A DNA stretch of 32,000 nt from Candidatus Jordarchaeales archaeon. GTDB taxonomy: Archaea; Asgardarchaeota; Jordiarchaeia; Jordiarchaeales; Freyrarchaeaceae. The notes below the pieces were generated by a model. The model ran no database searches. It worked only from the letters and a program-made list of their open reading frames with translations, and was not told where the DNA came from. Shown in pieces: positions 1 to 32,000 of this stretch. Location of the stretch: the NCBI GenBank assembly GCA_038889235.1, contig JAWAHN010000001.1, positions 30,001-62,000 of the forward strand, read 5' to 3'. The stretch's first letter is position 1, and each line of letters opens with the position of its first letter. The translations under genes were made by a program, and so were the position numbers.

Positions 1-59
1 CTGAAACCTTTGAGAGGCTGCTTGTGTATGGTGGGCTAGTGCTTTACAGGGTTAAGTGA
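1..59 (+). CDS. 3' end of an upstream gene (partial), ...ETFERLLVYGGLVLYRVK*
   Basis: Open frame from 3 to TGA at 57-59, converging on the methyltransferase; too short to assign. Confidence 0.35.
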   Translation, partial: ETFERLLVYGGLVLYRVK

Positions 60-82
60 GCTCAGGAGCACACCCTCCTTTC

Positions 83-781
83 TCACATTTTTCTAGCTTT
101 GACTATGATTACGTCGCTCAGCGTCGGCATCAGGCTTCCGAGAGGGCTTAGGATGAACTTTTTGAAGGGCTCCTTCATCAAGGGACCTGGGGCTGGTAGG
201 AAGTTGCCTGTCAGCTTTTCGACCTTGAAGCCGTGCCGTCTTAGTTGGAGCTTAAGCACGCCTGTAGTGTAGTAGCGGACGTGGCCGACGCCTTCATTAC
301 TGTACTGGAGGTGGTTTGGGTATTTTCCCAAGAGGAGCTTGACCCTGTTTGTGAGGGACGCGATGTTGGGCGTTGAGAGGATGAGCACGCCGCCCGGCTT
401 CAGCACCCTGTTTATCTCGCTCAGCAGAAAGTCGGTGTCTAGGACATGTTCTATTATTTCTTCAGCCCATACGGCGTCGAAGAAACAGTCCTCGAAGGGG
501 AGACCCTCCTCCACGTTGTGGCGCACGCATTTCACGCCGCGCTCCGCGGCCACCTTGTAGGACTCCGAGAGCTCGACACCGTAGCACTCCCACCCTGCTT
601 TCATTAGTGGGAGCATGGCTCCGCCTGCGAGGCAGCCGACGTCGAGTATCCTTCCAGGACGCTCGTCTTCGAGAAGCTTGTAGGACTTAAGGAAGCGGTA
701 CTTGTCGAGCTCCCACGTGAGTAGCTCGATGAAGCGCCAGCCTTCGCTGTAAAAGTTGAGCGCGCGGTGGTCGCTCCTCAA
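83..781 (-). CDS. Class I SAM-dependent methyltransferase (Methyltransf_11 / MetW-like)
   Basis: Motif I ILDVGCLAGG, post-I YGVELS, LPFEDCFFDAVWAEEIIEHV, and RVLKPGGVLILSTPN; TTG start. Confidence 0.9.
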   Translation of the reverse strand: MRSDHRALNFYSEGWRFIELLTWELDKYRFLKSYKLLEDERPGRILDVGCLAGGAMLPLMKAGWECYGVELSESYKVAAERGVKCVRHNVEEGLPFEDCFFDAVWAEEIIEHVLDTDFLLSEINRVLKPGGVLILSTPNIASLTNRVKLLLGKYPNHLQYSNEGVGHVRYYTTGVLKLQLRRHGFKVEKLTGNFLPAPGPLMKEPFKKFILSPLGSLMPTLSDVIIVKARKM

Positions 782-867
782 CTTACGCCACCAGTAAATA
801 GTTTTTTCTGGGTAAGTTATAAAAGCATGGTCTTCGAAGCTACGAGCGGTACCCGGGGGGGTTCGAC

Positions 868-2676
868 ATGTGGCACGACGTTTTCACTAGGCTCAGAGAT
901 GCCCGCCTCGACTTAAGGTTTGGAGACGACGTTCTAGGAGTTTTAGCCGTGATTCCAGCGGTTTACGGTGACTTCGAGAATGCTGTAGAAGTGCTGAGCA
1001 GGATAAGAGACGAGCACACCTACATCGCTGCCTCGCTGAGGGTTGCCGTCGAGCTTTTCTGGAAGGGGGACGTTGACAGGGCTGAGATGCTGGTCAACGA
1101 GTGCGTGGACCACGTGGAGAAACTTGGTTCAGTCGATTTAATGGCGCTTGTCCCAAGCGTCGCGTATGCTAAAACGCTTATTGGGGGTTTACAGGAGGGG
1201 GTTGCCGTCGCCTACAAGGCTGAGGGGGTGTGGCTCTGCCGCGCAATACTAGCCGTCGCCTCGGCAGCCGCTGAGATGGGTGTAGGCGACCTCGAGCCGC
1301 TGCTCGGCGACCTTGAAGGCTGCCTTAAGCGGGTGTTCGACGAGGAAAGAGCACGAATACTCCTAGAGGCTGGAAGAACTATGCTTGAAGCCGGTAGGTG
1401 TGATGAAGCCAGAAAGCTGCTTGAAACGGCGGCCGAGGTTGCTATGAACCTCTACGACGGATTCTCGAAGAGACTGATTCTCTCGGAGCTCGTCCCCTTA
1501 ATGATTGACGCCGGTTTGCTCGCAAAAGCCGTTGTTTTGTCAAGCGTCCTAGATCTGGCTGGCCTACAATTCCTGGAAGAAATCGGAGAAAAGGCTGGCC
1601 TACACGTCCTAGAGATGCCGTTGGACGCGCTTGACAGGTACGGGAGAGCGGTTCTGGTCCTAAGAGGGGCTGAGACAAGCTTGAGCAGGGAGGTTACTGT
1701 TAAGGCCTCCGAGTACATTGCGGCTGTTTCAGGTTGCCTGCGTTACCCTGAACTCCTAGCTAGGCTTGCCGCCGTGCAAGCGAAGATTGGGATGCGTGAG
1801 GGGGAGGAGGGTGCTGAAGCCGCTGTGAACGCGGCGAGGGGACTGCAGCTCGTAAGGGTCGCTGAGGCGGTCGCTGAGCACTATGCAAGCCACGCTGAGA
1901 GGGCGCTTGAGAAAGCTTGCAAAGAGGCTGAGGGCATGAAGGATGAGGAGAAAGTCCTAGTGTTGATGAGGGCGGCAGCAGTGTGGTCGAAGATTAAAAG
2001 GTTTGAGAGGGCGGTTGAGTGTTTTAGGGAGGCCGCTAGGCTGGTAGTTGAGCTTGGGTCGCATGAGCTTATCGTTGAGCTCTCTAGAAACCTAGCGTCG
2101 TGCGCGAGCCCGGAACTGGTGTTCGATCTGCTGAACCGGTTCCCCGATGTGGAAAGCAGGTTGGATCTTTTAGCCGGCACAGCCTACTTTCTTTTGAGGG
2201 AGGGCAAGGAGTACGGGGTTGAGCTGGCTGAAAAAGTCGCATCCATTGCGGGGGGAGCGGCGACACTGCTTGTGGCGAGGTTGGCCGCCCTCCTTTCAAG
2301 GGTGGGGAGGGTGCGAGAAGCGGGGAGGCTAGTTCCAGCTGTAGTTGAGGAAGTGGTGAGGGGGGCTGAGGGGAGGAGTTCGAACGTCCAGCGCTTTTTA
2401 GGCATCATACTGGAGATTATGCCACGCTTGAAGCTGCGCTTCACGGGGGATGAAGAGGCTCTCTTGGTCAACGAAGGGGGGAGCTGCCTCAACATGGTTA
2501 TAAAACAAAAGGATTTCACGCTGCCTCTTGGTGAGCTAAAAAGTGGGGGGAGTGTGGTTTTAAACTTGAAGGGGCTTCCCGCGCCCACCGGGGAAGTTAA
2601 AGTGGTTTTTGAGGACGCTTTCGGCGTTGAGGAGTGCACGCTAAGGATTCCCCTAGCCAGGCAGCTGGGAACGTGA
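868..2676 (+). CDS. TPR-like alpha-solenoid protein with a C-terminal beta-rich (Ig-like) domain
   Basis: About 500 aa of Ala/Leu/Glu-rich helical repeats (e.g. AAEVAMNLYDGFSKRLILSELV, FERAVECFREAARL), then about 80 aa of alternating beta-strand pattern; ATG start and coding-like composition. Confidence 0.7.
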   Translation: MWHDVFTRLRDARLDLRFGDDVLGVLAVIPAVYGDFENAVEVLSRIRDEHTYIAASLRVAVELFWKGDVDRAEMLVNECVDHVEKLGSVDLMALVPSVAYAKTLIGGLQEGVAVAYKAEGVWLCRAILAVASAAAEMGVGDLEPLLGDLEGCLKRVFDEERARILLEAGRTMLEAGRCDEARKLLETAAEVAMNLYDGFSKRLILSELVPLMIDAGLLAKAVVLSSVLDLAGLQFLEEIGEKAGLHVLEMPLDALDRYGRAVLVLRGAETSLSREVTVKASEYIAAVSGCLRYPELLARLAAVQAKIGMREGEEGAEAAVNAARGLQLVRVAEAVAEHYASHAERALEKACKEAEGMKDEEKVLVLMRAAAVWSKIKRFERAVECFREAARLVVELGSHELIVELSRNLASCASPELVFDLLNRFPDVESRLDLLAGTAYFLLREGKEYGVELAEKVASIAGGAATLLVARLAALLSRVGRVREAGRLVPAVVEEVVRGAEGRSSNVQRFLGIILEIMPRLKLRFTGDEEALLVNEGGSCLNMVIKQKDFTLPLGELKSGGSVVLNLKGLPAPTGEVKVVFEDAFGVEECTLRIPLARQLGT

Positions 2677-2732
2677 GTTGTGGATAAGCTGGTTAACCAG
2701 GTGGCTGCGGCGTGAGACGCTCGTTCCCGGGT

Positions 2733-3449
2733 TTACGTGTGTGGTTTCGATACGAAGTAGCTTTCGAGCCTACCTGCAAGCGTGGCCCTCGCCACCTTGT
2801 CAGTGGCTTTTACTGCTTCTTCGAGGAGGCTCACCGGGACTCCTGGAACACCGTATGCTATGAGGAGCGCTTCGCGCGTGTCCTCGGTTACCTTTGTCCT
2901 CTCCGAGTCTCTGTGAGGGTATATCGAGATTATTCCTTCGTGGTCTGAGACTACTACTTCGTTCCCATTCAGCGGCTTCGGGGCCGGCATCCCTATTCCC
3001 TGAAAGAGCTCACCCGGCTCCGCGAACCTTACAACGAGTCCGCCTCTAATCTTCCCCATGTCGTAGGCTCCCAGAGTGATTCCAGTCATAGCTGACGCGA
3101 GGTTGTAGGCGTTCACGAACTTGTTCACGCGCCAGATGTTTCCGCCGCCGAGAACCCTACGTATGAGGGCCTCTGACGCCGGCCTCTGCTTCGTCGGGTC
3201 TATTGAGAGACGCCAGTAAAAGTCCCTGTAAGCTCTAATTATCGGGTCGTTTTTAAGCGATTCAAGCGTGTACTTCCGCTTTATATCCTCGAATACCTCG
3301 ACTTCCAGCTTCTCTATTTCGTCGAAGCGCTTTTCAGCGTTGACGTCGACGAATCTCGCTACGACTATTACGAGTGAAGGATATGAGGATGCAACCCGGG
3401 GATGCCACTTAACGTCGATGAAGCCGCCCACGTGCAACGAGACCACCAT
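2733..3449 (-). CDS. Stand-alone B3/B4 domain protein (PheRS beta editing domain-like, putative tRNA trans-editing factor)
   Basis: YRDFYWRLSIDPTKQRPASEALIRR, VNAYNLAS, LGAYDMGKI, SDHEGIISIYPHRDSERTKVT are typical of stand-alone B3/4 proteins; the other PheT domains are absent. Confidence 0.88.
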   Translation of the reverse strand: MVVSLHVGGFIDVKWHPRVASSYPSLVIVVARFVDVNAEKRFDEIEKLEVEVFEDIKRKYTLESLKNDPIIRAYRDFYWRLSIDPTKQRPASEALIRRVLGGGNIWRVNKFVNAYNLASAMTGITLGAYDMGKIRGGLVVRFAEPGELFQGIGMPAPKPLNGNEVVVSDHEGIISIYPHRDSERTKVTEDTREALLIAYGVPGVPVSLLEEAVKATDKVARATLAGRLESYFVSKPHT

Positions 3450-3516
3450 AAGGCGGTACGAGAGAAAAGGAGATATGCTTTTGGGTTGATGCGAAAATTA
3501 GGTGGAGGGAGCGAAA

Positions 3517-4272
3517 ATGAAGGTCGTCTACCATGAAAAGTACAGAACCGTTTACTCCAGTGACCCTGCTTCAGCCCCGGGGAGAATAGAGGCGATATAC
3601 GAGGCGTTAAAGGACGAGTTCGAGTTCGTCGAGGCGAGGCCGGCCAGTGAGAAAGACTTGGAGCTGATACACGAGAGACACCACATAGACTATGTTAAAC
3701 GGGACAGTCTTTTATTCGAAGTGGCGTTGCTCGCAGTTGGAGGAGCCATAATGGCGTCGGAGATAGCCATGGAGGGTGACGCTGCCTTCGGCCTCATAAG
3801 GCCTCCCGGACACCATGCGAGCCCCGGGTCTAGTTGGGGTTTCTGCTACTTCAACAACATAGCGATAGCTGTGGAGAGGCTCATAAGAAGGGGGGAAGTC
3901 AAGAGGGTTCTCATAGTGGACTTCGACCTCCACTACGGTGACGGGACGGACAACGCGTTCTCCGGGAGAACGGACGTCAAATACATACACCCCGAGGGCG
4001 ACAGCAGAGAGGTTTACATGGAAAACACTAGGATGGCGCTCTCCCTGCTAAGAGGGGACTTCGACCTCCTAGGCGTGTCCGCTGGGTTCGACAGGCATGT
4101 GGAAGACTGGGGCGGACTACTCACCACGGAAGATTACAAGGAGCTGGGCGTTGTTCTGAGAGAGTTTTCGGAGGAGAGGTGCAAGGGTAGAAGGTTCGCA
4201 GTCCTGGAAGGAGGGTACAACCACAAGGTTCTGGGGAGGAACGTGAAAGCCTTCCTCGAGGGATTTAAGTGA
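3517..4272 (+). CDS. Histone deacetylase family (AcuC/HDAC-type) Zn-dependent deacetylase
   Basis: RPPGHHA, GFCYFNNIAIA, DFDLHYGDGT, SAGFD and LEGGY motifs. ATG 3517 follows GGAGG; the frame opens at GTG 3502. Confidence 0.93.
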   Translation: MKVVYHEKYRTVYSSDPASAPGRIEAIYEALKDEFEFVEARPASEKDLELIHERHHIDYVKRDSLLFEVALLAVGGAIMASEIAMEGDAAFGLIRPPGHHASPGSSWGFCYFNNIAIAVERLIRRGEVKRVLIVDFDLHYGDGTDNAFSGRTDVKYIHPEGDSREVYMENTRMALSLLRGDFDLLGVSAGFDRHVEDWGGLLTTEDYKELGVVLREFSEERCKGRRFAVLEGGYNHKVLGRNVKAFLEGFK

Positions 4273-4406
4273 GCTTTCAGGTACAGAAAAATTCGCGCTT
4301 CCACTTAAAACGGCTCGGGGGTCGCGTGACATGCAGTAAGAAATTTAGCCAGCGTTTTCTTTAAGTTTGTTTGTGGGGTTGTAGCGTGCTGCTCGGGGGT
4401 GGGGGG

Positions 4407-5528
4407 TTGGCTGTACAGCTGAGGGAGAAAATAGTCGATTTCGTTCGGGGAAACGTGAAGTTGTCCATGATTATGGAGGAGGGCTTGGGCGACGTCGTGG
4501 GGTTGATTAGTGAACCCTATGAGCACTTCCTTTCGAGACGTCTACAAGACTTATTAATGAGGCAGTATGAGGGCGCTTACCTCTTACTGAGCTTCCTGGA
4601 GAACTACGTCTCCACGTGCCTTACCGTTAAAAGGCTTTTCCTGGACGTGCTTTACAGTTTAGGGTTGGCGGATGATTACCGCAACGTGCTACAAGACGGC
4701 AGCTTCTTCGATAGGGTTAGAGTAAGTGTGCCAGACGAAACTTTCCTGAGACTGTACTTGAAGGCGTCGATAAACGCCCTAGCCCCCTCCATAGACTCAA
4801 CACTCAATGAGCTACCCCTAGGGAAGCTGGAGGAGGAAGCTAGAAGGTTTGAATCTAGGTTTCTACAAGAGCTTATTTTAATGGCCAGAGTGCAGTCTGA
4901 CCGCTGGAACATGTGCAGGGAAGACTTAAGCACACTATTGGAGAAGATTGAAGCCGGAAATACTGGAGAGGTGGTCGAGGCAGTAATGAGCATTCTCAAG
5001 ACGTTGAGGCCCTCCGTTGTGGAAGCAGAGGGGTTGCTTAGATGTATGGCGTCTAAGCTAGGTGCCGGCGAGGAGGGTGAGGTTATCTCGCTTATGGGAG
5101 AGGTGTTAAGGGAGTTCAAGAACTTCGTCGAGAGGTGGGAGGAGGCGCACAGGACTGCTGTGAACTATTTGAGGTTCGTCATAACTATGGTTTGGGGTGA
5201 CGTTAAAGAAGGATTAGAAAAATTGAAGAGAGTTGTCAAGGGAGAAAGCGTTGAAGAGCTGGTTCCCAAGAAGCTAGCCCCGATGGATGTCGCCTTTGCA
5301 GCTTCTCGGGCGATGATAGAGCTGGGAGAGGCAGTCGACATAAGTAAAGCGCAGATGGAGAATTTCCATTTCTTCCTTTTGGCTGCAGATCTGCTTGAAA
5401 GCCCCCTTTTAGCGTCGGCTGCGAGGAACATGGAAAAGAGGTTTAGGGCGCTCTGCGAGTTTCAGCAGGAAATGTTCGAAGAGCTTGAAGAGATAAGAAT
5501 GCTGGCGGAAGAACAAGCCCGACTGTGA
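4407..5528 (+). CDS. Hypothetical all-alpha-helical protein
   Basis: Long ORF (frame opens at 4371) with Glu/Leu-rich amphipathic helices; TTG 4407 follows a G-rich SD-like run; no motif recognised. Confidence 0.75.
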   Translation: MAVQLREKIVDFVRGNVKLSMIMEEGLGDVVGLISEPYEHFLSRRLQDLLMRQYEGAYLLLSFLENYVSTCLTVKRLFLDVLYSLGLADDYRNVLQDGSFFDRVRVSVPDETFLRLYLKASINALAPSIDSTLNELPLGKLEEEARRFESRFLQELILMARVQSDRWNMCREDLSTLLEKIEAGNTGEVVEAVMSILKTLRPSVVEAEGLLRCMASKLGAGEEGEVISLMGEVLREFKNFVERWEEAHRTAVNYLRFVITMVWGDVKEGLEKLKRVVKGESVEELVPKKLAPMDVAFAASRAMIELGEAVDISKAQMENFHFFLLAADLLESPLLASAARNMEKRFRALCEFQQEMFEELEEIRMLAEEQARL

Positions 5529-5659
5529 TTCGTTCTAAGAAAGTTGGGCGTCGTATGGTGACAGGTTAGATGCTAGAGTGGATGGCAACATTTAAGCGCA
5601 TACTTCGCGTCGAACAGCGGTTCATGTTTTAGTGCGCAAGCCCCCTTCCAAACCTGCTC

Positions 5660-6574
5660 TCACAAGCGTTGTCTGAGGTGTTCGGGTTGGAGTAAGCGGC
5701 GGCCTAGCTCCGGGTCTGATTCAAGTATGTCTATGTGGAGGTCTAAGAAGTTTAGGAGGTCTTCCTTATCTTCAGGAAGCTTACCGTTGACTGGCAGGTA
5801 GTTGGAAACGTGGTCGCTCAAGAACCAGCTTGAAACGTTCAGCCTTTCTATTAGGAGCCTCGTCTCTTTTAGCACTTCAAGGGGGGAGGAAACCTTGAAC
5901 TCCCCGCTGGCAACCTTCTCGTAGAGGGGGGTTCCGGGTATCGGGACGAGGGTTCTAACTCTTATGAAGGTCGGGTTTATCTTATTCAGCGCCTTAGCAG
6001 TCTCCACAGCGTGTTTCTCCCATCCGTCTCTCCCACCCAGACCGAGTATGACGTACTCCGTGAGCTCGAAGCCAGCTTCCATAGCCTTCCTTCCTGCCTC
6101 CACCATTTCGCTCGACGTGGCACCCTTACACATGTACTTCAAAAGCTGGTCGTCGCCGGTCTCAAGACCTACATGCAACCTGGTTAGCCCCGCCTCTCTG
6201 AGCGCTACGAGATCCTCTATGGGCTTGCGAAGTATTGTCTTAGCCCTAGCGTAGCTCGTTATCCTCTTTAGACCCGGGAAAACTTCGCGGGCGAACCTTA
6301 GTACTTCGAGAAGCTCCTCTGTTTTCATCACAAGGGAGTTGCTGTCGCCGATGAACATTGTTGGGCGTGGGCCGAAAATGCTTCTAGCGGCCAAAATGTC
6401 CCTCTTGATTTCCTCGACCGACTTGCGGGAGAAACGCATACCCTTATACATGATGCAGAAAGCACACTTGTTCCACGGGCAGCCACGGGTAGCCCTCAGT
6501 AGGATGCTCTCAGCTTCGGATGGAGGTCTGAAGGGAGGGAAGTCGTAGCCCATCTCGGAAGACAATAAAATCAC
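5660..6574 (-). CDS. Radical SAM protein
   Basis: CxxxCxxC motif (CPWNKCAFC), FIGDSN, RLHVGLETG, YVILGLGG, PIPGTPLY; alternative start ATG 6553. Confidence 0.93.
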   Translation of the reverse strand: MILLSSEMGYDFPPFRPPSEAESILLRATRGCPWNKCAFCIMYKGMRFSRKSVEEIKRDILAARSIFGPRPTMFIGDSNSLVMKTEELLEVLRFAREVFPGLKRITSYARAKTILRKPIEDLVALREAGLTRLHVGLETGDDQLLKYMCKGATSSEMVEAGRKAMEAGFELTEYVILGLGGRDGWEKHAVETAKALNKINPTFIRVRTLVPIPGTPLYEKVASGEFKVSSPLEVLKETRLLIERLNVSSWFLSDHVSNYLPVNGKLPEDKEDLLNFLDLHIDILESDPELGRRLLQPEHLRQRL

Positions 6575-6679
6575 CAGAACACGTTTAAGCTCAGATACCT
6601 TTAAAGGATTACCTCTCCACCAGCTGCCACTATAAAAAGTTGGGAGGGTAGGTTGTTTCAGCTAGCGGTGAAAGCCTCC

Positions 6680-7159
6680 TTAGGAGTAAACAAGGTATTC
6701 CTTCTTTTTTAGCCCTACGGCCACCTCTGCGACGTATACTAGGGCGGTTGCCGCCGTAACGTAAGCTAGGAGCATTATGACGCCCCTGACGTCCAATAGG
6801 GCGGTGACGCCAACCCCCTGCACGACAGACTCGATAGGGTAGAATGTGTTGACGAAGAGCAGACCTGGGAACGAGGACAGCCACAGTGCAGTTGCGAGGC
6901 TTCTAGCAACACCTGCCACGCCATGCCACACGCATTCCCCTCTGAGCAAGCCCATTGGGAAAAGCGTGCCCGCAGCAGCGACACCAAAGAGAACAACGGG
7001 GACGGGGTTGAAGGGGTAGAAAATCCCCCACTTCAACAACACTTGCTGGGATAAATCCACGACCCACAGGGGGGCGACAACGTGCCCCAAAATTCCGAGA
7101 AGCATCCAAACGAAGCCTTTAACAAACGCCTTGCGCGCTCCCAAAGCCATCTCCCTCAA
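6680..7159 (-). CDS. Small polytopic membrane protein, unknown function
   Basis: About four hydrophobic segments; TTG start overlaps the upstream TGA (7156-7159), suggesting translational coupling. Confidence 0.7.
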   Translation of the reverse strand: MREMALGARKAFVKGFVWMLLGILGHVVAPLWVVDLSQQVLLKWGIFYPFNPVPVVLFGVAAAGTLFPMGLLRGECVWHGVAGVARSLATALWLSSFPGLLFVNTFYPIESVVQGVGVTALLDVRGVIMLLAYVTAATALVYVAEVAVGLKKKEYLVYS

Positions 7160-7953
7160 ATGCTAAACTCGTGGGTCAAGCTGAAGACGAACGGCTTAGT
7201 AAAGTTGAAGACCACGGTGTATGTTCCTGGAGGAAGAGAGGGGCTAGTCAAAGTATAGGTTATAGTTTCGTTGAAACTCCCTAGGGGTACGTTTTTAGAG
7301 TAGGGTGCATCGCTCGTTACTTTATCTCTAGTGGAGTTTAACACGTACGAGGTGAACTCAAGTTGGTATGGTTGAAACTTGTTTGTAAAGGAGAAGCTCA
7401 CGTTCACTTGAGTCGGCGAAATAACACTAACCTCGGTTATCGTGAAGTTGTAGAGAGGTGAACCTATTTTCAGGGGGATCCTGACCGCTCCTAGAAAGCC
7501 TATCCTCGAGTGGAGATACCTTAACGTTACGAGTGCCTCGTACTGAAAGTATAAGCTGGAGTTTATGAACCTCTCAATAACATCCTCAGTGGCGCCTGAA
7601 AAGTCGACGTAGAACGAAATTCTTAGTGGAATAATAGACTTAGCCGGGATCAGCGCGGCTACACGTGGAACCTCTATCAGCGGCCTTCCAGAATCATCCA
7701 CCATCCTGAAGCGTATCAGAACATCGTTTATCGGGGAGAAACCCGCGTTGACCACCAAGACTGGAAGTGTCGCGTTGAATGCGCCTTCGCCTGTCTCCAC
7801 GGATGGATGTTCAAAGGGGGATGGAACCACGGCGACGTTCGGCGGCAGGAGAAAGAGGACGCCAAGCAGCAGGTAGAGGAATACTGATGCGATGGCGACG
7901 AAGCCGGCAAACTTCAAGATGCGCATGAGCCAAGCCAAGCTTCCACTCTTCAA
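7156..7953 (-). CDS. Membrane-anchored extracytoplasmic beta-rich protein, probably N-glycosylated
   Basis: N-terminal TM helix ([19 protein letters not shown]), then a Ser/Thr/Phe/Val-rich beta pattern with 7 N-x-S/T sequons. Confidence 0.72.
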
Positions 7954-8079
7954 ACTTTCCTCATAGCATTATGTAAGTAAGGCTTCCTAGGAAAATAAAG
8001 CTTTTTTATCGAGGAGGGGGTAGGGTTGAATGAAGACCTAAGCTTTGATCTTTCGAGGGCGCTGGAGGGAAGGTGACAG

Positions 8080-8685
8080 TTGGGGGAGAACGCGCTCAGG
8101 GCGCTGGAGGAGCTTAAGGCTAAAGCCGAGAAGTGCACCAAGTGTCCTTTGTCGTCCACGCGCAGGAAGGTGGTCTTCGGGGAGGGAGGAGTCGAGCTGC
8201 GTGTAATGATGATAGGTGAAGCCCCCGGGAGGGAGGAGGACGAGCAAGGTAGGCCGTTCGTTGGACGTGCCGGGAAGCTGCTTAACGAGTTGCTCCGCGG
8301 CGTCGGAGTAAGTAGGGAGAGCGTTTACATAACTAACGTGGTCAAATGTAGACCTCCGGGGAATAGGCCTCCAAGGGAAAGCGAGGTTGAAGCGTGCAGG
8401 GAGTACCTTTTAGGGCAAATTGACGCGGTAAAACCGAGGATCGTAGTGCTCCTGGGAGGGGTTGCACTTAAAGCAGTGCTCGGCGAAACGTGCTCTGTGA
8501 CCTCGGCCAGGGGGAAACTTGTGGAGAGAGAAGGGGTGGTCTTTCTCCCAACACTGCACCCTGCTTCAGCCCTATACAACCCTAGAAACAGGGAGCTGCT
8601 TGAAGAGGATATGAGGAGGTTCAGGGAGTTGCTCGACGGGTTAGTTCGCGGAGGAGGGGGGTGCCCTTCTCCTCTGGAGTGTTAA
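8080..8685 (+). CDS. Family 4 uracil-DNA glycosylase (Fe-S)
   Basis: [31 protein letters not shown] and HPAS motifs; TTG start after GGAAGGTGA. Confidence 0.95.
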
Positions 8686-9795
8686 GAGGAGGAATGATGC
8701 TAGGGCTGCCGCGCACCCTGCCACGGCAAAGATCATCGTCGACCTATAACCGTAAATTTGGCTTATGGTTCCTCCTATGATTGGGCCCACCGTGGTTGCA
8801 AGCCCTCTAACTGTTCCTAGGAAGCCTACAGCTGTCCCCCTTTCATTCCCCTTCTCTGCGACGTATGTTAGGGACCCTATGTAGAGGAGCGACCATGAGA
8901 GGGCAAGTAGCAGTTGCGCTGGAAGCACGTGGATGTAGCTCCCCGAGACCAGGTATGCGAGGAAGGTTACTGTTGAAAAGATGAGGCCCCAGGAGACGAG
9001 ACGACCGCTCCTAAACCTGTCTATAAGGGGCATTATTGCGAACTGGGAAAACGTGTTAATCGCGTATATTACGCCGATCCAGAATTCGTTCGCTCCTACC
9101 TCTTCTAAGAAAAGGGGGAAGATGGCCCACACCGCATTCGCGCTTGTGTGCCTAATGAGGAAGGAGACGTAAACCGGCAGCCCCCTTTTAATCACGTCCA
9201 CTGGGAGCAATGGTACTTCAAGCTTGACGTCTTTCACGTCGAGCTTTAGGGATATCAGGAACCCCAGCGCGAAGAGAGCGCCGGAAGAAATGAAAACGTC
9301 CCTGTAACTGTATGCGAACGATATGAAGAGGCTGCCGAAGCCCCATCCGAGCGCGCCGAAAGATATGAGGCGGCCGAGGCGGCCCCTTCTCTCGTACCCC
9401 TGCACTGCCAGCACGGTTGGGTAAACACCCGCACAGACCCCCGATAGACCTCTAACAACTAGAAGGTGAAGAGGGGTGGGGGATAACGCGTGAAGTGGGA
9501 ACACTATGGCTGCTATGGCCATGCTGGCCTTAAGCAGCTTCCCCCTACTGAAGACATCTGAAACCCACCCTGAAACATACGACGAGACGAGCAGAGACAA
9601 ACCATAGATGGCACCTATCAATCCTATTTCGAAGTTCGAGGCACCGAGAGATCTGGCGAAGAGAGGGGTAACCACGATTGAGGCTGAAACAGCACAGTCG
9701 GAGAGGAAGAGAGCAACGTCCTCCTTTAACTCTGAGACCAAAGTACGCTTACGCCAGTTCTCATACATGGAGACCACGCCCACTGCCACGTTCAC
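8641..9795 (-). CDS. MFS transporter
   Basis: About 12 hydrophobic segments; MFS motif A-like GWVSDVFSRG, second-half LIDRFRSG, and GPIIGG; alternative start ATG 9768. Confidence 0.9.
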   Translation of the reverse strand: MNVAVGVVSMYENWRKRTLVSELKEDVALFLSDCAVSASIVVTPLFARSLGASNFEIGLIGAIYGLSLLVSSYVSGWVSDVFSRGKLLKASMAIAAIVFPLHALSPTPLHLLVVRGLSGVCAGVYPTVLAVQGYERRGRLGRLISFGALGWGFGSLFISFAYSYRDVFISSGALFALGFLISLKLDVKDVKLEVPLLPVDVIKRGLPVYVSFLIRHTSANAVWAIFPLFLEEVGANEFWIGVIYAINTFSQFAIMPLIDRFRSGRLVSWGLIFSTVTFLAYLVSGSYIHVLPAQLLLALSWSLLYIGSLTYVAEKGNERGTAVGFLGTVRGLATTVGPIIGGTISQIYGYRSTMIFAVAGCAAALASFLLLTLQRRRAPPSSAN

Positions 9796-10104
9796 GTCTT
9801 CCGCAGCACTCTTACAATACGCAAAGGCTGCATCTTTTAGACTTCAGGAGAGCCTTCGCACTCCTAACCTAGAGAGGAGCACTAAATTTTTCGTCCAACT
9901 TTCCCAGAGGGAATGAACACCCGTCCTTTAAGTCCCTAAATCGCGGGCATCCTTTAAACGTTTCTAGCAACTTTACGAATCCTACCGCACAACAGAAGAA
10001 CCCATACAAGTAAAGTAAAACCTGCCACTTTTTTCACAGAAAGCAGGCAAATAGAAAGATGCTGCGAAAAGCCGAACGCCCCCCGGGGATCTGGCAGAAA
10101 GAGT

Positions 10105-10572
10105 TCAACTCGAATCTACCAGCTTCACACCGTTCTCGCAAAAGGAGCCTTTTCTCGCTTCAACTATCTTTTCGGCGAGCTTTTCAACGCAACTCAAAAG
10201 TGTGTCTCTATCGCCAGCCATTACAGCTCTCACTATGATTAACGCGTCGAAATTAGGGAGGTACCGCTCAACAAGCTCTTCTACAATGCAGATGATCAAA
10301 GCCTTGGCAGAGCTTTCAAATCCGCCGAGCGCCCTGACCATCTTTTCGAATGACCCTCTAGGGTTTTCCAAGAAACTTTTCATAACTTCAATAGAGTCCT
10401 CTGAGCCGAACTCGTCCATTATCATGTCACATAACGTCTTAATGCAAATGGAGCCGTAAGCCAGTTTAGAATTCTTCAAGCATTCGTCAATCTCCATTAA
10501 GATTATTTTAGAGATATTTAACAAGTCCATAATGTCAGTCACCACATTCGTGCAAAATAAACACGACATCAA
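10105..10572 (-). CDS. Small helical hypothetical protein resembling the DUF3227/NitrOD-type archaeal output domain
   Basis: FLENPRGSFEKMVRALGGFESSAKALIICIVEEL resembles the recalled 'P..f...L..ifG..a..ie..i...l' pattern; AT-rich promoter region upstream. Confidence 0.55.
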   Translation of the reverse strand: MMSCLFCTNVVTDIMDLLNISKIILMEIDECLKNSKLAYGSICIKTLCDMIMDEFGSEDSIEVMKSFLENPRGSFEKMVRALGGFESSAKALIICIVEELVERYLPNFDALIIVRAVMAGDRDTLLSCVEKLAEKIVEARKGSFCENGVKLVDSS

Positions 10573-10818
10573 GCATTAATAAATATTTCCATTAGAATAG
10601 TTTAAAATATAATCAAATACATTGACGTGGCAGATAATTTATTTATTTTTTATTGTTTTTGGATAAAAATGTGAAAAATTTTGAAATAGTTGTGATTTTT
10701 GGTGATTTTCTGTATTATGATTCCTTTCTCGTCTTGGGTGTTGTGACCCGCGGGGGAAAACTTTTTTCTTTTGGTGTACGGCTTCTGTTGTCATGGTTAC
10801 CGCTGGCGGGGGCGGTAG

Positions 10819-11241
10819 TTGTTGGCGGTCATCTCCAAGCGAGTTAGGTTTTCGACGAAGGGAGAGGTGGACATGATCGATATTACAGGTGTTGTTCAGA
10901 AGGCTGTCGAGGAGTCGGGGCTGAAAAAGGGTATTGTGACGGTTTTTGTTCCAGGGTCAACGGGGGCGGTAACCACTATAGAGTACGAGCCCGGGCTTGT
11001 CAAGGATTTCTCGAGGGTGCTTGAGAGGGTGGCTCCTAGAAACGAGGAGTATGAGCATCATTTGAGGTGGCACGACTGGAACGGGCACAGCCATTGCAGG
11101 GCTGCTCTGCTAGGCCCAAGTCTCACCGTCCCGTTTGACGGGGGTGTTCTCCAGCTTGGAACCTGGCAGCAGATAGTTTTCGTGGAGCTCGATGTTAGGC
11201 CGAGGGAAAGAGAGTTAATACTCCAGATAATCGGTGAGTAG
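10819..11241 (+). CDS. yjbQ: YjbQ family protein (secondary thiamine-phosphate synthase, UPF0047)
   Basis: VFVPGSTGAVTTIEYEPG, NGHSHCRAALLG and LGTWQQIVFVELD motifs. Confidence 0.93.
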   Translation: MLAVISKRVRFSTKGEVDMIDITGVVQKAVEESGLKKGIVTVFVPGSTGAVTTIEYEPGLVKDFSRVLERVAPRNEEYEHHLRWHDWNGHSHCRAALLGPSLTVPFDGGVLQLGTWQQIVFVELDVRPRERELILQIIGE

Positions 11242-11259
11242 TTTCTCTCCGCTTAAGGG

Positions 11260-12135
11260 ATGCTGGCCATGAAGGTTGGCAGGAAGGCGTTCAAGCGGTT
11301 GTTAGATGAACTGGAATTCGATAGCCTCCTCCAATTGATGACTAGTTGGGGGATTAGCGTTGGAGGAGTTGAGGATAGGGAGGAGGTGTTTAGGAGGGTT
11401 TGGGAGGCGGGGGTAACGCCCGTCAGGCTTGAGGACCTACTGGCGGTTCTCGACCTGAAGCAAAGCTTAGCGTCCACTTTTTGGCGTGTTTATACTTTTC
11501 AGCGCTCTGGCGGCCTTATTAGAGCTGGAACTGTGGAGCGTAGACTTAACAGGGAGCTAAGCAAGAGACTTAATGGAGCCAGCGGTACCGGCTACTTTAG
11601 GGCTCTGAACATGAGCGGGTTCGTCTACGTCTTTTACAGGTTTGAGAGGGATGAGCTTGTTGGAGAAGCGGAGGGGGTTAGGATAGGGCGCAGAGTTTGC
11701 CACATGAAGTCCATCGTGGGTGACAGATTGCTTCTGGTTGAAGACGCCGGGTGGCTTGAGTGGGTTTTAGACCTGTTTTCGATTGCCCTAAGAGCCGAGC
11801 TTAACGTAGTGACATTCCCCCCTTTCCTGCTGAGGGAGATCGCTGAGCGGAGCATTGTCAAGCGTGCAGTCCTTTTCCTCGACGGACAGATAACAGGCGC
11901 CCCGGGGCTAAGCAGGGTGACCGTGGAAGGGGATAACGTCGTTAAGGGAGCCGAGAAGCTTAGATCACGTCAGGAACTAAACTTTTGGTCCGCCGGCCCC
12001 CTTCTCGAGGTAGAAACCGACGAGTTCGCGTTTTCAGCGGACGGGCGGGTGAAGGTAAAAGAGGGGGGAATAGCTGGAGTAAAGAAGATGCTGCTGTTCA
12101 TAAAGGATCTGCTAGAATCCCTAGAGAAAACGTAG
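11260..12135 (+). CDS. Hypothetical protein; candidate archaeal homologue of kinetochore CENP-N/Chl4
   Basis: The ORF is solid (18 bp after yjbQ; alternative ATG 11269). The family call rests on a by-eye pattern match to recalled CENP-N/Chl4 sequences (see finding). Confidence 0.55.
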   Translation: MLAMKVGRKAFKRLLDELEFDSLLQLMTSWGISVGGVEDREEVFRRVWEAGVTPVRLEDLLAVLDLKQSLASTFWRVYTFQRSGGLIRAGTVERRLNRELSKRLNGASGTGYFRALNMSGFVYVFYRFERDELVGEAEGVRIGRRVCHMKSIVGDRLLLVEDAGWLEWVLDLFSIALRAELNVVTFPPFLLREIAERSIVKRAVLFLDGQITGAPGLSRVTVEGDNVVKGAEKLRSRQELNFWSAGPLLEVETDEFAFSADGRVKVKEGGIAGVKKMLLFIKDLLESLEKT

Positions 12136-12229
12136 TGCTCATTCTGGGCGGCCATAGCAGTGCTTCCACAAGCACGGCGCCCTATAAGCTTCGAAAATTT
12201 ATGCTCTGAAAGGGACCTAAAATTCTAAC

Positions 12230-12243
12230 GAAAGTTTTATTAA
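12230..12243 (+). promoter_or_regulatory. BRE/TATA-like promoter upstream of the KaiC-like cluster
   Basis: GAAAGTTTTATTAA in an AT-rich intergenic gap, matching the GAAA-N-TTTAWA pattern that recurs upstream of other genes here. Confidence 0.5.
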
Positions 12244-12366
12244 ATTTTTTATTTCACTCTAATTGCTGAACAAGGTGAAACTAGCTGGAAGTTTTGGGGC
12301 CCTTAGAGCCGATTGATGATCTGACACTTGTGCGGTGTTAAGATTGTTTGAAGTGGAGGTTTTGTT

Positions 12367-13086
12367 TTGGAGCGAGTGAAAACTGGAGTTGAAGGGCTTG
12401 ACAAAATTCTTGGTGGAGGAGTTCCCAAGGGCTCGAGCGTGTTGGTGACTGGTGGGACGGGTACTGGTAAGACGACGCTTGTTATGCAGTTCCTGATGGA
12501 AGGGTTGCGGAACGGTGAAAGCTGCCTCCTGATTACGTGCGAGGAGGAGCCGCGCAGGCTGTACATAGAGATGAAGCAGCTCGGGTGGGATTTCGAAAAG
12601 TTTGAGAAAGAGGGGAAGCTTGTGGTGATTGACGCCGCAAGCACTAAAGTCGGTATGCCGACCACCACTATATATAAAGAGTTACAGCCGAAAAGCACTA
12701 GCATAGACATGGACCTAGTAGTCCTCATAGGTAAAGCGATAAAGGAATGCAATGTTAAGAGGGTTGCCCTTGACTCTGTGCCAGCGCTAGCCCTAAGGGT
12801 TAGAAAAGCAGAGACGTTGAGGGAGTTGTTGTTCAGGGTGTACTCTATGTTGGAGCGCTTTGATTGCACGAGCTTTGTTGTGACGGAGATACCGGAGGGG
12901 AAGAGCGCCCTTAGCAGGTATGGTGTGGAGGAGTTCCTCTCGAGTGGAGTTATAAAGCTCTCCCTTCAGAAGGAGGGGGAAAAGTGGGTTAGGAAGATGC
13001 AAGTGGTGAAGATGAGGGGGACGAAGCACGACCTTAACGAGCACACGTTTGAAATAGCGGAGGGAGGGATAAGGCTTAAGGATTAA
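12367..13086 (+). CDS. Single-domain KaiC-like (RecA superfamily) ATPase
   Basis: RVKTGVEGLDKILGGG, Walker A GGTGTGKT, CEEE acidic pair, Walker B VALDS, SRYGVEEFLSSGVIKL, and the finger motif MQVVKMRGT; TTG start after GGAGG. Confidence 0.92.
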   Translation: MERVKTGVEGLDKILGGGVPKGSSVLVTGGTGTGKTTLVMQFLMEGLRNGESCLLITCEEEPRRLYIEMKQLGWDFEKFEKEGKLVVIDAASTKVGMPTTTIYKELQPKSTSIDMDLVVLIGKAIKECNVKRVALDSVPALALRVRKAETLRELLFRVYSMLERFDCTSFVVTEIPEGKSALSRYGVEEFLSSGVIKLSLQKEGEKWVRKMQVVKMRGTKHDLNEHTFEIAEGGIRLKD

Positions 13087-13113
13087 TTTGAGGAGCACCT
13101 AAGTCTCCCTCTG

Positions 13114-14514
13114 ATGGGTGAAATATCTATGGAGAAACAGATGGGCGCCGGGGAGGAGTTGAAGGGTGGAGTTGTTAAGAGCGGGATTGAAGGCTTAGAT
13201 GAAATCCTCGACGGCGGATTTGACCCGGGAAACGTTACTCTCCTAGCAGGCCCTCCCGGCTCCGGTAAGAGCATAATGTCAGCTCAGTTTATCTACAATG
13301 GCGTAGTGATGTATGGTGAAACTGGTATCTACGTGAACTTCAGCGAGAGCAAAAGCGACTTCATGAGGAACATGGCGAGGCTTGGAATGGATTTTAGCCG
13401 CCTTGAGGAGGAAGGGCGCTTCAAGTTCATTGACGCTTACAACATTTTCAGTAAGAGGAGCCTGGACCTTATAGTATCTCACATATTAGACGAGATTACA
13501 ACATTTAGGATTAGAAGAATGGTGTTAGACCCAATAAACGCCATTACGGCACTAATGGATAAGGAGGAGCTTAGAGCATTCGTAATCACCACAATTATGG
13601 GTATCTGTAAGGTTAACAATGTGACATGCATGCTCGTGAGCAATCAGCACCAAGGAATGGTGGATGAGAAGCTCGCCGAGCTGGCTTTCATGTGTGACGT
13701 TGTAATCAGGCTTGAAACCAAAATGGTAGGGGACGTCGTTGAAAGGTTTCTCGTTGTGGAGAAGGCTAGAGGGAAGAGGAACATTGTTTCGAGGACGGAG
13801 TACCTTATAACTGATAGCGGTATAGTAGTTTTCACGCTTCCATCGAGGCCTCTCGCAAAAGAGAGGTGGTTGGAGGAGAGTGTCGGCATAGGACACGTGG
13901 AGTTTGACGAGAAAGTGTTAATGGGAGGCGTTAAGAGGGGGACTGTGACGCTTATCTCAGGGCCGGGAGGGGTGGGAAAAAGTGTTTTGCTGGTTGAGTT
14001 CGCCGCTTCGGGAGTTCTCAGAGGGGAAAGAGTGCTCTATGTCACGTTCAGGGATTTGAAAGGAGTGGAGAAGGCTTTCAGTGGTAGGGGTTATAATATT
14101 GAAGAGCTTAAGAGGACTGGGTTAAAGCTCATCGAGTTCCAACCATTTAAGGTTACTCCTGGAATGATGTTGGTAACGTTGAAAAAGGTGTTGGACGACT
14201 TCCAGCCAAGTAGGGTGGTGGTGGAGGAAGTAGCGTCATTAAGATGGCTTCCTAGAGAAGAGTACTGCCGACTGATAAACAAAATGGTATCCCTCTTTAA
14301 GAGCTACAATGTAACCGCGATGATAAGTTCCGGAATTGATACGAACGTTATGGAGGCTGATGAATTCATGGCAGCCGACAACGTGATCCATATTTGGAGG
14401 GAGAGGAAAGGGGGAGAAGCCGTTAGAAAGATTTCCGTTATCAAAATGAAGGGTGTTCATGACAGGAGAATAAGGGAGCTTGTTTACGGGGAAGGAGAGA
14501 TTAAGGTTTTCTAG
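13114..14514 (+). CDS. Two-domain KaiC-like ATPase
   Basis: Two RecA/KaiC repeats with Walker A GPPGSGKS and GPGGVGKS, and finger motifs VEKARG and VIKMKG; alternative start ATG 13129. Confidence 0.92.
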   Translation: MGEISMEKQMGAGEELKGGVVKSGIEGLDEILDGGFDPGNVTLLAGPPGSGKSIMSAQFIYNGVVMYGETGIYVNFSESKSDFMRNMARLGMDFSRLEEEGRFKFIDAYNIFSKRSLDLIVSHILDEITTFRIRRMVLDPINAITALMDKEELRAFVITTIMGICKVNNVTCMLVSNQHQGMVDEKLAELAFMCDVVIRLETKMVGDVVERFLVVEKARGKRNIVSRTEYLITDSGIVVFTLPSRPLAKERWLEESVGIGHVEFDEKVLMGGVKRGTVTLISGPGGVGKSVLLVEFAASGVLRGERVLYVTFRDLKGVEKAFSGRGYNIEELKRTGLKLIEFQPFKVTPGMMLVTLKKVLDDFQPSRVVVEEVASLRWLPREEYCRLINKMVSLFKSYNVTAMISSGIDTNVMEADEFMAADNVIHIWRERKGGEAVRKISVIKMKGVHDRRIRELVYGEGEIKVF

Positions 14515-14542
14515 GCTTTGAAGGAGGCTGAGTGAAGGAGGA

Positions 14543-15187
14543 GTGAACTTGTTTAGAGGAGTGGTTGTTGTGAGCTTTGACTACAAGCTTGGACCTATCG
14601 TGGAGGCAACGTTCCCCGAAGGGGTTGTTCCGAAGGAGTCCTTATGGGACCTAGCTGTGGATGTTTGGATGAGCATTTTTTCAGGGGAGATAACTGAGGA
14701 TTCCAACCAGAAAATTTACGGTAACCTTGGAAGACTCGCATTTATATCTTTCTGCGAGAACAGCGAGAACTACGCCGTGATCGCTTTGTTCGATGAAAGT
14801 GACGGGGGGACAGTTTGGCAGTTCAAAGACACGTTAAAAGAAGTTATAGGTAGAGCAGTTGAAAACCTAAGGAAGGGAACTAGAAGTACGGACGTTGCAC
14901 GAACCGTTTACGAAGAGATAAACGGGATAATCGCCGGGCCAAGAAAATTGCCGATCGAAGTGTACAATGACGTTACGAGGATGTACGACGCGTTAGGGAA
15001 CATTCTGAAACTAGTGAACGAGGTCAAGGAGAGTGATGTTAAAAATAAGTTGATCACTGCTGTGGCGGAGTTGTCTGATAGAATAGCGGACCTCGTGCTC
15101 AACCTGGCTTCACTCTGGGGGGACAGAGAAATTATAAATTCACTAATCCGCAAAGCGGAGGGGGCGGAGTTGAAAGGGGTGAGATAA
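14543..15187 (+). CDS. uDENN/longin-like domain protein (paralog A)
   Basis: N-terminal VVVVSFDYKLGPIVEATFP matches the uDENN hallmark 'hhhh.FD...GP.h...aP'; helical C-terminal tail; GTG start after AGGAGG. Confidence 0.65.
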   Translation: MNLFRGVVVVSFDYKLGPIVEATFPEGVVPKESLWDLAVDVWMSIFSGEITEDSNQKIYGNLGRLAFISFCENSENYAVIALFDESDGGTVWQFKDTLKEVIGRAVENLRKGTRSTDVARTVYEEINGIIAGPRKLPIEVYNDVTRMYDALGNILKLVNEVKESDVKNKLITAVAELSDRIADLVLNLASLWGDREIINSLIRKAEGAELKGVR

Positions 15188-15189
15188 AA

Positions 15190-15705
15190 TTGCGTCCGTC
15201 GGAAATCCAGTGTTTTCAGAGGAGGATAGTGTTGAGGGACGGGTCAAGGGTTTTGATAAGGGCGCTGACTCCTGCTGATGCGGCAAAGCTGCTGAGATTC
15301 TACAGCTTGCTGTCGACCGAGACAAATTACTTGCGCTTCCTTAATTACAGGCCTTCTTCGAGCTGGGTACTGGAGGGGCTTGCAAACGTCAACTTCGAGG
15401 ATAATGTAGCCCTTGGAGCTTTCACCGAGGATGGGGAGCTGATTGGCGACGCAAGGTTCTCGCTTGACAGGAAAACCGGGAGAGCTGAAATAGGGATAGT
15501 AGTTGCAGACGAGTGGCAAGGGAAGGGGTTGGGGCTGAACATGATCCAGACGCTTGGCTACATAGCTATGAGGATGGGTGTTAGGACGCTTTACGCAACA
15601 GTATCCCCAGTCAACTACTTCGTAGCCGCAGCCCTTAGAAGCGCAGGGTTTAGAAGGGTTAAAGCCGAAATATTGGAAGAAAGAATTTTTGAGGCAGACC
15701 TCTGA
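15190..15705 (+). CDS. GNAT acetyltransferase, similar to the GNAT domain of Pat-type protein lysine acetyltransferases
   Basis: LRDGSRVLIR, ETNYLRF, AEIGIVVADEWQGKGLG (acetyl-CoA-binding motif A) and LRSAGF. Confidence 0.9.
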   Translation: MRPSEIQCFQRRIVLRDGSRVLIRALTPADAAKLLRFYSLLSTETNYLRFLNYRPSSSWVLEGLANVNFEDNVALGAFTEDGELIGDARFSLDRKTGRAEIGIVVADEWQGKGLGLNMIQTLGYIAMRMGVRTLYATVSPVNYFVAAALRSAGFRRVKAEILEERIFEADL

Positions 15706-15818
15706 AAAAGCTTCAGTTCGCAAGCATCACGGCAGTTTTCAAAAAAAATCGCAATATCTGAGAGAAAAAATAAAAATTTTAAGTGAATGACCAACTATAT
15801 TTTGTCGGAGGCGTTCGT

Positions 15819-16460
15819 TTGAGTTCGACTGTCGAGATAAAATTTCAGGTTCAATGCCGTGGAGTTATGCTCATAAGGTTTGATTACATTGTAGGACCAT
15901 TGGTGGAGAAAATCTTTCCTCACGGCATCATACCCGAGGAATTGTTGTGGAATCTCGCCCTCGATGTTTGGATGAGCATGGGAACTAAAAGCATGGAGGA
16001 AGGGTATAGTACCACAGTGTTTCTTAAGGACATTAACATGTTCGCCTGCCTGGTTTCAGGGGGGAGTGGCGGAGGGACACCGTACGTCATGGCAGCCCTA
16101 TTTAACCCTGAGGGTATGGGCAGCTTCTGGAGTGTTAGAGATAAAGTTGCTGGAGCCCTACTTGAACACATTAAAAGGATTAGGAGAGGAGAGGACGTTG
16201 AAAAAGTAGTTACAGAGGCGTACGACGCGGTGGTTAAAACCACGTTGGGCCCTGTGAACGTGGGAATTTCCAGCACCTTTCTACATGACACGGCGAAGTT
16301 CGTCGCAAAACTGGTGTTCCACGTTCAAAGCACAGGCAAGTGGGACAACGAACTAAGAGAGATGCTGAGAAGTTACGTGGAGCGCCTCGCAGACGAAGCA
16401 AGCAAGACAAGTAACAACGAAGTACTCAGAGAGCTTGTCAAATTGAAACCTTTCTTGTAG
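15819..16460 (+). CDS. uDENN/longin-like domain protein (paralog B)
   Basis: RGVMLIRFDYIVGPLVEKIFP; 24/40 identical to the start of paralog A. TTG 15819 lies 7 nt after GGAGG (frame opens at 15783). Confidence 0.65.
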   Translation: MSSTVEIKFQVQCRGVMLIRFDYIVGPLVEKIFPHGIIPEELLWNLALDVWMSMGTKSMEEGYSTTVFLKDINMFACLVSGGSGGGTPYVMAALFNPEGMGSFWSVRDKVAGALLEHIKRIRRGEDVEKVVTEAYDAVVKTTLGPVNVGISSTFLHDTAKFVAKLVFHVQSTGKWDNELREMLRSYVERLADEASKTSNNEVLRELVKLKPFL

Positions 16461-16530
16461 GTAGGACTTTAACTTGGGAAATTTTGTCGAGTGAGGGTTT
16501 AGTTTCTCAGCCGACCACTCCAAGTGGCTA

Positions 16531-16587
16531 AACAGTTTTCATTCATGAACCTGCACTCATTATTGTTTTTTAACAGTTTCATTCATG
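16531..16587. repeat. Imperfect direct repeat AACAGTTT(T)CATTCATG x2, 41-bp period
   Basis: aacagttttcattcatg at 16531-16547 and aacagtttcattcatg at 16572-16587. Confidence 0.8.
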
Positions 16588-16661
16588 CATTGTGTTTCTT
16601 TTTACATTTGTTGCGAAATTTTTATCACACTTACTTTTCTCCAAAATACTTATATCGAAGT

Positions 16662-16675
16662 GAAACCTTTTAAAA
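16662..16675 (+). promoter_or_regulatory. BRE/TATA-like promoter of the longin gene
   Basis: GAAACCTTTTAAAA, ending 27 bp upstream of ATG 16702. Confidence 0.55.
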
Positions 16676-16701
16676 ATACGAGAAAGGTTGGGGTAGTAAA
16701 A

Positions 16702-17190
16702 ATGATTCACAACGTTTACATCATGAGAAGGAGCGGCGAGTGCTTAGTGAGCAGAAAGTACGGTAGTCTCGAGGCGGATGACGACCTCGTTACAGGATTC
16801 CTTAGCGCCATACTAAACTTCAGCGAACAGATAGACGGGGAACGAGTTGAAAGCATAATAATGGGTAACAAGAAGTTCGTCTACACCATAATGAACGACG
16901 TCATATTCATAGCTTACGCAGATAAAGAAGACTCGGTTAAGGAGAGCCTGGAACTTCTAGGACAGAGGTTCTTAGAGAAGTACGGTGATGCGCTCAAAAA
17001 CTGGAGTGGAGACAAGAGCATATTTGAGGACTTCACGAGCACCATGGACGAAATATTGGGGGAGAAGGGAGGGAGCAGGGACCTGAAACTGGATGAGGTT
17101 ATTGATAAGCTGAAGAAAGGTACGATCTCGGCGACAGAGGCGACACAGCATCTCGTCGAATTCTTCCTCAAAAAAGTTAAAAGTAAGTGA
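16702..17190 (+). CDS. Longin-like domain protein (adaptin sigma/mu N-terminal-like) with a short helical C-terminal tail
   Basis: MIHNVYIMRRSGECLVSRKY...LVTGFLSAILNFSEQI is the typical Asgard longin signature. The 16585-16701 extension in the ORF track is promoter sequence. Confidence 0.8.
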   Translation: MIHNVYIMRRSGECLVSRKYGSLEADDDLVTGFLSAILNFSEQIDGERVESIIMGNKKFVYTIMNDVIFIAYADKEDSVKESLELLGQRFLEKYGDALKNWSGDKSIFEDFTSTMDEILGEKGGSRDLKLDEVIDKLKKGTISATEATQHLVEFFLKKVKSK

Positions 17191-17328
17191 GCAAGCGAAC
17201 AGTAAGGAAAGAGTAGTGTAGAAAGGGGGCGCTCAAAGTTAGTTGACAAGTTCTCCATCGTTTTAAAAACGTGATTTTAAAGCTGCAATTTTCAAATGGT
17301 TTAAATTATTTTGGGTGTTCGAACAGTT

Positions 17329-17706
17329 TTACGACAGTACTTTTGCGAGCTTCTCTTTAGTTACACCTAGCTCTGTTATAATTAGTCCCATGTTGGCGTC
17401 TGGTCGGGTGACTGCGGCTAGGATGTGCTTGTCGTCAACTCCCATTATTACCACTATTCCCGCCCTGCCACTCACTACAATTCGCTGAATTTCTCCTAGT
17501 GAGAGTTCTTTGATCGCCCTAAGCCCTATGTTGTAGATGGCGGCGCTCATCGCAGCTATGAGGTTTTCGTCTCCATACTTTATCGCGGATGCCAAGATGA
17601 GGCCGTCTTTTCTAACTACCGCCGAGGCTTCTATGTCCGGGTCAGATGCCTCCATCTCTTCTAACACGTTTACCAGTTTTTCTTTAAGAGCTTTCATTTT
17701 CATCAT
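17329..17706 (-). CDS. Roadblock/LC7 (MglB-like) domain protein
   Basis: DIEASAVVRKDGLILAS, IAAMSAA, and DANMGLI; about 120 aa, classic roadblock pattern. Confidence 0.92.
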   Translation of the reverse strand: MMKMKALKEKLVNVLEEMEASDPDIEASAVVRKDGLILASAIKYGDENLIAAMSAAIYNIGLRAIKELSLGEIQRIVVSGRAGIVVIMGVDDKHILAAVTRPDANMGLIITELGVTKEKLAKVLS

Positions 17707-17744
17707 CCTTCAAGAACATTTTAAAAGACTTTGAGTAGCTTTAC

Positions 17745-17757
17745 ATTTAAATCTTTC
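17745..17757 (-). promoter_or_regulatory. BRE/TATA-like promoter of the roadblock gene
   Basis: The minus strand reads GAAAGATTTAAAT; a second TTTTAAAA lies at 17719-17726. Confidence 0.45.
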
Positions 17758-17811
17758 GTCTGAACCTGCGACTTTAACAATAAATTGCATTGATTATTGA
17801 GACATTTTCAT

Positions 17812-18594
17812 TCACTTGCCCTTCAAGCGCTTAACGTATTCTTTAACCCTCTTTGGGACGTCTTCGTTCTGGATGCACACCCTCTGGGCTAGAGCTGTGT
17901 AGTCGAGCAGTGTTTCCATATCCACGTCGAAGCTTAAGTTTAGTATTTTCTTGGATAAGGAGACTGCGAGGGGGCTATTCATCATCATGGCCCTAGCTGT
18001 GATGAGGGTTTCTTCTTCAAGCTTGTCGGCTGGAACAACCTTGTTGACTAAGCCTATCTTTTCCGCTTCCCGTGCATCTATTATTTTAGCGGTCATCACT
18101 AGCTCTTTCGCCCTCCCTAATCCAACTATGCGAGGGAGTCTCTGACACCCCGCTAGGTCGGGTACTATGCCCACAGCAACCTCTGGAAGCCCGAATATCG
18201 CGTTTTCAGACGCTATCCTCATGTCGCACACTAGGGCCAGCTCCAGCCCTCCGCCCAAGGCTGGCCCGTTGATTGCCGCTATCACGGGCTTCTCCATAGA
18301 CTCGATCTGGTTGTAAATTCCCTGAGCGAATTTCACCGCTCTATACAACTCGTTTAAACCCATCTTTCCGAGTTCCTCGAGGAGACTGAAGTCCATCCCA
18401 GAGGAGAAGGCTTTTCCAGCACCGGTCAAAACAACCACTTTAACACTTTCATCGCTTCCAGCAATCCTGAACGCTTCACTTAGCTCCGCCAGCATCTTGG
18501 AATTTATGGCGTTTAGCACCTCAGGTCTGTTGAGAACTATTCTCGTTATACCCTCACTTTTTTCGTAGGAAACCGTCTCAAAGTTCAAGTTCAA
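17812..18594 (-). CDS. Enoyl-CoA hydratase/isomerase (crotonase) family protein
   Basis: LNRPEVLNA, AFSSGMDF, KPVIAAINGPALGGGLELALVCD and PEVAVGIVP; both catalytic Glu present. Confidence 0.95.
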   Translation of the reverse strand: MNLNFETVSYEKSEGITRIVLNRPEVLNAINSKMLAELSEAFRIAGSDESVKVVVLTGAGKAFSSGMDFSLLEELGKMGLNELYRAVKFAQGIYNQIESMEKPVIAAINGPALGGGLELALVCDMRIASENAIFGLPEVAVGIVPDLAGCQRLPRIVGLGRAKELVMTAKIIDAREAEKIGLVNKVVPADKLEEETLITARAMMMNSPLAVSLSKKILNLSFDVDMETLLDYTALAQRVCIQNEDVPKRVKEYVKRLKGK

Positions 18595-18638
18595 CCCTCC
18601 GGCACTGGTCTAAGACTTAGACTAGGGTATAAGGCTTT

Positions 18639-19517
18639 CTAGTAAAACTCCTTGTCCGGTGGGTGGAGTAACTTGAAGTACGAGAGAGGTTGCTTTGAGA
18701 GCTTCACTACGCGGCGGGCGAACTGTTTAACGCGCCTCTCGCGGTGGGAGAGGTATGGGAGTATTGGGCGGGTCCCCTTAGCTTTGACTATGTACGCCAA
18801 CGCGTTCACTGCAGCGACCCTTAACTGCGGGTTTTCTGAGAGGAGGGCTAGCTTCACGAGAGGCTTAACCGCTCTCTCATCTCCTATGCGAGCTGCCAAA
18901 CCCAAGTGTTCTAGCGTGAAATTCCCTCTCTCTAGCTCTGAAACCACGACGTCGTTAACTCTCTCGTCTCCTATGTCTGCGAGTGCCACCAGCGCCGCGG
19001 TGGAAAGCTGCCGGTCTCCCGAAACTTTTTGGAAAAAGCCCCACACCATGTCTGCTGCTTCCCTGTCTTTTAGCACGCCGAGAACTATGCACGCTTGAGC
19101 CTTAACGCTGGCTGGAAGTCTCTCGAAAACCTCCCTTATCTTCTCGGCTACGGGCAGCCCGTCTTCCAAGCCGAGCTTCCCCAAGGCCACTAGTAGGTCG
19201 CCGCTGATTTTCTCGTACTCCGGCTTCTCCAGCATTGAGAGAAGCCTGCTTTGCGCTTCACTGCTTCTGGCGAGCTCCGCGAGCTTCGACACCGCTTCAA
19301 ACCTGGCAAGACCATGAGCTTCGGGAATTAAGGGGATGAGCTCGTCTATGGAGGACGCTTTCGAAATCGACGATATAAGGGTGCCCTCACCCTTTGCAGG
19401 AGGCTTGAGCGCCAGCACAGCCTCCAACTCCGACTTGAACCACGGAAGGAGGAGGCTCCTTAAAGCCACGTATGGGCTTATAGATAGCTGCGACCCACTA
19501 GACTCCATGCCTACCAC
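18639..19517 (-). CDS. HEAT-repeat (PBS lyase-like) protein
   Basis: Repeated 'A..ALG.lg...A' units (LLVALGKLG, ACIVLGVLKD, ALVALADIGDER, LAARIGDERAVKPL, AAVNALAYI). Confidence 0.8.
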   Translation of the reverse strand: MVGMESSGSQLSISPYVALRSLLLPWFKSELEAVLALKPPAKGEGTLISSISKASSIDELIPLIPEAHGLARFEAVSKLAELARSSEAQSRLLSMLEKPEYEKISGDLLVALGKLGLEDGLPVAEKIREVFERLPASVKAQACIVLGVLKDREAADMVWGFFQKVSGDRQLSTAALVALADIGDERVNDVVVSELERGNFTLEHLGLAARIGDERAVKPLVKLALLSENPQLRVAAVNALAYIVKAKGTRPILPYLSHRERRVKQFARRVVKLSKQPLSYFKLLHPPDKEFY

Positions 19518-19584
19518 CCAACTCTACGAGCCCATAAAACTTCCCCGGGGGGGGGGTCAACCATTCTCCCGGAGACCCAGACGG

Positions 19585-20658
19585 CTACCTCTTACTCCGC
19601 TTCTTTCCCTCTAGTATTGCCATGCCGAGCTCTACCACCCTGTTGAAGGGTTCTTCCCACTTTTCCCTCAGCTTTATTGATATAGCATTAGCCGGGCACT
19701 TTGTAGCGCACAGGCCGCAGCCGAGACACCTCTCCTCGTTAACCACTGCTACCTCTTCGAGTGTTACCGCCCCGACGGGGCATCTTTCGACGCACGTGCC
19801 ACACCCTATGCAGGACTCTGGGTCGACGACGGATCTGAATATTGCGTTAATGTATTTATGGACTTCGTAGCCCCTCTTCGTTATCCCCTTGAGGGAGGCG
19901 CAACAGCAGGGGCAACAGTTGCACACGTTTGAGAGGTGCTTTGCGTTGACGGAGGCGTGGACGAGGCCCGCATCGTCAGCCTCCCTTATGATTTTCACAG
20001 CTTCCTCGGGCTTTATCTCCTCCGCCCACCCGTTCTCAATGTAGTATTCGGCTGCAACTCCGAAGCTCAAGCACGTCTCGAGCGGGTATTCGCACCCTTC
20101 ACCGTTGAGCCTAGCCTCTTTCCTGCAAATGCACTCTGTTACTGCAGCCACGCGGGCGTTCCTTACCAGCTCCTCCAGCTTAAGGTAGGGGAGGAGAACC
20201 GTCCCGGCGGCTATGTTCTTTTCGAGCGGGAGGACTTTAAAGCCTGGGACATTGCTCGCCCCCATCTCGTCCACGTACTTTGTCTCGTAGTACTCTTTGT
20301 ATAGCCGGGCGAGCTCCTCGTCTATCTTCTTCACCGAGTACTCGTATAAGCCTATCATGAATGGGGCGGCGTTATAGAACACCTTGCCTTCACGCCTGAT
20401 GCGGAAAACAAGCCCCTTCCTTGACATGGACTCAAGCATCTCTGCAAGGCTTTTCTCGTCTATACCGGTGCGCTCAGCTATCTGGGAGACTTCCTCGGGG
20501 AAGGGAGAGAGGAGGACGAAGAGGCGTGCCTCATCTTCGCTGAAAAGCCTCTTAAGTATCTTAAGCTCGACGCCGCTGGGCGTGGCTGGAAAACCTAGAG
20601 GGAACTTGTCTAGGAACTCGCGTAGCTTTACGTAGGCATCGTCAGACAAAACCACCAC
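19585..20658 (-). CDS. 4Fe-4S dicluster protein with an N-terminal HTH-like region
   Basis: CIGCGTCVERCP and CLGCGLCATKCP ferredoxin motifs, plus CICR, CLSFG and CNCCPCCC cysteine clusters. Confidence 0.88.
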   Translation of the reverse strand: MVVLSDDAYVKLREFLDKFPLGFPATPSGVELKILKRLFSEDEARLFVLLSPFPEEVSQIAERTGIDEKSLAEMLESMSRKGLVFRIRREGKVFYNAAPFMIGLYEYSVKKIDEELARLYKEYYETKYVDEMGASNVPGFKVLPLEKNIAAGTVLLPYLKLEELVRNARVAAVTECICRKEARLNGEGCEYPLETCLSFGVAAEYYIENGWAEEIKPEEAVKIIREADDAGLVHASVNAKHLSNVCNCCPCCCASLKGITKRGYEVHKYINAIFRSVVDPESCIGCGTCVERCPVGAVTLEEVAVVNEERCLGCGLCATKCPANAISIKLREKWEEPFNRVVELGMAILEGKKRSKR

Positions 20659-20828
20659 CGGTTACCAGAAGAACAAGAGAGTATTTAACGGTTCTGAGAG
20701 GTTACAAGGTCTCCGAGAGGCGGCCGAACAATGTTGGGCGGCTGGAGGGAAGACCACTCAACAGATGTTTTCGAGTTGCTTGGACGCTGCGACACGCTTA
20801 AAGTCTTCCTTCCGAGACTGGCGTGGAT

Positions 20829-22040
20829 TTATGAAGGCGCCTTATTTTCGTGGATTTTTGCCGGTTCTCCTGGAGGGGAGAGCCATCCTTTCACCGCTCC
20901 AGCCTTAAGGCCCGCCTCTAAGATTGAAGAAGCCTCGTTTTCGTCTACTAGGGCAATTAGGCTTCCCCCCATTCCGGCGCCCGAAAGCTTTGCCCCGTAA
21001 GCTCCAGCCCTGAGGACCGCGCTCCTTATTTCTTCCAGTTTGGGGTGGCTTACCTCGTAAAGGTCTCTCAACAGCTCATGCTGGTAGTTCATGATTTCCC
21101 CCAGCGCCTCTATTCTAGATGCGCCCTTAATTTTGTCGAGAAGCTCGTCTTCCACTAGTGTCGGAGACTCGCCCTTTAACAGTTTCACCGCCACTAAAGT
21201 GGACGACTGCATTTTTAGGGTGAAGAGTATTCGCTTCGCAGAAGCCTCGTCCAGCATGCTAAGGTATGGTTCAAGCTCGCCTACAGATAGCTCATCCCAC
21301 TTTGGCTCGAAGTACCTGTACCCCAGCTTGGCTTTAACCTCCTTGGGGATGTTCATTTCCATGAACGCTTTAAGCCCTTCATCTATCTCCCTTTGCCTTA
21401 CGGGGTGTATAAGTGCCGTGGAGTGCCTCACCCCTGAGTCGAATATCGCGAAGAACAGTCCATCAGAGGGGAGGCGCTCAACTCTGAATGGCGGCCTGCA
21501 CTCTAGCAGAATTATACCTCCGAAGGCTGAGCCATACTGGTCCAAGCGGCCGCAGGGTATCCCCATCTCGTCGTGCTCCGCCACGTATGCAAGCTCCGCT
21601 ATGTCACGTGTCGAGAGCCCTAAATCGTAGAGCCCGTTCAGAAGGGTTAGGAACGAGACCTCTAGCGCCGCACTGCTCGACAACCCGGAGCCGACTGGAA
21701 CCTGGCTTTCAACCCAGATCTCAGCGCCCTCAACACCTTTAAAGTAGCCCTCCTTGACAAGGACGTTAACCACGGCCCGGAAGTAATTGCCGAACCAACC
21801 TTTCCCTAGCAAGGGTCCTCCAGCCTGGAAGGAGTCGGCGAATGGTTCTCCAAGATCCTTCATGTTCAACGACACCACTTTGAACCCTGGTTCCCTCCTA
21901 AGCGCGCCGGACACGTAAGTCCTAAGCTTGATGGCAACTGGCACTACAGGCAGCCCCTTGTAGTCCTGGTGAGTGTTCAGGAAGTCAGCTCTCCCAGGCG
22001 CGGAAGCCAGAAGCCAGCCCTCACCCACAGGTATCCTCAT
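20829..22040 (-). CDS. galK: Galactokinase-like GHMP sugar kinase
   Basis: SAPGRADFLNTHQDY, PVGSGLSSSAA, CGRLDQY and GAKLSGAGMGG; divergent from galT. ATG 22040 (frame opens at 22073). Confidence 0.8.
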   Translation of the reverse strand: MRIPVGEGWLLASAPGRADFLNTHQDYKGLPVVPVAIKLRTYVSGALRREPGFKVVSLNMKDLGEPFADSFQAGGPLLGKGWFGNYFRAVVNVLVKEGYFKGVEGAEIWVESQVPVGSGLSSSAALEVSFLTLLNGLYDLGLSTRDIAELAYVAEHDEMGIPCGRLDQYGSAFGGIILLECRPPFRVERLPSDGLFFAIFDSGVRHSTALIHPVRQREIDEGLKAFMEMNIPKEVKAKLGYRYFEPKWDELSVGELEPYLSMLDEASAKRILFTLKMQSSTLVAVKLLKGESPTLVEDELLDKIKGASRIEALGEIMNYQHELLRDLYEVSHPKLEEIRSAVLRAGAYGAKLSGAGMGGSLIALVDENEASSILEAGLKAGAVKGWLSPPGEPAKIHENKAPS

Positions 22041-22153
22041 AGTGCCAGCCTCCCCTAGGTGGACAACCAACAACCTTTTTACTGAACAAGTGAAATCGCT
22101 ATAATTAATTTTCTGGAGGAATGATCGGTGAAGCTGAAGGGTGACCGGCGGGT

Positions 22154-23134
22154 GTGAGGTGTCCGGCTTTGCAGGAGTTAAGGTGGAACCCCGTTTTAGG
22201 GGAATGGGTCATTGTCGCGGCACACCGCAAAGAGCGCCCGGTTGACGGCATAGACGCGGCGAGGCGGTGCCCTTTCTGTCCCGGTAGTCCGGAAGTCGAG
22301 GGAGAATGGGAGGTTCTAAGTCTCCCCAACAAGTTTCCGTCGCTTGTGCCGAACCCCGCAAAGCCTACCAGGCATAGGTTCTACAGAACTAGGCCGGCCG
22401 TCGGCGTGTGTGAGGTCATATTGGAGACGAAGGAGCACGAGGGCGACCTCTGCGACCTTATACTAGAGAGAGCGAAGAAACTCGTTGACCTCTACGCTGA
22501 AAGATACAGCAAGCTTGGCGAGCTCAGCTACGTGAAGTACGTGTTCATATTCAGAAACAAAGGGGAAGTTATAGGTGTGACGCTACACCACCCTCACTCG
22601 CAGCTTTACGCCTTCCCGTTCATACCTCCCCTGGTGGCTAGAGAGCTGGAGAACAGCAAACGGTATTACAAGAGGAGGGGGGAGTGCTTGTTCTGCAGAA
22701 TTAGAGAGGTTGAGGAGGAGGACGCTGTTAGAGTTGTTTACACCAACAAGGACTTCACCTGCTTCCTCCCATTTTACGCTAAGTGGCCCTACGAGGTGCA
22801 CATTTACCCTAAGAGACACGTCCAGTCGCTTCCAGAGCTCACGGAGGAGGAAAGGTTTTCGCTGGCAGACGCACTCAGGATGGTTACGGCGACTTACAAT
22901 AACCTTTTCGGCTTCTCCATGCCTTACGTTATGGCGATACACCAGAAGCCGACTGACGGCAGGAACTACGAGTACTACCACTTGCACGTCGAGTTTTACC
23001 CACCTTACAGAAGCAGGGATAAGCTCAAGTTCCCGGCGGGGACAGAAAGAGGGGCGGGGGCGTGGACTTACGACGCCGCACCGGAGGAGAAAGCCGAAGA
23101 GCTGAGAAAAACAGCACAGCGAATAAAATTATGA
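22154..23134 (+). CDS. galT: Galactose-1-phosphate uridylyltransferase
   Basis: ELRWNP, CPFCPG, NKFPSL, catalytic HPHSQ, PYEVHIYPKRH and HLHVEFYP. Confidence 0.95.
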   Translation: MRCPALQELRWNPVLGEWVIVAAHRKERPVDGIDAARRCPFCPGSPEVEGEWEVLSLPNKFPSLVPNPAKPTRHRFYRTRPAVGVCEVILETKEHEGDLCDLILERAKKLVDLYAERYSKLGELSYVKYVFIFRNKGEVIGVTLHHPHSQLYAFPFIPPLVARELENSKRYYKRRGECLFCRIREVEEEDAVRVVYTNKDFTCFLPFYAKWPYEVHIYPKRHVQSLPELTEEERFSLADALRMVTATYNNLFGFSMPYVMAIHQKPTDGRNYEYYHLHVEFYPPYRSRDKLKFPAGTERGAGAWTYDAAPEEKAEELRKTAQRIKL

Positions 23135-23146
23135 GAAAGTTTAATA
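23135..23146 (+). promoter_or_regulatory. BRE/TATA-like promoter of the folliculin-like gene
   Basis: GAAAGTTTAATA immediately after the galT stop; favours ATG 23183 as the start. Confidence 0.45.
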
Positions 23147-23164
23147 GGTTAAAAGAACATTCAA

Positions 23165-24319
23165 ATGCGAGGTACGGGTTCCATGGATCGAGTTAAAAGT
23201 AATGAGTGGGCGGGGGGAAAGTTGCTGGACGGTGTTTGCCTCGCCATAGCGGATGAGATAAGAGGGCCTACGTGCATCCACAGTGTGGGGTTAAGCCCTA
23301 GGCTGGCTGACCGTGCCACGATGAAGGCGCTGATAGGAACGATCTCTATCGGAACACGTGTAGCTGAAGAGGAGATATCGATCATCCCATTGCAGGATGA
23401 GGGCAAAAGCATCTTTTCGTACGTTTTCCCCTACGAGGACAGGACGGCTAGGGGCGGCGCGAGAATCCTCGCAATAATACTAGTCACTGACAAGAAGAAC
23501 ATGGCGTTTCTTTACAGGTTCGCACCTGTTATCTACGACAAGGTGAGGAGGGTTGCCGAGGATATTAAAGCATACTATAAACCACCGCTCCACTTCGAGG
23601 AGGAAGGCCTAAAGAAAATTGAGAGCCTCATGGAGATAGACGTTTCAATGGTGACCCCGCTTAAACTCAAGGAGTACTTGATACAGCTTTACCTTTCTCG
23701 CTCAGACGAGAGAAGGAGGGGGCTCCTTGCGAGGACGGCCAGTATAGCTAGAGGGGTTATGCTTAGCGGTGAGAAAGTGGACTTAGTTGGGCTGGGGAAG
23801 GACGGGAAACCCCTATGGGTCCTCCTATCGACTAACATAGTCACTGGGGGGAGCGAGAAGCTCGTTGAGTGCTACAAGACTGTTAAGGAGCTTAGGGAGA
23901 GGAATCCATGGGTTGAGGTCTTCTTCCTCCTCGACGAGTTAAGGTACTCTGAAAAGATAGCCCTCCCCGACATAGAGCTTGACAAAACGGAGAACGTCGG
24001 AGTGGTGCAGGACAGTGAGGGGAAGGTAAAGCTCCTAGGGCTAGGTGAAAGAGGGAAGCTCCTCTGGGTATTCACTCCCGTAAAACTGATCGCTAGCCCG
24101 GAGGAGCAGGAAGCGGAAAGAAGGAAGATTTACGAGAAGAAAGCAGATAACCCAGACTTGGAAGCTATCTTCATGCTGTGCGAAATATTCTCGGACACTG
24201 AAATAAGAGTGCCAGAAGAGGTGCGCGAACCCGGAGTCAGGATAACCTTGATAAAGAAGAAGATGGGGTTGAGGGAGCGATATAAGAAGATCATAGAGAA
24301 GCTGCGTGGCGAGGACTAA
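23165..24319 (+). CDS. Folliculin/SMCR8-like uDENN domain protein with a duplicated C-terminal module
   Basis: CLAIADEIRGP and FSYVFPYEDRTARGGARILAIILVT match recalled FLCN motifs; internal 83-aa-period repeat; likely start ATG 23183. Confidence 0.7.
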   Translation: MRGTGSMDRVKSNEWAGGKLLDGVCLAIADEIRGPTCIHSVGLSPRLADRATMKALIGTISIGTRVAEEEISIIPLQDEGKSIFSYVFPYEDRTARGGARILAIILVTDKKNMAFLYRFAPVIYDKVRRVAEDIKAYYKPPLHFEEEGLKKIESLMEIDVSMVTPLKLKEYLIQLYLSRSDERRRGLLARTASIARGVMLSGEKVDLVGLGKDGKPLWVLLSTNIVTGGSEKLVECYKTVKELRERNPWVEVFFLLDELRYSEKIALPDIELDKTENVGVVQDSEGKVKLLGLGERGKLLWVFTPVKLIASPEEQEAERRKIYEKKADNPDLEAIFMLCEIFSDTEIRVPEEVREPGVRITLIKKKMGLRERYKKIIEKLRGED

Positions 24320-24320
24320 C

Positions 24321-25451
24321 TTAACCTAAAAGCTGTACTGATGACGCTTTAAACGCCAAGTACACTTTTTCCTCCCTATTAATGTCTAGATCCTTAGCTG
24401 AGACTTTCGTCATCAATGCTTCAACTTTAAACCCTCCAGCTGAAGCAACAATCCTAATAAATGGGCCTTGCGGAAGTACATCAGTTACCGTGGCTTCCAG
24501 GATGTTGCGTGCGCTCGTTTCCGGTTTAGACCTAGCTACGATGATGTCTTCCGGCCTCACCAAGAAGCTGACGGTTCTACCCCTCTCTAGTTCCGGATTG
24601 TATGGTATCGCAATGGTGTAGCCCTCAACGTTGAGCAGGGTGACGCCGCTATCCTGGTCGTGCAGCTCGACAACACCTGACAACACGTTCCCAAGGTTCA
24701 TGAAGGACGCCACGAAGCTGCTTCGAGGACGCTCCATTAATTCTTTCATGCTTCCAACTTGCTCTATTGATCCATCCCTCATCAAGGCAACCCTGTCTGC
24801 TAGTACACGCGCATCCACAAGGCTATGTGTAACGTAAACCATCGTTATACCAGTGCTTTTATGAACCCTGAGAATCAGCTCTCTGGCGGTGTTCCTAGAC
24901 TGAGGGTCGAGGCTGCTTAGCGGCTCATCAAGTAGAAGGAGGCGGGGCTCCGTTACAAGCGCCCTAGCTAAGGAAACCCTCTGCTTCTCGCCGCCACTAA
25001 GAGACGACGGCATCCTGTCCTCAAGTCCACTGATGCCCAGCTCCTCTAATACCTCCCTAGCCCTCCTAGCAGCCTCGCTCTCCTTAACTCCGCGCACCTT
25101 CAAACCGTAGGTGACGTTTTCGAGGACCGTCATGTGGGGGAACAGGGCGAAGTCCTGGAAGACCATGCCCACGTTCCTCTTCTCCGGGGGGAGGTTGTCT
25201 ACAAGCTTTCCATCAATGAACACGTGCCCTCTTTCCTGCCTCGTCAAACCTGCTATCACGTTGAGGAGCGTTGTTTTCCCGCAGCCCGTCGGCCCGAGAA
25301 CCACGAAGAGCTCCCCATCGTCGACCTCCAAGTTGACATCCTTGAGCACTTGAAGGCTCCTCCTCTTCCCTCTGATAAGCATCATGAGGGGGGTTGGCAG
25401 CGGGTAGGACTTGCAAACAGACTCGAGCCTTAAGGACATACGGCCCTTCAC
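24321..25451 (-). CDS. wtpC: Tungstate/molybdate ABC transporter ATP-binding subunit with TOBE domains
   Basis: GPTGCGKT, LSGGEKQR, LLLLDEP, VTH and a C-terminal TOBE (SARNILEATV...FKAS); in operon with wtpA/B. Confidence 0.85.
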   Translation of the reverse strand: MKGRMSLRLESVCKSYPLPTPLMMLIRGKRRSLQVLKDVNLEVDDGELFVVLGPTGCGKTTLLNVIAGLTRQERGHVFIDGKLVDNLPPEKRNVGMVFQDFALFPHMTVLENVTYGLKVRGVKESEAARRAREVLEELGISGLEDRMPSSLSGGEKQRVSLARALVTEPRLLLLDEPLSSLDPQSRNTARELILRVHKSTGITMVYVTHSLVDARVLADRVALMRDGSIEQVGSMKELMERPRSSFVASFMNLGNVLSGVVELHDQDSGVTLLNVEGYTIAIPYNPELERGRTVSFLVRPEDIIVARSKPETSARNILEATVTDVLPQGPFIRIVASAGGFKVEALMTKVSAKDLDINREEKVYLAFKASSVQLLG

Positions 25452-26386
25452 CTCTCAACGAAGACTTTTAACGCCAGGAGGACTAGGAACGACACAGCGA
25501 GGAGTATCAGGGACGCTGCGATGCTGTGGTAGATGCCTCCAGCCCAAAACCTCCAATATATAGCAGTGGTTAGAGTGTAGCTTTGCCCCGGGATGTTGTT
25601 TGAGAGCATTATGGTCGCACCAAACTCGCCCATAGCCCTAGCCCACATGGTAGCCCAGCCGGCGGCTAGCCCCCTCGCTGAGAGGGGGAGCGTAACTGAG
25701 CGGAAAACCTTGAACCTAGATGCCCCCAAGCTTCTCGCAGCAAGTTCAAGGCTTACCGGGACCTCTTCGAAGGAAGTTATCGCGGACCGGATAAAAAAGG
25801 GTGACGCGACGAATATTTGAGCCAGTATTATCCCGCGCCAAGTGAAGACCAGTTCTAATCCAACCTGCTTTAAGAGGGAGCCGAGCGGGGTGTTGGGTCC
25901 GAGTAGCAAGATTAAGCTTATGCCTACTACGACGGGCGGGAGAACAATGGGGAGCTCGACGAGCGCTTTAAGCACATGCCTCCCGGGGAAGTTGTAGCGG
26001 GCGAGCAGGTAGGCTAAGGGGAGGCCGAAACATGTGCAGACCAGGCATGAAACAGTAGATGTTACGAGGCTGACCCTCAACGCGCTCACCAAAACTTCGT
26101 CTTGGAACGCTGAAAGGATAGGGTTCCCAGCGTAGTTCCAGAGCTCTGAAAGAAAGGCTTCGAAGTCCCCGGACGCGAGGAAACCGTACAATCGTTGGAG
26201 GGATGCTGGGTCTGCGTAGGCTGGGTTTAGCAACGAGTAGACCAGCGTGCCTATGGGCGCGAGAAAAACTGCGGCGAAAAAGGAAAAGCCCAGCAATATC
26301 ACGCAGAGCGTGAAAAGCGGAATTTCACGCCTGCACCCAACTTTGACCTCTTCGCTTTGATGCGTCAACGTCAACCCTCCACGCAC
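25448..26386 (-). CDS. wtpB: Tungstate/molybdate ABC transporter permease
   Basis: LVELPIVLPPVVVG, AQIFVASPF, EAA-like LELAARSLGAS and ARAMGEFGAT (ModB/WtpB signature). Confidence 0.85.
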   Translation of the reverse strand: MRGGLTLTHQSEEVKVGCRREIPLFTLCVILLGFSFFAAVFLAPIGTLVYSLLNPAYADPASLQRLYGFLASGDFEAFLSELWNYAGNPILSAFQDEVLVSALRVSLVTSTVSCLVCTCFGLPLAYLLARYNFPGRHVLKALVELPIVLPPVVVGISLILLLGPNTPLGSLLKQVGLELVFTWRGIILAQIFVASPFFIRSAITSFEEVPVSLELAARSLGASRFKVFRSVTLPLSARGLAAGWATMWARAMGEFGATIMLSNNIPGQSYTLTTAIYWRFWAGGIYHSIAASLILLAVSFLVLLALKVFVER

Positions 26387-27438
26387 ACCTCTCTTATTTG
26401 GAGAGGTGCAAGGTGAGCGTTACCCATTAGGATGGGTGGTGAGACCACCGGTTGGTAGTTTCTCTCAATTATCGATGACCCCTCCGTCAGCACGAAGCGC
26501 AGGAAGATAGTAGCCCAGTACGGGTTGCTGGCGGTGGTAGGAATGGAGGCAGCGTAAGCTATTGATGAACCACGGTAGGTTTTACCGCTCTCCGTAGTGA
26601 TCGTGAAACGCGAGTACCACTCGTTGAACTCGCTCGACGGATCCCCCAGGCTGACGTTTCTAGGCAACCTTATGTAGGGGAGCCCGTGCTGCTTGGCTAG
26701 GGAGAGGTACGTCCAGCCGGCGTCCAACCGGCCGGTTTGAAGCGCGACAAGTAAATCGAACTCCTTCGCAGCCACGAAAACGTTCCCAGGGTTAGCTAAG
26801 TACAGCGTTTGAACTATGCCGGCCTGAGGATACCCCGGGTACTCGTCTCTGTGATCTGGGTAGTAGGCGTCACATATGTTGAAAACTATGAGCGTCCTGT
26901 AGCCACACGGGTCGCTGTCGGGGTTCGCCCTCCCCCATTTCTTAACTATGTTTGGGTCTGCAAGCTTCCAGTACCAGTTTTTCTCGTCGAGCCCGGCGGG
27001 GTTTCCGGGGGCTAGCGCGAGAACTATCTCGTTCCTAGCGAAGACAACCCACCAGTCACAGTAGCGCCTTGCGAGGCCGGGAACGTAGCTTTTAAACAGT
27101 TCTTCCTCCACCACCATGTAGTCTGACACAAAGACCACGTCGCACCGCGCCCCGGCTTTCACCAAGCGGGCGCACTCGAGAGAGCCGCGCGCGAAGAAGT
27201 GAATCTTCACGTAGGGATATCTGGCTTCAAAGGCGTCGGCAAGCTCGCTCATCACGTTCGCCAGGCTCCCTGCACACAGCACGTGCACTTCTATGTAACC
27301 TCCAAACGGATAACCCCACTGGAGCTCCTGCAAGTATACGCCGTACGCGGAGGAGCCGACCAGAACGAGTAGGGCTACCAGAGTTATCTTCGACCTACGT
27401 GGGAGGAGCATCCTTCTAACCTCGTTATGAACAGCCAT
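26371..27438 (-). CDS. wtpA: Tungstate/molybdate ABC transporter substrate-binding protein (WtpA class)
   Basis: AGSL, RGS, SDY, FARNEIVL, NPDSDPCGYR and KEFDL; the WtpA-type Asp (DPCGY) and Glu (KE.DL) oxyanion ligands are present; N-terminal TM anchor. Confidence 0.88.
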   Translation of the reverse strand: MAVHNEVRRMLLPRRSKITLVALLVLVGSSAYGVYLQELQWGYPFGGYIEVHVLCAGSLANVMSELADAFEARYPYVKIHFFARGSLECARLVKAGARCDVVFVSDYMVVEEELFKSYVPGLARRYCDWWVVFARNEIVLALAPGNPAGLDEKNWYWKLADPNIVKKWGRANPDSDPCGYRTLIVFNICDAYYPDHRDEYPGYPQAGIVQTLYLANPGNVFVAAKEFDLLVALQTGRLDAGWTYLSLAKQHGLPYIRLPRNVSLGDPSSEFNEWYSRFTITTESGKTYRGSSIAYAASIPTTASNPYWATIFLRFVLTEGSSIIERNYQPVVSPPILMGNAHLAPLQIREVCVEG

Positions 27439-27624
27439 ACATATCGGAACGACATGACCCTAAAAACTTATTGCTGGTACCCAACTTTCTGCAGAGGGAC
27501 ATGCCAAATAACAGTGGAAGTTGGCGGCTTGTTTTCGGCGACCTGAGACGCTTCAATTGAGAGAACTACCTCTAGTAGCCGAGCGGCGCCGGCGTCCACG
27601 CATATGTAAAGGGAGGAAGGATTA

Positions 27625-27636
27625 AAGTTATAACTT
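27625..27636. promoter_or_regulatory. Perfect 12-bp palindrome AAGTTATAACTT containing a TATA-like TTATAA
   Basis: Read directly from the sequence, about 45-50 bp upstream of the likely aminotransferase start. Confidence 0.5.
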
Positions 27637-27684
27637 CAATTGGGGTTCTATGTAGATTGGTTCGCGGGGGGTTTGGACTTGCTG

Positions 27685-28830
27685 ATGTTCACTCCTGGGC
27701 CCACTGAGGTTCCATTAAGGGTTCTTAGGGCTATGGTGAGGGAGCTGCAGAACCCTGACTTGGATGAGGGGTTCGCCGAGTTCTACGACGGGCTTTGTGG
27801 TAAGTTAAAGAGGATTATGCGTACCAGTGGAGATGTCATAATTCACTCTGGTGAGGCGATAATGGGGCTTGAGGCGGCTGTCTATAGCTTGGTCAACCCG
27901 GGCGAGAAGGTTTTGACCATGACTTCCGGCGTTTATGGCGATGGTTTCATAAACTTCGTGAGGATGTATGGTGGCGTGCCTGTCGAAGTTAGAGTGGAGT
28001 ACGATGAGGTTGTCTTCCCGGAGAAAGTTGAGGAGACTTTGAGGAGGGAGAAGGATGTGAGTGTTGCGACGCTCGTGCACTGTGAGACGCCCAGTGGGAC
28101 GCTTAACCCTCTTGAAGAGATAGGGAGGATATGTGAGGAGCATGGGGTTCTACTTGTGGTTGACGCTGTGAGCAGTGTTGGGGGGGTGAACGTCGACGTT
28201 GACAGGTGGGGGGTGGACATTTGCATAGTTGGGTCCCAGAAGTGTTTCAGCGCGCCTCCCGGGCTTGGCATAATGACTGTGAGCGAGAAGGCTTGGGAAA
28301 AGATGGAGGAGAGACGGGGGAAGATGGGTGGCTTCTACTTGAATGTCCTTGTTTGGCGCGACTGGTGGTTTGAGAAGAGGATTTTTCCATACACGCACTC
28401 CGTTTCCCTGCTTTACGCCCTCGACGAGGCTTGCAACATTATTCTCGAGGAAGGACTGGAAAAAGTCTTCAGGAGGCACGAAGTTGTGGCGAAGGCCACG
28501 CGTGAAGGCGTTAAAGCGATGGGGCTCAAGCTTTTCCCGAAGTCGGAGGACTATTGTTCTCCCACGGTTACAGCTGTCGAGTCCCCTAGGGGGGTAAACG
28601 AGGCTGAACTGAGGCGTCGGATGAGGGAAAAATATGGGGTGATGATAGCTGGTAGCTGGGGGAAGCTGGCGGGCAGAGTGTTCAGGCTTGGGCACATGGG
28701 TTATAACGCTCAGCCATCGAAGGCGCTTGTGGCACTCGCGGCACTTTCACGTGCACTGTCGGACATGGGGTTCCCTTCGAAGACGCGGGAGGCGTTGAGC
28801 GCGGCTGAAGACGTCCTTTACGGCGACTAG
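27685..28830 (+). CDS. Class V PLP aminotransferase (alanine-glyoxylate/serine-pyruvate family)
   Basis: MFTPGP, HCETPSG, VDAVSS, PLP-Lys motif GSQKCFSAPPG and FRLGHMG. The frame opens at 27640; TTG 27679 or ATG 27685 fit the promoter position better. Confidence 0.92.
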   Translation: MFTPGPTEVPLRVLRAMVRELQNPDLDEGFAEFYDGLCGKLKRIMRTSGDVIIHSGEAIMGLEAAVYSLVNPGEKVLTMTSGVYGDGFINFVRMYGGVPVEVRVEYDEVVFPEKVEETLRREKDVSVATLVHCETPSGTLNPLEEIGRICEEHGVLLVVDAVSSVGGVNVDVDRWGVDICIVGSQKCFSAPPGLGIMTVSEKAWEKMEERRGKMGGFYLNVLVWRDWWFEKRIFPYTHSVSLLYALDEACNIILEEGLEKVFRRHEVVAKATREGVKAMGLKLFPKSEDYCSPTVTAVESPRGVNEAELRRRMREKYGVMIAGSWGKLAGRVFRLGHMGYNAQPSKALVALAALSRALSDMGFPSKTREALSAAEDVLYGD

Positions 28831-29735
28831 CCTGACGCCGCCGGGTTTGGCGGCTGGAGCCTTAGGTATAAGACTGTTTTTGTCTGCGAGTGCTCGGCAA
28901 ATGCGCGGAGAAGCCACAGCATGTCTTTTTCCTCAACAGTTGCCCCTGCAGCTTTCGCGTGCCCCCCGCCTCCGAAGGGCTCGGTTATTATCCTCGCGTC
29001 AATACTGCTTTCTTCTCCAACTCTTACGGATAGTTTAACTTTCCCCGGACTTTCCGGGTTCTTGTAGGCCACGATTACTGCGCTGCACCCTTTGGCGAGC
29101 AACTTGTGGGCTATGTCCTTGGCCATGTAGTAGGGGACTGCGTCGACCTCGTCGACGAACACGAGGGCGCCGTTAACGTTTCCCAGGGAGGCTACTACTG
29201 AGTTAAGCCATTCCTCGAGTTTCTCGATGTCCTTTAATTTCGAGTACTGTTCTTTGAACCACTCGTCTTCAATGAAGGATGCACCTTTCTCCGCTAGGAT
29301 TTTTGCTAGCCTCCTTCTACCTTCGTCGTCGTCATGGAGGAATTTTATCACCCTGTCAAGTTTGAGGGTCTTATCGGTGTGCTTGCCTGTGTCCGCTGCA
29401 ACCGCCATTTCAACTAGTTCGTCGGCGACGCCACCCTTGAGGTTAAAGTACTCGGCAACGAGCTTAGCTGCAGCGGGAGCGGATGGTATGACTAGGTCTT
29501 TCTCTGTGAGGCGTCCCTCTTCAACCAACTTGCGGTAGTTGCTTTCGTGGTGGTCGATGTTAGCCTTGCAGTTTGGAGACTTAGGTAGGTCTGCTACGAC
29601 GTCTAAAGTCTCCATTAATGATAAGGCGTCCTTTGGATTGTTCACGAACAGGATTTCCGCATCTGGGTCCTTGAGCAGGATTAGAGCAGCAGATATTATA
29701 CCGTCACAGTCAGTGCCGTGAACTGCGACCTTCAA
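28827..29735 (-). CDS. DHH/DHHA1 family phosphoesterase
   Basis: HGTDCDG, VADL, IDHHES, AADTG and GGGGHAKAAG motifs. Confidence 0.92.
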   Translation of the reverse strand: MKVAVHGTDCDGIISAALILLKDPDAEILFVNNPKDALSLMETLDVVADLPKSPNCKANIDHHESNYRKLVEEGRLTEKDLVIPSAPAAAKLVAEYFNLKGGVADELVEMAVAADTGKHTDKTLKLDRVIKFLHDDDEGRRRLAKILAEKGASFIEDEWFKEQYSKLKDIEKLEEWLNSVVASLGNVNGALVFVDEVDAVPYYMAKDIAHKLLAKGCSAVIVAYKNPESPGKVKLSVRVGEESSIDARIITEPFGGGGHAKAAGATVEEKDMLWLLRAFAEHSQTKTVLYLRLQPPNPAASG

Positions 29736-29916
29736 TACACGTCAACCTCCGGGAACCTTACCTACTTACGAAAAACAACTTTTAAAACGTTGTGAAGTGA
29801 GTGAAGTGGGCTTCATGTACGACTTTTCGGGTGCTAACTCCCGGTATTCGTAAACTATATTAGAGCTCTTGTGGAGGATGAGCATGTGCAAAGCCTAAAC
29901 CTTTAGGAGGGATTTA

Positions 29917-30936
29917 TTGAGGGACCCTAAGGAGCTACTTGTCTACCTCCTTCTTCGCTCGATGAAAGAGGCCACTCTGGATGAGCTTGCTGAGGCTGCG
30001 GGGATCCCGCGTAGGAATGCTATTAGGATCCTTAGGTCGTTTATTAGGCGTGGGGTTGCGAGGGAAGTTGGGGGAAAGGTGCTTTTCAACCCTCAACGTC
30101 CCAAAGGGTTTAAGGCTCCCTTCGGCGGTGAAGTCATCGAACTAAGCGTTTCGGTGGATAGAGACTTTATGAACGTTGGGGAGGTAAAGGTTCACCGGGG
30201 AGGAGAGCTCGTAGCTTCCATGCCGTGCGTGTTTAGCGAGGAGGGGTTCGTTGTCGACCTAAGCGACTTCCTCGCGTTCTACAGCGACGCTGCAAAGAGG
30301 AGCGGTTCACCCTTCTCGGTCAAGAAGGCGTACAACGTTTTCAGGAGACTAATGGAGGGGCGGGGAAACGTTAAAAATGCAGGACAGTGGGAGATAGATG
30401 CCGCCCTCGGAGCCATACTGATTTGCGGAGCTATATCGGAGGAGCTTGGACTAGACTATGTAATGACCACGATAGATTCGGCGAGCATCCCTAGGAGGGT
30501 CGAAGGCAAGGAGCTCGAGGAGATTAAAAGCACCACGGGGATCGACATTGTAGCAGGCTACTCTTTCCCCACGAAGCATGGCAGAGGGCTTCTGCTATTC
30601 GATAAAGCAGGCAAGATCTACTTCTCAATCAAGGGGGAGCTTTTAGCCGACCTAGAAGTCAAAGAGGAGGAGAACATTATAGAGATAGACTTCACGAAAC
30701 TGATTGAGGCTTACGCCAAGGTTGCCGAGAAGAAGAAAATGTGCTTCTCGGTTGAAAAAGTGGTTGACAACTTTTTCGCAATGCTTGAAAACGAGGGGAA
30801 GATTGAAGACTACTTGAAGTTGGTGAACCGTGACGAAGGCCTCCTCCTGGAGGCAATGTACAGGATAAGCGTGATATTCATGAGACTTAAAGGTAAGGAC
30901 GTCACGGCGAAGGTTGCCTATCCGTCCTCCAGCTAG
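29917..30936 (+). CDS. Winged-HTH protein with a large uncharacterised C-terminal region
   Basis: EATLDELAEAAGIPRRNAIRILRSFIRRGVAREVGG is a wHTH; TTG start after AGGAGG. Confidence 0.72.
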   Translation: MRDPKELLVYLLLRSMKEATLDELAEAAGIPRRNAIRILRSFIRRGVAREVGGKVLFNPQRPKGFKAPFGGEVIELSVSVDRDFMNVGEVKVHRGGELVASMPCVFSEEGFVVDLSDFLAFYSDAAKRSGSPFSVKKAYNVFRRLMEGRGNVKNAGQWEIDAALGAILICGAISEELGLDYVMTTIDSASIPRRVEGKELEEIKSTTGIDIVAGYSFPTKHGRGLLLFDKAGKIYFSIKGELLADLEVKEEENIIEIDFTKLIEAYAKVAEKKKMCFSVEKVVDNFFAMLENEGKIEDYLKLVNRDEGLLLEAMYRISVIFMRLKGKDVTAKVAYPSSS

Positions 30937-31922
30937 CTTGAAAGCACCCTTTCAACAGACATTAAGCGCATCTTCCACCTTTCGATAGACGAGAGGAACT
31001 CTTTTTTGAGCATTTCAAAGTCGCTGGGCGTGGCCTCCTTGAAAAGCCTATAATAGGACTTCATCTCGTAGAGTGATGGGTGAATGTACCCTATCGTCCT
31101 AACCAGCTGGTTTACCACATTGTTAAGTGTTTCCGCAACCTCGCTTGGAGATCCACCAGTCTCGATTATGTTTTTCAACTTGTTCATGGCTTCCTCGACG
31201 GCGGACGGCTTCGACAATTCCCTGGAAGAGATGATAGTCTCTCTTACGCTCCTCAGCATCTCCAGAAGCTTCTCCGAGTAGTTTTTCATCGACTCAAGGG
31301 CGTTTGCAAGAGAAAACGTCAGCTCGCTGAGTCTCCCTATGTCTCGCGAGTAGCCCTCCAGCTGCTCTAGGATTTTCTTGAAGGCATTAAGGGAACTCTC
31401 CAGGCGCTGCGCCGCGGATGCAAGCGTGCCGAGGTCGCTAATCATAGAGCTACCGGCCAACATGCTTTCCGCCCTCAACACGGCTTCCCTAAACAGCTTT
31501 AAAGCAGACTCAGCCATCTCGTATGGATCTTTAGCCACACTCCTCGCCTCTATGACCGGGCGCTCTACCATAGGAACCTCCACGTCTTCTAACGGTTTGC
31601 CTTCTATCATCGATTCAACCCTCTGGAGGACCAGTTCCTCGTCTCTTCCAAGTACCGGTATGGCTGTCTTATCCATGACGAGAACTATGTAGAGCTCAGC
31701 TCCCAGCTGGCGGAAAATGTAGTTGGCTTCGCCCAGCGACAACGCTATAGTCACACTTTTTCCATTTAGCTTCAGTTCCGACCTAATCCTGTCCACAACT
31801 ATTTTAACCCAGTTCGCAATGACCAGTGTCTTGTTTATCTCGTCCTCAGCCTCGAAACTCGTATCAACCAGGAACCCGTGTTCGCTAACCAACACGAAAC
31901 CCTTAAAGGGGTCTCTAACCAA
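30933..31922 (-). CDS. Roadblock/profilin-like N-terminal domain fused to a coiled-coil/helical region
   Basis: FKGFVLVSEHGFLVDTS...YIFRQLGAELYIVLVMDK roadblock-like pattern, a Pro/Glu linker, then heptad-rich helices. The frame is open to 32000; TTG 31922 is the suggested start. Confidence 0.6.
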   Translation of the reverse strand: MVRDPFKGFVLVSEHGFLVDTSFEAEDEINKTLVIANWVKIVVDRIRSELKLNGKSVTIALSLGEANYIFRQLGAELYIVLVMDKTAIPVLGRDEELVLQRVESMIEGKPLEDVEVPMVERPVIEARSVAKDPYEMAESALKLFREAVLRAESMLAGSSMISDLGTLASAAQRLESSLNAFKKILEQLEGYSRDIGRLSELTFSLANALESMKNYSEKLLEMLRSVRETIISSRELSKPSAVEEAMNKLKNIIETGGSPSEVAETLNNVVNQLVRTIGYIHPSLYEMKSYYRLFKEATPSDFEMLKKEFLSSIERWKMRLMSVERVLSS

Positions 31923-32000
31923 CTTACTGAGCTCGCCGTGAACTTCAAATATGGGGAAAAAGGACAATGCACACCACCAGCCCAAACATACTTCAAACAC

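Follow-up and report, generated by a model that had tools for sequence, protein, structure and literature searches.

The window, the 32,000-nucleotide stretch of DNA that was analysed, carries an open reading frame (ORF) between a YjbQ/UPF0047 gene and two KaiC-like (RecA-superfamily) ATPase genes (Table 1). The original prediction described it as a 291-aa ORF without any standard prokaryotic motif. The ORF was confirmed, and Pfam and NCBIfam scans of the 291-aa protein gave no match even at E ≤ 1. The same scans of 20 family members returned nothing significant, and PDB sequences contained no match to the 291-aa protein. In most homologues the start residue is the equivalent of M4 (ATG 11269). 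Together with the Shine-Dalgarno-like AAGGG before it, this indicates that ATG 11269 is the probable start and that the mature protein probably has 288 aa. Compared with same-genus orthologues (~72% identical), the gene had a pN/pS of 0.23–0.26, indicating purifying selection. In one sediment metatranscriptome, contigs covered only the flanking YjbQ and KaiC genes. Three hot-spring metatranscriptomes, in which the presence of the host organism was not established, gave 0 reads.

The ORF and the YjbQ/UPF0047 gene are probably co-transcribed, and their pairing was kept only within Jordarchaeia. The gene order in Jordarchaeia is yjbQ, the target gene, two KaiC-like ATPases, a longin-like gene, a GNAT gene, and a second longin-like gene. 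The Atlas model of the first longin-like paralogue was nearest to the longin-domain GTPase regulators folliculin, C9orf72, NPRL2, and Avl9, and to Asgard GTPase fusions. Relatives also have a Roadblock/LC7 gene close by. At positions 10001–11000 of the window, the GC content dipped to 0.43, versus about 0.52–0.56 in the flanks. Within the dip is a 155-aa ORF (10105–10572, minus strand) that matched no family.

Table 1. Features of the target gene and its surroundings (positions in the window)
Feature	Position	Strand	Remarks
YjbQ/UPF0047 gene	10819–11241	+	Upstream; ends 18 nt before the ORF
Shine-Dalgarno-like AAGGG	11255–11259	+	9 nt 5′ of ATG 11269; read directly from the sequence
ORF of the Asgard protein with predicted LNHD fold	11260–12135	+	291 aa counting the first three residues; range includes the stop
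Predicted N-terminal four-helix bundle	11281–11475	+	Residues 8–72; whole-chain alignments overlay the CENP-N/Chl4 pyrin domain
Predicted LNHD/TBP-like α/β domain	11479–11787	+	Residues 74–176; aligns to CENP-L, CENP-N, Iml3, RdgC, and more weakly TBP
Predicted β-hairpin	11656–11697	+	Residues 133–146; packs on the partner's N-terminal bundle in the predicted dimer
Predicted C-terminal α/β domain	11800–12129	+	Residues 181–290; equivalent of the RdgC base domain and the CENP-L/N dimerization domain
Most conserved family block	11887–12000	+	Residues 210–247; invariant G213, G216, G224, R237, G246; contains strand 219–224
KaiC-like (RecA-superfamily) ATPase, one-domain	12367–13086	+	Directly downstream of the target
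KaiC-like (RecA-superfamily) ATPase, two-domain	13114–14514	+	Follows the one-domain copy
Longin-like paralogue 1	14543–15187	+	No Pfam family
GNAT acetyltransferase gene	15190–15705		Between the longin-like paralogues
Longin-like paralogue 2	15783–16460	+	No Pfam family; 29% identical to paralogue 1 (E 5e-26)

Predicted fold and sequence comparison

The protein was modeled using AlphaFold2 from a 20-sequence alignment (pLDDT 85, pTM 0.83). The predicted model has the N-terminal helical bundle followed by a TBP-like (LN-homology domain, LNHD) sheet that the original prediction had proposed, and it ends in a C-terminal domain. This is the CENP-N/Chl4 architecture, a pyrin-like helical domain followed by the LNHD and a C-terminal dimerization domain. 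The model likewise contains the CENP-L/Iml3 fold (LNHD plus C-terminal dimerization domain) and the center, tip, and base domains of the RdgC fold. As an isolated domain, residues 8–72 were nearest to SAP-type and death-fold bundles.

Foldseek analysis of the PDB returned 27 matches at E ≤ 1e-3, and all of them were CENP-L, CENP-N, Chl4, Iml3, or RdgC (3e-8 to 1.6e-4). The next match was lambda RexA (4e-3), followed by noise. In AFDB Swiss-Prot, Fta1 and CENP-L matched at ~1e-9, CENP-N at ~3e-8 (query 8–242, with the N-terminal bundle covered), and RdgC at ~1e-5 (query 73–290). The predicted model thus matched CENP-N/Chl4 structures with high significance, and no unrelated family fitted better. 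As all solved-structure searches agreed, the assignment of the modeled protein to the RdgC/CENP-L/CENP-N ("LN-homology domain") clamp-fold superfamily is robust. These models give no equally robust decision between "CENP-L/N-like" and "RdgC-like". The Jordarchaeial model favored CENP-L by ~3 Z units, and the Hodarchaeales model gave a tie. The protein had been called a CENP-N homologue; this held at the level of the fold and was too narrow for CENP-N specifically, since CENP-L and RdgC fitted about equally well.

With CENP-N, no sequence-only method gave a significant match for the protein. PF05238 (CENP-N/Chl4) matched neither the protein at E ≤ 1 nor anything in its own genome at E ≤ 10, and its best scores among relatives were 11–14 bits, with a gathering score of 25 bits. 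The PF13092 (CENP-L/Iml3) profile did not match the protein. The PF04381 (RdgC) profile did not reach its 25-bit threshold, and its best in-gene matches (12.6–13.1 bits) occurred only in the Freyarchaeum lineage. Over the host genome, the three models gave nothing significant. PDB profile searches with 20- and 51-sequence family alignments gave no significant match to CENP-N, CENP-L, or RdgC.

The Pfam CENP-N, RdgC, and CENP-L models were also screened over 80 genomes carrying the family. Two of the seven weak CENP-N matches lay in frame within the family gene (genus g65; profile positions 333/366–395 of 410), as did two of the 11 weak RdgC matches (Freyarchaeum genus; profile positions 122–157) and none of the four weak CENP-L matches. 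The same CENP-N profile region was faintly matched in P0013. Each in-gene pair came from close kin, so that the pairs count as two independent observations, CENP-N in one lineage and RdgC in another. By our own estimate, a random match lands in the family gene with a chance of ~1e-4 per match. These faint matches support membership of the superfamily without choosing between CENP-N and RdgC. The top match of the CENP-N screen (E 0.005) was a 191-aa ORF unrelated to the family (G128:C2:7213-7449, minus strand), which matched profile positions 21–77, the pyrin-domain region.

Several short blocks had been proposed by eye. The reference segments quoted for them were genuine where they could be tested (human CENP-N 8–29 and yeast Chl4 20–40). 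The first block paired residues 10–31 with human CENP-N 8–29. This position was the top-scoring one for the human 22-mer across the whole protein (BLOSUM62 score 24, 4 identities), and it is consistent with the structural alignment of model residues 3–289 to CENP-N 1–213. Its placement stood, and its sequence support was marginal. The score was reached by 23 of 2000 shuffles, and the same segment scored 27 between human CENP-N and yeast Chl4. Another block was the C-terminal 'RVTVEGDNV..' motif, the most conserved element of the Asgard family. The faint Pfam CENP-N matches in relatives did fall there, but none was significant.

The full-length architecture, including the N-terminal region, was common among uncharacterized prokaryotic proteins in the AlphaFold cluster library and the ESM Atlas. 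In the AFDB clusters, prokaryotic proteins of 366–713 aa matched at 5e-11 to 1e-8, and the CENP-L cluster representative matched at 3e-7. In the ESM Atlas, a bacterial 371-aa cluster had a TM of 0.64, versus 0.60 for the CENP-L cluster and 0.56 for the CENP-N cluster. A protein-language-model search ranked bacterial clusters first (0.90), then CENP-N (0.79) and CENP-L (0.76). Some of these same-fold relatives were helicase fusions or were annotated as WYL, GAPS4b_N, or DUF4868.

Inheritance and the predicted homodimer

Exhaustive searching of 1.84 billion cluster representatives with phmmer yielded only 13 representatives, nearly all of ~290 aa. Lineages were named solely after the sources given for these proteins, namely Freyarchaeum, Promethearchaeota (in NCBI taxonomy, the phylum of the Loki lineage), Helarchaeota, Odinarchaeia, and Hodarchaeales. 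All organism-named representatives were Asgard archaea, and the search detected no sequence relationship to prokaryotic LNHD families. Close homologues were named Jordarchaeales or "Freyarchaeota", and a word-indexed profile search found no further members. A fused long form (an 845-aa ORF in G181 with a weak family match) was rejected as chance (hhalign probability 0.1%).

Of 400 Asgard genomes searched with a profile, 109 carried the family, each with one match. The family was near-universal in some taxonomic families (29/31, 21/22, 11/12, 11/12, 6/6, and 4/4) and not or hardly detected in others (0/19, 0/14, and 1/135). The host genome, which is 95% complete, carries a single copy without a paralogue. 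A maximum-likelihood tree built from 48 members required 22 label changes, the minimum possible, versus 37.6 with shuffled labels. With the exception of one long branch, each host family sampled more than once was monophyletic or was broken up by nothing but named contigs from its own lineage. The family behaves as a vertically inherited core gene, unlike a mobile gene.

Homodimer prediction gave a score of 0.67, whereas the best control scored 0.33. The score passes a mark attained by 20 of 30 proteins whose solved structures are pairs of one chain and by 1 of 23 with single-chain structures. As RdgC and CENP-LN complexes have already been solved, part of this result may come from resemblance to them. 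Contacts from three runs agreed by at least 91%, with a partner pLDDT of at least 84. The predicted interface is two-fold symmetric. Strand 219–224 runs antiparallel with its own copy, with expected errors of 1.1–1.7 Å for the self-pairing contacts 221–221, 220–222, and 219–223, and hairpin 133–146 lies on the N-terminal bundle of the partner. Interface residues 212–242 had a mean conservation of 2.65 bits versus 1.42 at non-interface positions, and the invariant G213, G216, G224, and R237 belong to the predicted interface. Median values for the 48 members were 9.3 for pI and +8.5 for net charge, and K150, R192, R202, and R237 were kept basic across them. This charge fits nucleic-acid binding, though RdgC itself is net acidic.

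The most likely reading, with a probability of about 60%, is that the protein acts on Asgard chromatin as a homodimeric, RdgC/CENP-LN-type DNA clamp; the dimer is predicted, and we infer the DNA binding. Two copies would join through the most conserved β-strand (219–224), antiparallel across a two-fold axis. The hairpin 133–146 would reach over to the partner, and both kinds of contact would be those that close the RdgC ring. By analogy with the RdgC ring and the CENP-LN vault, the basic homodimer could straddle or encircle double-stranded DNA. Its role would be that of a chromatin- or nucleoid-associated clamp and not of an enzyme. Counting against this reading, the assignment comes from predicted structures, and the putative ring-closing hairpin is low in both monomer pLDDT (53–61) and conservation (1.04 bits).

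Tromer et al. 2019 (PMC6601020) reported that CENP-L and CENP-N lack significant sequence similarity to any other protein and resemble others just by their generic TBP-like fold. From a distant relationship to RdgC, a duplicated DNA-binding homodimer was inferred as the origin of CENP-LN (Pesenti et al. 2022). RdgC is thus an already published prokaryotic relative of CENP-L/N, which qualifies the original statement that no prokaryotic orthologue was established. The properties of the Asgard family, single-copy, vertically inherited, with the whole CENP-N-like architecture and predicted self-pairing, fit those expected of the missing intermediate. CENP-N is an obligate heterodimer with its paralogue CENP-L; all 109 positive genomes had one copy and no paralogue, and a homodimer was predicted. 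A single copy with a predicted homodimer resembles a pre-duplication L/N singleton more than a CENP-N orthologue.

It is possible, with the odds against it, that the family represents the pre-duplication ancestor of CENP-L and CENP-N, already reading histone-bound DNA in Asgard chromatin. Such an ancestor would agree with the published expectation of a homodimeric singleton and with the CENP-N-like domain order, but bacterial relatives are equally close in structure. The earlier idea of an Asgard precursor of an inner-kinetochore protein is plausible at most, because many bacterial proteins share the whole architecture with equal or better scores. It can be proposed only tentatively that the family is a surviving homodimeric DNA-clamp singleton that was duplicated in eukaryogenesis into CENP-L and CENP-N, and that its repeated pairing with a single orthologous Rab-like GTPase may prefigure the place of CENP-M beside the CENP-LN dimerization domains. 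The host genome has one archaeal histone gene, ~770 kb from the target, and CENP-M and CENP-C models gave nothing above cut-off in it. Within CCAN, CENP-N binds centromeric DNA or the CENP-A nucleosome, and CENP-A is not known from archaea.

If the ancestor reading is true, part of the DNA-gripping vault of the inner kinetochore is older than eukaryotes. Even if the family is merely another branch of prokaryotic RdgC-like clamps, it is an uncatalogued conserved Asgard family that is probably chromatin-associated. According to a 2025 review, essentially nothing is known of Asgard chromosome segregation (PMC12188315), and the family offers a concrete, testable protein for cultured Asgard archaea. 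Searches of the freely accessible literature gave no report of the family or of an Asgard link to CENP-L/N.

Gene neighbours and alternative roles

A Rab-like small GTPase gene with intact G motifs (Pfam Ras 3e-44) was the only neighbour conserved across classes. Of the 48 loci, 17 have it directly upstream of the target, and these lie on either side of the deepest split of the tree. In Hodarchaeales-type loci it is co-directional with a ~30 bp gap, an operon-like arrangement, and in the Loki-lineage, the Helarchaeota-type, and family f27 it is divergent. With the Loki-lineage neighbour as query, the gene-adjacent GTPase was the best of 70 in G127 and the joint best of 40 in G067, so the adjacent GTPases look orthologous. 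These data, and the two longin-fold, GTPase-regulator-like paralogues 2.4–3.6 kb downstream in the window, would suit an effector, scaffold, or regulator of the GTPase, whose TBP-like platform would bind protein, with DNA playing no part. However, most families had no such linkage, including the host genome, where the best GTPase match was ~0.4 Mb away from the target gene, as it was in G016. Asgard genomes have 8–70 such GTPases, and eukaryote-like gene clusters are common in them. Moreover, the family is strongly basic, and all solved same-fold structures clear of background are DNA-associated proteins. We regard a GTPase-partner role as unlikely. The link itself is real but partial, and it could mean regulation, a non-DNA role, or merely an old gene cluster. 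CENP-M is a pseudo-GTPase sitting by the CENP-LN dimerization domains (Pesenti 2022), and the parallel with the neighbouring GTPase is suggestive and nothing more.

Other features were seen around the GTPase. In L067 (G303:C1, about 20.6–21.3 kb; family f27), the adjacent GTPase is broken into ORFs of 94 and 83 aa, and an upstream GTPase copy in G397 (G397:C4:16163-16708) has an in-frame TAG; both may be pseudogenes or sequencing errors. A PDCD5-like dsDNA-binding gene (PF01984) recurs in seven loci, ~1.1 kb upstream of the target, in lineages whose neighbouring GTPase is divergent. L037 additionally carries an E2F/DP winged-helix gene there, making a small eukaryote-like gene cluster (cluster coordinates: L037, 3144–3512 and 4743–5201; L066, 2502–2870). 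In Hodarchaeales-type genomes, a subtilase of ~830–845 aa follows ~30 bp 3′ of the target, giving three co-directional genes, GTPase, target, and protease (L039, 7064–9601, with Peptidase_S8 on record; L054–L056, L076, L080, and L081).

The KaiC-like ATPases would suit another possible role, that of an RdgC-like recombination modulator. As a DNA ring, the protein would restrain RecA-superfamily ATPases, either RadA or the neighbouring KaiC-like proteins. The fold and the predicted dimer geometry are RdgC-like, and in all Jordarchaeia examined the two KaiC-like ATPases follow the target directly, one relative having an extra copy. One Hodarchaeales contig has a KaiC-like ATPase upstream of the target. 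Against this, the KaiC linkage is confined to those lineages and missing from every other family in the sample, archaea have many KaiC-like ATPases, and the protein showed no sequence-level RdgC membership. This role seems improbable to us.

A defence or mobile-element DNA sensor of the RexA/3HP/GAPS4b/DUF4868 type, which the nearest bacterial structural and embedding neighbours (GAPS4b_N, DUF4868, helicase fusions, and more distantly lambda RexA) could suggest, is very improbable because the family behaves as a core gene: it is single-copy and congruent with host taxonomy, its neighbours elsewhere are housekeeping genes such as those for pyruvate:ferredoxin oxidoreductase subunits, no integrase, nuclease, or helicase lies beside it in any of the 48 loci, and phage RdgC-like proteins in the viral library matched weakly (TM 0.3–0.4).

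Comparison with known systems

The homodimeric clamp that we favor was compared with the named systems. The Asgard protein shares its predicted domain order with CENP-N/Chl4/Mis15 (PF05238; PDB 6EQT, 7PKN_N, and 6QLD_N). It has no detectable sequence similarity to CENP-L/Iml3/Fta1 (PF13092; PDB 7XHN_L, 7PKN_L, and 4IT3), and compared with CENP-L, it has an ordered N-terminal bundle in the model. CENP-L pairs with its paralogue CENP-N in a 16-subunit complex, whereas the Asgard gene is single-copy and its product is predicted to self-pair. CENP-L and CENP-N join via their C-terminal domains, and their two-fold pseudosymmetry matches that of DNA (Pesenti 2022).

RdgC is a bacterial recombination-associated DNA ring, described in Proteobacteria (PF04381; PDB 2OWL and 2OWY). 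It differs from the Asgard protein in lacking the N-terminal bundle and in its far longer tip domain, and it is net acidic where the Asgard family is basic. Its Pfam model misses the Asgard protein. The RdgC ring takes up dsDNA in a positively charged hole at its center. The RdgC ring is closed by interface B, in which β9 lies antiparallel with its own copy, and by interface A, formed by crossing tip hairpins (Ha et al. 2007). In the predicted Asgard dimer, strand 219–224 mirrors interface B, and the predicted contact of hairpin 133–146 would be the counterpart of interface A.

Among uncharacterized prokaryotic LNHD-fold families, the AFDB clusters A0A023X7L7 and A0A7X7G1Z2 (WYL domain) resemble the Asgard protein in full-length architecture from query residues 1–8 onward, as do ESM Atlas bacterial clusters of 297–371 aa. 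We grouped with these families the RdgC-like proteins known in Halobacteria and Bacillus (Schwab 2024). Uncharacterized families, including GAPS4b_N clusters, a DUF4868 protein, and helicase fusions, scored equal to or better than CENP-L/N. Unlike the Asgard family, many prokaryotic LNHD proteins are longer, fused, or combined with defence-associated domains.
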